This document shows, one piece after another, positions 1 through 64,000 of a DNA stretch of 64,000 nucleotides. Origin of the DNA: Haliea sp. (lineage in GTDB: Bacteria; Pseudomonadota; Gammaproteobacteria; Pseudomonadales; Halieaceae); contig PKDD01000093.1 in NCBI GenBank assembly GCA_002862465.1, forward strand, positions 4,167 to 68,166, given 5' to 3'. A program made the position numbers and the translations under genes. The notes beneath the pieces are model-generated. The model was not told the DNA's origin. It was given only the letters and a program-made list of their open reading frames with translations, and did not search any database. Position 1 is the stretch's first letter, and the number at the start of each line of letters is the position of its first letter.

Positions 1-408
1 ATCTAATTCCACTAGAAGATCATTGGGAAACTCGATATCGGCTTTGTCTACCTCATCAATCAGCAGAACTACCTGCTCATCGGCGTCGAACGCTTCCCAC
101 AGCTTTCCTCGCTTTATGTAGTTGGCTATATCTTGAACCTTCTCATCACCTAGTTGCGAATCTCTAAGACGCGATACGGCATCATATTCATAAAGACCCT
201 GTTGCGCTTTTGTAGTCGACTTAATGTGCCACTGAATCAACCGCTTACCGAGACCCAGCGCGACCTCTTCTGCCAGCATTGTCTTACCTGTGCCGGGCTC
301 ACCCTTGATGAGTAATGGCCGCTCTAGAGCCACGGCAGCGTTAACGGCCATGCGCAGATCGTCTGTGGCAACATACCGCTCAGTTCCTTCAAATTTCATA
401 TTGTTCAT
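1..408 (-). CDS. MoxR-family AAA+ ATPase, 5' part (runs off window start)
   Basis: Not in ORF track. ATG at 408 reads MNNMKFEGTERYVATDDLRMAVNAAVALERPLLIKGEPGTGKT (Walker A) and later VLLIDEVDKADIEFPNDLL (Walker B); open to position 1. Confidence 0.85.
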   Translation of the reverse strand, partial: MNNMKFEGTERYVATDDLRMAVNAAVALERPLLIKGEPGTGKTMLAEEVALGLGKRLIQWHIKSTTKAQQGLYEYDAVSRLRDSQLGDEKVQDIANYIKRGKLWEAFDADEQVVLLIDEVDKADIEFPNDLLVELD

Positions 409-570
409 CACTCTTTAGCATATCGAAAGTCGAACAGGGTACAGATTGAGGGCCGCCATATCAATACAGATACTTTGCCCGTCACTAACGTGCATCCGCA
501 GCTTGGAGCCTGATGCGAGTATCCTTGTTACACTTGGCGCTCAAGTTGGCCACTTGGGCTAATTAAAACG

Positions 571-909
571 TTACTTCTTATGTCTACGAAAAACGGTCAA
601 GCGAAGTAAGAGGGCCAGCGTGACTGCCACGCAGGCCGCAAAGACCAGCGGACGTAAAGCACCACTGGCTCCTTCGAACCCTGTCGTCATGATCTCAAAA
701 ACTGCCACAATCAATGCTGGCGCCATCGTGTCAGCCGTGACCTTCGGATATGCTGGAGTAAGCAGTAACGAGGCCAACAATAGTATTACCACAGCGACCC
801 AGCCAGACGACCAATGCCGACTCAGCCACCAAGCCAGATAAACCAGTAAAATGACGGCAGATCCAATATAAAGGTAGAGTGCAGTGTAGTACGAACTTTC
901 ATCTAGCAT
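571..909 (-). CDS. Small membrane protein (3 predicted TM helices)
   Basis: 112 aa, hydrophobic stretches, basic C-terminus RRHKK; last gene of the dnaX-ycgN run. Confidence 0.75.
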   Translation of the reverse strand: MLDESSYYTALYLYIGSAVILLVYLAWWLSRHWSSGWVAVVILLLASLLLTPAYPKVTADTMAPALIVAVFEIMTTGFEGASGALRPLVFAACVAVTLALLLRLTVFRRHKK

Positions 910-919
910 GCATTATCTC

Positions 920-1357
920 CTATTCAACCCAGTGCACAATATGCTCTTCGTATCCGTCAGGATGAACATATTCATCCGAAATAGCACGACCACGCACTGA
1001 AATGCCCGCTACATGCACTGAATTACGGTTGCCACTCACGAGAGGATGCCACCTTGGTAGTGGCAAATGTTGTGCGCGCAAACGATAAGCGCACGTATTG
1101 GGGAGCCAGTTTAGCGAACCTATATCAGTGGGGCGTAAATCAATACAGCTTGACATTAGCACTGAACGGTTTTCATAGTCCGAACATTGACAGGTTTTCT
1201 CCTCGAGATAGCGGCAACGGACCTTGGTATATGCAATTTCTCCACTTTCTTCATCTTCCAACTTGTGAAGACAACACTTGGCACAACCGTCGCACAGCGC
1301 TTCCCACTGCTCAGTGCTGAGCTCCTCCAGTGATTTTTCATGCCACCAGTCAGTCAC
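920..1357 (-). CDS. ycgN: YcgN-family cysteine-cluster protein
   Basis: WEALCDGCAKCCLHKLEDE...CRYL...CSDYENR...WLPNTCAYR; GTG start at 1357 overlaps the ycgL stop; ORF-track extension to 1462 rejected. Confidence 0.85.
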   Translation of the reverse strand: MTDWWHEKSLEELSTEQWEALCDGCAKCCLHKLEDEESGEIAYTKVRCRYLEEKTCQCSDYENRSVLMSSCIDLRPTDIGSLNWLPNTCAYRLRAQHLPLPRWHPLVSGNRNSVHVAGISVRGRAISDEYVHPDGYEEHIVHWVE

Positions 1358-1622
1358 GATCGTCGTCCCGCGCAAATAATGCTGCCGCAGTGGGCGGCAT
1401 CTGCAAATAAAAACCCTGCGCCTTGATAGCCGCAAGGACCACGGCGGCATCTGCCCTAGCAAGTTTTTTCTCAGGCGTTAGCAATAAAACCATAACAGGC
1501 ATGGGCTCTCCGAATTGAGCCATCAGTGCCTCTGGTATATCTTGTAATCCGCTCGACTTGTCGACGTATAGATACATTTCCTGTTTTCGCGAACTCCTGA
1601 ACACCTGACACACAAGACTCAT
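1350..1622 (-). CDS. ycgL: YcgL-domain protein
   Basis: CQVFRSSRKQEMYLYV...QGFYLQMPP signature. Confidence 0.88.
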   Translation of the reverse strand: MSLVCQVFRSSRKQEMYLYVDKSSGLQDIPEALMAQFGEPMPVMVLLLTPEKKLARADAAVVLAAIKAQGFYLQMPPTAAALFARDDDRD

Positions 1623-2752
1623 CAGGCCACACTCGCTAAAGACTGCCTTAATGCGAAAAAAATCGCCTCTTTACGCCACCCAAGCCAGTGGATCGGCAAT
1701 TCGAAAACGTCCCCCTCGGCCTCGCGCAACAATAGTTCATAGTCCTTACTTTGAACAAGCACCTCGGGTGCGACGGCTAATGTAGTGGCGATTTCACGCA
1801 CGTCGGCTTTCAGCTTCTTGACCAAGTCTCGCTGCGCTGCATCTAGTGGAGGAGGCAGCCTCGCAGGTAAATCTGCGTCGGGAACTTCCCGATTAGCCTG
1901 TAGAATTACTAGCAACTCATCGCCATGTCGATTTATAAACGACGAAGGTAAACCTATATCATCTCTTAATGCATGCACTGTGCGAGGATCTTGTACGGCT
2001 AGCTTCAAGCATGCCTGATCGTCAACAATCCACGCACGAGGCTTATTCCTGCTTCTAGCAATCTCTTCGCGCCATCGACAAACCTCAATCAAAGCCGCAA
2101 GCTGCCTCGAATTCAACTTCCAGGCAGTTTTAATGCGGGTATGAAGCTTATATACATCTGTTCCTAGAACACTGATTGCATCGCTTCCATCTGCGAGGAC
2201 CCAGTGCAGTTTATTCTGTCGTACGCACTGCTCATTGAACTCCCGCCAGACGAGCAACAACCATGTAACGTCCAATCCCGCATAATCACACTGCGACTCT
2301 GTGAGTGGCCGTCGCAGCCAGTCAGAGCGCGTCTCACCCTTAGGCAAATCCACACCGCAGACATCCTGGACAAGAGTACGATAACCCAAACCAAATCCCC
2401 GACCCAATAGGGCCGCCGCACGCTGGGTGTCAAATAACGGCTGTGGCAGCACACCGAGCCACCGCTGAAACACTTCAAGGTCTTCGCTGGCAGAGTGGAG
2501 CACTTTGAGCACACTGGAATTAGTCAGTAATTCTATCAACGGTTCGACATTGTCAATTTTTAGAGGGTCTATCAGCCACGCCATATCACTGAGCGCATCG
2601 CCAGCGACAAAGCACAATTGTACCAAGGCAACTTCGGGGTAAAAGGTGTTACGCCGCATGAATTCGGTGTCAACGATGACTACATCGCAGTTTGACTTCT
2701 CCGCTATCAATAGTCGAAGAGCCTCATTTGATTCAATCAGTTGCCACTGCAT
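1622..2752 (-). CDS. rnd: Ribonuclease D
   Basis: DEDDy motifs VDTEFMRRNTFYP, LHSASEDL, FDTQ, YAGLDV, followed by HRDC region. Confidence 0.93.
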   Translation of the reverse strand: MQWQLIESNEALRLLIAEKSNCDVVIVDTEFMRRNTFYPEVALVQLCFVAGDALSDMAWLIDPLKIDNVEPLIELLTNSSVLKVLHSASEDLEVFQRWLGVLPQPLFDTQRAAALLGRGFGLGYRTLVQDVCGVDLPKGETRSDWLRRPLTESQCDYAGLDVTWLLLVWREFNEQCVRQNKLHWVLADGSDAISVLGTDVYKLHTRIKTAWKLNSRQLAALIEVCRWREEIARSRNKPRAWIVDDQACLKLAVQDPRTVHALRDDIGLPSSFINRHGDELLVILQANREVPDADLPARLPPPLDAAQRDLVKKLKADVREIATTLAVAPEVLVQSKDYELLLREAEGDVFELPIHWLGWRKEAIFFALRQSLASVA

Positions 2753-2755
2753 ATT

Positions 2756-3355
2756 TTAGTCAACCAACCGCCGCCCAGACAGGGCATGAGCCAAGGTTGA
2801 ACCATCAACATACTCCAATTCGCCTCCCAGCGGGACGCCGTGAGCGATGCGTGAAACCTCAACACCCAGCGGCTGCAGCATCTCAGCGAGATAATAGGCA
2901 GTGGCTTCACCCTCTACCGTTGGATTGGTAGCCAGAATGACTTCCACGACACCCTCGTCAATAACGCGCTGCTGCAAGTCTTCTAAACCAATCTCTGCTG
3001 GACCAACACCGTCTATGGGCGATAGATGACCCATCAGGACAAAGTAAAGGCCGCGAAAGCTACCACTTTGCTCTATAGCCAGCACATCGGCGGGAGTCTC
3101 CACTACACATACCAAAGTGGCATCACGTTTTGGATCGGAACATAGCTCACAAATTTCAAGCTCTGTGAAGCTTCGACAAAGGCTGCAGTGACCCACCTTA
3201 TCTACGGCGTTAGACAAAGCCTTCGCCAGAGCCAGGGCACCATCGCGATCTCGCTCTAAAAGATGCAGTGTCATGCGCTGGGCAGACTTAGGACCGACGC
3301 TAGGAAGGCAGCGCAAGGCGTCCATAAGCTCCTGCAGAGACGGACTAAATTTCAT
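2756..3355 (-). CDS. recR: Recombination protein RecR
   Basis: [11 protein letters not shown] HhH, C4 zinc finger, [26 protein letters not shown]. Confidence 0.97.
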
Positions 3356-3373
3356 TGTGCCTACTGCTAACGG

Positions 3374-3697
3374 TCAAAGTGGCAACTTAAAGCCGGCGGG
3401 CAGATTTAATCCTGAAGCGAGACCGGACATTGCGTCTCGATTACTCGCTTCCACTTTGCGAACCGCATCGTTGACAGCAGCAGCCAGCAAATCTTCCAGC
3501 ACTTCCTTATCCTCCAAAAATACTGAATCGTCGATAGATACACGTTTAATATCATAGCGCCCAGTCATCAACACAGAAACGAGACCTGCCCCAGATTCGC
3601 CCCGCACTTCGGCTGCTGCTAATTCGTCCTGTGCTTTTGTCAGCTCGGCCTGCATGTTCTGCGCCTGCTGCATCAGATCCGAAATATCACCCTTCAT
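3374..3697 (-). CDS. ybaB: Nucleoid-associated protein YbaB/EbfC
   Basis: MQQAQNMQ...[10 protein letters not shown]...[11 protein letters not shown]; between dnaX and recR. Confidence 0.95.
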
Positions 3698-3717
3698 CTA
3701 TCGTCCTCATAATTTTA

Positions 3718-5385
3718 TCAAATATCTGTTGGGTGAATGGACGAGCGGTCCAATTCACCATCGAACCGATTGATCAACGCCTGCAACTGAGGATCACCCT
3801 CAATAGATACAACGGCCTCTGCCTGCCTCCGCGCGGCAAGCCGCGCAGTCCGCATCGCGGGAGTTTCTCCTTGCAATGGACCAGGAACCACGGACACTGA
3901 AATAGAATGCCCAAAATAATTCTCCAGTGCTAGCCTCAATTTATCGCTGTGACCGGCATTAAATAGGGCCGCATGGGCTTCATCTAGTACAAATTGCAGC
4001 GCATTTCCAGCACGGTTATGCAGTTCACAGTGCGAGGCAATATTATATACGATACCCGCCAAGCCAAGGAGGTCCAGCAACTCGAACCAATTTTCGTAAG
4101 AAAGTGATTCCAGCGCAAAATGACCCGCGGCCACTTGCTCCCCCACTGCATGAGATGCTGCTTCGCTTCGCTCTATTTCAGCAGAGGCCCTCCTCTCCCC
4201 AGACAAATCGTCCGGTAACTCAAAAGACTTTTTTGCCGGATCGTCGCCCTCCCCGGCGACGATCTGCAACTCTTCCGGCCGCCAATTTTCATCGATGACC
4301 GCGGACGGGCGAAAAGCTAACATGCGTAACAGCACCATTTCAAAGCCCCTACGAGAATCCGGAGACAACGCAATATCACGCTTCCCGTTTAACGCTATCT
4401 GGTAGAACAGTTGTGTGTCTTCAGCGCTAATAGCGCCGGCGATCTGTGTCACTCGTTCAGCATTACCCCAACTATTGTCAATGGCGTCTGGGACAATCTG
4501 AGCCGTTGCTACCTGATGAATCAAGGACAGAAGTTCGTCCAGACTGTCCTCGAAATCTGGGGCATAATCCGACATTTGCTGAACTATAGTCAGGACCTTT
4601 GCAGGGTCTCCTTCCCCAATTGCCTCCAGCAGTTCAAAAATATATCCCAGATCAACACTACCGAGCATAGTGCGGACATCCTCTTCTCCTACCTTACCCG
4701 AACCGAACGCGATCGCCTGGTCGGTAAGACTGAGTGCATCGCGCATGCTACCCGCGGCGGCACGACCCAGCAGCCAGAGCGCTGTCTCCTCATAGGCCAC
4801 CATTTCCTGCTCTAAAACCGTGCTCAAGTGTCCTACAATCTGCTGCGGCGGCATATTTTTAAGATTGAACTGCAGACAACGCGATAACACCGTAGCGAGA
4901 AGTTTTTGAGGATCAGTGGTAGCAAGCAAAAATTTCACATGTGGCGGCGGCTCTTCCAGCGTTTTTAACAGCGCATTAAAACTGTGGTTAGACAACATAT
5001 GGACTTCATCAATTAGGTAGATTTTGTAGCGCGAGCGAGTGGGAGCGTACTGGACGTTATCCAACAACTCGCGCGTATCCTCAACCTTGGTGCGAGAGGC
5101 AGCATCAACTTCTATCAAGTCGACACTGCGACCTTCAGCAATTTCTAAGCACGAAGGGCACTTTCCACATGGGACAGAACTCACGCCAGCCTCGCAGTTG
5201 AGGCACTTAGCAAGGATACGTGCGATGGTGGTTTTGCCAACCCCTCGGGTACCCGTAAAAAGATAGGCATGATGCAGTCGATCATGATCTAACGCATTTA
5301 TCAGTGCCTGCAGGACATGCTCTTGACCCACCATTTCTCGGAAGCTCTTTGGCCGCCACTTCCGCGCTAGTACCTGATACGACAT
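3718..5385 (-). CDS. dnaX: DNA polymerase III subunit tau/gamma
   Basis: MSYQVLARKWRP start at 5385, GTRGVGKTT Walker A, DAAS, DEVHML, SRC motif, tau C-terminal region. Confidence 0.97.
   Translation of the reverse strand: MSYQVLARKWRPKSFREMVGQEHVLQALINALDHDRLHHAYLFTGTRGVGKTTIARILAKCLNCEAGVSSVPCGKCPSCLEIAEGRSVDLIEVDAASRTKVEDTRELLDNVQYAPTRSRYKIYLIDEVHMLSNHSFNALLKTLEEPPPHVKFLLATTDPQKLLATVLSRCLQFNLKNMPPQQIVGHLSTVLEQEMVAYEETALWLLGRAAAGSMRDALSLTDQAIAFGSGKVGEEDVRTMLGSVDLGYIFELLEAIGEGDPAKVLTIVQQMSDYAPDFEDSLDELLSLIHQVATAQIVPDAIDNSWGNAERVTQIAGAISAEDTQLFYQIALNGKRDIALSPDSRRGFEMVLLRMLAFRPSAVIDENWRPEELQIVAGEGDDPAKKSFELPDDLSGERRASAEIERSEAASHAVGEQVAAGHFALESLSYENWFELLDLLGLAGIVYNIASHCELHNRAGNALQFVLDEAHAALFNAGHSDKLRLALENYFGHSISVSVVPGPLQGETPAMRTARLAARRQAEAVVSIEGDPQLQALINRFDGELDRSSIHPTDI
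4199..4254 (-). other. Programmed -1 ribosomal frameshift cassette in dnaX
   Basis: In-frame A_AAA_AAG (4234-4228), internal SD-like GGGGAGGG (4254-4247) 12 nt upstream, -1 frame TGA (4222-4220), downstream hairpin CCGGAC-GATTT-GTCTGG (4215-4199). Confidence 0.75.
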
Positions 5386-5680
5386 TCCCACAATGACCTT
5401 GTCTACTGTAAAGAAAGAGAGGATACACCAGCACACGGGTGACAGAAACAGACGGCGCCTAAAGAAATCAGCATTTCCGTCGTCCTAGACCTGCGGATGG
5501 TCGCTACCCAAACACTATGCCCGAGTGCTCTGCTAATGCAGAACATGCACACAAATTGTGCAAAAAACGATCAATACTCACCATGAACCGCCTGGTACGC
5601 ACACCCAATCAATTCAAGGAGGCGGCTCGCGTAATGTTATCTCCGCGACCGTTTCATCTTATGCAGCCCATCAGACTAAT

Positions 5681-5784
5681 GGAGACAACCCAGACAGCCA
5701 CACCCCGGCACACGAGTCGGCAACTACCGTTGCTCCCTTCCGGGCCTGGCGGATTTCACTGCCTATCATTGCGGAAGGACCGCC
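5681..5784 (-). ncRNA. ffs: Signal recognition particle 4.5S RNA
   Basis: Minus strand contains CCAGGCCCGGAAGGGAGCAACGG (domain IV, GGAA tetraloop) and CGTGTGCCGGGGTGTGGCTG; upstream of dnaX as in many gammaproteobacteria. Ends approximate. Confidence 0.92.
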
Positions 5785-6032
5785 TGAATTGCCATAACGC
5801 CCTAGCTGGAACTTCCAACGCAGACATGGCATATTCTGCGGGAATCTCTGAGTCGCTGCAAGCAATGCTGTGAAATCGGATGGCAGCGCCTGCAAGCACC
5901 ACCGATGACGATCCGCTTGTAAACTACCAGAGAGCACCGGGAGCGCAGTCTTTAGTAAGGCAATTGCAAATACGACTAAGCGTCTATACATCACAGGAAC
6001 TGTGTTGCATTAACCAAGTACAGGATGAAACT

Positions 6033-6662
6033 ATGTCAAATGAACCCACAGTCTACGTCATCGATGATGAACCGGATATCTGTGGGGTTCTCAGCGATAT
6101 CCTCGACGCGGCGCACATTAAAGTAAAAACCTACACATCTCCCCTCGAATTTATGCTGACCTACAGCACAGAAAACCCGGGGTGCCTGTTGCTTGATATC
6201 AGCATGCCGGAGATCAGTGGTCTGGAACTCATGGAGAGGCTCATTGCAGAGGGAAACCGAACCCCAGTAATTTTTCTCACCGGAAATGCGACCATTGCAA
6301 ATGCTGTAGATATGTTGAAGGCCGGCGCCATTGATTTTATAGAAAAACCACCCAAGGTAGATTTATTGCTGAACAGTGTTAGAAAGGCGATAGCGTTGGA
6401 TGAGCAACGTCGTGCTGAGCAACGGCAGTTCTCATGCATCGACCAACGACTAAAGCTTCTAACTACACGTGAGCGTGAGGTCTTGACCTGGATCACAGAA
6501 GGAAAATCAAACAAAATAATCGCGCGCATTCTAGATATCAGCAGCAGGACAGTCGAAATTCATCGCGCAAATATTCTCAACAAAATGCAGGCCGAATCGG
6601 TAGCTGAACTGGTAAAAATGGATTTGACAGCAAAAGAATATGTGCCTACGCCGGGTCGCTAA
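6033..6662 (+). CDS. FixJ/NarL-family response regulator (REC + LuxR HTH)
   Basis: VYVIDDE, CLLLDISMP (phospho-Asp intact), DFIEKP, LTTREREVL...GKSNKIIARILDISSRTVEIHRANILNKM; ATG 6033. Confidence 0.92.
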   Translation: MSNEPTVYVIDDEPDICGVLSDILDAAHIKVKTYTSPLEFMLTYSTENPGCLLLDISMPEISGLELMERLIAEGNRTPVIFLTGNATIANAVDMLKAGAIDFIEKPPKVDLLLNSVRKAIALDEQRRAEQRQFSCIDQRLKLLTTREREVLTWITEGKSNKIIARILDISSRTVEIHRANILNKMQAESVAELVKMDLTAKEYVPTPGR

Positions 6663-6691
6663 CAGCGGTCCGTTCGGTCTCTAGCTCTAAA

Positions 6692-7915
6692 TTAGGATTT
6701 TAACTGAGACGCAAGCCACGCGCTGAAATCCTCACACGGCATCGGCTTTGCGACATAATAACCCTGTGCGGCTTGACACCCCAGTTCTGCCAGAAGTTCC
6801 TTCGTAGCAAGATCCTCAACCCCTTCCGCCACTACTCGCATATTAAATTGCTGGCCCAAGACGATACAAGCCTTGACAATAGCTAGAGCCTCCATATCAA
6901 CAACAATCTTACTGACAAAGCTCTGATCAATCTTCAGTTCAGAAAACGGCATTCGATATAATTGCAACAGCGAAGAATAGCCCGTACCAAAATCATCAAT
7001 GGACAAAAGCACACCCTTAAGTCGCAGTCGTGTAAGAACGTCCAGCGAAGTAGTGAGTTCACCCATTAATTCGGTCTCTGTTACCTCAAGAGTGATTGTC
7101 GTAGTATCCAGTTCGTTGTCAGCCAATAGCCTTGAGATGGTCTCGGGAAGGATCAGGCTAGTAATGTCGCTAGCCGATACGTTAATCGATAAATCGATCT
7201 GCAAACCCTCTTTCTGCCACTGACGTTGTTGGCTAATAGCCTGCTTGAACACGATGGTGGTCAAATCTGGCATCCAGCCTTGCTTCTCAATCAATTCGAT
7301 AAAGCGACTTGGATAGATAAGTCCTTGTGCTGGGTGCTGCCAGCGCACCAGACACTCAGCAGAGTACTTTGATGCGCCCTTTAACGCGAACTCTTCTTTA
7401 GGCTGGTAGTGCAAGACAAACTGATCAAAGTCTAAGGCCTCTCGTAATTCTTCAACGCTCACATCATGGCCAAGCCCTATCGGATCGCCAATTGGTTTAG
7501 AACTACGAATCGATGCTTGAGGCTCAAGCATATTGCGAAGGCGCGCGATCGACAGGGGCTTTTCAAGCGTTCCACGGACAACTAGAGCATGCGCAACAGC
7601 AAGGTTCTCAGCACCACTGAGCACCGCATGGTCTTGACCGCTCATGAGAATCAATTCGGGAGAATTCTCCATTTTGGCCAGATGGCGAATAACCTCGATG
7701 CCATCTATCCTAGGCATCTGCAAATCGAGTATTAGAATATTTTCACCCTCGAAGCACTGAACCTCATTGATGAAATCGGCTGCTTGGGAAAAACAATATG
7801 CCTCGAGACCCGTAAGCTCCACCACATCCCGGAGTATTTTCAAAATATCGGGCTCGTCATCTATTAAATAAACCCGTGGTTTAGAAAGGGGCATCGTGGC
7901 CATCTCACTACTCAT
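6692..7915 (-). CDS. REC-EAL c-di-GMP phosphodiesterase
   Basis: REC (LIDDE, LILDLQMP) plus EAL motifs HYQP, ECLVRW, SINVS, LEVTE, DDFGTGYSS, KID, VAEGVE, QGY. Start 7915/7903/7894 uncertain. Confidence 0.9.
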   Translation of the reverse strand: MSSEMATMPLSKPRVYLIDDEPDILKILRDVVELTGLEAYCFSQAADFINEVQCFEGENILILDLQMPRIDGIEVIRHLAKMENSPELILMSGQDHAVLSGAENLAVAHALVVRGTLEKPLSIARLRNMLEPQASIRSSKPIGDPIGLGHDVSVEELREALDFDQFVLHYQPKEEFALKGASKYSAECLVRWQHPAQGLIYPSRFIELIEKQGWMPDLTTIVFKQAISQQRQWQKEGLQIDLSINVSASDITSLILPETISRLLADNELDTTTITLEVTETELMGELTTSLDVLTRLRLKGVLLSIDDFGTGYSSLLQLYRMPFSELKIDQSFVSKIVVDMEALAIVKACIVLGQQFNMRVVAEGVEDLATKELLAELGCQAAQGYYVAKPMPCEDFSAWLASQLKS

Positions 7916-8418
7916 CTTACACCACGCTGCTGTGTGTCGAGGGCGCATCCATGATGAAATCTCCTTGCTGCGGTGCTTAGCTCCTATACCGGCCAATGTT
8001 AGATTACTTTACATAAGAAATATAGCAACTCATAGAGCTTACCCACGAGAGCACTACCGTCGAAAAGTCACCCGAAAAATATATTTGTCGATTCCAATGA
8101 AAACAGAAACCATCAATAGCATAACGCCCATGGCGAAGGGACTAGTTTTGAGAAGGTACTTTAAATTAACCTTCATAGGATATTGTTCTGAAAAGCTTCA
8201 GGCGGCTTATTTTCACAGCATCCTGCTAGGACTAACGTGAACTAAACTAAAAGTATGAGCACCAGCAATTCAATTGGCATGCTTGGGCCAAAGAAAGAGC
8301 ATTATGATTCTGGAATAAATAACGTTCAGCCTGTCCGTTTCATCCGACCATTTTTATAATCTTAATGCTATACCCTATCAATGCAACGCGCCTATGCTCT
8401 CAGCGCTTCGCGTCATTG

Positions 8419-9726
8419 TCAGCCTAAAGACCTTGGCAAGTATAGAAGGACAACCGTGCCAATATCAGGGTCCGATCGCAACCGAATATGACCCTTTGAA
8501 CGCTGGCAGAAGCCATAGACCTGCGACAAACCCATTCCTTTGCTGCCGGTCTTGTCATTACTGGAGAACAGGGGATCAAAAACAAATGGCCGAATATCCG
8601 CCGGAATACCATGCCCAGTATCAGACACTAAGAGCGCTACATAGTCACCAGCATCCAGAGCCGAAGCAGAGCTACAAGAGTCTTCATCAAAGGAAACGTT
8701 ACTCGTTTCCACTGCCAATTTGCCACCATCGGGCATTGCGTCGCAGGCATTTTGAATCAGATGAAGCACGGCATCCTGAAGATCATCAGGGTCAATGGTA
8801 GTCTGCCAGAGTGAATCATTAAGACTCCAGGCAAGCTTCACTGCAGAGCATAGCTCAGGAAGAATAAGCTGCTCCATTCCAATAAGCACTCTGTTCACAT
8901 CGGTAACAACTGCTTTCTTAGGTGATCGCCTAGAGAATCCTAGCAGTTGATTTGTTACAACACAGGCCCTCTCGGCGGCGCCCTGAATAGGCGCAAGTCG
9001 AGCCTGAATCTTTGAATCTTGTATACCCTCATAGCCCAACAGTTCAAGATTCCCCAGAATGATGGCTAATATATTATTGAGGTCATGGGCTACAGTAGCC
9101 GAGAGATGTGTCATCGCATCTAAGCGTTCTGAGGAGACAACCACATCGCTAGCGGTACTGCCTGCAGCGCTATTAACAAAGGCATCAGCGGCAACGACTC
9201 CTCTCTGACCAGTTTCTATTGGCAACGTTGCTGCAAAATTATGGTTTTCATCCAGATTTTTCCCCATCTGCAATATCGCTAGCCGCTGAATTTGCAGGGA
9301 AAGGAACACATTCACTTTGGAGATAATTATGTGCGTAGCGACAGGCCATGCGACATAGTCTGCAGGCGCTGATTTATGAAGGCTAAAATTTAACTGGTCT
9401 GGCTCAGAGACGCGGCTAAGAAAAATAACCGGCGTCTCACTAGATAGCTCATTTTGGACGACCGTTTGCGCCGTTTTTACACTTTCCTCCGATTGCATAT
9501 CAGCAGCATATAAAATGACCGAAAATAGCTGACTAGCACAGTATTCTGCCGCCTCTAACGGACTTTTTATGCTCATTAGCTCGGCGTCTATTTCACGAGT
9601 AATGGCTTCAACCAGGCCTACGTGTTCCATACCATCGGCGACCACTAGTATGCGCTGCTTGGGCAAATCCTGCACAACCAATTGGCTATGCTGTGACAGA
9701 CTCAACATCCCAAATAGATCACTCAT
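8419..9726 (-). CDS. Histidine kinase with N-terminal pseudo-receiver
   Basis: Degenerate REC, H-box VAHDLNNIL, N-box NACDAM, G1 DTGHG, G2 GMGL; AGGA SD before ATG 9726. Confidence 0.85.
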   Translation of the reverse strand: MSDLFGMLSLSQHSQLVVQDLPKQRILVVADGMEHVGLVEAITREIDAELMSIKSPLEAAEYCASQLFSVILYAADMQSEESVKTAQTVVQNELSSETPVIFLSRVSEPDQLNFSLHKSAPADYVAWPVATHIIISKVNVFLSLQIQRLAILQMGKNLDENHNFAATLPIETGQRGVVAADAFVNSAAGSTASDVVVSSERLDAMTHLSATVAHDLNNILAIILGNLELLGYEGIQDSKIQARLAPIQGAAERACVVTNQLLGFSRRSPKKAVVTDVNRVLIGMEQLILPELCSAVKLAWSLNDSLWQTTIDPDDLQDAVLHLIQNACDAMPDGGKLAVETSNVSFDEDSCSSASALDAGDYVALLVSDTGHGIPADIRPFVFDPLFSSNDKTGSKGMGLSQVYGFCQRSKGHIRLRSDPDIGTVVLLYLPRSLG

Positions 9727-10140
9727 GGTCCTTTCTAAGCCTCCGATTTTTTACCAACGCAGCGCACTTTTGCAGACTATAAAGAAATTTTCACAGCACT
9801 ATCGCTAAGTCAGGCGTGACTAATTAGCCACACACTATAGGTACAAGTACGTAATTAGGACATACGTGATAGTACGTAAGAGTATGCTACTAACGCTAAC
9901 CCCTATCTCTGTGGCGTTACAAATATTGGCGCTGGAAGACGCATTTATGGCACACTTTCAAGCGTCATGGGACAGGCATTTGAATAGGTCTAAACAATGT
10001 TCACAACATCGGCCACTGGCATCTCTACAGTTGTTAATACTCGCCCAAAATACCCAGCATATATATCTATTGAGGAAGAATTATTTCGCATATTTTCTCT
10101 ACAGATTCCTCCGCTGCCTAGTATTTGGCGGGCGGTGAGA

Positions 10141-12135
10141 CTATAAGCGGCTAATGGCGTTGATCAAATCTATCTTGCGATAAGGCTTGCTGATCAATTC
10201 ACCCGGCAACTCTTTATCCTCAGCCAAACGGTCGGCATATCCACTTGTAATCAGCACTTTCAAGTGAGATTGAAGGAGTAAAGCCTCTTTTGCCAACTCT
10301 ATCCCGTCCATGCCTCCCGGCATTACTATATCGGTAAACAAAATCGCATAATGTCGCTTAGCGAGTTCCTCAAGAGCGTCAGCAGCATTGTGCGCTACAG
10401 TGACTTTACAGCCGAGCGACGTCAGCCATATTGCAGATAGTTCGCACAGCGCGATCTCGTCATCCACTATCAGAACAGTCGAAATATCGCTGGTCTTCGC
10501 TGGAAGAGCGGCAGTGTCGGCAACTTTAGCAGCGGCGCCTGTCGCTTTCTCTAGAAAGGTCTGGCTGCTAAGTTCCACGATGTTCATGGCAGCCTCAGCT
10601 AAAACCTGAAGCTGCTCCGTTTGCCAATGAGCAAGCGTAGCCGGTGCATGCCCGATAACGCATAGCGCACCCGCCGCATCACCACTCGAATCTATCAAAG
10701 GAGCCGCAGCGTAAAAGTGTATGGCCGGCTCATTGATCACCAGTGGGCTCTGTGAAAATCGTGGATCAAGACGGGTATCAGGGACTACTATTACCTGCTG
10801 AGTGTCTTGGTTCGTCGGGAAAAAAAATCTCTCGTCATCCAGCATCGGCCTGTCATCTGAACCCACACTAGCCTTTAGCACCTGCTGATTTTTATCCATT
10901 GTGAGTATTAAAGCCGTTGATACTTTGCTGATTCTAGCTGCATCGGCCGCCAGCGAATCAAGGCCAGCATCCCAAACATCATTGACGGCCTTTTGATGCC
11001 GCGGCAATCCCCTATCTTGAAACTCCTGGCTTTCTGCTACATCGCCGCCCAACTTGTCCAATGGCAAATACAGACGCACAGCGGTGCCCGCTCCCTCGCT
11101 GCTTCTGACATGGGCTACGCCACCGGCCTCCTCTACATAGCGAGCAACCATGGCTAGACCTAGGCCTGTACCCTCATGTTGCGGTTTCGTGGTGAAGAAC
11201 GGCTTGAAAATCTGCTCTACAACTACGTCATTCATGCCAACACCAGTATCTGACACTTCGACCATTGCATACCAGCCCGGAGGCAACTTGTCATCGAAAC
11301 CACTTTGAACACTGACAGCCGTGGTTCGCAACGTAAGAACCATATTTCCTGCGACACCTCGCATAGCGTCACGTGAATTAATGACAAGATTAAGGATTAC
11401 ATTATCAAGCCCAGAGCCATTAATACGACAAATCAGCTTGCGGGGAGTTAGCTGTGAGCGAACGGTCACATTTGAACCGGCCGCGTTGTTTATCACCGGC
11501 ATTATTTCACCGATGAGTGTGTTCAGATTGTAAACTTGCACATCATTTTTTTCACGGCGAGCGACGGCAAGTAGCCCACGGCTCACTTCTACCCCGGCCA
11601 ACGCAGCGGTTAAGGCTGAGTCTAGTTGGGACTGTATTTGATCAAATCCCCGCGGCAGAGCCTCCTGCATTTCGTCAAGGTTCCCAACGACGATACCTAG
11701 TATGTTATTGAAGTCATGCGCCAGACCCCCAGTCAGTTGCCCTACTGCAGCAAGCTTTTGTGATTCGGTCGCTTCAAGCTGATGCTGCTGTGATTGTAGG
11801 GCGATTTCGCCCTTCGCAATATCAACCTCGGTGATCTTCATAACAGATTTATTCGACAGTCTAGCGACGTGCAGTACAAATGATGCCCAGAGGAGAAACA
11901 CAATACCCGTAAGGAGCATAAAGCCAGTTGTGTAATTGATCGTTATCAGAAAAATCTGCCCTAAATAGCATACTACAAACACACAACTAAAGAGGTTCGG
12001 ATATTTCCAATTTTTACGGGACAATGCCTTAGCCGCAGGGGGCAGCGCATAACCTTGAACCACAAAACTGGACAGCAGAAGCGCAGTCCCCAGGCAAAGT
12101 ACCCCAATTGTTATAAGTTCATTAGTGGACAACAC
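10141..12135 (-). CDS. Membrane hybrid histidine kinase TM-HisKA-HATPase-GAF-REC
   Basis: 3 TM helices, AHDFNN, NSRDAM, DTGVG, GTGLGL, then GAF (PDTRLDPRF...FYAAAPL...GALCV) and REC (VDDE, TDIVMP, KP). Confidence 0.88.
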   Translation of the reverse strand: MLSTNELITIGVLCLGTALLLSSFVVQGYALPPAAKALSRKNWKYPNLFSCVFVVCYLGQIFLITINYTTGFMLLTGIVFLLWASFVLHVARLSNKSVMKITEVDIAKGEIALQSQQHQLEATESQKLAAVGQLTGGLAHDFNNILGIVVGNLDEMQEALPRGFDQIQSQLDSALTAALAGVEVSRGLLAVARREKNDVQVYNLNTLIGEIMPVINNAAGSNVTVRSQLTPRKLICRINGSGLDNVILNLVINSRDAMRGVAGNMVLTLRTTAVSVQSGFDDKLPPGWYAMVEVSDTGVGMNDVVVEQIFKPFFTTKPQHEGTGLGLAMVARYVEEAGGVAHVRSSEGAGTAVRLYLPLDKLGGDVAESQEFQDRGLPRHQKAVNDVWDAGLDSLAADAARISKVSTALILTMDKNQQVLKASVGSDDRPMLDDERFFFPTNQDTQQVIVVPDTRLDPRFSQSPLVINEPAIHFYAAAPLIDSSGDAAGALCVIGHAPATLAHWQTEQLQVLAEAAMNIVELSSQTFLEKATGAAAKVADTAALPAKTSDISTVLIVDDEIALCELSAIWLTSLGCKVTVAHNAADALEELAKRHYAILFTDIVMPGGMDGIELAKEALLLQSHLKVLITSGYADRLAEDKELPGELISKPYRKIDLINAISRL

Positions 12136-12574
12136 GACGTTTTCTCAAAATCTGACCATCACGATGGTATCATGATAGCAAAGGAAGACCCATGCTGACC
12201 TAACCTGTCACTCCAGTTAACTGGGGGGACAATGTCCGCCCTCCTAATGGGAACTAATCGCAAAATAGTATCAACCCTTTGCATCAGTACTGAGCGTGGC
12301 TTCAAGGATTCTGACATAACTAGAATATCGATTTCGTAAAACAGGCATTTGATGATAACTGACTATATCCAACCAGACCCTATGCCTATATATTAAGTGC
12401 TTTACAGGTTATATGAAAATGCGGCCCCTCGGAAAAATACATTCACCATTCGGTCAATTGCACGAGCATGAGATGTTTTAATACCATGATCGACGAACGA
12501 CGATATTTATTCGCAACACCAAATTTACCTTTCGTCCATGGGTTGGTAATGTTCTGCAAAGGGCTGGATGAAAT

Positions 12575-15322
12575 ATGGTTATAAGAAAGCAGGCGCAGAA
12601 AAATACATTACTTAGAAGCCTAGGTATTAGTTTCCTCTATTTTGCCGCGGCTCAATTTGGACTGTCACTTGAGTTAGACTCCCACCAAATAACCCATTAC
12701 TGGCCAGCGTCGGGCGTTGCTTTAGCTGCGCTACTTTTTTATCAAAAGCGCGCACTCCCCGGGATTGCGTTGGGTATACTTGCCACGTTCAGTGTTTTAT
12801 TTTTGCAGCAGCCTTTTAAACCAACACTAGCACTCCTATTTGTTACTTCGGTCGCATTTGGCGCTCTAGTAGTGCAACCACTGATAGCGGTAATGTTATT
12901 GCGGAGATTTGCATCTCCGATGCCATTTTGGACGCATATTAGTACCTTCTATCGAGGTCTTGGTGTTTTACTGGTAGCTTCAGTTATCCCTGCTGCCGCG
13001 GTAGCGGGCGCCCTCTATATGGCCGGCCTATCGAATAGCGATAATATACTCAGCGCCTGGATACTTTGGACAATGGCTAATTTTTTAGGCATGGCCACAA
13101 TAGCTCCACTTCTGTACCACATAGCGCGATACTTTGACGTAACTCCCGGAAACTCAGATCAGGCACCACTGTACACTATTATTACCTTTAGTCTTGCCTG
13201 CCTAGCAACAGTTGTTATGTTTATAGCGACGTCTAACATAGAGGAAACCGGTTATCGGAACATACTAGGTGCCGTAACAAATGGCGCTGGGACAGCAGTA
13301 GTTGACTCTTTAAATATGTCGAAGCCATTATGGGCTTCCATAGCAACGCTGATTATTGGCCTCCTTTTTACGCACATTGTTTTTGCGCATGAAAAAAATC
13401 GAAAGGACGGCTTACGCACCAAAGCTTTTCATGAGGCTATCGTTGTTAGCGCAAGGCAGCCTTTCGTCCACCTTGACGAAAATGGAATAGTCCTTGAATG
13501 GAACAATGCCGCTCATCTGGTATTTGGCTGGACTCTAGATCAGATTCAGGGCCGAAAACTCTCTGAAACTCTCATTCCAAACAGATTTAAGGAAGCACAT
13601 GAAAATGGCATGGAGCGTTTTCGGAGCACCGGTGAAGGCCTCGTTATAGGTAACATTGTCGAACTTGAGGCTTCATGCGCAGATGGCACTGAATTACCAA
13701 TTGAATTGCTTATAAACGCGATACAGACTGAAGACGGGTGGCATTTTTTTGCCTTCATTTATGACATTAGCGCGCGCAGGACTAACGAATATGCTTTGCA
13801 AGCTGCACACGATAAGTACACTGGGCTGTTCGAAGCCAATCCTGACGCAATTATCACCTATGATCAAAAAGGTAATATTGAGGATGCCAATGCTGCGGCA
13901 ATAGTTTTATTCGGTTGGTCGCGAGACGAGATCCTTAACATGAACTGCGAGGCAGTTATCGCCGACCAATCTAAGGCGTATTTCCATCAACTGCATAATA
14001 ACGCCGACGATGCAAACCCCTTAGATTTGTCTTATACGATCCAGCCAGTTTTTGCCAATCGACGGGATGGCTCAGAATTCCCATTTGAAGCGGTCGTCAA
14101 CACACAGAAAACTGAAACGGGCATACAGTTTGTTAGTGTAATTCGCGACATCACAGACCAGGTAGAAGCGCAGAAAATTAGAGATTCAAATCAGAAACTT
14201 GAAACCTTGGGCGAACTAACTGGCGTACTAGCGCATGAATTTAATAACTTGCTTGCCATTATAATTGGCAACCTTGACTTGGCCATTGCTCACGAGACTG
14301 GAACAACGCCTAGTGCAACCATGCGAGACAGGCTCAATGCCGCGCATAATGCCGCAATGCGCGGATCCGGAGTGGTGAAGTCACTCCTTGCAGTGGGAAC
14401 CGATCAGCCAATGCCTAAGGACCGCTTCGACGTTGTTTCAATGATGGAAGAAATTTTGCCTACGCTGCAGGTCGAAGTTGGAAAAAATATTGCATTATCT
14501 GTAGAGACAACGAATAAATCATTGTTAGTGAATTCGAACCGCAGTTGGCTTTCGGAAGCAGTCCAAAATATAGCAATCAATGCCCGCGAGGCTGTTACAG
14601 GTCACGGTCAAATTAAAATATCGCTAGAAAGCACACACAGTTCATCGATAAATGATAAAAAATTAGCGTTGTCGTCAGGCGAATATGTCGTCGTTAAAGT
14701 CTCTGATACCGGTTCAGGAATGAGCCCCAGCGCAGTTCAAAAGTCATTCGAGCCATTCTTCACGACAAAAAAAGCTAGTGGCCACAAAGGCATTGGCTTA
14801 TCGATGGTGGCGCGAATCGCCAAGCAATTAGGCGGTGCCGCCGCTATAGCTTCGGAGCCGGGAAGAGGCACAATTGTGCATATTTTCTTGCCAAAGGCAG
14901 AGTCGTATAGCCCACCTGCGGACGACAGCTATCTAAATTCAGGCGCCCCTCGACAGAATATCCTAGTGGTCGATGATCAAACAGACATTTTAAAATTAGT
15001 AGTCTCGTGGCTAGAAAAATCAGGTCATAACGTACAAAGCGCCAGCAATGCTGACGTTGCCTTGAAGATTATTAATTCGACTATACCGTGCATTGATCTA
15101 TTAATTACCGATATGATTATGCCATCCATGAATGGAGATTCTTTATCGCAGTTTGCGCGCAAACGTAATCCTGATGTCAAAATACTGTATATGACGGGTT
15201 TCTTAGATCGATCGCAGAAGCATTCCTTTGATGATATGGACGCCCCTGTTCTTGAAAAACCATTTCGTAAAGACACATTCTTGGCCGCAGTAAACTCAAT
15301 ATTTGATGCTGCCAAAATATAA
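12575..15322 (+). CDS. Hybrid histidine kinase MASE1-PAS-PAS-HisKA-HATPase-REC
   Basis: MASE1 (YWPASGVALAALL), two PAS/PAC domains, AHEFNN, NAREA, DTGSG, GIGL, C-terminal REC (VVDD, TDMIMP, KPF). Confidence 0.9.
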   Translation: MVIRKQAQKNTLLRSLGISFLYFAAAQFGLSLELDSHQITHYWPASGVALAALLFYQKRALPGIALGILATFSVLFLQQPFKPTLALLFVTSVAFGALVVQPLIAVMLLRRFASPMPFWTHISTFYRGLGVLLVASVIPAAAVAGALYMAGLSNSDNILSAWILWTMANFLGMATIAPLLYHIARYFDVTPGNSDQAPLYTIITFSLACLATVVMFIATSNIEETGYRNILGAVTNGAGTAVVDSLNMSKPLWASIATLIIGLLFTHIVFAHEKNRKDGLRTKAFHEAIVVSARQPFVHLDENGIVLEWNNAAHLVFGWTLDQIQGRKLSETLIPNRFKEAHENGMERFRSTGEGLVIGNIVELEASCADGTELPIELLINAIQTEDGWHFFAFIYDISARRTNEYALQAAHDKYTGLFEANPDAIITYDQKGNIEDANAAAIVLFGWSRDEILNMNCEAVIADQSKAYFHQLHNNADDANPLDLSYTIQPVFANRRDGSEFPFEAVVNTQKTETGIQFVSVIRDITDQVEAQKIRDSNQKLETLGELTGVLAHEFNNLLAIIIGNLDLAIAHETGTTPSATMRDRLNAAHNAAMRGSGVVKSLLAVGTDQPMPKDRFDVVSMMEEILPTLQVEVGKNIALSVETTNKSLLVNSNRSWLSEAVQNIAINAREAVTGHGQIKISLESTHSSSINDKKLALSSGEYVVVKVSDTGSGMSPSAVQKSFEPFFTTKKASGHKGIGLSMVARIAKQLGGAAAIASEPGRGTIVHIFLPKAESYSPPADDSYLNSGAPRQNILVVDDQTDILKLVVSWLEKSGHNVQSASNADVALKIINSTIPCIDLLITDMIMPSMNGDSLSQFARKRNPDVKILYMTGFLDRSQKHSFDDMDAPVLEKPFRKDTFLAAVNSIFDAAKI

Positions 15323-15463
15323 AATCATCTGAAGGCACCCTGACCATACGGTGATGCCCTTCTCGATGGGTCTTGTATCTCATTGATTGATTGACGTTTT
15401 AGTCGCGAGAATCAGTGACACTAACGACTTTCTATAATAAAAAAATACTTGAACAAGTAATCG

Positions 15464-15476
15464 TAAGTCATTGATT
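15464..15476 (-). promoter_or_regulatory. IHF consensus site just 3' of tRNA-His
   Basis: AATCAATGACTTA is a perfect WATCAANNNNTTR match in an AT-rich tract. Confidence 0.5.
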
Positions 15477-15479
15477 TTA

Positions 15480-15556
15480 TGGGGTGGCCGACGGGTCTTG
15501 AACCCGCTACCTCCGGAGTCACAATCCGGTGCTCTACCTGGTGAGCTACGGCCACC
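15480..15556 (-). tRNA. tRNA-His (GUG), with G-1 and encoded CCA
   Basis: Cloverleaf: acceptor GTGGCCG/CGGCCAC, anticodon arm CCGGA-TTGTGAC-TCCGG, G-1:C73, 77 nt. Confidence 0.93.
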
Positions 15557-15650
15557 ATAGTGCGTCGGCGACAGCGTTATAAGCATCTCGCCTGCTGGTA
15601 CAGGCTCCCTCACTTTAGAGTAGCCTACTTACTATACTGACGCGGCGCGA

Positions 15651-15680
15651 ATGGTATCTTTAGCTGTCCATAAGTGTCAA
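15651..15680 (-). promoter_or_regulatory. sigma70 promoter of tRNA-His
   Basis: TTGACA (15680-15675), 18 nt, TACCAT (15656-15651), GC-rich discriminator. Confidence 0.65.
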
Positions 15681-15808
15681 GTTGCTAGTGCCACTGCGCA
15701 TGAACCTAGCCCTCAATAATGATGCGGCGACACCGGTGTGCATTGATTTGAATACTTGGGACTGCTTATGATTACCCAATACCAATACCTTTAAGGCAGT
15801 GTTCGCTC

Positions 15809-16657
15809 ATGAGCAGGCTCACATCGAATCTATACCTAACGTGTCTAATTGCAGTGCTCGCGGGCTGCCAACCAAACTCGGTTTCCGTGCATGTAAACCA
15901 CGCGAGAATCAATGATCCACTGGGGAAAAAAATCATTTTTCTGGCAGGCGCAGACAGCCACCTGCCGGGCGCGCATGAGCATAAGGCTGGTTTAGAATTG
16001 CTATCTAGCGCTTTGCGGCAGCGCCAGCCTACGTTTGAGACCATCAATATTTACGGCGGCTGGCCCACGGACGAAACAGTCTTTGATGGCGCCGATGCCA
16101 TCGTCATGTATTGCGACGGCGGCGAATCGCACCTGATTAGCAATCACCTTGGGACCTTCAACCGTTTGTTAACCGAAGGCACCGGTGTTGTTGCTTTGCA
16201 CTACTGCGTTGAAGTGCCGAAAGACAGCCCCTCTTCTAAATCCATGTTAAATGCCATCGGAGGCTATTTCGAAACCTGGTGGTCAGTCAATCCACACTGG
16301 ATGGCTGACTATACGGATCTACCCGACCATCCCATTACGCGCCAGGTACAGCCCTTCGGCCTACTCGATGAGTGGTATTTTAATATGCGCTTTCTCGACG
16401 GGGGGATTACACCCATCCTGCAGGCTATCGCTCCGGCGTCAACAATGGAGCGGAGGAACGGCCCCCACAGTGGTAACGATGCGACACGTAGAAGCGTAGC
16501 GAAAGGCGTCCCGCAAGTCACTGCGTGGGCCTATGAGCGCCCAGCGGGCGGCCGTGGCTTCGGCTATACGGGTGGTCATTTTCACGCTAACTGGGAAAAT
16601 GTAAACGCACGAGAACTGGTTCTCAACGCTATCGAATGGGTCGCTGTTACGCCCTAA
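15809..16657 (+). CDS. ThuA-like domain lipoprotein
   Basis: Lipobox LAGC; IIFLAGADSH...HEHKAG, GVVALHY, DEWYFNMRF, GGRGFGYTGGHFHANW. Confidence 0.75.
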   Translation: MSRLTSNLYLTCLIAVLAGCQPNSVSVHVNHARINDPLGKKIIFLAGADSHLPGAHEHKAGLELLSSALRQRQPTFETINIYGGWPTDETVFDGADAIVMYCDGGESHLISNHLGTFNRLLTEGTGVVALHYCVEVPKDSPSSKSMLNAIGGYFETWWSVNPHWMADYTDLPDHPITRQVQPFGLLDEWYFNMRFLDGGITPILQAIAPASTMERRNGPHSGNDATRRSVAKGVPQVTAWAYERPAGGRGFGYTGGHFHANWENVNARELVLNAIEWVAVTP

Positions 16658-17789
16658 TACCGTCGACCCAACTCGCACTAATGTGGCGCTCCCTGTCCAG
16701 CGCCAAAAAACTCGCGCGAAAGCCTGGACTGATTGCGCCCAACTCACGCTCTAAGCCAAGCGCCTTGGCTGGATACGAGGAAGCCATACGGACCGCCTCA
16801 AACCAGTCCAAATGCGCAAACTTAGCGGCATTATTTACTGCCGATAGCATATCCAGATCGGAGCCTGCCAGAGCGCCGACCGCATCGGTAACACGGCCCT
16901 CGCTGGCAACAATCGCTTTACCATCAAGCACAAAAGATGTCTCCGATGAACCCACGGTGGGCATAGCATCGGTCACGAGCAATGCACCACCCCTTTTTTT
17001 TGCTGCAACGGCAATACTAAACGCAGCAGGATGCATATGATGACCATCTGCGATAATTCCGAACCAGCTATCATCGTCCTCAAGCGCGGCACCCACCATA
17101 CCCGGTTCCCTGCTCTGCAATGGCGTCATGGCATTGTAAAGATGCGTAAATCCGCTCAGGCCATGCTGAAGTGCATCGCGTGTTTCGGCATAGGTCGCCC
17201 CACTGTGACCCCCACAGACGATAACGCCTCGCTCTACTAACCGACTTATCATTTCTGGCGAAGTCAATTCAGGTGCAAGGGTGACGACGGTAGAGCCACG
17301 CTGCAGCGAAGTCAGAATATGAAAGCCGGCTTCGTCGAGCTGGCAAAATTTCCCGGCATCGTGCACACCCTTGCGCTTTGCGCTCAAAAAAGGACCTTCT
17401 AGGTGCAGTCCCAAGACACCGGGCACACCGATCTTAATGGCCTGAGCAACCGCAGATACAGCGGTACGCATAACGTCAAAACGAGTGGTAATCAGTGTCG
17501 GCAAAAAGCCCGTGGTGCCGTATTGGCGGTGCGCAGCGCCGATGGTGCGAAGGCTCTCGACTGTTGGGGCGGCAGTAAATAAAACACCTCCTCCACCATT
17601 AACCTGCAGATCAATGAACCCCGGTATCAGCATACCGCCTTCAAGATCATAAGATTCGTCAATGTCTGCCGGCACCTGCCCCGAGTCAACCAAGGCAACA
17701 ACATACTCACCCTCAATCAGAACTGCCTTGTGCTCGTGCAAAGACTCGCCGTCAAAAATAGTTCCGTTGACTATCGCCTGTACCTTCAA
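16647..17789 (-). CDS. nagA: N-acetylglucosamine-6-phosphate deacetylase
   Basis: PGFIDLQVNGGGG, HLEGPF, THLYNAM, DGHH, LVTDAM, LAGS; TTG 17789 preceded by GGAGG. Confidence 0.93.
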   Translation of the reverse strand: MKVQAIVNGTIFDGESLHEHKAVLIEGEYVVALVDSGQVPADIDESYDLEGGMLIPGFIDLQVNGGGGVLFTAAPTVESLRTIGAAHRQYGTTGFLPTLITTRFDVMRTAVSAVAQAIKIGVPGVLGLHLEGPFLSAKRKGVHDAGKFCQLDEAGFHILTSLQRGSTVVTLAPELTSPEMISRLVERGVIVCGGHSGATYAETRDALQHGLSGFTHLYNAMTPLQSREPGMVGAALEDDDSWFGIIADGHHMHPAAFSIAVAAKKRGGALLVTDAMPTVGSSETSFVLDGKAIVASEGRVTDAVGALAGSDLDMLSAVNNAAKFAHLDWFEAVRMASSYPAKALGLERELGAISPGFRASFLALDRERHISASWVDGIRA

Positions 17790-18043
17790 CGCCACCCTCC
17801 GCTGCACACTGGCTTTTCACTGCACCATCCCACAGCACAGTTTGTACTGGCAATATTAGCATGTTGCCAAAAGCTGCCGACAGTGGCGTCACCGCGGCGA
17901 GAATACATCATATGACCCAATAGTTTATCCGGCTAGATCTCAAAGTTACTTGCGTTTAGTAGCACTGCGGCCATGCGAGCTTTAAAAATCTGCCTTTAAA
18001 ATGAACGCAAGTAGTGCAAAGGAAAGAATGAGGAACGTAAAAA

Positions 18044-18120
18044 TGGTCGGGGTAGAGAGATTCGAACTCCCGACATCCTGCTCCCAAAGCAGGCGCGCTA
18101 CCAGACTGCGCTATACCCCG
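18044..18120 (-). tRNA. tRNA-Pro (UGG)
   Basis: CGGGGTA/TACCCCG acceptor, anticodon arm CCTGC-TTTGGGA-GCAGG, encoded CCA, 77 nt. Confidence 0.97.
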
Positions 18121-18168
18121 TTGTTGTCCCTATGGCGCTGCCGCCAAGTCTGTGTTTTGAGTGCGAGC

Positions 18169-18197
18169 ATAATACTCATCCATATCCTAAGCGTCAA
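18169..18197 (-). promoter_or_regulatory. sigma70 promoter of tRNA-Pro
   Basis: TTGACG (18197-18192), 17 nt, TATTAT (18174-18169). Confidence 0.6.
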
Positions 18198-18346
18198 CGG
18201 CAAAAATACAACATGGTCTTTCGCTCACCCGCTGTCCCATGTGACAATGCGCGGAACTTTATATATTCATGCACGCTAGGTTAGGTAGGATCCCACACAG
18301 CCCTAGCGGCTCCCTATTGCCTTTACACACGGAAGGAAAACATCGA

Positions 18347-19192
18347 ATGCCCGCACTTGTCCTCGACGGAAAATCTCTGGCAGCACAAACCGAGGCTGCC
18401 TTATTGGCGCGAGTAGAGCACCTCAAGATTAATTCTGGAGGAAAAACACCGATTCTTGCTACGATTCTGGTGGGTGATGACCCGGCCTCGGCAACCTATG
18501 TCAAAATGAAAGGCAGTGCCTGTCGACGAATAGGCATGGAGTCTGTGGCGGTAGAGATGCCAGCATCGACAACTACAGAGCAACTGCTGACCCGAATAGA
18601 GGAGCTTAACGCAGACCCAGACGTTCACGGTATCCTACTGCAGCATCCTGCGCCCGCACACATAGATGAAAGGATCTGCTTCGACGCCATAGCGCTGCAC
18701 AAGGATGTGGACGGCGTGACTTGTCTTGGTTTCGGCAGAATGGCGATGGGAGAAAATGCCTACGGCTGTGCGACGCCACAGGGCATCATGCGCATATTGG
18801 AACATTACGGTATTGAAATCGAAGGTCAGCATGCTGTTGTCGTTGGGCGCAGCGCTATTCTTGGCAAGCCGATGGCAATGATGATGCTACAGCAGAATGC
18901 GACTGTCACCATCTGTCATTCTCGCACACGAAATCTACCCGAGATTGTCGCTCAGGCGGATATTTTGGTGGGAGCTGTAGGCAAGCCAGAATTCATCAAA
19001 GCTAGCTGGGTAAAAGAAGGAGCCGTAGTCGTCGATGCTGGCTATCACCCGGGGGGCATTGGTGATATCGAACTCTCGGCATTAGCGGATAAAGCGTCGG
19101 CATTTACCCCTGTTCCCGGCGGCGTGGGGCCAATGACTATTAATACTTTAATTATGCAAAGCGTTATGTCTGCGGAGAAAAGCCTAAGCTAA
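18347..19192 (+). CDS. folD: Methylenetetrahydrofolate dehydrogenase/cyclohydrolase
   Basis: [49 protein letters not shown]. Confidence 0.96.
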
Positions 19193-19265
19193 ACATCGCA
19201 TGATTGACGAATTGCGTGGCTATGCAGTCTATTTCCAGTCCATCAGCATAAACCTTGAACAAGGC

Positions 19266-20648
19266 TTAATCAGACTTGCGCTTCCACTGCGTCCCTTCGC
19301 GAGAATCCTCTAGCACTACGCCCCGAGTGAGCAACGCCTGACGAACCTCATCCGCACGGCTATAATCTTTCGCGAGTTTGGCTTGTCGCCTCTCAATGAT
19401 TAACGCTTCAATCTCCTGGGCGGAAATCGCATCATCAGACTCGGCCCCCTGCAACCACTGCGACGCATCCTGCTGCAGAATGCCCAACAAATTTCCGGCC
19501 GCAAGGATACGTGCTTTTAATCTCCCTCTAGCGCCTGCTTCCGCCTTGTGCAATTGCTTGGCTAGAGCGTGAATCTCGGCAATGGCCACTGGCGTATTAA
19601 GGTCGTCGTTGAGTGCATCATAGAACGGCTCATCGGCAAGACAAATATCTATATCAAGCTCTACATCCTGCACTTCACGCAGAGTGCTATAAAGGCTGTC
19701 GAGCGTCGTTTGGGCCTGCTCCAAAAGCTCTGCAGAGAAGTTTAAAGAGGTGCGATAATGCGCTGACAATAACGCAAAGCGGAGCACTTCACCACGATAA
19801 CTTTTCAGCAAATCGCGCACGGTGCGAAAATTGCCCAGCGACTTCGACATTTTCTCACCATCGATATCGACATAGGCATTATGCATCCAGTAACGCACAT
19901 AATCGCCACCATGGGCGCAGCGACTCTGCGCAATTTCATTTTCATGATGTGGAAAAATCAGGTCGCGCCCGCCACCATGAATATCAATCGTCTCTCCCAA
20001 GTGCTCTCGAATCATCGCAGAACATTCGACATGCCAGCCAGGCCGCCCGCGGCCCCAAGGGCTGTCCCAGCCTGGGTCGTCGTCGGCAGCGGGCTTCCAG
20101 AGGACAAAATCTCCCGGGTGACGCTTATAATCGGCCACCTCAACCCTAGCGCCAGCCAACATATCATCCAGTCCACGGTTTGACAGCTTTCCATAATCCT
20201 CCATCGACTCAACCGCGAACAGCACGTGGGCCTGTGACTCGTAAGCATGACCTTTTTCTATTAAGGTCTTGATAAGCGCTATCATCGCATCGATGTTATG
20301 TGTGGCGCGCGGTTCGAGAGACGGCGTCAACGCATTAAGCGCTGCCATGTCCTCACGGTACTTATATGTAAACTCCTCTGTAACCGATTCGATGGAGCGA
20401 CTGGTTTCGCGAGCGGCAACAATAATCTTATCGTCCACATCAGTGATATTGCGGGCATAGGTCACGGTGCCGTAATGCGTCTGCAGGAGGCGAAATAGAG
20501 TGTCGAACACTACGACTGGTCGAGCATTGCCAATATGTACCAAGTTGTAAACTGTGGGGCCACAAACGTAGAGCGTAACGGTGTCTGGCACTAGGGGCTC
20601 AAATATCTCCTTCTTTGCTGACATGGTGTTATAAAGCGAGAATTTCAT
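19266..20648 (-). CDS. cysS: Cysteinyl-tRNA synthetase
   Basis: [32 protein letters not shown]. Confidence 0.97.
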
Positions 20649-20658
20649 CTGCTAGCCC

Positions 20659-22320
20659 TCACCGATTGTTCCACGTATCGCGCAGACCTATGGTCCGGTT
20701 GAAGACTGGTTTGTCCGAACAGTGGTCATAACGATCTGCCACGAAATAACCCTCCCTCTCAAATTGATAGCGCTGTTCCGGCGAAGCCTCAGCCAATGAA
20801 GGCTCAATCCATGCTTCCATAACCACCTCCAACGACTCCGGATTGATATGATCCATAAACGCATTATCTCCTTTGTCAGGAGACTCATGGCTAAACAAGC
20901 GCTCATAGAGTCGCACTTGTGCATTTTTCCCGTGCGAGGCTGACACCCACTGAATGACACCCTTAGGCTTTATGCCATCTGCAGGATTTTCGCCAAGCGT
21001 ATCTGCAATGATGTGAGCATGAACTTCACACACATTACCCCGTGCATCTTTGAGCACTTCATCTGCCTCAATCACATAAGCATTGCGCAGTCGAACACGC
21101 TTTCCCAATACCAACCGCTTAAATTTCTTGTTGGCTTCTTCTCTAAAGTCGTCAGCATCAATGTATAACTCGCGCGTGAAAGGCAATAATCTCTCTCCGA
21201 GATCATCCCGGCTCGGGTGCGCAGGCGCATGCAAATTCTCAATATTGTCACTAGGATAATCAGTGAGCACCACTTTCAATGGCCTGAGCACACACATGCC
21301 ACGCATCGCGTTTTCATTGAGGTCTTCTCGAATGGCAAATTCTAGCATGGCTATATCCACCACGCCGTCACTGCGAGTGGTACCTATCATGTCACAAAAC
21401 TTCCGGATCGCGGCTGGCGTATAACCCCGCCGACGCATACCAGAAACCGTAGGCATGCGCGGGTCGTCCCATCCCATCACAACACCCTCATCGACCAGCT
21501 GTTTTAGTTTGCGCTTACTGGTCACGGTGAAACTGGGATTTAGCCTGCCGAATTCATACTGTTTGGGCTCGCTTGGAACAGGAAGATGCTCAATTAACCA
21601 ATTATAGAGTGGCCGATGATCTTCAAATTCAAGCGTGCAAATAGAGTGCGTGATGCCCTCAATAGCATCCTCTTGCCCGTGGGCGAAATCATATGTTGGA
21701 TAAATCACCCAATCTGTACCGGTCTGATGATGGGGGGTACTACGAATGCGATACAAAATTGGGTCACGCATATTTATATTGGGTGAACTCATGTCAATCT
21801 TCGCACGCAGCACCTTCGCGCCATCATCAAACTCGCCCGCTTTCATCCGCGCGAGAAGGTCAAGATTTTCCGATACACTCCGTTCCCGCGACGGACTATT
21901 ACGACCAGATTCGGTCAGTGTGCCCCGGTACTCCCTGGCCTCATCTGCTCCAAGGTCACAGACGTATGCGTTGCCCTGCGTCACCAAAACAATTGCCCAG
22001 TCATAGAATTGCTGGAAATAGGAGGACGCATACCGCACCTCTCCATTCCATGAATAGCCAAGCCACCGCACGTCCGCTTGAATGGCCTCGATGTACTCCT
22101 GACTTTCTTTCTCGGGATTAGTATCATCAAAGCGCAGATTGCAGCGCCCCTCATTCGCCTCAGCTAAGCCGAAGTTAACACTGATTGCTTTGGCGTGACC
22201 GATATGTAGGTGGCCATTAGGCTCCGGCGGAAAGCGCGTCACAACTTCTTTAATGCGGCCACTGCTGAGATCGTCACTGACAATAGATTGCAGAAAATTA
22301 CTACCTGGGATGTATTCCAT
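20659..22320 (-). CDS. glnS: Glutaminyl-tRNA synthetase
   Basis: TRFPPEPNGHLHIGH, RFDDTNP, HSICTLEF, TSKRK, QFEREGYF; ATG 22320. Confidence 0.96.
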   Translation of the reverse strand: MEYIPGSNFLQSIVSDDLSSGRIKEVVTRFPPEPNGHLHIGHAKAISVNFGLAEANEGRCNLRFDDTNPEKESQEYIEAIQADVRWLGYSWNGEVRYASSYFQQFYDWAIVLVTQGNAYVCDLGADEAREYRGTLTESGRNSPSRERSVSENLDLLARMKAGEFDDGAKVLRAKIDMSSPNINMRDPILYRIRSTPHHQTGTDWVIYPTYDFAHGQEDAIEGITHSICTLEFEDHRPLYNWLIEHLPVPSEPKQYEFGRLNPSFTVTSKRKLKQLVDEGVVMGWDDPRMPTVSGMRRRGYTPAAIRKFCDMIGTTRSDGVVDIAMLEFAIREDLNENAMRGMCVLRPLKVVLTDYPSDNIENLHAPAHPSRDDLGERLLPFTRELYIDADDFREEANKKFKRLVLGKRVRLRNAYVIEADEVLKDARGNVCEVHAHIIADTLGENPADGIKPKGVIQWVSASHGKNAQVRLYERLFSHESPDKGDNAFMDHINPESLEVVMEAWIEPSLAEASPEQRYQFEREGYFVADRYDHCSDKPVFNRTIGLRDTWNNR

Positions 22321-22507
22321 AATATTACGCACTGAGGTCTGAAAACGAGGCACAGTATAACCAGTCAGGCGCGGAGCTTATAGACAATTCAAAACTGTTT
22401 ATCGGGCATCAAGCTATTCTGGATATCTTTACCTTTCTAAATGTTTTCTTGCGAGTTAAAAGTCCGTACAATCACGCGTCATATGAAGTCACCCCAAGGA
22501 ATTAATT

Positions 22508-23005
22508 ATGGTAATCATTCGCACGACGTTCGGCGACATCAAACTAGAACTAAATGCCGAGAAGGCACCGAAAACCGTTGCCAACTTTCTCGGTTATGCG
22601 GGGGAAGGACACTATGACGGTACTATTTTTCATCGGGTAATTGATAATTTTATGATTCAGGGTGGGGGATTTGACGCGGACATGCAGCAACGCGCCTGTG
22701 GTGACCCCGTTGATAACGAAGCCGATAACGGTTTGAAAAACGACTTCGGCACAGTTGCCATGGCTAGGACAACAGATCCGCATTCAGCAACGGCCCAGTT
22801 CTTCATCAATGTTAAAGATAACGACTTCCTTAACCACAGTGGCAAAAGTATGCAGGGTTGGGGCTACACTGTCTTCGGCAAAGTCATCGAAGGATCTGAC
22901 GTGTTAGATAAGATCCGCGCCGTCGCCACCGGCAGTTGCAATGGCCATCAAGATGTTCCCGTTGATCCCATTATTATTGAGAAAGTGCAGGTCGTCGACG
23001 CATAA
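22508..23005 (+). CDS. ppiB: Cyclophilin-type peptidyl-prolyl isomerase
   Basis: FHRVIDNFMIQGGG, VAMART, SATAQFFIN, WGYTVFG; divergent from glnS. Confidence 0.93.
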   Translation: MVIIRTTFGDIKLELNAEKAPKTVANFLGYAGEGHYDGTIFHRVIDNFMIQGGGFDADMQQRACGDPVDNEADNGLKNDFGTVAMARTTDPHSATAQFFINVKDNDFLNHSGKSMQGWGYTVFGKVIEGSDVLDKIRAVATGSCNGHQDVPVDPIIIEKVQVVDA

Positions 23006-23039
23006 AAAACGGTTACGGTAGGATCCTAGATTCTCTTTA

Positions 23040-23072
23040 CCAGCGCATCACCTTCATGTGGGTATGCTCTGG
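23040..23072. terminator. Hairpin between convergent ppiB and miaE
   Basis: CCAG-c-GCAT-c-ACC / GGT-ATGC-t-CTGG stem; no clear U tract. Confidence 0.3.
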
Positions 23073-23182
23073 AATGCCTGATTTTGACCGCATTCAAGCA
23101 TGTTTTGTGATCTAGAAAATGCACTTAAAATAGAGTTAAAAACCATATAAATCAATAATTTATGGCTCAGACTTAATAGTAT

Positions 23183-23935
23183 TTAGGAATTACGTTTGCG
23201 CTTTGCGGATAGTTCCTTTAGCCCGCATCCCGGGACTCCGCTATGAAAGCGAAAATCGACATCAGGCTCTTCAATCAACCGCCTTTCACATGCCAGCAGA
23301 ATAGCTAGGCGCATGTCTATTTCGGCTTTTGACGCTACTCCCTGCGCCAGCCTGAGATAGTCAAGGAAATGTCGTGATTCAGACTTTAGCAAGGAGTGAT
23401 AAAAATCTCCAAGTTCCCCATCCAACTTTGGCGCTAGCACTGCAAAACGCTCACAGGAGCGCGCCTCAATAATTGCACCGATTAGTAAAGTGTCCACCAA
23501 GCGATCAGGCTCCTCAGCTCGCGCTTGGTTGCGTAGCGCTCCGGCATAGCGCGACGCTGGCAACGATGGATAACCTAACTCTCTCGCCTTCATAATTGCA
23601 ATTACCTGCTCGAAGTGGCGCAACTCCTCACGCGCTAGCCGCGACAGCTTATTCAAAAGTGCGTGATGCTCAATAGAGGGATGCACAAGCCTTAAGGCAC
23701 TGGCGGTTGACCTTTTGTCGTCGTTAAGCCCTCTGCCCCGTGGAATTGCTATGCCCGGGATGCCGTGCGCGTAACGTTTCATCGTCGCAAGGGCAGAATC
23801 CGCTGCCTTGCGCTCACAGTTGGCATGATCTGTTAGTAAGTCCTGTAGCCTTTCGGGTTTGATCGCTTCATCCACCCATGCCCTGGGGGTAGCGCAATGA
23901 AGGAAGTCAGGATAAATGTGCGTGATATTAGTCAT
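23183..23935 (-). CDS. miaE: tRNA-(ms2io6A)-hydroxylase
   Basis: DHANCERKAA, LAREELRHF, IIEARSCERF, SESRHF di-iron motifs, FRFHSG. Confidence 0.9.
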   Translation of the reverse strand: MTNITHIYPDFLHCATPRAWVDEAIKPERLQDLLTDHANCERKAADSALATMKRYAHGIPGIAIPRGRGLNDDKRSTASALRLVHPSIEHHALLNKLSRLAREELRHFEQVIAIMKARELGYPSLPASRYAGALRNQARAEEPDRLVDTLLIGAIIEARSCERFAVLAPKLDGELGDFYHSLLKSESRHFLDYLRLAQGVASKAEIDMRLAILLACERRLIEEPDVDFRFHSGVPGCGLKELSAKRKRNS

Positions 23936-24188
23936 GCGGCAATTGTATCACTGTCTTAGTCTATCTGCAGTCTCAGGCAACGATGACCTATCAACTCCGA
24001 AAAGCTTACTGCTGGCCATGAGTCCGCCTGTCGTTACAGTATCAACAGAGTTTGCCTGAGGTTCAATTTAAGCAAGCGCCAAGTGCGAAATTATATAGCG
24101 AAGTCGTAAATAATGCGGTCTTTCTGTCTTGCCACTAGAACGATTGGCTAAACCTGTTGTCATAGCAATCTCTCAAAGGGACTTAATT

Positions 24189-24836
24189 GTGTCGATTCGC
24201 TTCTCTAGCAGGCTCGTAATTGTACTTGGTTTACTGTTTCAGTCGCACTCTATTGGGGCCGCGTCCCAACAAGACGGCGCTGGCTCACAAGCCGCACATA
24301 CTTTCGATAGCACGAATAGTCTACTTGAGGCAGAGATTTCTTCCCCGGCGTTTTCTGACGACTCATCGCTGCCAGCAGTTGCCGTAACAACTAGTCAACC
24401 GAATGTAAGCACGCGGGCAGCAAAGGCTAGGGCTAACGTCTACTACGCACAGGGCAACAGCGATCGCGGTGAGACGGCAAAGCGCTCGACCAACGCTAAA
24501 TTGTGGAACCCCACTAGCGATATGAGTGCAGACAGCCCCAGTGTCAACCTTGCTGAGTATCAAGTTGACCGTATCTACAATATTTATCTGGCTGATGATA
24601 ACAGCTGGACCCCAGCAAAACCCATGAGTTTAACTGAACCGATAGCAACCTTATCGAACGGCGATCTAGCAAATGCCACCCTCGAGACAAATTCCGGTGG
24701 CAAGTCAGAGCAGACCAATTGGAGCATTGGAGGTATTGCAATAGACATGCAAGTTGTCCCGCTTACTGGCGCGGCTTGGCTATTCGGTTCAGCGATGCTG
24801 GGATTGTTTGGCGTCGCTAGGCGCAAGACAGCATAG
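24189..24836 (+). CDS. Exported protein with VPLPA-CTERM-type sorting tail
   Basis: Signal-peptide-like N-terminus (GTG 24189), Ser/Thr/Ala/Asn-rich body, C-terminus VPLTGAAWLFGSAMLGLFGVARRKTA. Confidence 0.8.
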   Translation: MSIRFSSRLVIVLGLLFQSHSIGAASQQDGAGSQAAHTFDSTNSLLEAEISSPAFSDDSSLPAVAVTTSQPNVSTRAAKARANVYYAQGNSDRGETAKRSTNAKLWNPTSDMSADSPSVNLAEYQVDRIYNIYLADDNSWTPAKPMSLTEPIATLSNGDLANATLETNSGGKSEQTNWSIGGIAIDMQVVPLTGAAWLFGSAMLGLFGVARRKTA

Positions 24837-24918
24837 CAAAATCTAACAGTGGTGATCGTCCACTAAGTAGAATTTGACAGGCCGAGGGCAGCCCTATTAA
24901 GTGCAATACTATTTGAGG

Positions 24919-25407
24919 TCAACCCATCCGCGAACCAGAATCGCCCGCGTCTCGGAATAAATCAGGACTGAGCATATACCGCTCATAGTGTGCCTCTGAG
25001 AGAATATAAAATTCGTCATCAATCTTGTCGCGCAATGCGCTGAGTGACATTTCGCGATAGCGCAGTGCCACTTCAAAACCGTAGTCGAGCGGGGCTTCAA
25101 TCTGCCCGGCCCCCGCCTTAAGCAAACTGAACACCCAACAATACTCATCATGATGGGCCACATAGCGTATCTGCTGAACCTCCATCTGCCACTCAAGTAG
25201 TGCTTTATCTGTGACCCTCAGCTTATTACTCACGCACTGGGACAGGAAACCCGACAATCGGCCATCGACTGCCTTCTTCTGCGCTGGCGAATAGCCATTC
25301 CAGTTAATCACCTCATGGCTAAAACGCTTGCAACCCCGACACACGCTGTCACCAATTCCAGTAGAACAGACGCCGATGCAGGGAGTTTTTACTGGGGGCA
25401 CAAGCAT
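24919..25407 (-). CDS. DUF1289-domain protein
   Basis: KTPCIGVCSTGIGDSVCRGCKRFSHEVINWN; next to acnB. Confidence 0.82.
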   Translation of the reverse strand: MLVPPVKTPCIGVCSTGIGDSVCRGCKRFSHEVINWNGYSPAQKKAVDGRLSGFLSQCVSNKLRVTDKALLEWQMEVQQIRYVAHHDEYCWVFSLLKAGAGQIEAPLDYGFEVALRYREMSLSALRDKIDDEFYILSEAHYERYMLSPDLFRDAGDSGSRMG

Positions 25408-25594
25408 TTTCGAAGAGCATTCCAATAGGGCTAAGCCACTGATTCTAAGATATCACTCCAGTGAATGCACGATATAACCGCTTGATTCGTTTATCTTATT
25501 TACGCTTTACGCTATAATTGATTAATGTCTTGTTTTTCCTCGTAAGCACCCAGTTTCTGCTCTGGGGACACCAGCTATTTAAAGGAGTTCCACT

Positions 25595-28210
25595 ATGCTA
25601 GACGCCTATCGCAGCCATGTGGCGGAACGTGCCGCCTTGAATATACCTCCAAAACCTTTGAATGCAGAGCAGGTAGCTGACTTAGTTGAGCTACTCAAAA
25701 ACCCACCCGCGGGAGAAGAAGAGTATCTGCTAGCCCTAATCAGCAACCGTGTTCCTCCCGGTGTCGATGAAGCCGCCTACGTCAAGGCTGGTTTTTTAGC
25801 CGCCCTCATAAACGACGAGACGAGCAGCCCGATAGTTGATAAAAGGGCTGCCATCGAACTGCTGGGAAATATGCATGGCGGCTACAACATTGCAACGCTA
25901 GTGAGCCTACTGAATCATCCGGACTTTGGCGCAGCAGCGGCCACTGAGCTCAAGCATACTCTATTGGCATTTGAAGCCTTCCATGACGTCGCTGATTTAG
26001 CAACGTCAGGTAACACTAATGCGCAAGCCGTCATGCAGTCATGGGCAAATGCAGAATGGTTTACCAACAGAGCAGAAGTACCGGCCTCAATTAAGGTGTC
26101 TGTTTTTAAAGTCACAGGCGAAACCAATACCGATGATCTCTCGCCTGCTCCCGACGCATGGTCCCGTCCTGATATTCCCTTGCATGCACTCGCCATGTAT
26201 AAGATGACGCGGGAGGGGCTTCACCCGGAAGAGCACGGCGTGACAGGGCCAATGAAGCAAATTCAGGCTCTAAAAGCTAACGAGTTGCCCGTAGCGTTTG
26301 TCGGTGATGTTGTTGGCACAGGATCCTCCCGAAAATCAGCAACCAACTCTGTGCTGTGGTACTTTGGCGATGACATTCAGGGCGTGCCCAATAAGAAAGG
26401 TGGAGGCATTTGTATCGGCAACAATGTAGCACCTATTTTTTACAACACGATGGAGGATGCCGGAGCTCTAGTATTTGAAGCCCCCGTCCAAAAACTCAGC
26501 ATGGGTGATGTCATAGAAATTCTCCCCTATGATGGAAAAATACTAAGCGAATCTGGTGAGGTACTTAGCGAATTTAACCTAAAGTCAGACGTATTACTTG
26601 ATGAGGTGCGCGCCGGCGGACGCATAAATCTCATTATCGGTCGCGGCCTAACAGCGCGCGCGCGCGACGCATTAAACCTGCCCGAGTCGGAACAGTTTCG
26701 CAAGCCCAAGCAACCCGGGGATACGGGTAAGGGCTTCACTCTTGCACAAAAAATGGTCGGCAAAGCATGTGGCACTGAAGGTATACGCCCCGGTACCTAT
26801 TGTGAGCCACGCATGACGACTGTTGGTTCGCAAGACACTACCGGCCCCATGACCCGCGACGAGTTGAAAGATCTAGCATGTCTTGGTTTCTCAGCGGATC
26901 TAACCATGCAGTCTTTTTGTCACACAGCTGCCTACCCTAAGCCGGTCGACATCGAAACACAGCACTCCATGCCCGACTTCATTATGACGAGGGGGGGCGT
27001 TTCCTTGCGCCCGGGTGACGGCATCATTCATTCATGGCTCAACAGAATGCTACTGCCCGACACGGTAGGTACCGGGGGTGACTCACACACACGTTTCCCC
27101 ATGGGTATTTCATTTCCCGCTGGATCTGGTCTGGTTGCATTCGCCGCAGCCACTGGAGTGATGCCGCTGGACATGCCCGAATCGGTAATGGTCCGATTTA
27201 AAGGTAAAATGCAGCCCGGTATTACACTGCGCGACCTAGTACACGCTATTCCCTACTACGCGATTCAGGAGGGTTTATTAACGGTTGAGAAGGACGGCAA
27301 GAAAAATATCTTCTCCGGCCGTATTCTAGAAATTGAAGGGCTCAGCGATCTCACTGTGGAGCAAGCTTTTGAGCTATCGGATGCATCCGCAGAGCGCTCT
27401 GCAGCAGGTTGCACCATCGCACTAGACATAGACACTGTATCCCAATATCTAAAGTCCAATATCGCGCTGTTGCGCACCATGATTTCTGAAGGCTACGGCG
27501 ATAGTAGAACGCTGCAACGCAGAGCGTGCAAGATGGAAGAATGGCTGGAAAATCCAAATCTTATGGAAGCCGATACAGATGCTGCGTACGCAGCTGTTAT
27601 CAACATCGATCTTGCGGAGATTACCGAGCCTATCGTATGCGCCCCGAACGACCCTGACGATGCACGATTGTTATCTGAGGTTTCAGGTGATTCGGTAGAC
27701 GAAGTCTTTATCGGCAGTTGCATGACTAACATCGGACATTTTCGTGCTGCTGGTAAGCTACTGCAGCAACACAAGGGCGCAATATCGACGCGCATGTGGA
27801 TTGTGCCTCCAACGCGCATGGATGAACATCAGCTAATGGAAGAAGGCTATTATAATATTTTCGGCGCGGCCGGCGCGCGCACAGAGATGCCAGGTTGCTC
27901 CTTGTGCATGGGAAACCAGGCCCGGGTGGCAGCAAACTCTACTGTGCTGTCGACCTCCACACGCAACTTTCCCAACCGCTTAGGGGACGGCGCCAATGTT
28001 TATCTAACATCAGCAGAACTGGCATCAGTCGGGGCAATCCTCGGTAAACTGCCAACCCCCGAGGAATATATGGAATATGCAAGAAATCTCGATTCCATGG
28101 CCGATGACATCTATCGATATCTCAGCTTTGACCAGATTGCGAAATTTCAGAAAAGTGCTGAAGACGGCGCCCGCATCGCTGCAGTCGAGATTCAAGAGTT
28201 ACGTGCCTGA
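25595..28210 (+). CDS. acnB: Aconitate hydratase B
   Basis: HEAT N-terminus, DAWSRPDIPLHA, SQDTTGPMT, GDSHTRF, FIGSCMTN, PGCSLCMGNQAR, STRNFPNR. Confidence 0.97.
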   Translation: MLDAYRSHVAERAALNIPPKPLNAEQVADLVELLKNPPAGEEEYLLALISNRVPPGVDEAAYVKAGFLAALINDETSSPIVDKRAAIELLGNMHGGYNIATLVSLLNHPDFGAAAATELKHTLLAFEAFHDVADLATSGNTNAQAVMQSWANAEWFTNRAEVPASIKVSVFKVTGETNTDDLSPAPDAWSRPDIPLHALAMYKMTREGLHPEEHGVTGPMKQIQALKANELPVAFVGDVVGTGSSRKSATNSVLWYFGDDIQGVPNKKGGGICIGNNVAPIFYNTMEDAGALVFEAPVQKLSMGDVIEILPYDGKILSESGEVLSEFNLKSDVLLDEVRAGGRINLIIGRGLTARARDALNLPESEQFRKPKQPGDTGKGFTLAQKMVGKACGTEGIRPGTYCEPRMTTVGSQDTTGPMTRDELKDLACLGFSADLTMQSFCHTAAYPKPVDIETQHSMPDFIMTRGGVSLRPGDGIIHSWLNRMLLPDTVGTGGDSHTRFPMGISFPAGSGLVAFAAATGVMPLDMPESVMVRFKGKMQPGITLRDLVHAIPYYAIQEGLLTVEKDGKKNIFSGRILEIEGLSDLTVEQAFELSDASAERSAAGCTIALDIDTVSQYLKSNIALLRTMISEGYGDSRTLQRRACKMEEWLENPNLMEADTDAAYAAVINIDLAEITEPIVCAPNDPDDARLLSEVSGDSVDEVFIGSCMTNIGHFRAAGKLLQQHKGAISTRMWIVPPTRMDEHQLMEEGYYNIFGAAGARTEMPGCSLCMGNQARVAANSTVLSTSTRNFPNRLGDGANVYLTSAELASVGAILGKLPTPEEYMEYARNLDSMADDIYRYLSFDQIAKFQKSAEDGARIAAVEIQELRA

Positions 28211-28286
28211 CCCACACCGTCTAAGAACGGAGATAGGCAGCAGAAGCTGAAGTTTTGATCGTCTATGACCGCGTATATTTGGCGAA

Positions 28287-30302
28287 CTATGCACCCTGTT
28301 TTTTTGGCCTGAAACGGCGAGTGATGCGAGCAAAGTCCTGCAAATTTTGTGCCGCATTACCAGCGGGTGTTTGCGCACCGCCGTAGGCTAATTGATTGTA
28401 AAGGTGGGTAATCTGCCAAAGTTGGCTCGCATAGTCTGGTAGCACCTTTGCGGCACGCTGCGCAAACACAGATGGCGTCTCCCCTGGCGCACGCACGAGT
28501 CCGATCTTGGCTAGCCGTTTGCACGCAATACGGTAGTGCTTTCCCAAGCGGCTCTCTGGGTGTAGCTCGCGCGTAAAAAACAATGAAATAGCGAAAGGCA
28601 GCATCACTAAAGCTAACCCGCCTAGCAATGTGACCGCAAACGCTTTTGCCGTGGTTTCGCCGAAGACGCGGCGCAACAGATCGAACTGTCGCTCGTTATC
28701 AAAACCCACAACCCACGTCTGCCACTGATACGTCAACGCGTCGTATCTCAACCGCAGGGCATTTAAGGCGGGTATGCGACGGTAGCGCTGCGGAGACAGA
28801 AGCACTGTCGACAAAAAACTTCCCTCAGACTCCACTGCCTCTTCCAGCCCAAACTCAATGCGCTGAGGAGAAACGGCCGCGGTAGGGTCTACTCGCACCC
28901 AACCGCGCGACGCAAGCCATACTTCTGCCCAGGCGTGAGCATCAAACTGATGCACAATTACTGTTTTATTAATCGGGTTAATTTCGCCGCCCTGATATCC
29001 CGCTACCACTCTAGCCGGCACACCCGCAGCTCGCATCATAAAAACAAAAGCCGAGGCGTAATGCTCACAAAATCCTCGCATAGATTCAAACAGGAATTCA
29101 TCGATTGCATCTTGGTCAGAAAGTAAATCCGGGCGTAACGTATAGACATAGGGCTCGCGCCTGAACTTGTCGAGAACCAGTCCGACAAAAGCCTCATCGG
29201 TGCCAGCCTCCGCCCTCAGTTCGACTGATAGCTTTCTTGTTCTAGCATCGCCTGTTCTTGGCAACCGCGTTTCTGTCTTGCGACGCCAATCGGACAGCAC
29301 GTCATCCACCACGACATTCGTCCATGAATTAACTGTATACATAAAGTCTGTTTCTATCGGAAACGGTGAAAACAAAAGAAAGTTGGACGTCTGAATAACC
29401 GCTTGTGTTTCCGAGCGAGCGTATTTCAACCCGAATAGCCACCTCTGCTGTGTGGGCTCCATAATGATGCTATATCTCAGAGGATCTCCGCTGATCGTGA
29501 CTTCTTTCGGTCGACGTTGATTTGGGGGCAGATCATAAAAACCAAGAGCGGACCAAGCCCCCTCTTCGATTCGGCTAAACACTAGCCCGCGCCAGTAGAG
29601 TGCTGATTTGTCTGGAATGTCGCCATCGAATTTTACCCTAAAGGCCACATCCGCTGACTGGCTGAGACTGGCAACATCGCCAGGCTTCATGAAATCGCTC
29701 ATACCTGTTTTTGCGGTATGATTTTTCATCGGCACTGTCCACAGCGGGCCGAAACGAGGAAACAAAAAAAACAATATAATCATTAGCGGCATCGCTTGCA
29801 GCAACATAGCGCTAGCGACACGAATGGTTCCGAATCTAAACTCCTGTTCACCGGTTCTATGGATTGCAACGAGGGCAGTGGTTAGTAGCGTTACCGAGAC
29901 AAGCCCCCACAATGTGACCAAAAAATCCTGACTGAACAAAAACTGAGTGATGCAAATAAAATAACCTAAAAATAGTAAAACATAAGCGTCTTTGCGATAA
30001 GACAACTCGATTAATTTAAGCGCAAACGCGATCAGTAATAGTGCGACCGTCGGCTCTAGACCGACAAATGTACCGTAGGTCGCATAAACACCAAAAAATC
30101 CGCTGAGAACCAAAGTCGCTTTCACCAGCCGAGTTGGACATGACCAGTTCCCCCTATGAACCTGCAGCCTCCAGATAGCCGCGACTGCATAAAGGGCAAG
30201 AATCCATATTGGGAGGCGAGCCGCATGCGGCGCCACCAAGACAAACAAGCAGATGATAATCCAGACAAAGGCATTCCGCGGCACCTGCTGTAACATACTC
30301 AC
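28287..30302 (-). CDS. tgpA: TgpA-family transglutaminase (DUF3488 + TGase + DUF4129)
   Basis: Multi-TM N-terminus, GFCEHYASA, AHAWAEV, WVRVDPT catalytic triad. Confidence 0.88.
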   Translation of the reverse strand: MSMLQQVPRNAFVWIIICLFVLVAPHAARLPIWILALYAVAAIWRLQVHRGNWSCPTRLVKATLVLSGFFGVYATYGTFVGLEPTVALLLIAFALKLIELSYRKDAYVLLFLGYFICITQFLFSQDFLVTLWGLVSVTLLTTALVAIHRTGEQEFRFGTIRVASAMLLQAMPLMIILFFLFPRFGPLWTVPMKNHTAKTGMSDFMKPGDVASLSQSADVAFRVKFDGDIPDKSALYWRGLVFSRIEEGAWSALGFYDLPPNQRRPKEVTISGDPLRYSIIMEPTQQRWLFGLKYARSETQAVIQTSNFLLFSPFPIETDFMYTVNSWTNVVVDDVLSDWRRKTETRLPRTGDARTRKLSVELRAEAGTDEAFVGLVLDKFRREPYVYTLRPDLLSDQDAIDEFLFESMRGFCEHYASAFVFMMRAAGVPARVVAGYQGGEINPINKTVIVHQFDAHAWAEVWLASRGWVRVDPTAAVSPQRIEFGLEEAVESEGSFLSTVLLSPQRYRRIPALNALRLRYDALTYQWQTWVVGFDNERQFDLLRRVFGETTAKAFAVTLLGGLALVMLPFAISLFFTRELHPESRLGKHYRIACKRLAKIGLVRAPGETPSVFAQRAAKVLPDYASQLWQITHLYNQLAYGGAQTPAGNAAQNLQDFARITRRFRPKKQGA

Positions 30303-31306
30303 TGGCTTCGCCGCTCCTCGCCATAAAGTGCAAGTTCTTTAAGAAGCCTATCACGGTGTTTCTCTCCAAGAGCAGGTTCTATGGAACCCGTTGGCAAGCG
30401 CAACCCATACTCGTGTCCATGACGATCAAACTCCAACAGCCAATAGCAGAGATGGGATAAACGCTGCTCTGTGTCCAGTCCAGCAAACATGTCCCAGTCC
30501 AACCAGACACTGCGGTCCGCGTAAGCAGTGTACTGTTTAGTCAACGGGCCCTGCCGTTTAGCCATTCCCTTCCAGTGCACCTGACGCAATGAGTCACCCT
30601 TGCGATAGCTCCTGAAACCGTAGAAATCATCATTACCGTCAACGACCACTGCAGCACCCTCAGGCGTATTTGTCGTCAAGCCAGGCAAGTCCGTCGATGC
30701 TCTTGCCCGTGGATAGACTAAAGCGTACAAATCTAGGTCGATTAATGTCCAGCAACGCAATAGGCCCAATGGGTAAGTCGACTCCAGCAGCAAGCGCCCT
30801 GGGTTGAACCAACCACGCGAATCCACAGCCATATGAATTTGCACAATAACGCTGTCTTCATCGAGCAGATTTATCAGCGTCCCGCTACTGTTTGGCCATT
30901 TCAGATGGAGAGAAAAATAATCACGGCGTTTGCTTCGTTTTATCATTAAATGAAATTTGGACTGCTGCCCAGAAAAAGCAGGTTCGGCACGCAGGGCGCG
31001 GATTGTCAGTCCAGCTAAGTTGGCATACGTATGCAGAATTGCGACAATGAAAAGCGTCGCAAGCCAAAACGTCAATGCGTAACTCAAATTGTTTTCGAAA
31101 TTGATTGCAGCGAGTAGCATTACGAGCAGACAAGTAGCAAAGAAAAAGCCGACCCGTGTTGGGAATATAAAAATACGACGCTGATCTAGGGTAACTTCGC
31201 GCGCGGGCGGAATTCGTCGCTTAATCCATCCGCGAAATCTAATGTTAATTTGCGCCTTAATACCCTTGCTATGCCGCTTCGTATCTAATGCGTGATTCTT
31301 CACCAA
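30299..31306 (-). CDS. DUF58-domain protein
   Basis: QRRIFIFPT, YPLGLLRCW, DFYGFRSYRKGDSLRQVHWK; middle gene of the MoxR triad. Confidence 0.88.
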   Translation of the reverse strand: MVKNHALDTKRHSKGIKAQINIRFRGWIKRRIPPAREVTLDQRRIFIFPTRVGFFFATCLLVMLLAAINFENNLSYALTFWLATLFIVAILHTYANLAGLTIRALRAEPAFSGQQSKFHLMIKRSKRRDYFSLHLKWPNSSGTLINLLDEDSVIVQIHMAVDSRGWFNPGRLLLESTYPLGLLRCWTLIDLDLYALVYPRARASTDLPGLTTNTPEGAAVVVDGNDDFYGFRSYRKGDSLRQVHWKGMAKRQGPLTKQYTAYADRSVWLDWDMFAGLDTEQRLSHLCYWLLEFDRHGHEYGLRLPTGSIEPALGEKHRDRLLKELALYGEERRSQ

Positions 31307-31314
31307 GTCTTGCT

Positions 31315-32244
31315 TCAGGGTCCAACGACATCTACATTGCGCTGCAACAGATCTACGAGCGCGTGACCATCGCCGGCATAATCACCACTAGGTATAAGGC
31401 GATGTCCAGCCACAGCAGGCAACACCAGTTGCACATCCTCTGGCACCACATGTCCACGGTTGTGCATTGCTGCCCATGTCTTGGCACAATCCAGTAATGC
31501 CAGTGCTCCGCGCGGCGAGATGCCGACCTCAAACTCAGCTGACTGGCGGGTGTAAGCCACCAGCCGCTGCAAATAATCTAACAAGTTCTCGGAGGCATGT
31601 ACCTGACTTACTGCTACCCGAATCATTTCTAATTGATCATAGTCTATGCACTGGCGTGGATACTGGATCTCTAAAGCTGCACTGTAACGACGCTCAAGCA
31701 TTTCTCGCTCTGCGTGCGGCGGCGGATAACCCAACTCCAGTCGCATCAAAAAACGATCCAACTGCGACTCAGGAAGAGGATACGTTCCAGACTGATGAAT
31801 TGGGTTTTGCGTGGCAATAACGAAAAAAGGTTGCGGCAGAGAACGCGTCTCGCCCTCAACGCTGACCTGCCCTTCCGCCATTGCTTCAAGCAAGGCGCTC
31901 TGGGTACGCGGGGTAGTCCTGTTAATTTCATCTGCTAACAACAACTGCGTAAAAATCGGTCCAGGATGAAAATTAAAACTGCCATCAGCGGCATCGAAGA
32001 CCGATACGCCCAAAATGTCCGCTGGCAGGAGGTCACTCGTAAACTGCACCCGCTTCCAAGATAACCCGAGTACAGCTGCCAATGCATGAGACAACGTTGT
32101 TTTGCCCATGCCGGGTAAATCTTCAATCAGTAAGTGGCCTCGGGCAAATAGGCAACATAAAGCCAGCCTGATTTGAGGCTCCTTGCCTAAAAGGGTTCGC
32201 CCTATTTCTTCCACTGCGGAATCAATGATCACCTGTATATGCAT
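31315..32244 (-). CDS. MoxR-family AAA+ ATPase
   Basis: EDLPGMGKT, QFTSDLLPAD, ADEINR, ATQNP, YPLPESQLDRF. Confidence 0.93.
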   Translation of the reverse strand: MHIQVIIDSAVEEIGRTLLGKEPQIRLALCCLFARGHLLIEDLPGMGKTTLSHALAAVLGLSWKRVQFTSDLLPADILGVSVFDAADGSFNFHPGPIFTQLLLADEINRTTPRTQSALLEAMAEGQVSVEGETRSLPQPFFVIATQNPIHQSGTYPLPESQLDRFLMRLELGYPPPHAEREMLERRYSAALEIQYPRQCIDYDQLEMIRVAVSQVHASENLLDYLQRLVAYTRQSAEFEVGISPRGALALLDCAKTWAAMHNRGHVVPEDVQLVLPAVAGHRLIPSGDYAGDGHALVDLLQRNVDVVGP

Positions 32245-32270
32245 TGGTAAGCCCCGAAAAAGCGCTATTT

Positions 32271-33476
32271 TTAGCGAATGCCAGTAAAACCTCGCTGCAA
32301 ATCCGCTATTAAATCTTCTACGTGCTCTAGACCTACTGCCATGCGTATGAGTCCTTCGTCAATCCCAGCTTCTTTTCTTTGCTGTGAACTCAGCCGTGCG
32401 TGAGTAGTTGTCGCTGGATGCACAATCGTCGTTTTAGCATCACCCAGATTGGCCGTAAGCGACATCAAACGAGTTGCGTCAGTGAATTGCCAAGCCTGCT
32501 CACGACCACCTTTGACAAGAAATGAAAGCACCCCGCCGTATGCCGACTGCTGACGTTCTGCCAGGGCATGCCCCGGATGATCCTTGAGCCCAGCATAGTA
32601 AACTCTTTCCACCGTAGGCTGCTGCTGAAGCCATTCGGCGATCACTAACGCTGATCGACTATGCGCCTCCATGCGCAAGCGCAATGTTTCTAAACCCTTA
32701 AGAAAAATCCAGGCATTGAACGGACTCATGGTCGGACCAGCAGTCCGCAAGAATGTCAGCACCTCATCCATATGCTGCTGATGACCGACGACTGCCCCAC
32801 CCACACAGCGCCCTTGGCCATCTAAGTATTTAGTCGCCGAATGCACGACGATATCGGCGCCCAGCGCCAAAGGTTGCTGTAACGCGGGAGTACAAAAACA
32901 ATTATCCACCACTAACAGCGCAGCGTTTAAATGCGCGAGTTTGGACAACTCAGCCAAATCAGCGATCTCACATAGCGGATTTGACGGTGTCTCCAAAAAG
33001 AACATCACCGTATTCGGCTGCACTGCATCGCGCCAACCTTCAATATCTAGCAATGGCACAAAAGTGACCTCTATGCCAAATTTAGTGAGGTAGTTACTGA
33101 ACAGACTGATCGTCGTGCCAAACACATCGCGAGAGCACACCACATGATCACCCGATTTAAAAAGGGCCATACATACACTTAGTATGGAGGCCATCCCTGA
33201 GGCCGTCGCCACCGCCGCCTCGGCGCCCTCCAATGCCGCAAGTCTTTTCTCAAAAGTTCGCACTGTCGGGTTAGTATAGCGCGAGTAGACATTGCCCGAC
33301 GCCGCACCAGAAAAACGTTCCGCAGCATCCTCTGAATTGGAGAACACATAACTTGAGGTAACAAATATAGGCTCCGAATGCTCTCCTTCATGCGTTCGGC
33401 TGATACCGCTGCGAACACCCTGCGTTTCAAATTGTGCGTCGGCAAGTGGATTAAAATCTTCGTCATCAATCATCAA
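32271..33476 (-). CDS. metZ: O-succinylhomoserine sulfhydrylase
   Basis: YSRYTNPT, SGMAS, ETPSNP, HSATKYLDGQGR; downstream of purF. Confidence 0.9.
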   Translation of the reverse strand: MMIDDEDFNPLADAQFETQGVRSGISRTHEGEHSEPIFVTSSYVFSNSEDAAERFSGAASGNVYSRYTNPTVRTFEKRLAALEGAEAAVATASGMASILSVCMALFKSGDHVVCSRDVFGTTISLFSNYLTKFGIEVTFVPLLDIEGWRDAVQPNTVMFFLETPSNPLCEIADLAELSKLAHLNAALLVVDNCFCTPALQQPLALGADIVVHSATKYLDGQGRCVGGAVVGHQQHMDEVLTFLRTAGPTMSPFNAWIFLKGLETLRLRMEAHSRSALVIAEWLQQQPTVERVYYAGLKDHPGHALAERQQSAYGGVLSFLVKGGREQAWQFTDATRLMSLTANLGDAKTTIVHPATTTHARLSSQQRKEAGIDEGLIRMAVGLEHVEDLIADLQRGFTGIR

Positions 33477-33482
33477 TTTGAC

Positions 33483-35003
33483 CTATACATCGTTATGCAG
33501 ACCGACCATACCGCCCTCTGCCTGTAATTCCACCCGCCGCTCGTTTTGTGCATCATCGTTACGCAGAAATTCTTGCCTATCGAGATAACTTTGATCAATA
33601 TCGCCTGTAATATATTCACCGTTGAATACGGAACAGTCAAAGCCATCCACGTGTGGATTGCCATCATGGGAACAACGAATTAAATCATTGAGATCTTGAT
33701 ATACCAGCCAGTCTGCGCCGATTAACGCACAGACTTCCTCAACACTGCGGTTGTGCGCTATCAACTCTGATGCCGAAGGCATGTCTATGCCATACACATT
33801 TGGATAGCGCACCGGTGGGGCAGCAGACGCAAAGTAAACGTTCGCGGCACCAGCATCTCTAGCCATCTCTATTATCTGGCGGCAGGTAGTGCCACGCACA
33901 ATAGAGTCATCAACTAGCATTACATTTTTTCCTGAAAACTCCAGCGGCACGGGGTTGAGTTTTTGTCGTACGGATTTCTTACGCTCACTCTGACCCGGCA
34001 TAATAAAGGTGCGTCCAATGTAGCGGTTTTTCATTAGACCCTCGCGGAACTTTATATTTAGCTCATAGGCCATGGATTGCGCAGCAATGCGACTGGTATC
34101 AGGAATCGGAATAACGACGTCGATATGGAGGTCGGGGCGCAATCGCTTTACTTTTTTAGCAAGCGCTTCGCCCTGCCGCATGCGCGTTTTATAAACCGAA
34201 ATGCCGTCCATAAGTGAGTCAGGGCGCGCAAAGTAAACATGCTCGAAAATGCAGGGTCGCAAGCTGGCGTTAGGTGCACATTGACGGCGATGCAACTTTC
34301 CTTCTCCATCTATAAATACAGCTTCACCCGGGCCGACATCGTCCAAAAAAGTAAAGCCCACTACATCGAGAGCAACGCTCTCGGAGGCGATCATATATTC
34401 TTCACCCGCATGCGTTTTACGAGCGCCGATCACCAAGGGTCGAACACCAAAAGGGTCGCGAAAACCAAATATTCCATAGTTCACCAATAATCCTACCGCA
34501 GCATAACCTCCACGGCAGCGCCTGTGTACTGATGCCACTGCGGTAAAAATATCGTCCGCACCAGGACTCAGCTTGCCTAAGGTCTGCAACTCATGCGCAA
34601 AAATATTAAGCAATACTTCTGAGTCAGAATCAGTATTAAGGTGTCGCAGATCATCCTGAAATAGCTCTTGGGCCAGTTGTTCGGAATTGGTTAAGTTTCC
34701 ATTGTGAGCAAGGGCAATGCCATAAGGCGAATTGACATAAAAAGGCTGCGCAAGGGCAGTGCCGGAGCTACCAGCCGTTGGATAACGTACATGGCCAATA
34801 CCCATTTGGCCTCCGAGTCGCTGCATGTGCTGTTGTCGAAAAACATCCCGCACCAACCCCTCGCCCTTACGCTGGCTGAACTTACCGCCAACACAAGTCA
34901 CAATACCCGCAGCATCTTGCCCACGGTGCTGCAGGACCGTCAGGGCATCATAGATCTCCGGGGCGACATCGGACTTCGCAACTAAACCTACTAGGCCACA
35001 CAT
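33483..35003 (-). CDS. purF: Amidophosphoribosyltransferase
   Basis: MCG N-terminal nucleophile, QHRGQD, HVRYPT, HNGN, VDDSIVRGTT. Confidence 0.97.
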   Translation of the reverse strand: MCGLVGLVAKSDVAPEIYDALTVLQHRGQDAAGIVTCVGGKFSQRKGEGLVRDVFRQQHMQRLGGQMGIGHVRYPTAGSSGTALAQPFYVNSPYGIALAHNGNLTNSEQLAQELFQDDLRHLNTDSDSEVLLNIFAHELQTLGKLSPGADDIFTAVASVHRRCRGGYAAVGLLVNYGIFGFRDPFGVRPLVIGARKTHAGEEYMIASESVALDVVGFTFLDDVGPGEAVFIDGEGKLHRRQCAPNASLRPCIFEHVYFARPDSLMDGISVYKTRMRQGEALAKKVKRLRPDLHIDVVIPIPDTSRIAAQSMAYELNIKFREGLMKNRYIGRTFIMPGQSERKKSVRQKLNPVPLEFSGKNVMLVDDSIVRGTTCRQIIEMARDAGAANVYFASAAPPVRYPNVYGIDMPSASELIAHNRSVEEVCALIGADWLVYQDLNDLIRCSHDGNPHVDGFDCSVFNGEYITGDIDQSYLDRQEFLRNDDAQNERRVELQAEGGMVGLHNDV

Positions 35004-35062
35004 TCAGCAACCACCTCACTTGAAAAAATTCAGCTCGAAGCCTTCAGGGCTTATTCGCTGCT

Positions 35063-35548
35063 TTATCTAGAAAATAAACCTTGGACCCATACCCCTAGCA
35101 TATCAACATGCGGCATCAACTGGGATTCATCTAACCACAGTATATTCTGCGGTGGTGCCAGCGCCCTGATAATATAAACCGCTACGAGCACAATAATGAT
35201 ACCGCGAGCAAAACCAAAGACGGTACCCAGTATGCGGTCTAGAAGCGTGAGACCAGTTACTTTTACAATCTGAGCGCTCAACTTACCTATTACTCCTGCT
35301 ACCATCAGCATGCCCGCAAAAAGCAGTGCATAAGCGGCGACATAGCGACCCGTGACATTGGCAATCCATTGTTCCAAAAGTGTCGCTACTTCCCCAACAT
35401 ACATATTGGCAATCACAAATGCTGCGATCCAACCTGCCAATGACACGGCCTCGCGCACAAAGCCTCGCCACAAGCTCAACAAAATCGACAGGCCTAGCAC
35501 AACGACAATCGTCCAGTCGACCGCAGTGAGGTTAGTCCAATCCACCAC
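35063..35548 (-). CDS. cvpA: CvpA-family membrane protein
   Basis: SLWRGFVREAVSL, DRILGTVFGFARG; upstream of purF. Confidence 0.92.
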   Translation of the reverse strand: MVDWTNLTAVDWTIVVVLGLSILLSLWRGFVREAVSLAGWIAAFVIANMYVGEVATLLEQWIANVTGRYVAAYALLFAGMLMVAGVIGKLSAQIVKVTGLTLLDRILGTVFGFARGIIIVLVAVYIIRALAPPQNILWLDESQLMPHVDMLGVWVQGLFSR

Positions 35549-35574
35549 CGTGAATTACCCTGCTGCCATAACGG

Positions 35575-36123
35575 TCAAGGAATATACCGCGCTACAATCG
35601 AACTCACTTCAAACTGGGCATTGATGCTTGCCTGAAGTGTGTCCAATTCAGCCCGCTCAAACTTTGGACCGATAGAAACTCTATACAATTTCTTTCCATT
35701 GGAGCGTACTGTGACGATATAAGCCTGGTGTTTCATATCCAGCAAACGCTTACGTAATTCCTCTGCTTTATCGGCACTACTAACAGTGATGACCTGAAGA
35801 GTCCACGCCAAAGGCATGCCATCGCTGTCCATGGTCAACGTCTCGCGCGCGCTGGGTTCAGGCTCATAATCAGACGGCACCCTCCCGGGTGTCACCTCTA
35901 ATGCAGAACCGGAAGCAACAACAACATTGTCGCTAGCTGCAAGGCTAGGCTGCACTGCCACGTCTTCTACTGCGACGACGGTCGCAATGGACTGCGCCTG
36001 CGCAGGCTGACGATGCAGCGCGGTTTCATTGTCAGGCTGCAAAAAAACAATGGGCCAAAAAATAACGCCCAGTGCTACCAGAATAAGCGCACCAACCAGA
36101 CGTTGTTTAAGGATGTCACTCAC
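35575..36123 (-). CDS. dedD: SPOR-domain cell-division protein
   Basis: KQRLVGALIL N-terminal TM, C-terminal SPOR (WTLQV...YRVSIGP). Confidence 0.85.
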   Translation of the reverse strand: MSDILKQRLVGALILVALGVIFWPIVFLQPDNETALHRQPAQAQSIATVVAVEDVAVQPSLAASDNVVVASGSALEVTPGRVPSDYEPEPSARETLTMDSDGMPLAWTLQVITVSSADKAEELRKRLLDMKHQAYIVTVRSNGKKLYRVSIGPKFERAELDTLQASINAQFEVSSIVARYIP

Positions 36124-37416
36124 TTACAGCGCCTCATACTTACTATGATCCTTGTCTAGAAGCGGCAAAATTGTAGCCACTGTGGAAAACGAACCGAAGA
36201 CAACTACCCTATCACCCTCTTGAACGACACTTTGGGCTCGCCGGAAAGCCTGCCGCAAATTCTTACTGATACTCACCATAGCTTCCCCTCGCTCCTCAAG
36301 CAAAGCGGCGATCTCAGCCGCACCAGCGGCCCGCGTGTTGCGCGGCTGGTCACCCAGAAACCAAGCATCGAAGTGTCCAGCCGTCGCGTCTATCATACCC
36401 GGTATGTCTTTATCTGACATAGCCGAAAAAATACATATTTTCCTTCCTTTACATGAATTTACATCCAAAAACTCAAGTAACTTAGATATAGAAGCCGGGT
36501 TGTGAGCCACATCCAGTACGTAGTCTCGCCCCGCCACTTGCCGTAGCTCGCGACGGCCTACGACAGCCACCTTAGCCAAAGCCGCGGCAACACAGCGATC
36601 GTCAAACTCGATGCCCAGCAATAACGACGCCTGCACCGCTGCACCAATGTTCTCAGGCAGCAAAGACCCATTGGTAGGTGCTGACAACGTCCTCACACCA
36701 CCCCCCGATGTCTGCAATCGGGCTTGCCATTGTTCACCGACAACGGCTACCGAAAAGTCGCGGCCCAAATACAGCGCTGGGCTGGCTGCAACCTCCAAAA
36801 CACGTGCTAATAATTCAGGCGCAGGCGCAGGGTCTGCAATGACGACTGGGCAACCCCTGCGCAGTATACCAGCCTTCTCAAGCGAAATTTCGCCTCGGGA
36901 GTTCCCTAACCACTCCTGATGATCTAAATCGATACTCGTAATAATGGCCACTGAAGCGTCAACGATATTCACCGCATCCAGCCGACCACCCAGACCTACT
37001 TCTAAAATAACAACATCCAGTTCTCTAGCCTCAAAAATCAGCAATGCCGCCAATGCGGCAAACTCGAAATACGTTAAGGACAGTGCCCCTCTCGCTTGGT
37101 CGATAACGGCAAAAGCGCGGACAATCTCGTCGTCGGAAGCATCGACGCCGGATATTCGAACCCTCTCATTGAAGCGCAGCAAGTGGGGCGACGTAAATGC
37201 ACCCGTGCGGTATCCAGCTTCACTGATCAGCGCCTCCAATACAGCTACTGTAGAGCCTTTACCATTGGTACCGGCAACTGTAACGACGGGTTTTTTTACT
37301 GGCAAAAGTTGTAGCGTATTGGCGACGGTCAACACTCGATCCAAACCAAGATCTACCGCCTTCGGGTGCACTGTCTCTAGGCGGCGCAGCCACTGTGTCA
37401 GAGAGACTTTATTCAT
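36124..37416 (-). CDS. folC: Folylpolyglutamate synthase/dihydrofolate synthase
   Basis: [38 protein letters not shown]; ATG 37416. Confidence 0.95.
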
Positions 37417-38353
37417 CCTCCTCCGGCGCGACAATCTCAGCCGCTTCTTCATTATCGGGAGGCTCATCTGATGGCTCAGTCACCACAATAGAGAGCGACT
37501 GTCCTGTCAACTTGGATAACAATCTTGCTATGGTGTTACGCATATCGGTGCGGTGCACTATCATATCGATAGCACCATGCTCGAGCAGGAACTCACTGCG
37601 CTGAAACCCTTTTGGGAGTTTTTGTCGAATAGTCTGTTCGATAATATTGGGCCCTGCAAACCCAGCGCGGGCATCGGGCTCGGCAATATTGATGTCGCCC
37701 AGCAACGCTAACGATGCGGAAACTCCACCATAGATCGGATCCGTCATCACAGAAATATAAGGTACGCCAGCTAGTTTCATCCGCTCAATAACAGCACTTG
37801 TCTTAGCCATTTGCATTAGAGAAATCAGAGCTTCTTGCATCCGTGCACCGCCCGAAGCCGAAAAACAGACAAAAGGAATATTCTCTTGCAATGACATGTG
37901 GGCAGCACGGGTAAATTTCTCACCCACTGCATATCCCATTGAACCGCCGTGAAACTCAAATTCAAAGGCAACGGCAATCGCAGATAAGCCCTGCAAAGTA
38001 CCGCGCATCGCCACCAATGCATCCTTTTCGCCCGTCGCTTTTTGCGCCGACATCAGGCGATCTTTGTAGCGCTTTTTGTCTCTAAACTTAAGCCGATCCT
38101 CGGATACAATATCCGACAGAATCTCCTCATTGGTGCCGGGATCAAAAAATCGATTCAAGCGTCTGCGCGCTCCAATACGCATGTGATGGCCGCACTTGGG
38201 GCAAACATCTTGGTTTCGCTCAACATCGGGGAGGTATAACACTGCGTCACATTTGACACATTTTTTCCACAGTCCTTCGGGCACAGTGCTGGACGCCCTA
38301 TCACCAACAGAGCTGCGCACACCTGAGGGCAGAATTTTATCTATCCAACTCAT
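37409..38353 (-). CDS. accD: Acetyl-CoA carboxylase carboxyltransferase beta
   Basis: MSWIDK, C4 zinc finger, [25 protein letters not shown]. Confidence 0.96.
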
Positions 38354-38409
38354 TGTGTTTCCCGCCATAGTAGTAGAGAAACGGCTATTATAAACCCGGA
38401 GGCGCTCAA

Positions 38410-39231
38410 CTAGGAAGCCGTGCTGTCAATCCCCTTGCGTATTTCGTCCAACAGCCCCGCAACAGCATCTATCGCCTGCCCCGAACTGCCTCCTCTGGAA
38501 ACAGTCTGAGCCATGACGTCCACTAATGCACTACCGACCACCACACCATCCGCAACCGCCGCCACTGTCTTCGCAGAATCAGCATCCTTAATACCAAACC
38601 CTACCGCTAATGGCAGTGTGCTGTGACTGCGAATCGCCGCGAGCCTCTGCGCGACCTCATTCACGTCTAGATGCCCTGCGCCAGTAACACCTTTTAATGA
38701 CACATAGTAGATGAATCCGCTGGCTCCGGCGGCAATACGCACAATCCGTTCTTCGGGCGTGGTGGGTGCCACTAAAAATATATTATCCATACCAACACGC
38801 TGAAGTTCAGCGTTGATTTCCTCCACTTCCTCGGGAGGAATGTCCACTGTCAACAATGCGTCGAGGCCCGCCGCCGATGCGGCATCAGCAAACGCCGCAT
38901 AGCCCATATGCATCACTGGGTTAGCATAACCCATCAGCAACAGCGGCGTAGTATCATCAAATTTGCGAAACTCTTTTACCAACGCCAACACCTGGCTTAG
39001 ACACATGCCATTTTCAAGGGCACGCTCATGACCCTGCTGAATCACCGGGCCCTCGGACATAGGATCAGAAAACGGCACACCAAGCTCGATAATATCCGCG
39101 CCACTTTTCACCATTCTATGCATGAGCGGCACTGTAACATCGCAACTAGGATCACCCGCAACAATGTAGGGAATCAGAGCGGTTCGGCCCTGCTCTGCCA
39201 ACTGCTGAAAACGCCCCGCGATGCGACTCAC
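38410..39231 (-). CDS. trpA: Tryptophan synthase alpha
   Basis: [40 protein letters not shown]. Confidence 0.96.
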
Positions 39232-39255
39232 GACGTTTTCCCCCAAAAGGGCCGG

Positions 39256-40476
39256 TTAAACGACAATGCCATCGATCTTAGCTACCGTAAGAATATCCTT
39301 ATCCCCACGCCCCGACAGATTGACAATAATAGTTTGCTGGGGCGTCATACTCGCGGCCAAGGTCTCTGCATAGGCTAACGCATGGCTGGTTTCAAGCGCT
39401 GGCATAATGCCTTCTATCTCCGTTAGTTTGTGAAATGCGCGCAGAGCTTCATCATCTTTCGCCACCACATAGTTCACCCTGCCTATATCTTTTAGCCAGG
39501 AATGCTCCGGACCTACACCGGGATAGTCAAGTCCAGCCGATATTGAATGCGTATCCATTATCTGACCATCACCATCTTGCATCAGATACGTCCGATTACC
39601 ATGCAAGACCCCGGGAGTGCCCGCCGTAAGGGGCGCCGCATGCTGATTTGTAGATACGCCATGACCACCCGCTTCCACGCCATACATAGCTACCGTTTCG
39701 TCTTGCAGGAAAGGATGAAACAGCCCAATCGCATTAGAACCTCCGCCCACACACGCCACCAGTGCATCCGGCAAACGTCCGGTTTGAGCCAGAGATTGGG
39801 CGCGCGCTTCCCGTCCAATGACAGACTGAAAATCTCTGACCAGCATCGGGTAAGGATGGGGGCCAGCAACCGTGCCAATAATATAGAAGGTGGTATCGAC
39901 ATTGGTAACCCAGTCACGCATGGCCTCGTTCATAGCATCTTTTAACGTTCGAGACCCCGAACTCACCGAGACGACTTCAGCACCCAAAAGTTTCATACGA
40001 TAGACGTTTAACGCCTGACGCTGAATATCAGTCTCCCCCATAAAAACAACACAATCCAGACCCAGTCTTGCTGCAATCGTGGCTGTTGCAACACCATGCT
40101 GACCAGCACCGGTCTCGGCAATCACCCGCGTTTTACCCATATGTTTAGCTAACAAGGCCTGTCCAACCGTATTATTAACCTTATGGGCTCCGGTATGATT
40201 AAGATCCTCGCGTTTGAGGTAGATGCGCGCTCCGCCGATACTGTCGGACCACCGACTAGCCTCATATAATGGCGAGGGTCGGCCTACATAGTGTTGCAAG
40301 TCATTGTCGATTTCCTGTTGGAACTGTTCATCGACTGCTAACGTGCGGTAAACGACCTCTAGGTCAGCTAATGCTGCCATCAGTGTCTCGGCGACAAATT
40401 TACCCCCGTACTGTCCAAAACGCCCTTGCGCATCCGGGACTGTATCGTACAGATTCTCACTCGTATTACTCGTCAT
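39256..40476 (-). CDS. trpB: Tryptophan synthase beta
   Basis: [45 protein letters not shown]. Confidence 0.97.
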
Positions 40477-41119
40477 TAGGTTTTTCTTCCATCTGTTGAT
40501 CCGCGACACGCACCGCCGCGACAAATTGTTTTATCTTTTCAGCGTCTTTAATGCCAGGAGACGTTTCTACACCCCCACTCACGTCTACTGCCGCAGGGTG
40601 CAGTGCCTTGATACCATCACTTACGTTGCTCTGATTTAGTCCCCCCGCCAGCACTATAGGTGAAGGGAGAGATATTTGGGCAAGGCGCCAGTCAAATGCT
40701 TTACCTGTCCCTCCAACCGCGCTTGCCTGCCAGGTATCCAATAAGACAGCACGTGCTTTGCTATATAACCGGCACTGCTCACTGATATCAAGACCGGGCT
40801 TCACTCTCAACGCCTTGATCCAAGGCCTCCCAAATTGCTGGCAAAATGTTGGTGACTCGTTGCCGTGAAACTGAATCATGTGAACAGGTAGGTTGCTTAA
40901 GATACGTTCGATACCGGCAATTGGTTCATCGACAAACAGAGCGACTATACTCATAAAGGGGGGAACGGCAGCTACAATATCAGTTGCCTGATCTAGGGTG
41001 ACGGCTCGAGAACTGCGTGGGTAAAAAACAAGACCAATCGCATCAGCACCGCAGGCCGCAGACATCTGTGCATCCTGCGCCCGTGTAACTCCGCAAATTT
41101 TAATTCGAGTAACGCCCAT
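40466..41119 (-). CDS. trpF: Phosphoribosylanthranilate isomerase
   Basis: [39 protein letters not shown]. Confidence 0.95.
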
Positions 41120-41198
41120 ATTCCTCAGTAACCGGCAAATACAAGGGCTATATGATAGCAGATCACGCCCATTGCTGTCTCCACACAGCGGACTAACT

Positions 41199-42038
41199 TT
41201 ACAGTTTCGCCTCAATTAACGCAGGGCCATAAGGCGTTTTAGGCAATCTGCAATGAGCGGAATATTCGACATCTGCCAGATACAGCCCGCTTGCAGGAGC
41301 GGTCTCCACGCCAAGACTGCGATCTCGACCGGCCATAAGATGGACTATCCATTCTAGAGATTTACGACCATCACCGACGGCCAGCAACGCTCCCGCGACA
41401 TTTCTTACCATATGGTGCAAAAACGCATTAGCCACTATTTCAATAATCACTAGATCACCACGCCTTTGCACCTCGATAAACTGCACATTGCGCATAGGGC
41501 TTGCAGACTGACAAGAGGCGGCCCGAAACGCACTAAAATCGCGCTCACCTAAAAGCGTCTGCGCGGCCTTATCCATCAGCAGTTGGTCAAGTTGACAACG
41601 ATGCCAGGTAACCTGCTTCAATAACAGGGCTGAGCGGATTGGCGTATTAGCGATCACATAGCGATAGCAGCGGGATTCTGCCGAAAAACGTGCGTGAAAA
41701 TCTTTGGTGACGGGAACAGCCCAGTGGATGCGAATGTCTCGCGGTAAATTTGCGTTGCCGCCAATCACCCAAGCCTTACAACTTCGCGTCGCAGGCGCAT
41801 CAAAGTGAATGATTTGGGAAACGGCATGGACACCCGCGTCAGTGCGCCCAGCGCAGTGCACTCGCACCGGATGCGCTGCAATTTTTGACAGGGCCAGTTC
41901 GACTTTTTCCTGCACGGTAACGACACCCTCATGGGGCTGTAACTGCCAGCCGCTATAGGCACTCCCGTCGTATTCGATGCGACATGCAATTCGAGTTTCA
42001 GCGGCAATTAGATCAGTAGAAAACAGACTATTCGCCAA
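41199..42038 (-). CDS. truA: tRNA pseudouridine(38-40) synthase
   Basis: EYDGSAYSGWQ, CAGRTDAGVHA, FHARFSA, FLHHMVRN. Confidence 0.96.
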   Translation of the reverse strand: MANSLFSTDLIAAETRIACRIEYDGSAYSGWQLQPHEGVVTVQEKVELALSKIAAHPVRVHCAGRTDAGVHAVSQIIHFDAPATRSCKAWVIGGNANLPRDIRIHWAVPVTKDFHARFSAESRCYRYVIANTPIRSALLLKQVTWHRCQLDQLLMDKAAQTLLGERDFSAFRAASCQSASPMRNVQFIEVQRRGDLVIIEIVANAFLHHMVRNVAGALLAVGDGRKSLEWIVHLMAGRDRSLGVETAPASGLYLADVEYSAHCRLPKTPYGPALIEAKL

Positions 42039-44091
42039 TGCGCTTCAATAAAACGCCAGCCTCTAATTTCAGTTCGTCAGTACCTTCAACGATGACCTCT
42101 AACAACATCTGACGCGCAGCCTCGTCGTCACCCATATCTATATAAGCCCGTGCGAGATCGAGTTTTGTCGACAGACCGTAGCCATCGGCCGCAATAACTA
42201 ACTCTTCATTGTCCAAGCCCGCAGCACCGGGACTGGAAAAATCAATAGGAAGATTCAAATCATCGGTTCCATCACTGGGCATGGTCTGTCCTTCTATCTG
42301 AAGTTCAGGGTTTGTCGGACTCGAATCATCATCTGGCGCCTCAATCTCCAGCAATTTAAGTTTGTATAGAGCATTGCCAGGATCGCTGGCGATGGCGTTA
42401 TTCAGCAGATCAATTGCTTGAACTTCACGGCCGTATAGGAGGTAAATATCGACATCGGCCAGCACATTGGCGGCCTCTCCATCCGAGGCATGAGCGTCCT
42501 CAGCGATAACAACATCGTTATTTGCCGACTCCTCGTCATCAAGGCCCTGATCCTTTAACGGCGAGTCTAAATACATATCTTTGTCGGACCTAAGTTCAGC
42601 TGCATGGGCGATTGCTTGACCCTCCGCGTTGCGTCGGCGGACCACAACAAATGCAATCACCCCCAAAATAACAACACCCAGCATGTAAAATAGACTCTTC
42701 AGCCACCCATCACTTACATCAGTGTCGGGAGCTATAGCAGGCACTGCTTTGACAGCGTCAACAGACGCGATAGTTGGAGATGCTATTATACTAGAAGCAA
42801 CCTCCTCGACATTTTCTTTCACCGCCTCACGCGGCGCAGCAACATCAGTCCCGGGCGTCGCTATCGATACCGTTTCGGCTTCGAGCAGTATGTCGTCTGA
42901 AGAATCGGCTAAAGGCTCTGATTTGGTCTCTACGACAGCGCCAGCCGCTACCAGAGCACTTTGAAGCGCAGCGATCTGGTCATCCTTAAGGCTGATAATA
43001 CGCTGCAGAGTCTCCAACTGCCGCTCAGTATCTAAAAGACGCTGCTGCATCTCATCGGCCAATGATGGCGACTCTTGTGTGTCGCTCGGAATCGCAGTGG
43101 CAACAGAAACTGATGGCAGAGCCGCCCTAGGTGCCTCGGATTGCAAAGAAGTCGCGTTAATGCCGACAGTTGCAGACGTCGCGTCGGCTTTAGCATCTGT
43201 AGAAATCGTTAGTAAGGGTCCGCCCTTCGCCTTAGGCATTACGTCCCTTCCTTCACGCCAAGCCGCGTTCTGCTCGCGCACCGCAGCCAATGCCGAATTT
43301 GCATCCACCGAACTAATGTCGGACTCGCCCGGAAGGTCGAGGATGTATCCAGCTTTCACAGCGTTGATGTTACCCTTGATAAAGGCATCTGAGTTTAGCC
43401 GTTGGATATCTAGCATGGTCTGCTGGATCGAGGCTCCTCGGGGTTTTGCTAGGCTCGCGATGCGCCAGAGCGTATCCTCTTGGGTAATCATGTAACGACT
43501 GCCGGGCACCGGCGATAAAACCGTTGCTGCATTATAGTCGCGCTGAGGCATAGCGCCCGGGTCGAGGTCGCTGCTACGGATCTCTAATGAGGTGCCGCTG
43601 GAGATGACCTGATTGCTTTGTCTTGTCACTGCTGGAATTGTTTCTGTCTCATCCACACGTTGGAGGGCAGAAACGACCACGGCTTCGACCTCAGAGAATG
43701 GCGGCGGGTCCATCAACAGCGTATATTCGCGCAGCAGTTGTCCTGAAGGCCAGCGCGCTTCTATAATAAATTCTAAGTAAGGCTCTAGAACAGGTTCGGC
43801 TGAGGATAAAATAATACTGGCTGCTCCATTCTCTTGAACGGATACGTCAAAGGTAATACTGCTGAGGAAGTAGGGCCGGTCTAGACCGAATCTATCAAAG
43901 TCGTCACGGCTGGCCAGCCGAACTATGACTTCGTCTGAATGCAATCCACCCATATCGAGCAATTCAACAGAAGCGCTCAAAGGTTCGTTGAGAAAAGACT
44001 GAAGTTGCAACTCACCGAGGCCGAGTGCCAACCCGGAAGGCGCGTGAAGGCCTCCCAGCAAGAACATCACAGCAGCTAATTTACGAGCCAT
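42028..44091 (-). CDS. fimV: FimV/HubP polar landmark protein
   Basis: ALGLGELQLQSFLNEPL, LysM (EDTLWRIA), TM, acidic region, TKLDLARAYIDMGD. Confidence 0.9.
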   Translation of the reverse strand: MARKLAAVMFLLGGLHAPSGLALGLGELQLQSFLNEPLSASVELLDMGGLHSDEVIVRLASRDDFDRFGLDRPYFLSSITFDVSVQENGAASIILSSAEPVLEPYLEFIIEARWPSGQLLREYTLLMDPPPFSEVEAVVVSALQRVDETETIPAVTRQSNQVISSGTSLEIRSSDLDPGAMPQRDYNAATVLSPVPGSRYMITQEDTLWRIASLAKPRGASIQQTMLDIQRLNSDAFIKGNINAVKAGYILDLPGESDISSVDANSALAAVREQNAAWREGRDVMPKAKGGPLLTISTDAKADATSATVGINATSLQSEAPRAALPSVSVATAIPSDTQESPSLADEMQQRLLDTERQLETLQRIISLKDDQIAALQSALVAAGAVVETKSEPLADSSDDILLEAETVSIATPGTDVAAPREAVKENVEEVASSIIASPTIASVDAVKAVPAIAPDTDVSDGWLKSLFYMLGVVILGVIAFVVVRRRNAEGQAIAHAAELRSDKDMYLDSPLKDQGLDDEESANNDVVIAEDAHASDGEAANVLADVDIYLLYGREVQAIDLLNNAIASDPGNALYKLKLLEIEAPDDDSSPTNPELQIEGQTMPSDGTDDLNLPIDFSSPGAAGLDNEELVIAADGYGLSTKLDLARAYIDMGDDEAARQMLLEVIVEGTDELKLEAGVLLKRIGE

Positions 44092-44280
44092 ACCAGCGCC
44101 TTATGATTATCCCGCGGATTAAAAAGCCCGTCGTCCTGCCGCTGGGCCACAGGGGCTGACTACCTATGCCGCAGAGCCGGAAACACCGGATTTCAACACC
44201 CATACGCTATTGCACCTGCAGCGCTCACGAATACTGAAAAAAACCGCCATTAGTCGTTGAGTATCAGTGAATTACCTGCA

Positions 44281-45306
44281 TTAATCAAGGTAGATGGAAC
44301 TCAAGCTCTCGGCAATTTGTACACTATTTAGCGCTGCGCCCTTTCGAACATTGTCCGCCACTATCCACATGTTGAGCCCTTTAGGATGAGAGAGATCCTC
44401 TCGAATCCTCCCCACAAAAACACCGTCCATCCCGGCGGACTCTGTCACCGCTGTTGGATAGCTGCCGTCGACTCGATCATCGATAACGGTAACCCCCGGC
44501 GCATTTTCGAACACCGATTTGGCCTGCTGCGCAGTGATCTTGTCTACCGTCTCGATATGCACTGCTTCAGAGTGACCAAAAAACACCGGCACCCTGACGC
44601 AAGTAGGGTTAACCTGAATAGTGGGGTCATCGAATATTCTGCGGGTCTCCCACACCATTTTCATTTCCTCTCGAGTGTAGCCGTTCTCTTGAAACGTATC
44701 GATCTGCGGCAGCACATTGAACGCAATCTGTTTAGGGTAGACCGCCTGCGCAACCTCTTGCCCATTGAGGAGACTAGCCGTCTGACTCGCTAGCTCTTGA
44801 ATCGCTTCCTTACCGGTGCCAGAAACGGCCTGATAAGTCGCGACATTAATACGCTCGATTCCAACCGCATCATATATAGGTTTTAGAGCGACCAACATCT
44901 GGATAGTCGAGCAATTGGGATTGGCAACTATATTGCGTGCGCTATAGCCGGCCAGCGCTTCAACATTGACCTCGGGAATAATCAGAGGCACGTCATCATC
45001 TCGCCGAAACTGAGAGGTATTATCGATAACAACGCAGCCCGCTGCTGCCGCGATCGGAGCAAATTTCTCGGAAATACTCGCGCCTGCAGAAAACAGTCCG
45101 ATCTGGACCCGGCTAAAATCGAATTCTGCCAAGTCGGCCACTATGACCGACTTCCCATTAAACATAATACTTTTTCCCACAGACCGAGCACTGGCCAGCA
45201 GGTAAAGCTTTCGTACCGGAAAAGCGCGCTCTTCCAGAATACTAATCATGGCCTCACCGACTGCCCCAGTGGCACCCACTACGGCGACGTCGTACTCACG
45301 ACTCAT
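44281..45306 (-). CDS. asd: Aspartate-semialdehyde dehydrogenase (AsdB/Usg type)
   Basis: VVGATGAVG, IDNTSQFR, NPNCST, YQAVSGTG, DNVRKGAALN. Confidence 0.93.
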   Translation of the reverse strand: MSREYDVAVVGATGAVGEAMISILEERAFPVRKLYLLASARSVGKSIMFNGKSVIVADLAEFDFSRVQIGLFSAGASISEKFAPIAAAAGCVVIDNTSQFRRDDDVPLIIPEVNVEALAGYSARNIVANPNCSTIQMLVALKPIYDAVGIERINVATYQAVSGTGKEAIQELASQTASLLNGQEVAQAVYPKQIAFNVLPQIDTFQENGYTREEMKMVWETRRIFDDPTIQVNPTCVRVPVFFGHSEAVHIETVDKITAQQAKSVFENAPGVTVIDDRVDGSYPTAVTESAGMDGVFVGRIREDLSHPKGLNMWIVADNVRKGAALNSVQIAESLSSIYLD

Positions 45307-45352
45307 TTCCGATCTCCCTTAGATTCGTTTTCAACCTCTGCATAACTTTTAG

Positions 45353-46000
45353 CTACTTAATAGCGCCGAACAACCAAGGCGATTTTTCGCGCCAGTTCTG
45401 CTCATAAGCTCGGATCGCGTCGGCACTATCGAGAGTCAAAGCGATATCATCCAAGCCGTTGAATAAGCAATGCTTACGAAATTCATCCACTTCGAAACTG
45501 ATGGTTTCCCCAAGAGAGGTTTTTATTGTCTGCGCCGCCAAATCTACCACCATGGAATAACCTTCGTTTGCATACATCTCTTCAAACAAACGATCGACCA
45601 CCGCAGCGTCTAACTCAACCGGCAGGATGCCATTTTTAAAACAGTTGTTAAAAAAGATGTCGGCAAAACTTGGCGCAATAATGCAGTGAAACCCAAAATC
45701 CTCAAGCGCCCAAGGTGCATGCTCTCTGCTCGAGCCGCAGCCAAAGTTTTCTCTGGCAAGCAGTACCCTTGCGTCTTTGTAACGCGCCTGATTCAATTCA
45801 AAATCCGGGTTGATTGGTCGGTTAGTGCAATCCTGACCGGGCTCTCCCTGATCCAGATACCGTATCTCGTCAAATAGATAAGGCCCAAAACCACTGCGCT
45901 TGATAGACTTCAGGAACTGCTTTGGAATGATTAGATCCGTATCCACATTAGCACGATCCATCGGAGCAACGAGACCGTGCAAAACAGTAAAACTCTTCAT
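45353..46000 (-). CDS. leuD: 3-isopropylmalate dehydratase small subunit
   Basis: [34 protein letters not shown]. Confidence 0.97.
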
Positions 46001-46012
46001 GATTTGGCACTC

Positions 46013-47431
46013 CTACCAGTTGCGAACATCAACAAAATGTCCAGCTACAGCAGCGGCTGCTGCCATCGCGGGACTCACCAGATGAGTACGGCCACCAAAG
46101 CCTTGGCGACCCTCAAAATTTCGATTCGAGGTAGACGCACAGTGCTCGCCCGCATCGAGCTTGTCGGAGTTCATCGCAAGGCACATCGAACATCCGGGCT
46201 CACGCCATTCCATTCCTGCCGCAGTGAAAATTTTGTCCAACCCTTCCTCCTCAGCCTGAACCTTAATCTGGCCTGATCCCGGCACAACCAGCGCACGTTT
46301 TACGGTAGATGCGACCTGCTTACCCTCAACCACCATAGCAGCGGCACGTAAATCCTCTATCCGTGAGTTGGTGCATGAGCCGATAAAAACTGTGTCTAAC
46401 TGGATATCAGTAATCGCCATGCCCGGCTTAAGCCCCATATATTGGAGGGCACGAGCAGTCGCTTCACGATCGCCTGCATTGTCCATCGAAGCAGGATCCG
46501 GAATGATGCCGCTTACCGGCAATACCATCTCAGGCGACGTCCCCCATGTAACTTGAGGCACAATATCCTCGCCGCGCAGTTCTACCACTCGATCAAAATG
46601 GGCATCGTCGTCACTGTGCAACTCTCCCCACGCAGCAGCAGCTTGATCCCACTGCTCACCTGTGGGCGCATATGGCTTACCTTTCACATACTCGATCGTG
46701 ACATCGTCTACGCCGATCAATCCTACTCGGGCACCTGCCTCAATAGCCATATTACAAATTGTCATACGCCCTTCCATGCTGAGCGCCCGCACTACTTCAC
46801 CGCCGAATTCAATAGCGTGATTAGTGCCCCCGGCTGTGCCTATCTCACCAATGATCGCGAGCACAACATCTTTAGCCGTAACGCCCGCTTGCAACTGTCC
46901 ATCCACTCGCACCAGCATATTTTTCATTTTTTTCTGCAGCAAACACTGCGTTGCCATTACGTGCTCCACCTCAGATGTGCCAATGCCTTGCGCGAGAGCA
47001 CCCAGCGCACCATGAGTTGACGTATGCGAATCTCCACACACAATGGTCATACCGGGCAGCGTAACACCCTGCTCTGGGCCGACCACGTGAACAATGCCCT
47101 GGCGCACATCGTTAACTTGAAATTCCAAAATATCAAAGTCGCGGCAGTTATCATCCAGCGTTTGAACTTGCAGTCTAGAGACGGGGTCTATAATCCCGGC
47201 GACGCCACCACTGCGTTCATGTCGTTCCGTGGGAACGTTATGGTCGGGAACGGCAAAATTAGCATCAACCCGCCAAGGCTGACGACCCGCAATCCGCAGC
47301 CCCTCAAAAGCCTGAGGAGAAGTAACCTCGTGAATGAGCTGCCGGTCAATGTAAATGAGACCGCAATCATCATCCCGCTCCTCCACCAAGTGGCTATGCC
47401 ATAATTTTTCATAAAGCGTCTGTCCGCTCAT
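46013..47431 (-). CDS. leuC: 3-isopropylmalate dehydratase large subunit
   Basis: [45 protein letters not shown]. Confidence 0.97.
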
Positions 47432-47479
47432 CGCAAACCTCCCTACTCAATTGGGCAAAACAGTATAAATCGAGGCGGG

Positions 47480-47508
47480 ATTATGTACTTGATTTTTACA
47501 TAACTCAA
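47480..47508 (-). promoter_or_regulatory. sigma70 promoter of leuC, overlapped by an inverted repeat
   Basis: TTGAGT (47508-47503), 17 nt, CATAAT (47485-47480); TTATGTA-N9-TACATAA at 47481-47503. Confidence 0.55.
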
Positions 47509-47530
47509 ATTTATTATTTTTATGACATGG

Positions 47531-47545
47531 ATTCCGTAAAGGAAT
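47531..47545. promoter_or_regulatory. LysR-type T-N11-A box
   Basis: ATTCC-GTAAA-GGAAT palindrome ending 7 nt before the LysR start codon. Confidence 0.55.
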
Positions 47546-47552
47546 ATTAAGA

Positions 47553-48431
47553 ATGGACACCCAAAACCTCAGAGCATTTTTGCTAGTGGCCGAAAGCGGC
47601 TCTTTCTCTAGTGCAGCGAAAAAATTACACCTTACGCAGCCGGCTGTAAGTAAGCGCATCGCACAACTAGAAGCGCAATTAAACGTCACCTTATTTGACC
47701 GCATTGGCAGAAGGATCCGCACCACTGAGGCGGGCGAGGCATTGCTGCCACACGCGCGCACAGTGCACCTCGAGTTGCAAGCGGCACACCAGTCGGTGAG
47801 GGATCTGGACGGAGAAGTGCGGGGCCGACTGCGCCTCGCAACCAGTCACCACATCGGTTTGCATCGACTACCTTCATTACTCAGTTTTTTCAGTAAAGCC
47901 TTTCCGGCGGTGCAACTGGACATCGATTTTATGGATTCTGAACAGGCCTATGAACTCACACTGCAGGGAGAGATAGAACTGGCTGTGGTGACGCTGGCCC
48001 CCTGTGCAATCACCAATCTTGTCACGCGGACAATCTGGCGCGACCCCCTGGATTTTATGGTTCAGCAGGGCACGAAGCTAACGCTTAAGAAAGCCATCGG
48101 ATTGGAAGAATTGAGTCTACACCCTGCGATTCTCCCGGGACTAAACACCTACACAGGACAAATTATAAAAGGTCTGTTCGAGCAACGCAGTCTTCCTATG
48201 GAGGTTGCTATAACGACCAACTATCTGGAGACCATCAGGATGATGGCATCAGTGGGACTTGGCTGGACCGTCTTACCGCGCACTATGCGCGACCCATCTC
48301 TGGCAACGTTGCCGGTTAACGATGCGTCTATTGAGAGAACACTTGGAGCAGTGCACCATGAAGGTCGCAGCCTGTCACGGGCGGCGCGCGCGTTTATCGA
48401 TGCACTCGAGTCATTCGAAGGCAGTCGCTGA
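47553..48431 (+). CDS. LysR-family regulator divergent from leuC
   Basis: GSFSSAAKKLHLTQPAVSKRIAQLE HTH plus substrate-binding domain. Confidence 0.93.
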   Translation: MDTQNLRAFLLVAESGSFSSAAKKLHLTQPAVSKRIAQLEAQLNVTLFDRIGRRIRTTEAGEALLPHARTVHLELQAAHQSVRDLDGEVRGRLRLATSHHIGLHRLPSLLSFFSKAFPAVQLDIDFMDSEQAYELTLQGEIELAVVTLAPCAITNLVTRTIWRDPLDFMVQQGTKLTLKKAIGLEELSLHPAILPGLNTYTGQIIKGLFEQRSLPMEVAITTNYLETIRMMASVGLGWTVLPRTMRDPSLATLPVNDASIERTLGAVHHEGRSLSRAARAFIDALESFEGSR

Positions 48432-48520
48432 CAACGCCTTTCTTTCAACTGCTGCTTGGCATAAAGCTCAGCTAGACAGCGCAATTGTTCCACACATTCA
48501 TTTACAATGGCATTATTTAC

Positions 48521-48538
48521 CGGGCTCTTATAAGCCCG
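48521..48538. terminator. Hairpin between convergent LysR and thioesterase genes
   Basis: CGGGCT-CTTATA-AGCCCG. Confidence 0.3.
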
Positions 48539-48605
48539 CATGACTGACCTGTGATCAACCTGCAACCAGACCTGCAAGCGGTCCGTTAAACTCGACAAAT
48601 ATTGC

Positions 48606-49076
48606 CTATTCCTGGACCAGTAAATGGGCACCGGTCCCATCTCTTAACAATCCGCTGTGGTCCGGGAAATAGACGGTGGCACTAAAACGTGCGATCTCTT
48701 CCTCGCCACTATAAATACCGCCACTACAAAAGCCAAAGCGCCGCTTCACGCTGACATGCTGAGCCTCTGCCTGCAGCCAATTGCCCTGACGTGCAGAAGC
48801 TATAAAATTAATACTGAGATTAATTGTAGGACTTCCTGACATGACACCGTGTGCCAGATTAGCGCCTGTGGCTGCAGTTATATCAGCAAGCGTCATCAGC
48901 ACGCCACCGTGACAAATACCCATACTATTAATGTGCTGCGGGCCGACAATAAGACCAAAGATCGCGCCGTCCTCTACAACTTTGCGATAAACCGGCTGCA
49001 GAGTATCGGTGAATCCCAATCCTTGCGGCAAAAGATCAAAGCCTAGCGGCACGCTCTGTACTTCTGTCTCTGTCAC
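48606..49076 (-). CDS. PaaI-family (hotdog) thioesterase
   Basis: HINSMGICHGGVLMTLAD, TINLSINFI; GTG 49076 with AGGAG SD. Confidence 0.85.
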   Translation of the reverse strand: MTETEVQSVPLGFDLLPQGLGFTDTLQPVYRKVVEDGAIFGLIVGPQHINSMGICHGGVLMTLADITAATGANLAHGVMSGSPTINLSINFIASARQGNWLQAEAQHVSVKRRFGFCSGGIYSGEEEIARFSATVYFPDHSGLLRDGTGAHLLVQE

Positions 49077-49089
49077 TCGCTCTCCTGTT

Positions 49090-49545
49090 CTAAAAAATTC
49101 CCATCGATAGACCTGCTGCAAATGCCTGGCCCAAGTCGCTACTCACACGTGCATGTGCTGGACAAAATTTTCCGCGCAAGATAACAGGCGCTGTTGCCGC
49201 TGAAAAGGGGTAACCCGATAGGATTCGTTCGGCCTGCCGTTGCGCGCCACGTCCATCATTGCCGGCACTTATGAGCAAGGCATAGGGTACGACCAATCCC
49301 CTTGCTATCGTGGGATAAAGCGTACGGTCCAAAAAATCTTTCATCGTGCCGCACAGTGCCCCAGAGTTTTCAGCCATAACCAGTAACACCCCATTCGTTT
49401 GCTCGAGGTCCACTGTCCCAGCATCCCACGCACGCATTGCGGTAGCCTCTATTTCAACTTCACGCCGCGCACCTCGCCATGCTGCACTCGCTAGATGCGC
49501 ACAAGTGCCGCTCTGGCTGTGATAGACGATTAACAGGGATTTCAT
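49090..49545 (-). CDS. Flavodoxin-family protein
   Basis: MKSLLIVYHSQSGT, ENSGALCGTMKDFLDR, SAGNDG; ATG 49545. Confidence 0.8.
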   Translation of the reverse strand: MKSLLIVYHSQSGTCAHLASAAWRGARREVEIEATAMRAWDAGTVDLEQTNGVLLVMAENSGALCGTMKDFLDRTLYPTIARGLVVPYALLISAGNDGRGAQRQAERILSGYPFSAATAPVILRGKFCPAHARVSSDLGQAFAAGLSMGIF

Positions 49546-49693
49546 AATACGACACTTTGCAGAATTAACAGTGCGATTTGAACACAGCCCTAATCCTGTG
49601 TCATGCGGCAATGTCCAAAGCCAGGGTAGCTAGCGGATCTTGCGACACCATCAGCGGCTAGGATTAACGGCATACTGCGCGGTATTGCCAGAG

Positions 49694-49899
49694 TTATCCA
49701 CAAGATATTCTGTGGATAACATTGGGGACAGAGATAATTCCATGCTCCATACAAGCTCTTTACGGCATTTAGAATCGAGTCATAGAGGCGCCGCTGAGGA
49801 CAATATTTTATCAATTAAATCATGAATTTACGTTTTTTTTGTAGCGTCGAAAACGCTTGGAGGCTGAATTACACCGAAGTAAATCCATTTTGTGGATAT
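49694..49899. promoter_or_regulatory. DnaA-box cluster with IHF-like site
   Basis: TTATCCACA 49694-49702, TGTGGATAA 49711-49719, TGTGGATAT 49891-49899, AATCATGAATTTA 49818-49830. Confidence 0.65.
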
Positions 49900-49941
49900 C
49901 GTGGGGCAGAAAAACGGGTCCACTGCGACTGCCAAACGGGT

Positions 49942-52113
49942 CTATTTGTGGCTTATTAACCAACAGCAATGCATTTTGCGTTTACGCTGGTAGTCTGGCG
50001 GGAGGGTTTGTACCGTAATATCTTCACACAGAAACTCATCCTTTAACGCTAGGTCAAAGACAAAACCACGTCGGTTGTTGGAGAAATATAGTGCTCCCTC
50101 GTCGCGTAATATACCCATCGCGAGCCGCACAAGTTGCGCGTGGTCTCGCTGCACATCGAAGCTCTCCAACATCGCCTTTGAATTGGAAAACGACGGCGGA
50201 TCAAGCAAGATCAAATCATAATGACCGCGCGAACGGGTGAGCCAAGATTGGCAATCTTCCCTAATCACCGTATTGCGGCCCCCTTCAAGTTTGTTCGCAG
50301 CTAAATTTTTACCCAACCAGGCGAGATAGGTTTTAGACAGGTCGATGCTAGTAGTAGATTGCGCTCCGCCAAGGGCAGCGTGTACCGTTGCGCTGCCGGT
50401 ATAACAAAAAAGATTCAGAAAATCCTTTCCCGCGGCCTCTTGCGCAATCCGTAATCGCAACGGCCGATGATCGAGAAACAAACCGGTATCGAGGTAATCG
50501 TTGAGATTCACCAGCAGCTTTGCCTGCCCCTCTGTGACCATGAGCAATTCACCTTGGCTATCCTGCTTCATGTACTGTTCACTTCCACGCTGGCGACTAC
50601 GCTGCTTATAAACAACTTTTTCAGCAGCAACGCCAAGGGCTCCCGGCAGCGCAGCGCGAATGTCATCTAAGCGACGCTCAGCAGCTTCCACCGATACATT
50701 TTTAGGCGCCTGATACTCAGCGACGTGAACATGGTCACCATAAATATCCACTGCAACAGCATACTCCGGCATATCTGCATCGTAGACACGATAGCAGTCA
50801 ACCTGCTCGCGCTTCACCCAAGAAGAAAGTCGCTTGCGGTTTTTAATAACGCGATTAGCGAACATCATCGCTCCCTCGCTTAAGAGTGGGACTCTCTCTT
50901 CAGCCTTGCGTTGATTTCTTCCCATATCGCGCAATTCATTAACGCTAAGGTCAAACAACAACAGACTGGCGGGCATAGCCCCATTATACAGTGCATAGCG
51001 TTTGTGACTGCGCAAACCGATCGCTCTGCCCAGTTCGAGGTCTGACGTCAGTACGGCAGCATACCAACCTGAAAATTCGCCAAACATAGCCTCGCCCAAT
51101 TGTCGGTAAAGCCCGACAAGTTGTTCTTTTTCGCCGATGCGCTCGCCATAAGGCGGATTACAAACCAGCAAGCCAATAGGCAATGGTCGATGACTGGGCT
51201 TGGTCAATTCCGAAAGCGGCTTACAACTCACACGAACCACTTTTTCCAGTCCAACCCTTGCGATGTTTTCCTGCGCACGACGAATCACCGCAGGATCCCA
51301 ATCATAGCCACGAAATTCTGGTAACTGTGCGGCCCTGCCCCGCTCCGCCCGACTTCTTGCGTCGCTAACAATAGCCGCCCATTGCGGAGCATCATGCGTC
51401 AGAAGATGCTCAAAACCAAAAGCTTTGCGTCCCAGACCCGGGGCGATATCAGCAGACATCATAGCGCCCTCGAGCAACAAGGTTGCTGAGCCGCACATAG
51501 GATCGATAAGTGCACCGCCGCGTGCTGCAATGCCGGGCCAATCGGCCCGCAATAATACTGCTGCCGCAAGATTTTCTTTCAGCGGCGCAACACCGGATTG
51601 TAGTCGATAGCCGCGCTGGTGGAGACTGCCCCCGGAGAGATCAACTGACAGATGAGCGCGATCTCGCACCAAGCGCACATTCAGCCGGACATCAGGATTG
51701 CTGCGATCTACTGAAGGCCGCGATTGGCCAGCGTCCGTAAACCAGTCAACAATGGCATCCTTGCTACGCTGGGCGCCAAACTGCGTGTTGCGAATATTGC
51801 GATTTTCTCCAGAGAAATCAATTGCAATGGTCTTGCTGGGGTCGAAAAACTCCCCCCACTTAATCTCTTTCATGGCCTGATAAAAGGTATCGCCGTCCTT
51901 AGCATCCAGATTCGCCAGCGGCCAAAGAATGCGGTTAGCGAGGCGTGACCATAGGCAGGCTCGGTATGCCAACGCGCGGGGCCCGGTAAAATAGACGCCC
52001 GCCACTGTCTCTCGCGTATCGTCAGTTCCCAGAGAGCTCAATTCAACTGCCAAAAGTGCCTCCAACCCTTTGGGGCAGGTGGCGAACCAAGAATGACTAT
52101 TAATATTACTCAC
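49942..52113 (-). CDS. rlmKL: Bifunctional 23S rRNA methyltransferase RlmL/RlmK
   Basis: THUMP, APLKENLAAA, DPMCGSAT, CNPPYGER; second MTase DTGLFLDHR, NLFCYTG, LDPPSFSNSK. Confidence 0.95.
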   Translation of the reverse strand: MSNINSHSWFATCPKGLEALLAVELSSLGTDDTRETVAGVYFTGPRALAYRACLWSRLANRILWPLANLDAKDGDTFYQAMKEIKWGEFFDPSKTIAIDFSGENRNIRNTQFGAQRSKDAIVDWFTDAGQSRPSVDRSNPDVRLNVRLVRDRAHLSVDLSGGSLHQRGYRLQSGVAPLKENLAAAVLLRADWPGIAARGGALIDPMCGSATLLLEGAMMSADIAPGLGRKAFGFEHLLTHDAPQWAAIVSDARSRAERGRAAQLPEFRGYDWDPAVIRRAQENIARVGLEKVVRVSCKPLSELTKPSHRPLPIGLLVCNPPYGERIGEKEQLVGLYRQLGEAMFGEFSGWYAAVLTSDLELGRAIGLRSHKRYALYNGAMPASLLLFDLSVNELRDMGRNQRKAEERVPLLSEGAMMFANRVIKNRKRLSSWVKREQVDCYRVYDADMPEYAVAVDIYGDHVHVAEYQAPKNVSVEAAERRLDDIRAALPGALGVAAEKVVYKQRSRQRGSEQYMKQDSQGELLMVTEGQAKLLVNLNDYLDTGLFLDHRPLRLRIAQEAAGKDFLNLFCYTGSATVHAALGGAQSTTSIDLSKTYLAWLGKNLAANKLEGGRNTVIREDCQSWLTRSRGHYDLILLDPPSFSNSKAMLESFDVQRDHAQLVRLAMGILRDEGALYFSNNRRGFVFDLALKDEFLCEDITVQTLPPDYQRKRKMHCCWLISHK

Positions 52114-52228
52114 GACTACTCAATCAATCTGTTATCAACTGGTGGCTAACGATTTAATTATGAAGATGCCTGACACCGTAATGAGCTCGCATGCCTCTTG
52201 AGCTGCGACACGCGCAGCATAGCAGAAG

Positions 52229-53356
52229 TTAGGACGCAGGGACTAAGCCTGTCTCCAACCTAAAGATACGCTGCAAAATATTGCGCCATTCGGAATACTG
52301 AGAGTCCAATGTGCCGCTTAGCTCAAAGACCGCGCCGCTCACGTCCATTACCGTAGGCGCAACCTCATTGTTGAAGCCTAGTGCTAATCCAACCAGATCC
52401 TGCTCGTGAATCTTGGACCATTTGTAGGTGTTGTAGCTGCGCTCGAGCGCAGCAAAAGACCCCCGACGGCCTTGCGGGCCCCTGCTAGCCACGCGCTGCT
52501 CATACTCGCTCTGATAAATCGCCTGCTCTGCACCGTACTGACGCCATAAGTTGTAGGTGGACGCCATCTCTTCACTGAGCCGCTCATACTGTTCATCGAC
52601 CGTATCGATAAACAGGTATTCTTGGTTCCTAATTCGGATGACTCGAGCCATCATCGGATCATCCTCTGCCGGAAAACGCGCTAGCATATACTCTCCTTCT
52701 GGCGTTTGCGTTAAATATGGTCCGAAAACCGTTGGCGCCAATTGAACCGCATATCGCATGAGGGCAATGTCTCGTATCGTCGCCAACTGCTTTGCGCTCT
52801 TTTGCCGGAGCACCGCGGCAAGGTCATCGGCGATTTGCTGGTAGAGTTCCAGATAGGGGTCTCCTGGCACGCTTACAGGGTAATCCGTAGACTTTGTCGA
52901 GCCAGAATACATCTGGTTCAACCATTCCACACCGCTGGCATCGCGGGCATTGATTCGCAGTTGGAGGCGCAGACCATCAGACTGCAGTATGGTGCCAGTG
53001 ACTAACAGCTCTGACGAATCGAGTACCTCCGGCAGCACCCTTACAACGCCCCAATCGCCTGACTCAATAAACACCTGCCGCAATACGACCGGCATGTATT
53101 TGGCCTCAGCCTCACGAATGTCTGGAAAAATACCCCGTTTACTGTGGGTCGATTGATCCACTGGAATACCCGGATCAAACACCACCAGACCGACATCAAC
53201 AAGCGACTGCTCGTTGTAGCCATTGTCCGCGGCCATTAATGGGGAAGCGCACCACCCGATGGCAATGACAGCCAAGATCGAGCGCCGCCATGCCTGAAAC
53301 AGGACTAGCGCGATTTGGTCGTACATACCCTGCCTCGAGTCAGCGTTTCTTGACAT
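52229..53356 (-). CDS. Conserved hypothetical exported protein
   Basis: 375 aa ORF with signal-peptide-like segment ending PLMAA; start may be 53326. Confidence 0.7.
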   Translation of the reverse strand: MSRNADSRQGMYDQIALVLFQAWRRSILAVIAIGWCASPLMAADNGYNEQSLVDVGLVVFDPGIPVDQSTHSKRGIFPDIREAEAKYMPVVLRQVFIESGDWGVVRVLPEVLDSSELLVTGTILQSDGLRLQLRINARDASGVEWLNQMYSGSTKSTDYPVSVPGDPYLELYQQIADDLAAVLRQKSAKQLATIRDIALMRYAVQLAPTVFGPYLTQTPEGEYMLARFPAEDDPMMARVIRIRNQEYLFIDTVDEQYERLSEEMASTYNLWRQYGAEQAIYQSEYEQRVASRGPQGRRGSFAALERSYNTYKWSKIHEQDLVGLALGFNNEVAPTVMDVSGAVFELSGTLDSQYSEWRNILQRIFRLETGLVPAS

Positions 53357-54030
53357 TCAAATCCACTCTCGCCGCGCTCGAATCGGTTATAAACCCGGTT
53401 AAGTGAAAACGGAAAGGACACCTGGCTAGACACCACTGTGGTCGCAACAAGCAGTTTTTGTCCGGCAGCCCCCATTGTTATTATATGCTGAATACTCAGT
53501 CCCTCCGGTAGTCGCAATTCAAACACCAACTGATGTCCATTCCAGCCACAAAGTTCAGTCCCGAAAGGTGTCTCGACCATATGCATCTCACCCGGATAAA
53601 ACTCACAAGTCCAAGAAAAGTCTTCCTCGCGCTCCACGCTGATTTTGTACCTATCCTGATCAATCTCCAGCAGAGGCGACTGTGTAATGAGATCAGTAAT
53701 TCGTACCAATCCCAGAACGGAGGAACTGCTATTTGGCCCAGCACTATTCCTCATCACCTCGCCACCTGACGGTCGCCGGCGTCCCTCGCTCTGGGCGCGC
53801 CGCTGTGCCTGTCGCGTTAGGTCGCGTGCCAGCACATCCAGTTTTTCCTGAGCGCTATCACTGAGACTGTAATCCATTTCCCAAGAGCCACTAAAATTAA
53901 CCGCCTTTAGATTCTCGCGCTGCAATGGACGTTTTTTTTCCACCGAGGTGCTGGCGCAGCCAGCTATTAATAGCGCCAACATCACAAAAAGTGCGACCGC
54001 AATAGGAAATGATATAAGAAATCTAAACAT
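53305..54030 (-). CDS. Hypothetical lipoprotein
   Basis: MFRFL...LLIAGC lipobox from ATG 54030. Confidence 0.65.
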   Translation of the reverse strand: MFRFLISFPIAVALFVMLALLIAGCASTSVEKKRPLQRENLKAVNFSGSWEMDYSLSDSAQEKLDVLARDLTRQAQRRAQSEGRRRPSGGEVMRNSAGPNSSSSVLGLVRITDLITQSPLLEIDQDRYKISVEREEDFSWTCEFYPGEMHMVETPFGTELCGWNGHQLVFELRLPEGLSIQHIITMGAAGQKLLVATTVVSSQVSFPFSLNRVYNRFERGESGFECQETLTRGRVCTTKSR

Positions 54031-54150
54031 GTCTACGCAGAGTGTAACCCAAGGCATTCCATCTGAGCGAGTGCCCCATAAATAATGCCTCAAAGAGTTA
54101 GAGGTCGGTGCCAACTCAGCCACATGGAGTGGTACCCGATACGCGCCGAT

Positions 54151-55161
54151 TCAGCCGGCTTTGAGTTCCGCAATAATAGATGCCCACATAGTATCCGGCG
54201 CGCCATAGGGCGCGTAGATAGCTAGTCGGTCAGCCTCGCTGCCATACTTCTCGCGTAACTTGCCAGCAATTTCTTCGGGTTTGCCTATGGTCGCAAAGGC
54301 CTCAAGAAATGTCTGATCAATGTAGGAACCCAGTTCATCCCAGCGGCCTTCCTTCGATAAACGATTGAGTTCCGGCTGTAAATCACCATAACCAACCGCC
54401 TCCATAGGCGGCCTATAGGCGGGTGTGGACGCATAAAATCCCAGTAGCCCCTTGACACTTTCCGTGGCGACCGCGCGCGCTTCTTCCGTCTCCCCCGTAA
54501 TAACGATGGCGTTAATCTGCAACGTGAAGTCGCTGCGCTCACGACCAGATTTGGCCAGCCCTTTATGCACTGCCGGCAGCGCATGATCGGTGAGAAACGG
54601 CATGCTGTTGAACGGATGGACAATTAAGCCATCGGCCACCTCACCCGCCACCTGCGTCATCAACGGACCCAATGCACCCAAGAGTACGGGTGGAGGTTTA
54701 CACTCTAAAGCCCCTGGATTGAACATTGGCGTCATCAACGTATGCCGATAATACTTGCCGTGGAAATCAAGTTTGCTGCCGTTCTGCCAGCAGTCAAAAA
54801 TCGCTTTCAACGCTTGGATATATTCGCGCATTCGCGCAGCGGGCGGGCTAAACTCGACCCCGAATCGCTTTTCAATATGCGGCTTTATCTGCGAACCTAT
54901 GCCCAATAGAAATTTCCCTCTGCTGAATTTTTGCAAATCCCAAGCTTGGTAAGCGAGATGCATCGGATTCCGCGGAAAAGCGACCGCAATGCCCGTAGCT
55001 ATATCAAGTTCTGGCGCATGTTCTGCCGCCATTACTAGCGGGTAAAACGGGTCCCAACTGCCCTCTAACGTGTAGACACCGTCATAGCCAATCTCTGACA
55101 AGCGTCGTGCCTCGGTCGCAGCGTCACCCAGTTGTGCGTAGAACGGACCATCAATTTTCAT
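54151..55161 (-). CDS. LLM-class, probably F420-dependent oxidoreductase (TIGR03617-like)
   Basis: EGSWDPFYPL, IAVAFPRNPM, GIGSQIKPHIEKRFG, GKYYRHTLMTPMF, FYASTPAYRP. Confidence 0.8.
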   Translation of the reverse strand: MKIDGPFYAQLGDAATEARRLSEIGYDGVYTLEGSWDPFYPLVMAAEHAPELDIATGIAVAFPRNPMHLAYQAWDLQKFSRGKFLLGIGSQIKPHIEKRFGVEFSPPAARMREYIQALKAIFDCWQNGSKLDFHGKYYRHTLMTPMFNPGALECKPPPVLLGALGPLMTQVAGEVADGLIVHPFNSMPFLTDHALPAVHKGLAKSGRERSDFTLQINAIVITGETEEARAVATESVKGLLGFYASTPAYRPPMEAVGYGDLQPELNRLSKEGRWDELGSYIDQTFLEAFATIGKPEEIAGKLREKYGSEADRLAIYAPYGAPDTMWASIIAELKAG

Positions 55162-55356
55162 TATCAATTTACTCGCAAATAATTTGTTTATATGTTGCTA
55201 GGGTCGCAAAGTACACTACTGCTGAGAGTCGACCAAACGTCACCTGCAATCGGATACAGCAATATAGCAGCGGTTCAGCATACTGAACAACTGGGGTTCA
55301 GAAGTGGGATAAACTTCAGTTCTGAGATTTTAATCATCGGTTAATGAGGCAACACT

Positions 55357-56256
55357 GTGATGCCATCGAGCATGAAAATCGGTATCTGCTTACCCTATAT
55401 GAAAGCAGGCCTGAACCGCGAAGACTACCTAGCCTGGTTTAAGGCAATTGATGATGGCCCATTTCACGCCCTGTCCTGCGGTGAACGAGTCCATGGGCCC
55501 ACCTTTGACATGCGAGTAGTGCTGGCGGCATCGGCGATGGCTACCACCCGAGTAGAGATAACACCAACGCTCTATGTCTTACCCATGCACAATGCCACCC
55601 GGGTTGCGAAGGAACTGGCCACACTCGATATATTATCAGGCGGTAGGGTAAGAAATATCTCTGTCGGCTATGGCGGGCGGACAAAAGACTACCTGGCCGT
55701 GGGCGCTAAATTCCATGGACGCTATGGCAGAATGGATCGTCAGGTAGAAGAAATGCGTGCTGTTTGGCGTGGCGATGAGATTGTAGAAGGCGGCGGCATG
55801 ATAGGGCCGACCCCAACTTGGGCCGACAGCCCTCGCATGTTGGCTGGCGCAATGGGCCCCAAGAGCATTGCGCGCGTTGCAAAATGGGCTGATGGTCTCT
55901 ACGCATGGTCTGGCAATGGCGAGGAAACAGAATTAAGCCGTACTTTTGCCATGGCCGATGCTGCATGGGAGCGTGAAGGTCGAGAACAAATACCCTATCG
56001 AATGGGTGGCTTTTGGTACACGCTAGCCGAAAATGGCCAGCAAAAGTTGTACGACTACGTCTATGAATACCTGTCGATCTCGGGACCGGAGATCGCCACC
56101 ATGATGGCCGAATCAGTGCACCGCAGCTCCGCTGACAGCATACTAACTGCGCTTGATAATGCTGAAGCCGCCGGTTGCGAGGAGCTGTTTATGGTGCCGG
56201 CCACTGCAGACCTTTGTGAAATTGACCTTCTCTGTGAACTGCTGGCGAAGCGCTAA
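55357..56256 (+). CDS. LLM-class flavin-dependent oxidoreductase
   Basis: MKIGICLP, LSCGER, AKELATLDILSGGR, VARWADG-like motif; GAGG SD. Confidence 0.82.
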   Translation: MMPSSMKIGICLPYMKAGLNREDYLAWFKAIDDGPFHALSCGERVHGPTFDMRVVLAASAMATTRVEITPTLYVLPMHNATRVAKELATLDILSGGRVRNISVGYGGRTKDYLAVGAKFHGRYGRMDRQVEEMRAVWRGDEIVEGGGMIGPTPTWADSPRMLAGAMGPKSIARVAKWADGLYAWSGNGEETELSRTFAMADAAWEREGREQIPYRMGGFWYTLAENGQQKLYDYVYEYLSISGPEIATMMAESVHRSSADSILTALDNAEAAGCEELFMVPATADLCEIDLLCELLAKR

Positions 56257-56473
56257 TACAGCGCTGCCATCGATATTCGGCAATAACTCTGCAAGCGAGC
56301 ATCATTTGACTAACGGTCTAGTGTCGCGCCAGCCAATGACACGATCGCCGATTCAACGAACCCATCACACCCATATCACGCGGATAAATACACACAATTT
56401 CTCTCGCTAACTTAAGCTCAGCAGCAAAACCTGCTACCGTCTGCATCTACCTTTTTTATGGGGCATACCAGCA

Positions 56474-57655
56474 ATGAGCAGCAGTTTTTTTCCGCCACAA
56501 CGCACCCTAATGGGCCCGGGTCCATCAGATGTGTCCTCGCGCGTACTCGGGGCATTAGCACGGCCTACGATTGGCCACCTTGACCCGCTGTTTGTACAAC
56601 TGATGGACGAGGTAAAAGCGCTGCTGCAGTTTGCTTTTCAGACCAATAACGCTTTGACTTTGCCTGTGTCTGCACCGGGGTCTGCCGGCATGGAGGCGTG
56701 CTTTGTTAATCTAGTCTCCCCGGGAGACAAAGTCATCGTCTGCCAGAACGGCGTATTCGGCGGACGTATGAAAGAGAATATCGAGCGCTGTGGTGGCACC
56801 GCAGTCCTAGTGGAGGATAGCTGGGGAGAGCCCGTCGACGTAAGTAAGGTGGAAGCCGCCTTCGACGATCATCCCGACGCAGCTATCCTAGCTTTTGTCC
56901 ATGCTGAAACATCTACCGGCGTGTTTAGCGACGCCGCAGCGCTATGCGCTCTCGCCGCGCGTCATGGCGCGCTGTCTATCGTTGATGCTGTCACCTCCTT
57001 AGCCGGCATAGAAGTATTAGTCGATGAATGGGGCGTCGACGCAATGTACTCAGGCACGCAGAAATGTCTCTCATGCGTGCCGGGACTATCGCCCGTCACC
57101 TTTAGCAGCAGAGCCGAGGAACGTATTAAGCATCGAAAACACAAAGTACAGAGTTGGTTTCTCGATATGCAGTTGGTAATGGGTTACTGGGGCGGTGACA
57201 ATAAACGCGCCTATCATCATACTGCGCCCGTTAACAACCTCTACGCGCTGCATGAGGCATTACTTATCGTCAAGGAAGAGGGTCTTGCCGAAACACAGTC
57301 TCGTCACCTTACTAACCATCGAGCCCTTGTTGCAGGCCTTGAAGCGATGGGACTCTCTATGGCGGTCGCAGCCAATTGTCGTCTGCCGCAGCTCAATTCA
57401 GTTGTGATTCCAGAAGGCGTTAATGATGCCGCGCTGCGTGCAGCCCTGCTCAACGAATTCGATCTCGAAATCGGCGCAGGTCTGGGAGGGCTAGCAGGCA
57501 AAACTTGGCGCATTGGGCTTATGGGCTTTGCCAGCAATGAACGTAATGTGATGTTTTGCCTCAGCGCAATGGAAACCGTTCTACAGCGGCAGGAGGCTCC
57601 TATCAAGACTGGCAAAGCAATTCAGGCAGCACGCTTGGTCTTTGACGACGCCTAA
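56474..57655 (+). CDS. Alanine-glyoxylate / serine-pyruvate aminotransferase (class V PLP)
   Basis: [42 protein letters not shown]. Confidence 0.9.
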
Positions 57656-57667
57656 AAGGGCGAAGGA

Positions 57668-58669
57668 TTATGGCGCGCTTAGCATCCGCCAAAGCTGCAC
57701 TGTTTTTTTCCTATCTGCATCTCGATGCGTTTGATAGATAACGTGCTGATTGTCTTTCGCTTGCGGATCCAACTCAATACTCCATAGGGGCTCTACCTCA
57801 TTGGGTAGCATGGAATAGCGTATATCGATTACCCGATTACTGAATTCAGGTGAACGGGCGATATACCCATTGCTGAACCAGCGAAAGCGCTCGATATCCT
57901 GTGCTTGCTGAGAACCCTGACGCAACCAAGGCATATCTCGAGGTATATCGAGCTTTTCCACCGATGCACCATGGTAAACCCGCGGCGCGATACTGGCCCG
58001 AACAGCATCCACATAAAAACGATCATCGGTCTCATAGACTGTCTTCCAGACCAGAATATTGGCAAAACTGGGTTTGGCTTCGAGTCGCAGCGGTATATGT
58101 CCACGCTGGGATGCCAAGGCGTAGCCCATGCTCACCGCCTCATTGCGCTGCCATAGCCCGAGCGCCATATAACCAAAGGCCCATACCAGAGCTAGGCGTG
58201 CAAAAAGTGGCGTGAGTCGTCTGGCCGACAGCAGCACGCCAATCAATATTGGAATAGTGAACAGTGGATCAATAATGGAAATTGTATTCCAGGCAATCCG
58301 CACATCGCTAAAAGGCCAAAACAGCATGGTGCCATAAGTCGTACAGGCATCCAGTAAAGCGTGAGTCGCGTATCCCAGTGTACAAAACAACCAAGTCTGA
58401 CGAAACGACAAGCCGCGCCGACGCCCAATAAGGAAGTGTAAGACCACCGCGCAGATCAGACCGCCGAAAGGCACGAAAATCAGCGAATGAGTAAACTGTC
58501 GATGATACTCAAGAAATAGTAAAGGATCTGTTGAGGACCGAATTAGCACATCTAGATCTGCCGACAGCGCAGAAAGAAATCCGAGTAACCCAGCACTGGC
58601 GGCGTAACGACCCGAGACGCTTGCTTGCGGTAACGTTGCGCCTAAAACTCCTTGCGTTAATGGATCCAT
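57668..58669 (-). CDS. Membrane metal-dependent hydrolase (YdjM/DUF457-like)
   Basis: MDPLTQ, ADLDV, HRQFTHS, THALLDACTTYGT, IIDPLFT. Confidence 0.85.
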   Translation of the reverse strand: MDPLTQGVLGATLPQASVSGRYAASAGLLGFLSALSADLDVLIRSSTDPLLFLEYHRQFTHSLIFVPFGGLICAVVLHFLIGRRRGLSFRQTWLFCTLGYATHALLDACTTYGTMLFWPFSDVRIAWNTISIIDPLFTIPILIGVLLSARRLTPLFARLALVWAFGYMALGLWQRNEAVSMGYALASQRGHIPLRLEAKPSFANILVWKTVYETDDRFYVDAVRASIAPRVYHGASVEKLDIPRDMPWLRQGSQQAQDIERFRWFSNGYIARSPEFSNRVIDIRYSMLPNEVEPLWSIELDPQAKDNQHVIYQTHRDADRKKTVQLWRMLSAP

Positions 58670-58917
58670 CAGACCACTCGATAAGATATATTTGGAATAG
58701 CAGTATGCGTATAATTTTTATTGGTATTCACTAGTTGACGCATCAATTTCCAGCCGTTAAAAACAAGGCGGCGCACGCTTGAGGGAGTCTGCCCCTCGGC
58801 ACCAATGATGCTGTTATTAAAGTTTTTCTCACGCATGCGGGTAAACTCTCAGACGTTGAAACATACTGATTTTAATGTAGCCTAGGCTATTACTAACTTC
58901 CACCTTTAGTCCTTTCG

Positions 58918-61900
58918 CTACTCGATATCGAAGGAATAATAAAGGTCTACTGAGTTTTCGAGGCTGCTGACTATCTCCAACCAGATTCTAGAGCGAAAAT
59001 AAAATCGAGCGGTGAGGACATTTATAGGTTCGTAAAAACCCACACCGTAGGAGAGATATATTCTGTCCCCAATATAACCACTTAGCGTCGCTGCGGTATC
59101 ATTCTCTGTACCTTCGGCACCGAAAGCAATGTTGTTAACGCCCGGGATATTATTTAACTCTGAGACCAAGGCAGAGCGATTCATCACGCCGCTGGCCAAG
59201 GAAAACGCCAAGGCAGCGCCATCACTATCGGCCCCAGCATCCATTGCCCTCCCTCTAAGTAAATATGACATGGCATTGGGCTGAGACATCACTGGATCCG
59301 AATAGATATCTAGTTCAAGGTCTTCCCCTAACAATCCTTGCACGTGCACGCCCACCATAATGTTCCCGGCAGTAATATCGCGTTCAGCCCGCAAATCAAG
59401 CGAGGGATTTGAGCGCGGCCCAGAGAAATTCAGTGTGCCGCGTCTGATCTTCAAATGACTCTGAAAGGCGGACATCTCTCCACCAATAGTACGCAAATTC
59501 CCAAACAGTTCCAGCGGATGCCCTGCTCGCTGTCTTGCGTTGAGGTCTCCGCCCAGCGTGGTTTGCACTAGATTACTGTAGACTTTGAGTTTATCGTTTA
59601 TATGTATTTTCAAATTCATGCTCGTCTCAAAAGGCAGACTTTGCTGCAATGCTTTGCCTGCATAATCGACCTCTATGACTGACGATGAAACCGAAACACT
59701 GTCTTCAGGCATCTCCTCGATACGGATAGAACCTTTGTGGACTGTGACCTCGCCCGCGATAGCAAGAAGATCATTAGTCAGGCGTAACTGAAGACTCTCT
59801 GACATCTCTAACTCAGTAGACGGTGGATACAAAATAGTGCTTTTGTATCCGTCGACAGACAGAAGCATACTCAGTTTAGGCCGTACTTTTAACTCACCAG
59901 AGAGCGCTATTTCGCCGCCACCAAGCAGAGCGTTTCCACGCACCTCTGCCCTGTCGCCAAGCAACCCGAGGGTCAGATTCAAACTGTCAAGCACGGTAGG
60001 ATTATTCGCCATAACCAAGCGTCCATTTGACAGCGTCAGACGTCCGTCACCCCTTGGTTGATCTATGGTACCTGACAGAGAAATCTCACCTGCCAACTCT
60101 CCAGAGAGAGCAGAGAGTGATGGAATTAATGGTGTAAAAGTATTTAATTGAAGATCATCAAAACGGACTGAGCCCGCCATTGCAGCAGATCTGCCGGCTG
60201 GCAATTGCAAGTTTAAGCTGGCAATTTCACGTGCTGCGTGCTGTAGGCCCGCGTCCAGCCGCAGGCCCTCGCTATCGTAGGAAAAACTCGCATCGCCCGC
60301 CTCCCACTCAACAGCAGCACTTTGCGCTTTGCCCAGCTCGCGCGTGATATTAAAATTCCGAGTATGGGCCTGACCGTCGGCAACAATGACACCGTCGCGG
60401 TCCCAACTGGTCTGAACCATAAATTTCATCGCACCTTGAATTTTCAGGTCTGGAGACAGCAAAGCCGAAAAGAGCTTTATATCGCCTGACATATCGATCC
60501 GACCTCGACCGCGTGTTCCGAGTAACCAGCTGTCAGAACACAGATTAGCGTACTGATTACGCCAGCAGTGCGCCTGTAAAGACAGTTGCTCCGTAGCGCC
60601 CGACCATATCAGTTGCACGGGGTCAGCCAGCCGCCATAAACCAACATCGGTTTGCAATTGCGTGGGGCTCACAATACCGTGCCAAATGCCGTCCGTTCGA
60701 CTGCCCGTTACCACTATATCGCCTTCAAAATCTCCACCGCCGGAAACGGATATTGTCTGTTGCTCGCTATCTCCTTGTGCCAATATTGACAGGGAACTCT
60801 GCGCAAAATTCCCGAGTACAACATCATCGAGCGCCATGTTCACGGTGAACGTCTGCTCAGGGTCTCGCCAATATTCTGCAGCGACGGCTCCAGTGTCGAG
60901 GGCTAATTCGCGCCAGGTAATATTTTGTGCAGCTGCAGACAGCTGAAAGCGTTGTGCATCAGCTGAGATCAATAGCTCTGCCTGCAGCTGTCCCCGACTA
61001 CCGGCCTGCCAGCGGCCAATATCATCGACAAGCAGCTTGACCTGACCTCTACCCTGCGACTCACTCCCTGCGCGTAACGACAATTTAGCACCATTGAGAT
61101 CGGCATCCAATTCGCTGCTAAGGAGCTGCATTTTGCTATTGATGCTGGCGAATCCACTGATGTGAGCGGGCAAGCCATTGATCAAGCCCTGTATCCGCGT
61201 GTCTTGAATGCTGACCTCCCATAAAGGAGCCCGAACGCTTCCTGCCAGGCGCACGGCGCCCTTTACCCGCCCTCTCAACGCTTCCATGGCAGGGGGCAAA
61301 TCGATCCCAAGAGACTGCAAGGTTATTGAATACTTAATTGCATCCGCCAATTCGATTTCGCCGCTAGCATGTAGTGCGTTGTTGCCCGATCCATCAATTA
61401 TCGACAGTTGGTCTATCACCACCCTCCCCGACTCATGGCCACCCTGTACCGAAAACGCGAGAGATTCATAGCCCTTTCCTGTTGCCGCTGCCTGCAGGTC
61501 AAAGACTTGACTGGACAAAGTGCCACTGCCTGACATCACAATAGGGAACTTCAACTCGGCATCAGCGAACGCACCGGGCACGCCATCTAAGTCAGCAAGA
61601 CTCAAATTCACACTCGATGTCGCAGTGAGCGAGGCGCTGAAAGGTAAATCCCTGCGGAGCACGTTAAGATTTGCATCGACCACGGTACTAATTCTTCCCG
61701 CAGAGGTGAGTCGCAACCCCAGTGATGCTAAGTCTCCCTGCGCCATCAGTGTGAGTCTCTGGCCGAGAAGATCTGACCGATAAGATGGCTGTGCAAGTTC
61801 AATATTCGCACTAGCATGCATCGGCCAGTCAGCTTCAAACGTCAACTTCCCCTGCAGTGCCAACTCACCAAGATCAGAGCTATTGATATCCAGTCGAGTC

Positions 61901-62625
61901 ATGTCCAAACCACGATGAAGCCAGCGTCCAGCGAGCACAACGCTATCCTGTCGATATCGGGCACCATAAAAATCCCAAACAGGCGCAAGCAATTTTAACT
62001 CGTCCACTAACAACTCAAACGGGAGATCAATTTGGGGCAGCACAGTGGGGTCGGATTCGACGGCTTCTTGATCAGCGATTTTTTCTAACACTAACTGCGG
62101 ATTTAGAATGACACCACTAAACACCTTAATAGCTGAATCACTGACATGCACTCGCGCCTGTGTTGCCGCCTGTCGCCACTCACCGCCGGACCAATGCACA
62201 AGCAGAGCCAAAAGATCGAGACTTTCTATTTCTATTGCTGCGGGAAACACTAATAACTCAACAGCACCGCTATCCTTGTTGTCATATTTTTTTTGCGAAA
62301 CTGGCTCTGAATCTTCCAAAAGCGCAATATCCAAATTTCCGATCTGCACCTCGCGAAAGCAAACTACAAAACGCAACAGGCAAGCAGAGTCAACTTCTGT
62401 CACCAAATCTGCCAGTTCAACCTGCATCGCGCCTGTTTTGAAACGGAGTCGATCAAGGTGTAGACGCCCGCTCAACGTACCAGTGCCGTAATCGATTTCT
62501 ACTGAAGAGAGCCGCTGCAAAATTGTTAGCGCGTTTTTACTGCCCAGTTCCGTAGTAACCGCCAACAGCAACGCTGCCATCAGAAGGAGCACACACAGCA
62601 GCAGCGATCGCAGCAGCGCCTTCAA
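58918..62625 (-). CDS. tamB: Translocation and assembly module TamB
   Basis: 1235 aa, N-terminal anchor, DUF490-like C-terminus (LSGYIGDRIYLSYGVG...DLYYSF). Confidence 0.88.
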   Translation of the reverse strand: MKALLRSLLLCVLLLMAALLLAVTTELGSKNALTILQRLSSVEIDYGTGTLSGRLHLDRLRFKTGAMQVELADLVTEVDSACLLRFVVCFREVQIGNLDIALLEDSEPVSQKKYDNKDSGAVELLVFPAAIEIESLDLLALLVHWSGGEWRQAATQARVHVSDSAIKVFSGVILNPQLVLEKIADQEAVESDPTVLPQIDLPFELLVDELKLLAPVWDFYGARYRQDSVVLAGRWLHRGLDMTRLDINSSDLGELALQGKLTFEADWPMHASANIELAQPSYRSDLLGQRLTLMAQGDLASLGLRLTSAGRISTVVDANLNVLRRDLPFSASLTATSSVNLSLADLDGVPGAFADAELKFPIVMSGSGTLSSQVFDLQAAATGKGYESLAFSVQGGHESGRVVIDQLSIIDGSGNNALHASGEIELADAIKYSITLQSLGIDLPPAMEALRGRVKGAVRLAGSVRAPLWEVSIQDTRIQGLINGLPAHISGFASINSKMQLLSSELDADLNGAKLSLRAGSESQGRGQVKLLVDDIGRWQAGSRGQLQAELLISADAQRFQLSAAAQNITWRELALDTGAVAAEYWRDPEQTFTVNMALDDVVLGNFAQSSLSILAQGDSEQQTISVSGGGDFEGDIVVTGSRTDGIWHGIVSPTQLQTDVGLWRLADPVQLIWSGATEQLSLQAHCWRNQYANLCSDSWLLGTRGRGRIDMSGDIKLFSALLSPDLKIQGAMKFMVQTSWDRDGVIVADGQAHTRNFNITRELGKAQSAAVEWEAGDASFSYDSEGLRLDAGLQHAAREIASLNLQLPAGRSAAMAGSVRFDDLQLNTFTPLIPSLSALSGELAGEISLSGTIDQPRGDGRLTLSNGRLVMANNPTVLDSLNLTLGLLGDRAEVRGNALLGGGEIALSGELKVRPKLSMLLSVDGYKSTILYPPSTELEMSESLQLRLTNDLLAIAGEVTVHKGSIRIEEMPEDSVSVSSSVIEVDYAGKALQQSLPFETSMNLKIHINDKLKVYSNLVQTTLGGDLNARQRAGHPLELFGNLRTIGGEMSAFQSHLKIRRGTLNFSGPRSNPSLDLRAERDITAGNIMVGVHVQGLLGEDLELDIYSDPVMSQPNAMSYLLRGRAMDAGADSDGAALAFSLASGVMNRSALVSELNNIPGVNNIAFGAEGTENDTAATLSGYIGDRIYLSYGVGFYEPINVLTARFYFRSRIWLEIVSSLENSVDLYYSFDIE

Positions 62626-64000
62626 AATTCAGCACCTATAGCAAAGATCAACCGCCAGCTAGGATCATCTTCGCTGACACTGTTGGCCAATTCAACTCGG
62701 ACGGGACCAACTGGCGTGATGTAGTGAATACCAAAACCAGCGCCAACCTTGACATCAAACTCCCCTTTGTCAAAAGCATCTCCTCCGTCAACAAACAGTG
62801 CTCCACGCCAGCTGTCTGTAAAATAATACTGATACTCAAGACTCCCTATTACTAATCGATCACCGCCTATGATTAGAGTCTCTGTTGCGCCATTCGGTTC
62901 CACCACTGTGACTTCATCGCCGAGCGATTGATAGGCATAACCTCGGATGCTCTGGCTACCACCTGCAAAAAAAGCGAGCGACGGCGCAAGGTCTTTCCTG
63001 TCACCACTCGCTATTTTTACGCGCCCTAGGTCAAGCCGTGTTACCAAGCGATTGCGCGGCACGGGTGTCACAACATATCTCAATGCTGCGGTGAAACGCA
63101 GCAGATCTAAATCGGAGCCCAACTGCTCAGAAGCGGCCTCCAACGTATACAGCTGACTGAACCCTCCTTCAGGATCTACGATAGAGCCACGATGCGTTCT
63201 GCGGGAAATAGATCCGCCAATCAGCAAATAATCGTTTGAAGCGCTATAGCCTGCAATATTCCAAGACTCGTTGAGTTCACGCATCGAATATCCATATATC
63301 CAGTTGCGCGATTTGATTTCTCGCTTTGCCCCCACCTCATTCTGTCGACTGTCAATATCACCAAATTCATTCTCCTCGACTCTCGCCCATAGCTGAACAA
63401 CATCGTTGAGAGGGTCGGTAACGGGTATGGAGTACGTAAACCGACCACTTGGATTGATGGGAGAATATTCAAGCCGCGTCTGCTGACTGTGGCCATAGCG
63501 ATTAATTCTTGGTGTACGCCACGTTACAGAAACACGCTCCTTTATGTCGGTGCTATAACCCACCCCAAGATCGAAACTATGTCGCTTTGCGCGCTGCAAG
63601 TTAACCGCAATGGGGACCCTATCACCAAGGGCGTATTCAGTCTGCGGCAAAACGATAACACTGGAAAAATAGTTTGTTCTTTGTAACCGTGACTGCAGTT
63701 CTTGCAGTCTAACCTGATCGAAATAGTCGCCCGGTGCAAACGTTAACATGGCATTAAACAGATCATTATCGATTACCGTATTATCGACAATAATTTCACC
63801 AAATCGAAGACGGGGACCGCTTTTGTACCAGAGCAGGACATCTGCAGTCGCGGCTTCAACTTGAACTTCTATCCTACTGACTATAATTTCCCCACGCAGG
63901 TAACCGCGTCGTTGCCCGAGTGATAGCAAGCTTTCCCTAAATTTTTCAAATCGTCCATGATGAAGCACATCCCCTGAGGAAAAACCAATATCGGAAGTCA
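62622..64000 (-). CDS. tamA: Translocation and assembly module TamA, 3' part (starts beyond window)
   Basis: POTRA plus Omp85 barrel, FFAGGSQSIRGY, TPVGPVRVELA, terminal AEF; frame is open from 63968 to the window end. Confidence 0.92.
   Translation of the reverse strand, partial: TSDIGFSSGDVLHHGRFEKFRESLLSLGQRRGYLRGEIIVSRIEVQVEAATADVLLWYKSGPRLRFGEIIVDNTVIDNDLFNAMLTFAPGDYFDQVRLQELQSRLQRTNYFSSVIVLPQTEYALGDRVPIAVNLQRAKRHSFDLGVGYSTDIKERVSVTWRTPRINRYGHSQQTRLEYSPINPSGRFTYSIPVTDPLNDVVQLWARVEENEFGDIDSRQNEVGAKREIKSRNWIYGYSMRELNESWNIAGYSASNDYLLIGGSISRRTHRGSIVDPEGGFSQLYTLEAASEQLGSDLDLLRFTAALRYVVTPVPRNRLVTRLDLGRVKIASGDRKDLAPSLAFFAGGSQSIRGYAYQSLGDEVTVVEPNGATETLIIGGDRLVIGSLEYQYYFTDSWRGALFVDGGDAFDKGEFDVKVGAGFGIHYITPVGPVRVELANSVSEDDPSWRLIFAIGAEF

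Follow-up and report, generated by a model that had tools for sequence, protein, structure and literature searches.

Three sensor kinases and two response regulators form a real, fairly ordinary gene cluster in a marine Halieaceae bacterium. The five genes represent a shortened version of the eight-gene cluster that relatives carry; the locus was inherited vertically within a genus-level group and is not a recently acquired mobile island. We hold with moderate confidence that it is best explained as a chromosomal, lineage-specific, vertically inherited and reduced multikinase two-component cluster of Halioglobus-like Halieaceae, operating as a Roc/Hno-like circuit. Most known examples of branched multikinase networks that divide a signal between transcription and c-di-GMP turnover come from a small number of pathogens (Roc, Pvr/Rcs, Hno); the locus described here has a comparable layout in an abundant group of marine heterotrophs, built from different kinase types. 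It alters no general concept. Its value is that of a tractable, uncharacterised example, with a natural deletion series (eight, six and five genes) that reveals dispensable parts and with testable components, namely a candidate heme-PAS sensor, a GAF domain after a kinase core, a pseudo-receiver kinase and a highly conserved operator-like element.

Gene content and composition of the locus

Between ffs and tRNA-His, Pfam and NCBIfam detected five signalling genes and nothing else (Table 1) in the 64-kb stretch of DNA analysed (the window), in agreement with an earlier sequence-only reading that had described an island of signalling genes only. The three kinases of the H(D/E)(F/L)NN type in that reading were confirmed by the H-boxes AHDLNN, AHDFNN and AHEFNN, with CckA/VirA-type proteins as the nearest models and structures, and its FixJ-type regulator and REC-EAL enzyme by Pfam (REC plus GerE and EAL plus REC, respectively). 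Two Logan contigs from independent assemblies (L001, L002) have the same gene order and spacing as the window, and the junction between tRNA-His and the cluster is also present in the relative L083. Metatranscriptome contigs with at least 99% identity cover HK435, REC-EAL, RR and parts of both hybrid kinases; HK435 has the best coverage of the five genes.

The long AT-rich spacers of the sequence-only reading were also found: three spacers in the cluster measure 414-503 bp at 40-43% GC, whereas the median spacer outside the cluster is 98 bp. The GC content of the cluster is ~4 points lower than that of the remaining window sequence and its tetranucleotide distance is the window maximum, although the sliding profile, which had been suggested as a check, shows a composition that deviates only mildly. 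HPt and GGDEF proteins, which the reading had noted as absent, were likewise not found: no GG[DE]EF motif occurs in any frame of the window, and neither Pfam on the kinases nor tblastn of the window with one Hpt protein, the latter a weak test, detected an HPt. Pfam found neither an SBP_bac_3 nor an Hpt domain in any of the three kinases.

Table 1 Features of the signalling cluster and its borders, in window coordinates
Feature	Position	Strand	Evidence or description
ffs, small SRP RNA	5689..5785	-	Rfam RF00169, 64.9 bits; conserved right-hand border of cluster
TGCTGTGAAA copy 1	5866..5875	+	Upstream of RR gene
RR, FixJ/NarL-type (REC + LuxR/GerE HTH), 209 aa	6033..6662	+	Pfam REC 1e-24, GerE 2e-21
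REC-EAL, RocR/PvrR-like c-di-GMP phosphodiesterase (predicted), 407 aa	6692..7915	-	Pfam EAL 4e-63 + REC
Remnant of CHASE8-HAMP-PAS hybrid kinase gene	8075..8176	-	First ~34 codons, then stops
TGCTGTGAAA copy 2	8211..8220	-	Upstream of CHASE8 kinase remnant and REC-EAL gene
HK435, non-hybrid: N-terminal pseudo-receiver (predicted) + HisKA + HATPase	8419..9726	-	Pfam HisKA, HATPase
TGCTGTGAAA copy 3	9789..9798	-	Upstream of HK435
Tandem 18-nt element TTACGTACTATCACGTAT / TTACGTACTTGTACCTAT, 25-nt period	9836..9879	-	Candidate operator upstream of HK435
Remnant resembling 3' part of outer-membrane barrel gene OMP359	9896..9952		blastn
HK664, hybrid: 3 TM + DHp/CA (H140 DFNN) + GAF + REC	10141..12135	-	Pfam HATPase, REC
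Divergent promoter region HK664/HK915	12136..12574		439 bp, 42% GC
HK915, hybrid: MASE1 + PAS1 + PAS2 + HisKA/HATPase + REC	12575..15322	+	Pfam
IHF-consensus match WATCAANNNNTTR	15464..15476	-	Next to tRNA; not considered meaningful
tRNA-His(GTG)	15480..15555	-	ARAGORN + Rfam; left-hand border, 3' end (15480) faces cluster

Descent and gene loss

At least four further genus-level lineages (L083, L084, L091/92 and L095) carry the cluster at this dnaX/ffs junction, and the eight-gene form is found there in L083, L084 and L091/92. The order RR-ffs-dnaX is shared by the window and L083, and RR also lies next to dnaX in L084, L091 and L095. In more distant Halieaceae the junction is empty or holds other cargo: tRNA-Pro-His-Arg adjoins ffs with no cluster in L004, ChaC/MscK is found there in L009 and an RND efflux system in L003. 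The description as an acquired island in the sequence-only reading is only partly right, with entry into the tRNA-cluster/ffs junction placed tentatively in an ancestor of the genus-level group and vertical descent since. The gene-order comparison which that reading had suggested found the junction empty or differently filled in distant Halieaceae, but occupied in the genus-level relatives. Its own view, a recently acquired and self-contained genomic island integrated at the tRNA-His 3' end, is highly improbable and largely refuted. The border at a tRNA 3' end, the low GC and maximal tetranucleotide distance, the absence from L003, L004, L005 and L009, and a left flank that varies among relatives (L084 carries an IS240-type transposase there) would all suit a recent island. 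However, the cluster contains no integrase, recombinase or other mobility gene, a repeat search found no att-like direct repeat of the tRNA 3' end, and the junction is occupied alike in relatives with 83-92% identity in their housekeeping proteins (flank proteins 86-91% in L083). Moreover, dS of the island genes (0.78-1.04) equals that of dnaX (0.80), and divergence of the island proteins is no smaller than that of the flanks, unlike after a recent transfer. The tRNA 3' end claimed as the border is there, but the IHF site claimed beside it is at chance level: because the window holds 7 WATCAANNNNTTR matches against 2.3 expected, and the flank does not align with L083, the match is not meaningful evidence.

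Of the eight genes at the locus in relatives, three are missing from the window: the YfiR/HmsC-like gene, the one for the outer-membrane barrel and the one for the CHASE8 hybrid kinase. Remnants of the latter two lie within the long AT-rich spacers, in two of the three. The CHASE8 kinase remnant was detected by tblastn with residues 1-34 of HK879 from L083 (50% identity, E 1.7e-4) and examined further by translation and three-way DNA alignment; the OMP359 remnant matches L084 12739-12796 (78% over 58 nt, E 1e-6), and in relatives this site holds the barrel gene together with the YfiR/HmsC-like gene. The ancestral set would comprise two response regulators and four kinases of the CckA/VirA type, along with a periplasmic protein resembling YfiR/HmsC and a barrel protein of the outer membrane; of these, the window copy has lost the YfiR-like, barrel and CHASE8 kinase genes by deletion. 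'Self-contained', as the cluster had been called, does not describe a reduced locus with deletion remnants and without the HPt normally needed by its two hybrid kinases. L095 is also reduced, with remnants unlike those of the window, including larger pseudogene pieces of OMP359, and keeps exactly HK436-REC-EAL-RR.

It is very unlikely that, after three gene losses, the remainder is non-functional and drifting to pseudogenes. The two remnants in the window, the independent erosion in L095, a split MASE1 kinase ORF in L091 and the comparatively fast evolution of HK435 (dN/dS 0.27, the highest) are in keeping with decay, but none of the five ORFs is disrupted and their catalytic motifs are complete, dN/dS of 0.08-0.27 indicates purifying selection on the island genes, transcripts are found in marine metatranscriptomes and the upstream 18-nt element is conserved.

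Domain architecture of regulators and kinases

The RR and REC-EAL genes are convergent and 29 bp apart, and their receiver domains are similar. The longest ORF of RR spans 5880-6662; its likely start at 6033 follows from orthologues of 209-214 aa, which start at the equivalent of MSNEPTVYVIDDE. The best PDB matches of RR are FixJ (5xso) and StyR (1yio). The longest ORF of REC-EAL extends to 7996. RocR (3sy8) matches REC-EAL along the entire protein (E 1e-55), and in NCBIfam the best-scoring model for REC-EAL is PvrR (254 bits, far below the equivalog cutoff of 580). All catalytic EAL motifs are kept in alignment with RocR residues (ECL..R, N, EVTE, DDFGTGYSS, K, EGVE, QG), so that the protein is predicted to be a class I, catalytically active phosphodiesterase.

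The sequence-only reading had called all three kinases non-standard, and this holds for two, HK435 for its pseudo-receiver and HK664 for its post-catalytic GAF domain. The REC region of HK435 scores 18.5 bits against a cutoff of 30.2. At the position of CheY D57 the window has A74, L083 has Y and L084 has D, and the Lys equivalent to CheY K109 is lost in all three (W in the window), a pattern of missing phospho-acceptor Asp and/or Lys that marks the N-terminal domain as a predicted pseudo-receiver. The input to HK435 is therefore probably a protein or small ligand and not phosphorylation. The best match to its core is CckA (5idj), which is also the top Foldseek match of HK664. The GAF domain of HK664 (~aa 388-520, ~10576-10974) was detected at E 1.3e-11 on the excised region, and an AlphaFold2 model (mean pLDDT 73.5, pTM 0.53) gives the domain order TM, DHp, CA, GAF, REC while leaving the inter-domain arrangement unfixed. 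HK664 orthologues are 56-74% identical and share this architecture.

In HK915, PAS1 has B. japonicum FixL heme domains as its best PDB matches (E 4e-9 to 7e-11). The proximal His is His342 (codon 13598-13600); the equivalents of FixL H200 (proximal His) and R206 are kept in four orthologues, and that of distal R220 is Val. A gas input, as had been suggested, or a redox input is plausible given that PAS1 aligns best with FixL heme-PAS domains and retains the proximal His; PAS1 possibly binds heme. HK915 orthologues in a deeper lineage have an additional CHASE domain.

The CA domain of CckA has its primary c-di-GMP site at Y514/K518/W523 (PMC5026420). The equivalents are A/E/V in HK664 (alignment to 5idj) and, by eye, A/K/A in HK915 and Y/Q/H in HK435, which keeps only Y and G515. 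The set is incomplete in all three kinases, which in this respect differ from a CckA-type c-di-GMP-controlled kinase.

Proposed circuit and comparison with known systems

In the Roc- or Hno-like circuit that we favour, three kinases with different inputs would converge on two receivers. HK915, with its membrane MASE1 domain and FixL-like PAS, would sense O2, redox state or gas; HK664 would contribute a three-TM intramembrane stub and the GAF domain between its catalytic domain and receiver; and HK435, the sole non-hybrid kinase, would be expected to pass phosphate directly. Transfer from the two hybrid kinases probably runs through an HPt encoded elsewhere (unlinked). The phosphorylated FixJ/NarL-type RR would alter transcription, with the 18-nt tandem element and the TGCTGTGAAA sites in the cluster as candidate targets, and the phosphorylated RocR-like REC-EAL would hydrolyse c-di-GMP. 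O2/redox and membrane signals would thereby be coupled to both outputs, and the presence of these two regulators supports the earlier suggestion of a multikinase network acting on transcription and c-di-GMP breakdown. Counterpoints to this circuit are the HPt not found in the cluster or window, and the FixL distal Arg and exact TGCTGTGAAA, which are not conserved.

We give a modest probability to adjacency without a shared circuit, in which only HK435 would serve both neighbouring regulators and HK664 and HK915 would feed other pathways via an HPt elsewhere, or would have their own C-terminal receivers as end points or phosphate sinks. Neither hybrid kinase has an HPt of its own, no HPt was found close by, and the hybrid RocS4 of P. 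aeruginosa needs a separate HptA (PMC12051241). HK435 adjoins the REC-EAL and RR genes, which with its counterpart are exactly what the reduced L095 retains. In a deeper lineage (L086, L093, L094), four kinases are clustered without the two regulators and away from dnaX, so kinase-regulator adjacency is not universal. Against this, five lineages keep the kinases together with RR and REC-EAL even though deletions have recurred within the cluster, and HK-GAF-REC homologues at a greater distance (44-47% identical) again have REC-EAL regulators, other hybrid kinases, H-NOX or an Hpt gene in their neighbourhood.

The favoured circuit has precedents in the Roc network of Pseudomonas aeruginosa, in which RocS1/RocS2/RocS4-HptA signal to RocA1/RocA2/RocA3 and RocR/RocR3 (PMC12051241, PMC3083521), and in the Roc-related PvrSR/RcsCB of PAPI-1 (PMC3842833). 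As in Roc, several kinases accompany a NarL/FixJ-type DNA-binding regulator encoded beside a RocR/VieA-type REC-EAL. Genes have also been eroded from Roc loci in a clade-specific manner, and one Roc member lies in a tRNA-flanked rearrangement hotspot (PMC12051241). However, RocS1 and RocS2 belong to the unorthodox kinase type (H1-D1-H2), in which SBP_bac_3 domains face the periplasm and the HPt is part of the protein, whereas the window kinases are of CckA/VirA type with MASE1/PAS, 3TM/GAF or pseudo-receiver inputs and no HPt found, and no cup fimbrial operon is adjacent. In the HnoX-HnoK-HnoB/C/D nitric-oxide network of Shewanella and Vibrio, the targets of a gas-responsive kinase include a REC-EAL phosphodiesterase, which it phosphorylates along with other receivers (PMC8846402). 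The HK664 homologue P0026 (47% identical) is fused to HNOBA and encoded beside an H-NOX gene and REC-EAL genes, although the window itself has neither H-NOX nor HNOBA and its candidate gas sensor is the FixL-like PAS of HK915. FixL/FixJ is the nearest match for PAS1 of HK915 (FixL heme-PAS) and for RR (FixJ in PDB and NCBIfam), but HK915 is a MASE1-anchored hybrid without the distal Arg, both proteins miss the NCBIfam equivalog cutoffs (FixJ 203 against 255 bits, FixL 132 against 850), and the cluster, containing signalling genes only, has no fixK or nif/fix target within it. In relatives, the gene for the HK664 orthologue is followed directly by those for a YfiR/HmsC-like protein (PF13689, E 1e-24) and an outer-membrane barrel, which recalls YfiBNR/HmsCDE; there, a histidine kinase takes the place of a diguanylate cyclase as partner, a barrel stands instead of an OmpA/Pal-like lipoprotein in the outer membrane, and both genes are deleted in the window.

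ShkA of Caulobacter is a DHp-CA-pseudoREC-REC hybrid kinase opened by c-di-GMP (PMC7010744). HK664 also has an extra regulatory domain between its catalytic domain and terminal receiver, and its HK-GAF-REC homologues carry 3TM, HAMP-PAS, MASE1 or HNOBA inputs. Such kinases might form an undescribed hybrid class in which the GAF domain, on binding a small ligand, would gate the terminal receiver by ShkA-like 'domain liberation', giving, with HK435 as hub, an HPt-independent multikinase relay that sets c-di-GMP in marine Halieaceae; we consider this unlikely. The insert of HK664 is a GAF domain and not a pseudo-receiver, and Foldseek alignment with full-length ShkA (6qrj) covers 581 columns at a low TM-score.

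All three exact copies of TGCTGTGAAA in the window lie within island spacers, each facing its downstream gene, and a metatranscriptome contig begins at 5868, within copy 1; the exact sequence is not conserved in L083 or L084. The 18-nt tandem element, picked up as repeat D14 in the repeat search, is unique in the window and near-invariant in six lineages, although their coding DNA aligns with only ~67-77% identity.

Gene content and borders of the cluster

The anatomy of the stretch at 5800-15470 is directly observed. Each of its five long ORFs encodes a signalling protein: a FixJ/NarL-type regulator (RR), a RocR-like c-di-GMP phosphodiesterase (REC-EAL) and three kinases (HK435, HK664 and HK915). 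With the borders mapped, the sequence-only reading of a cluster holding only signalling genes between ffs and tRNA-His is borne out. The likely RR gene is shorter than its longest ORF, because its orthologues, 209-214 aa long, begin where M52 lies in that ORF. Gene order and spacing were reproduced in two independent Logan assemblies, and of the words sampled from the stretch, 13 metagenome DNA runs contain between about one-third and nearly all. The absence of GGDEF and HPt partners from the cluster, also claimed earlier, held up: no GG[DE]EF motif was found in any frame of the 64-kb window, and tblastn found no Hpt-like ORF there, in a weak test that used a single query (the Hpt of the related locus L090), as Hpt domains diverge fast. 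An IHF site proposed beside the tRNA was rejected as a chance-level match (7 consensus matches in the window versus 2.3 expected), its flank not aligning with L083, the closest relative.

Features of the cluster and related loci (coordinates of the window unless a locus is named)
Feature	Position	Strand	Remark
ffs	5689-5785	minus	one border of the stretch
RR (REC+GerE)	6033-6662		likely gene, from orthologue starts; longest ORF 5880-6662
REC-EAL	6692-7915		longest ORF to 7996
HK435	8419-9726
HK664	10141-12135
HK915	12575-15322
tRNA-His 3' end	15480		other border of the stretch
TGCTGTGAAA copies	5866, 8211, 9789		directed at downstream gene
CHASE8 kinase remnant	8075-8176		HK435/REC-EAL spacer
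Barrel-gene remnant	9896-9952		HK664/HK435 spacer
Remnants in L095	93-1053, 2364-2786
Tandem 18-nt element	9836-9879	minus	upstream of HK435
Tandem element in L083	~13591-13640
Tandem element in L084	~13852-13903
Tandem element in L086	~8349-8392
Tandem element in L095	~897-942

Age and erosion of the locus

By a dnaX scan against species representatives, of which the best are 57-76% identical, the window belongs to the Halieaceae (Cellvibrionales). In more distant genomes, dnaX, recR and two further downstream genes are syntenic and the upstream side differs. In L004, tRNA-Pro, tRNA-His and tRNA-Arg adjoin ffs directly, forming an empty site; in L009, ChaC and an MscK-like channel lie between tRNA-Arg and ffs; and in L003 the junction holds an RND efflux system. 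None of the three carries the signalling genes there, and thus the tRNA/ffs junction is variable across the family.

Closer relatives, recovered via HK664 and HK435 orthologues, carry the cluster at the same dnaX/ffs junction. In L083, from a Halioglobus sp. MAG with flank proteins 86-91% identical to those of the window, the order is tRNA-Pro, NagA, ThuA, tRNA-His, cluster, ffs, dnaX. The cluster also adjoins dnaX in L084 (left flank: IS240 transposase and sulfotransferase), L091/92 (GST and AraC) and L095, in which the contig stops within the cluster. The window and L084 differ by a dS of 0.78-1.04 in the five cluster genes and of 0.80 in dnaX, with dN/dS at 0.08-0.27, values that fit co-divergence of the cluster and dnaX under purifying selection. 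No integrase or other mobility gene was found in the cluster, and a search for an att-type direct repeat of the tRNA-His 3' end found none. The host-unlike composition anticipated for an acquired island was seen in part: GC of the cluster genes is 0.45-0.50 versus 0.515 ± 0.017 for other genes of the window, and no other part of the window has as high a tetranucleotide distance, although the excess is modest. Because the junction is shared among relatives, dS resembles that of dnaX, and integrase and att-like repeat are lacking, we reject a recent mobile island and conclude that the insertion of the cluster is old and specific to this lineage, at a junction prone to rearrangement. Acquisition therefore stands insofar as the cluster is absent from this junction in distant relatives, but not as a recent or mobile event; the anticipated empty junction exists in L004, but genus-level relatives are occupied at the same place.

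The tRNA side of the locus also varies. In distant relatives, tRNA-Pro, tRNA-His and tRNA-Arg(TCT) lie close together (L004 8587-8932, L009 3245-3582); in the window (15480-18120) and L083, a ThuA-like gene and nagA lie between tRNA-Pro and tRNA-His, and tRNA-Arg(TCT) is absent from the tRNA locus of the window.

In L083, L084 and L091/92 the cluster has eight genes, encoding, in order, a MASE1-PAS hybrid kinase, an HK-GAF-REC kinase, a YfiR/HmsC-like protein (PF13689, E 1e-24), an outer-membrane barrel protein (359 aa), a pseudo-receiver kinase, a CHASE8-HAMP-PAS hybrid kinase (879 aa), REC-EAL and RR. The cluster of the window is a trimmed copy of this form. Its three internal spacers are long and low in GC, as the sequence-only reading had noted (414-503 bp, 40-43% GC; median 98 bp for spacers in the rest of the window), and two of the three hold deletion remnants alongside promoter regions: one the CHASE8 kinase start codon and ~34 codons followed by stops, the other a 58-nt fragment similar to the barrel gene. 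The same genes are missing from L095, where the remnants differ: the CHASE8 kinase has left its final 52 codons there, and the barrel gene larger pseudogene pieces. Erosion was thus at least partly independent in the two lineages, which points to independent or stepwise loss of the same three genes.

A deeper lineage (L086, L093 and L094; HK664 56% identical) has genes 1-6 without the two regulators, away from dnaX. Its HK915 orthologue (1156-1185 aa) is MASE1-CHASE-PAS, with an extra CHASE between MASE1 and PAS1; this domain is absent from the MASE1 kinases of the window, L083 and L084, consistent with loss of a periplasmic sensor in the Halioglobus-like group. L091 (2731-5522) and L092 (2733-5522) are near-identical contigs from the same sample, and the MASE1-PAS kinase is intact in L092 (929 aa) and split in L091 (282-aa and 648-aa ORFs), a difference due to a frameshift variant or else to misassembly.

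Kinases, regulators and proposed wiring

The kinases have the H-boxes AHDLNN, AHDFNN and AHEFNN; among curated models they come closest to the PRK13557, CckA and VirA kinases, and among structures to CckA DHp-CA. The c-di-GMP site of CckA is Y514/K518/W523 (PMC5026420), a triad conserved in none of the three, so c-di-GMP feedback via a CckA-like site was rejected.

The N-terminal domain of HK435 spans the whole REC profile yet scores 18.5 bits, with Ala74 in place of the phospho-acceptor Asp and Trp in place of the conserved Lys, and is thus, judged from sequence, a pseudo-receiver. Orthologues have Y or D at the Asp position, and all lack the Lys. The ATP-binding boxes (N, DxGxG, G-rich) look intact on reading. 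HK664 is predicted, from sequence and AlphaFold2 helices, to have three transmembrane helices with almost no periplasmic loop, followed by DHp, CA, GAF (PF01590, E 1.3e-11) and REC. The model (mean pLDDT 73.5) confirms this domain order, its pTM of 0.53 being too low to fix inter-domain packing. The closest solved GAF is 4zmu, a GAF-GGDEF cyclase, and Foldseek returned only generic kinase cores and ShkA at low TM-score. Homologues 37-47% identical combine the CA-GAF-REC core with other inputs (HAMP-PAS, MASE1 or HNOBA-PAS). In the literature we found no characterised counterpart of the post-catalytic GAF hybrid kinase or the pseudo-receiver kinase, and nothing on histidine kinases with a C-terminal GAF domain or on DUF4154 paired with a histidine kinase.

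HK915 comprises MASE1, two PAS domains, HisKA/HATPase and REC. PAS1 best matches the heme-PAS structures of B. japonicum FixL, then DosP. Few parts of HK915 are as conserved as PAS1 (84-87% identity, versus 63-70% for the whole protein). Four orthologues retain both the proximal His (His342, codon 13598-13600) and the counterpart of R206; the position of distal R220 is Val. REC-EAL aligns full-length with RocR (3sy8, E 1e-55), with complete EAL catalytic motifs (ECL..R, N, EVTE, DDFGTGYSS, K, EGVE, QG) and a receiver retaining the DD, D, S and K residues. RR best matches FixJ and StyR in the PDB.

Systems of this kind are already known (Roc, PvrSR/RcsCB, HnoXKBD and FixLJ), and the cluster fails membership in them on defining features: its kinases are not of the unorthodox Roc type, HPt is missing, scores fall below equivalog cutoffs (RR against NCBIfam FixJ, 203 < 255) and the H-NOX of HnoXKBD is absent. 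We regard it as an uncharacterised version of a known system type. A Roc/Hno-like branched network is the reading with the best support; anatomy, conservation and expression are observed, and from these we infer its wiring, ligands and phosphotransfer route. In it, several kinases with different inputs would act on a transcription factor and on a c-di-GMP phosphodiesterase. HK435 would be expected to transfer directly. HK664 and HK915, being hybrids with no local HPt, would be expected to use an unlinked one, given an Hpt gene in the related cluster L090 and the precedent of RocS4, which uses a separate HptA (PMC12051241). The main rival is that HK435 alone serves the two regulators, the hybrid kinases feeding other pathways. 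The earlier interpretation is supported in part: for the signalling cluster with its transcriptional and c-di-GMP-degrading outputs, but not for the recent mobile island or the IHF site.

Upstream elements and transcription

Two 18-nt units, TTACGTACTATCACGTAT and TTACGTACTTGTACCTAT, form a tandem with a 25-nt period upstream of HK435, unique in the 64-kb window. The element (two copies of TTACGTACTAnCACGTAT) is nearly invariant in six lineages whose coding DNA aligns at only ~67-77% identity, the lineage with HK664 56% identical among them. It is likely a regulator binding site and, as a candidate operator, stronger than the 10-nt motif TGCTGTGAAA. The latter has exactly three exact copies in 64 kb (~0.1 expected by chance, a rough estimate), all in spacers of the stretch. 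It was rejected as a conserved operator, since the matching places in L083 and L084 hold no copy within one mismatch; any role would thus be species-specific. Promoter and terminator scans gave counts not above those of shuffled sequence.

Marine metatranscriptome contigs at least 99% identical, in which DNA carry-over is possible, cover several parts of the cluster, most deeply HK435 (8199-9815; word depth 12-31), and also REC-EAL, RR (from 5868) and fragments of both hybrid kinases; the cluster is thus probably transcribed in situ. Word depth is 20-46 over 5400-5753, which takes in the spacer between dnaX and ffs and the 3' part of ffs. We note that contig ends near 5868 and 9793-9815 adjoin two of the TGCTGTGAAA copies.

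Follow-up and report, generated by a model that had tools for sequence, protein, structure and literature searches.

Just downstream of rlmKL in Haliea sp. and in its relatives lies a non-coding element of ~210 bp that is made up of four DnaA-type sites and one IHF-type site, all of them predicted from sequence. Comparison between genomes has shown that, throughout a bacterial family, these predicted DnaA-type and IHF-type sites keep to distances that are either fixed or helically phased, and we consider it probable (roughly 0.7) that DnaA and IHF would assemble on the element and so act on the DnaA pool, and not on a nearby promoter. In the literature that was searched, E. coli is the only bacterium in which loci that convert DnaA between the ATP and the ADP form have been worked out, their sequence relatives are reported only at the uvrB and mutH positions of close gammaproteobacteria including Vibrio cholerae, and no such locus has been described outside the relatives of E. 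coli and Vibrio. The element is a clearly delimited candidate in a distant and ecologically important family, the Halieaceae being abundant coastal marine gammaproteobacteria.

The element and its sites

The DNA analysed, here called the window, is a 64,000-nt stretch of Haliea sp. (Halieaceae) from contig PKDD01000093.1 of assembly GCA_002862465.1. The gap that holds the element, its sites and the two flanking genes are as follows.

49090-49545, minus strand: flavodoxin-like gene, downstream context outside the element (Pfam PF00258, E=5e-4, below the gathering score)
49546-49941: non-coding gap between the stop codon of rlmKL and the ATG of the flavodoxin-like gene
49694-49702, plus strand: predicted DnaA box I, perfect TTATCCACA, left arm of the inverted pair; with its flanks AGTTATCCACA
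49703-49710, no strand: spacer between boxes I and II, 8 bp, AGATATTC, fixed in length and free in sequence
49711-49719, minus strand: predicted DnaA box II, perfect, reading TGTGGATAA on the plus strand, head-to-head with box I
49723-49731, minus strand: box III', a degenerate DnaA-box-like 9-mer, TGGGGACAG, 3 bp past box II and in the same orientation
49732-49805, no strand: linker between core and IHF site, unconserved in sequence and constrained in length
49806-49830, plus strand: predicted IHF site, with an upstream T-tract at 49806-49809 and the 13-mer core AATCATGAATTTA at 49818-49830
49833-49844, plus strand: conserved T-run and (A/G)TAG directly 3' of the IHF core, TTTTTTTTGTAG
49845-49890, no strand: variable linker between IHF site and box C, found in two length classes, of which the window has the 73-bp class
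49891-49899, minus strand: box C, a predicted DnaA box with one mismatch, reading TGTGGATAT on the plus strand, in the orientation of boxes II and III'
49942-52113, minus strand: rlmKL (NCBIfam NF008748, 940 bits), with its stop codon 43 bp from box C

The inverted pair (49694-49719) reads GTTATCCACA-N8-TGTGGATAAC, its arms being perfectly complementary over 10-12 nt around a loop of 6-8 nt, and together with box III' it forms a three-box core, TTATCCACA-N8-TGTGGATAA-CAT-TGGGGACAG. A first-pass annotation of this DNA had reported two perfect DnaA boxes in inverted orientation with an 8-nt spacer; these are found exactly where it placed them and are the only perfect boxes in the 64 kb. The IHF-like site with one mismatch at 49818-49830 and the third box with one mismatch at 49891-49899 that it had listed are likewise present, and both are conserved in the family, the latter as box C. 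It had furthermore described G-rich 9-mers following the boxes, of which the one after box II is indeed conserved, in the register TGGGGACAG, whereas GTGGGGCAG, which follows the third box, is unconserved.

The 13-mer core of the IHF site, AATCATGAATTTA, has one mismatch to WATCAANNNNTTR, and the T-run with (A/G)TAG that follows it probably falls within the ~34-bp footprint of IHF. Box III' is two mismatches from the site TGGGATCAG of E. coli oriC. The extended arms of the pair, GTTATCCACAG, are the flanks of proven E. coli DnaA sites, and the flanks of box II (CTGTGGATAAC) match those of box II of E. coli DARS1 and of box 2 of datA.

In the window the two perfect DnaA boxes (I and II) compare with 0.53 expected, at least two being reached in 9 of 100 shuffles, and DnaA boxes with at most one mismatch number 19 against 12.5±3.6, which is no enrichment across the window as a whole. 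IHF matches with one mismatch number 70 against 53 expected, so a single such site is unremarkable alone and the weight given to the IHF site comes from its conservation only.

Conservation across the Halieaceae

The family comprises 11 Halieaceae genomes and 37 metagenome contigs, giving 45 distinct sequences in all, with RlmKL proteins that are 56-87% identical. The 11 relatives were found via RlmKL alone (74-87% identity), independently of the pattern, and every one of the loci found in this way keeps all of the sites. The metagenome contigs were drawn from matches to the bare palindrome (n=120), 37 of which are this element, all adjoining rlmKL, and none of the other 83 repeats the layout of core, IHF site and box. 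One of those 83, a low-GC locus with many boxes (L030), did pass a loose filter. In Porticoccus, where RlmKL is 53% identical, there are no boxes after rlmKL. Conservation in relatives had been put forward in the first-pass annotation as a check on its proposal, and the layout proves to be kept in the 11 genomes and the 37 contigs; a chance origin of the predicted cluster is excluded by its conservation across the 45 distinct sequences.

Within the family the boxes and the IHF site stand out as conserved islands amid unconserved DNA, the information content being ~2 bits in the boxes and in the WATCA and TTR parts of the IHF site and ~0 in the linkers. Of the 11 relatives found via RlmKL, 10 have boxes I and II without a mismatch and the eleventh (L008) has one mismatch in one arm; the spacer between the boxes measures 8 bp in every one of these independently found relatives, as it does in the window. 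The sequence of this spacer is free to vary, with 33 distinct 8-mers among the 45 sequences, and these show a tendency to dyad symmetry, three of the 33 being perfect palindromes. Box III' reads TGGGGA(C/T)AG in the window and in 11 of the 11 independently found relatives; L101 reads TGGGCATAA at this position. Box C, in the form TGTGGATA(T/G), is kept in nearly all family members at 180 or 190 bp from box II, and in divergent members it is TGTGGACAG.

When the IHF consensus is scored as WATCARNNNNTTR, 26 of 44 sequences match all nine specified positions at the same offset and in the same orientation. The typical form of the site in the family is AATCAATGACTTA; its WATCA and TTR parts are well conserved, its NNNN part poorly so. 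In the linker that leads from the IHF site to box C, comparison of the family sequences revealed no conserved Fis-like block, and an AT-rich dyad is found there in the 83-bp length class only.

The distances between the sites are also constrained. The start of box I and that of the IHF site are 124 bp apart in 30 of 44 sequences, 123 or 125 bp in a further 10 and 113-114 bp in three, such that the distance from pair to IHF site is 124±1 bp in 40 of the 44. Fifteen sequences have 73-74 bp from the start of the IHF site to that of box C and 29 have 82-85 bp, and the changes in length come in steps of ~10 bp, which is one helical turn. The centre of the IHF site is 71 bp away from that of box C; on the other side the distances to boxes III' and II are 97-109 bp, the larger figure being that for box II. 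Moving the IHF site of DARS2 by 5 or 10 bp has been found to have phase- and distance-dependent effects (PMC4245941).

Gene context and chromosomal position

In every family member the element has rlmKL as its neighbour and lies just 3' of it, and neither uvrB nor mutH is among its neighbours. On the other side many relatives carry a convergent gene, here termed gene X, between the element and the flavodoxin-like gene, and in these carriers the TAG stop codon of gene X abuts box I, with the element lying between two convergent 3' ends. Gene X has repeatedly been deleted, with C-terminal remnants left behind and box I spared each time. Where gene X is present the element is ~1 kb from the promoter region of the flavodoxin-like gene and is conserved just as strictly. 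The position of the element between the 3' ends of convergent genes implies that control of the flavodoxin-like gene is not its conserved role, and the earlier suggestion that DnaA controls the flavodoxin promoter does not hold as a conserved function, since gene X intervenes in many relatives.

In genomes that lack gene X, box I is 25-190 bp from the ATG of the flavodoxin-like gene; in L120 and L127 the distance is 25-35 bp, and DnaA must also affect transcription there. The flavodoxin-like protein has no PDB relative by sequence. An analogy with MioC, the DnaA-repressed flavodoxin adjoining oriC, was considered and rejected, as the downstream protein has neither similarity to E. coli MioC nor a PDB sequence relative. 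A gene for a LysR-type regulator is found 1.3 kb from the element in the window.

Consensus scans of the gap revealed neither a terminator nor a promoter-like site, and in particular no intrinsic terminator between the rlmKL stop codon and the element in the window, and when the 3' region of rlmKL was folded it gave a small hairpin only, which is poorly conserved. Metatranscriptome contigs, which are of low depth, stop at gene borders and none lies within the gap, a pattern that is suggestive at most. A coding role for the gap was rejected, the open reading frames at 49590-49814 and 49640-49825 falling in unconserved linkers, as was a structured or small RNA, there being no Rfam match at E<=1 and no compensating change for the arm mismatch of L008.

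The possibility that the locus is oriC is ruled out, as GC skew does not switch and an AT-rich unwinding element, an origin-linked gene and a GATC cluster are all missing. GC skew is negative over all 64 kb, homologues of DnaA, DnaN, RecF, L34, MnmG, RsmG and MioC are absent from the window, the gap holds one GATC against 1.5 expected, and the element offers no more than four boxes and a T-run of 8 nt. These results agree with the first-pass description of a gap 3' of rlmKL that has no dnaA, gidA or GATC array nearby and, as far as the window shows, lies far from oriC. In a complete relative genome the locus is at 1.59 Mb of a 3.72-Mb record (0.43), on the strand with positive GC skew; provided that the deposited record begins close to oriC, as is assumed here, the locus would appear to be late-replicating.

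A putative assembly of DnaA and IHF

In the assembly that we propose, two DnaA molecules would bind the perfect boxes I and II head-to-head and a third would join them head-to-tail on the weak box III', 3 bp off. IHF, bound ~100 bp away, would turn the DNA through a U-turn and so bring a fourth DnaA, on box C, against the core complex, and the resulting strained multimer would alter the nucleotide state of DnaA. In a reaction that ran as in DARS2, ADP would be released from ADP-DnaA, which would then rebind ATP, with the looped-in DnaA on box C taking the stimulating role that Fis has in E. coli and the late-replicating position timing the reactivation to the end of a replication round. This direction is put forward tentatively, at somewhat less than an even chance; sequence alone cannot choose between the release of ADP (DARS) and the hydrolysis of ATP (datA), and DARS2-like reactivation is only slightly preferred to datA-like inactivation. 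The first-pass proposal of a cis-acting DnaA control locus of the datA or DARS type finds partial agreement, in the conserved islands, the phased spacings and the DARS-like orientation with its 3-bp gap, but not in the 8-bp spacer or in Fis, for which no conserved site is seen in the family.

Were the element to work instead as datA does, which we regard as slightly less likely, oligomers of ATP-DnaA would form on box C and on boxes II and III', a bend made by IHF would bring the two arms into contact, and hydrolysis of ATP or titration would restrain initiation. The geometry agrees with datA about as closely as with DARS2, the distances from IHF site to boxes being 71 and 97-109 bp as against 67 and 95 bp in datA and the orientations identical. 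Further points in this direction are the pairing of a weak box with a strong one 3 bp away, as datA box 7 is paired with box 2, the ancestral-looking context at the 3' ends of two convergent genes and the fact that no conserved Fis site is seen in the family. Furthermore box III' resembles, with two mismatches, the weak oriC site TGGGATCAG, which prefers ATP-DnaA, and this likeness would favour a datA-like reaction. However, conservation of the opposite-facing box I is no less strict than that of box II, whereas its counterpart in datA, box 4, is merely stimulatory, and the weak box is on the other arm from that in datA. The locus also appears to be late-replicating, to judge from the complete relative genome, where it sits 0.43 of the way along the record, whilst datA is close to oriC and its early duplication is thought to matter. 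It would seem less probable still that the element is a transcriptional device, with DnaA and IHF regulating the flavodoxin-like gene or forming a roadblock or insulator against read-through from rlmKL (and gene X). DnaA represses several E. coli promoters, no intrinsic terminator is seen from the rlmKL stop codon to the element in the window, the low-depth metatranscriptome contigs end at gene borders with none in the gap, and without gene X box I is 25-190 bp upstream of the flavodoxin-like ATG. Such a device would nevertheless need neither IHF at a fixed 124 bp nor a far-side box 180-190 bp away; the gap has no promoter-like site, the distance from element to ATG is unconserved, and conservation is as strict where gene X puts ~1 kb between the element and the promoter region.

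Two further readings would each be a considerable surprise. By analogy with the 'A site' of plasmid R6K, a hairpin that in the work of Masai and Arai reportedly lets DnaA load DnaB and assemble a primosome, the pair when unwound might fold into a single-strand hairpin with a duplex DnaA box as its stem, at which DnaB could be loaded for priming or fork restart. The complementarity of the arms over 10-12 nt and the three perfectly palindromic spacers among the 33 would fit such a fold, yet it leaves unexplained the IHF site, box III', box C and the helical phasing, which are properties of duplex DNA; the arm mismatch of L008 is uncompensated, and the outer symmetry of the spacers is also expected from the flank preference of DnaA boxes (TTATCCACAG), all of which makes this fold highly improbable. 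It is similarly hard to credit that the pair serves some unrelated dimeric regulator as an operator and happens to resemble two DnaA boxes, or that the cluster arose by chance, even though dyad symmetry about an 8-bp centre is typical of dimeric regulators and a LysR-type gene lies 1.3 kb away. Against this, both arms are the perfect 9-mer DnaA consensus with the flanks of proven E. coli sites, and the conservation of a lone half-site (box C) and of a degenerate half-site (III') suits a protein that binds as a monomer.

To return to an assembly locus acting on the DnaA pool, its most specific form is a conjecture that we would expect to fail rather oftener than to succeed, namely that the Halieaceae have independently evolved a catalyst of DnaA nucleotide exchange, with a DARS-like core of 8-bp spacer, an IHF loop that delivers the DnaA of a distal box in place of Fis, and a late-replichore locus that times the next initiation. 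If true, it would take DARS-type systems for the first time beyond the relatives of E. coli and Vibrio and offer a natural test of the head-to-head model. The element would also provide a second, independent system in which to follow the effect on the bound nucleotide of IHF looping and of contacts between head-to-head DnaA molecules. The ~45 natural variants already reveal the constraints, which are an 8-bp pair, a weak box at +3 bp, an IHF site at 124 bp and a fourth box one or two helical phases further on, and they suggest that such loci can be recognised from their architecture without recourse to homology. Should the element have another function instead, its strict phasing would still mark an unexplained DnaA-IHF nucleoprotein complex.

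Comparison with known systems

Clusters of DnaA boxes outside oriC restrain initiation in Bacillus subtilis and Streptomyces coelicolor, according to the work cited within PMC5742627. Like the element, these titration clusters are chromosomal groups of DnaA boxes outside oriC. To our knowledge they are looser, and we know of no phased IHF site or defined head-to-head core in them. The left half of E. coli oriC (R1, an IHF site, R5M and weak sites) combines a strong box, IHF and cooperative weak sites as the element does, although the boxes of oriC form two head-to-tail arrays whereas the pair in the element is head-to-head.

In datA a single IHF site lies between strong boxes that face the same direction, 67 and 95 bp from boxes 2 and 3, and when datA is flipped the orientations of its boxes and IHF site are identical to those of the element. 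There is also an inverted partner box on the far arm, boxes 3 and 4 of datA forming an inverted pair, and the essential weak box 7 lies 3 bp from box 2 much as the weak box III' lies 3 bp from the strong box II, head-to-tail. The weak box of datA is, however, on the opposite arm from box III', and no weak box is conserved beside box C. The essential boxes of datA all point one way, the opposite box 4 being only stimulatory (PMC5742627); this box is dispensable and has a 3-bp spacing, whereas the inverted pair is the most conserved part of the element. Whilst datA lies between convergent gene ends, those of glyVXY and queG (PMC5742627), as does the element where gene X is present, it is near oriC and the element seems to be late-replicating.

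The core of DARS is defined by head-to-head boxes I and II and a box III in the orientation of II (PMC6868365; PMC11724364). Read from NC_000913, E. coli DARS1 is TTATCCACT-N5-TGTGGATAA-CCA-TGTGTATTA and DARS2 is TTATTCACC-N5-TGTGGATAG-AGT-TGTGAAGAA, and the element has the same order, with I forward, II reverse and III reverse, and the same 3-bp gap between II and III. It differs in the spacer between I and II, which is 8 bp as against 5 bp in both DARS1 and DARS2, a difference that would turn the two boxes ~100 degrees relative to the E. coli arrangement, and it shares neither synteny nor an alignable sequence with the uvrB and mutH loci.

DARS1, which lies between bioD and uvrB, resembles the element in the order and orientation of its boxes, in its perfect box II and in the flanks AGTTATCCAC...TGTGGATAAC, and its box III occupies the position of box III' (TGTGGATAA-CCA-TGTGTATTA in DARS1). 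It is downstream of a gene on the same strand, like the element in genomes without gene X, but it needs no IHF, whereas in the element the IHF site is strictly kept and a distal box is present.

In DARS2 the IHF site is essential, and its phase and distance matter; the element has a predicted IHF site that is likewise ~100 bp off on the side of box III, although its start is 124 bp from that of box I as compared with 93-109 bp in E. coli DARS2 (IBS1-2). Boxes I and II are perfect in the element and weak in DARS2, and beyond the IHF site the element has the conserved DnaA box C where DARS2 has the essential Fis sites FBS2-3. DARS2 is next to mutH and the element next to rlmKL, with homology between the two confined to the boxes, yet both are non-coding, and DARS2 is far from oriC, as the element also appears to be.

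Site map of the intergenic gap

The element, a non-coding cluster of DnaA-type and IHF-type sites of ~210 bp, lies 3' of rlmKL in a gap of 396 bp (49546-49941 in the window) that is bounded on one side by the rlmKL stop codon and on the other by the ATG with which a small flavodoxin-like gene begins. Re-reading the sequence confirmed all the coordinates of the boxes and the IHF site in the first-pass annotation.

49942-52113, minus strand: rlmKL (NCBIfam equivalog, 940 bits)
49090-49545, minus strand: small flavodoxin-like gene (Pfam Flavodoxin_1, E=5e-4, below threshold)
49694-49702, plus strand reading TTATCCACA: box I of the inverted DnaA-box pair, separated from box II by an 8 bp spacer
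49711-49719, plus strand reading TGTGGATAA: box II of the pair
49723-49731, plus strand reading TGGGGACAG: box III', a degenerate DnaA-box-like 9-mer 3 bp after box II
49806-49809, read on the plus strand: T-tract
49818-49830, plus strand reading AATCATGAATTTA: IHF-like 13-mer
49833-49844, read on the plus strand: run of eight Ts, then GTAG
49891-49899, plus strand reading TGTGGATAT: box C, the distal box

Beyond the flavodoxin-like gene, whose protein has no PDB relative by sequence, are genes for a hotdog thioesterase and a LysR regulator, leuCD, asd, fimV, truA and trpFBA, and on the rlmKL side of the gap are LLM oxidoreductases, an aminotransferase and tamAB. Two overlapping minus-strand ORFs just upstream of rlmKL, at 52229-53356 (375 aa) and 53305-54123 (272 aa), match no Pfam or NCBIfam family.

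The only two perfect DnaA boxes in the 64 kb form this inverted pair, 8 bp apart, where 0.53 are expected and two or more occurred in 9 of 100 shuffles. Boxes with at most one mismatch are not enriched window-wide (19 vs 12.5±3.6), and one-mismatch IHF matches number 70 against 53 expected, a single match being uninformative by itself. The case for the element therefore depends on comparison with relatives. Three IHF-consensus matches also cluster in the intergenic stretch 15376-15476, and one of them, a perfect match, reads AATCAATGACTTA, which is also the consensus 13-mer of the element's family.

An origin of replication was rejected for the gap, which holds one GATC, the window having no switch in GC skew and no origin-linked genes. 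The gap has no match in Rfam, no terminator or promoter consensus was found in it, and low-depth metatranscriptome contigs stop at 49545 and start at 49938, with none within the gap.

Conservation and distribution

A search with RlmKL, taking one genome per species, gave 11 loci from Halieaceae (Halioglobus and Haliea), in which RlmKL is 74-87% identical to that of the window, and one from Porticoccus, in which it is 53% identical. Conservation in relatives had been proposed as a check on the element, and the same three boxes do follow rlmKL in all 11 of the Halieaceae loci; none follow it in Porticoccus. Alignment of the 11 intergenic regions with that of the window reveals three conserved islands in an otherwise unconserved stretch, namely CGATATCCACAAAA, then CTACAAAAA...TA......TGATT, which matches exactly the positions specified by the IHF consensus, and CTGTCCCCAAnnTTATCCACAG......TGTGGATAACT.

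Metagenome contigs scanned with the bare palindrome TTATCCACA-N8-TGTGGATAA yielded at least 120 loci. Among the matches listed, 36 of 120 have TGGGGA 3 nt past box II, with one further locus (L101) having TGGGCATAA there instead, and RlmKL and/or the flavodoxin-like protein is encoded beside the palindrome in all 37 of these and in no other, the lowest RlmKL identity to the window being 56%. Since family matches all adjoin these genes, the element is, judged from sequence, a single orthologous locus in a sizeable marine clade.

Other matches to the palindrome (L022, L025, L028, L051, L063, L079 and others) are dense arrays, e.g. TGTGGATAATGTGGATAATGTGGATAT, that look like origin or dnaA regions of unrelated organisms, at least one of this type coming from a human gut metagenome (L062); in L065 (143-326) the palindrome occurs three times in 180 bp with identical flanking sequence every time. 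A block of ~25 nt, GGCTTGTGCCGTTAGTGCCYGCCAAC, is found around or just past the rlmKL stop, between it and box C, in L020, L024, L032, L050, L087 and others. It is kept whether coding or not and has diverged in the window (49905-49941); just a small hairpin is predicted for it, and a T-run follows in some genomes only.

A 340-aa NADP-dependent-oxidoreductase-like gene, gene X, is present in L004-L008, L011 and many metagenome loci; it runs convergent to rlmKL with its TAG stop abutting box I and the flavodoxin-like gene beyond it, which places the element between two 3' ends. Other lineages lack gene X or keep a C-terminal remnant of 39-40 residues beside box I (L027, L046, L109); a remnant in L004 (6410-6748) is a 112-aa ORF. 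The deletions always end before the DnaA palindrome, and repeated losses of gene X seem to have spared the element. Where gene X is absent, box I stands 25 to 190 bp from the flavodoxin-like ATG. DnaA control of the flavodoxin promoter, as earlier suggested, is therefore not the conserved function, because gene X intervenes in some genomes and the distance varies in others, though with only 25-35 bp to the ATG bound DnaA must influence flavodoxin-like transcription too. Upstream of the flavodoxin-like gene a block at 49574-49605, whose conservation is limited to the clade that lacks gene X and which includes the dyad ACACAG-N8-CTGTGT, may be the promoter or operator of that gene.

Spacing and the individual sites

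Spacing and consensus figures refer to 44-45 distinct tabulated sequences (window, relatives and metagenome matches listed). From the start of box I to that of the IHF 13-mer, 30 sequences have 124 bp, 10 have 123 or 125 bp, three have 113-114 bp and one, a weak case, has 122 bp; from the IHF site to the start of box C, 15 have 73-74 bp and 29 have 82-85 bp. All three sequences whose core-to-IHF arm is 10 bp shorter belong to the 83-bp class of the IHF-to-box C arm and, because such changes compensate, box II to box C is 180 or 190 bp throughout. The linkers have almost zero information content; fixed lengths, free sequence and helical-turn steps are what proteins assembled stereospecifically on duplex DNA would be expected to leave. 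About 20 nt before box C, the IHF/box C linker of L020, L050, L069, L087, L118 and others holds an AT-rich dyad (AAAAcCACTgTAtAtAcAGGG in consensus); this dyad is limited to the 83-bp class, is not seen in the window's clade, and could be an additional protein site.

Scored as WATCARNNNNTTR, the IHF-like site matches at 9/9 specified positions in 26 sequences and at 8/9 in 15, always in the same orientation, and its most frequent form is AATCAATGACTTA. Conservation is high at W-A-T-C-A and T-R and low at the four N positions, and a T-tract ~10 bp upstream is also conserved. IHF sites of the H' type are known for such a profile with an upstream T-tract.

The spacer between boxes I and II is 8 bp in the metagenome set because the pattern searched for requires it; the window and the 11 loci retrieved with RlmKL show that length independently. 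Spacer sequences vary (33 distinct 8-mers in 45 family sequences) with some dyad symmetry, three of the 33 (GAATATTC, GGCCGGCC and GGTCGACC) being perfectly palindromic and giving 26-bp perfect palindromes; DnaA flank preference or hairpin/cruciform formation could be the cause.

Box III' (TGGGGACAG), in the orientation of box II, 3 bp away and three mismatches from the DnaA consensus, is a putative DnaA site. DARS1 has its box III at exactly the same place relative to box II (TGTGGATAA-CCA-TGTGTATTA), and TGGGCATAA, at this position in L101, is two mismatches from consensus. Box C in divergent family members is TGTGGACAG. The oriC of E. coli includes TGGGATCAG, which we take to be I2, a weak site preferring ATP-DnaA.

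Proposed function

The comparison shows DnaA-type and IHF-type sites that are conserved with phased spacing and do not depend on any promoter. DnaA would bind strongly at boxes I, II and C and cooperatively at III', IHF would fold the DNA so as to bring the DnaA bound at box C into contact with the core complex, and the assembled complex would alter the nucleotide bound to DnaA. DARS-like ADP release is the direction we favour, with a probability of about 0.4, because the head-to-head pair, a hallmark of DARS, is the part most strictly kept, because the IHF site is on the box III side, and because, in a relative with a complete genome, the locus is found 1.59 Mb into the 3.72-Mb record, on the strand whose GC skew is positive, which would be a late position in the replichore provided that the record begins near oriC.

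The geometry of the box/IHF distances, the weak box resembling an oriC site and the convergent gene context would instead suit a role like that of datA, the E. coli locus for DnaA-ATP hydrolysis, yet the inverted box that the element keeps so strictly is dispensable in datA, and we consider such a role possible but doubtful. Transcriptional roles would seem unlikely given the two flanking 3' ends where gene X is present and the inconstant distance to the flavodoxin-like ATG, and it is highly improbable that the element is a hairpin site in single-stranded DNA at which a primosome assembles or, equally, that it binds a regulator other than DnaA.

Comparison with known systems

The layouts of DARS1, DARS2 and datA were taken from NC_000913. 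Both DARS cores, defined by oppositely oriented boxes I and II plus box III (PMC6868365), run from a forward box I across 5 bp to a reverse box II and then across 3 bp to a reverse box III. The element shares this order, the orientation, the II-III gap and even the flanks (AGTTATCCAC...TGTGGATAAC), but its I-II spacer is 8 bp rather than 5 bp, which gives the pair a span of 26 bp and a rotation of ~100 degrees relative to the E. coli arrangement. On its box III side DARS2 requires sites for both IHF and Fis, whose effects vary with phase and distance (PMC4245941, PMC11724364). Counted from the start of box I, the IHF 13-mers of DARS2 begin at 93 and 109 bp and that of the element at 124 bp; past the IHF site the element has a DnaA box, and no conserved Fis-like block is seen there. 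A second trio in the layout of a DARS core, TTATCCCAG-CTTTC-TGTGGATAA-CAT-GGTGTAAGA, lies upstream of mutH in E. coli K-12 (L014, 2453-2490), ~300 bp from the DARS2 core, and is probably boxes IV-VI. Boxes IV-VI near DARS2 were reportedly found dispensable by Kasho et al. in 2014.

In datA a single IHF site is accompanied by strong boxes in the same direction, centred 67 and 95 bp away; when datA is flipped, box and IHF orientations match those of the element, whose corresponding distances are 71 and 97-109 bp. Furthermore, the weak box 7 of datA is 3 bp from box 2, its inverted box 4, beside box 3, is merely stimulatory, and datA too lies between convergent gene ends (PMC5742627). Taken together these likenesses make the element, as far as sequence can tell, a hybrid, with a DARS-like core within a datA-like box-IHF-box frame.

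DARS-like sequences in the literature searched were found for E. coli relatives and Vibrio cholerae only, at the uvrB and mutH positions, with looser DnaA-box clusters mentioned for Bacillus and Streptomyces (PMC5742627), and in the literature searched no description was found of such a locus in Halieaceae or beside rlmKL. The logic of this candidate control locus is thus a known one, with a different location and core spacing and a DnaA box in the position of the Fis sites of DARS2.
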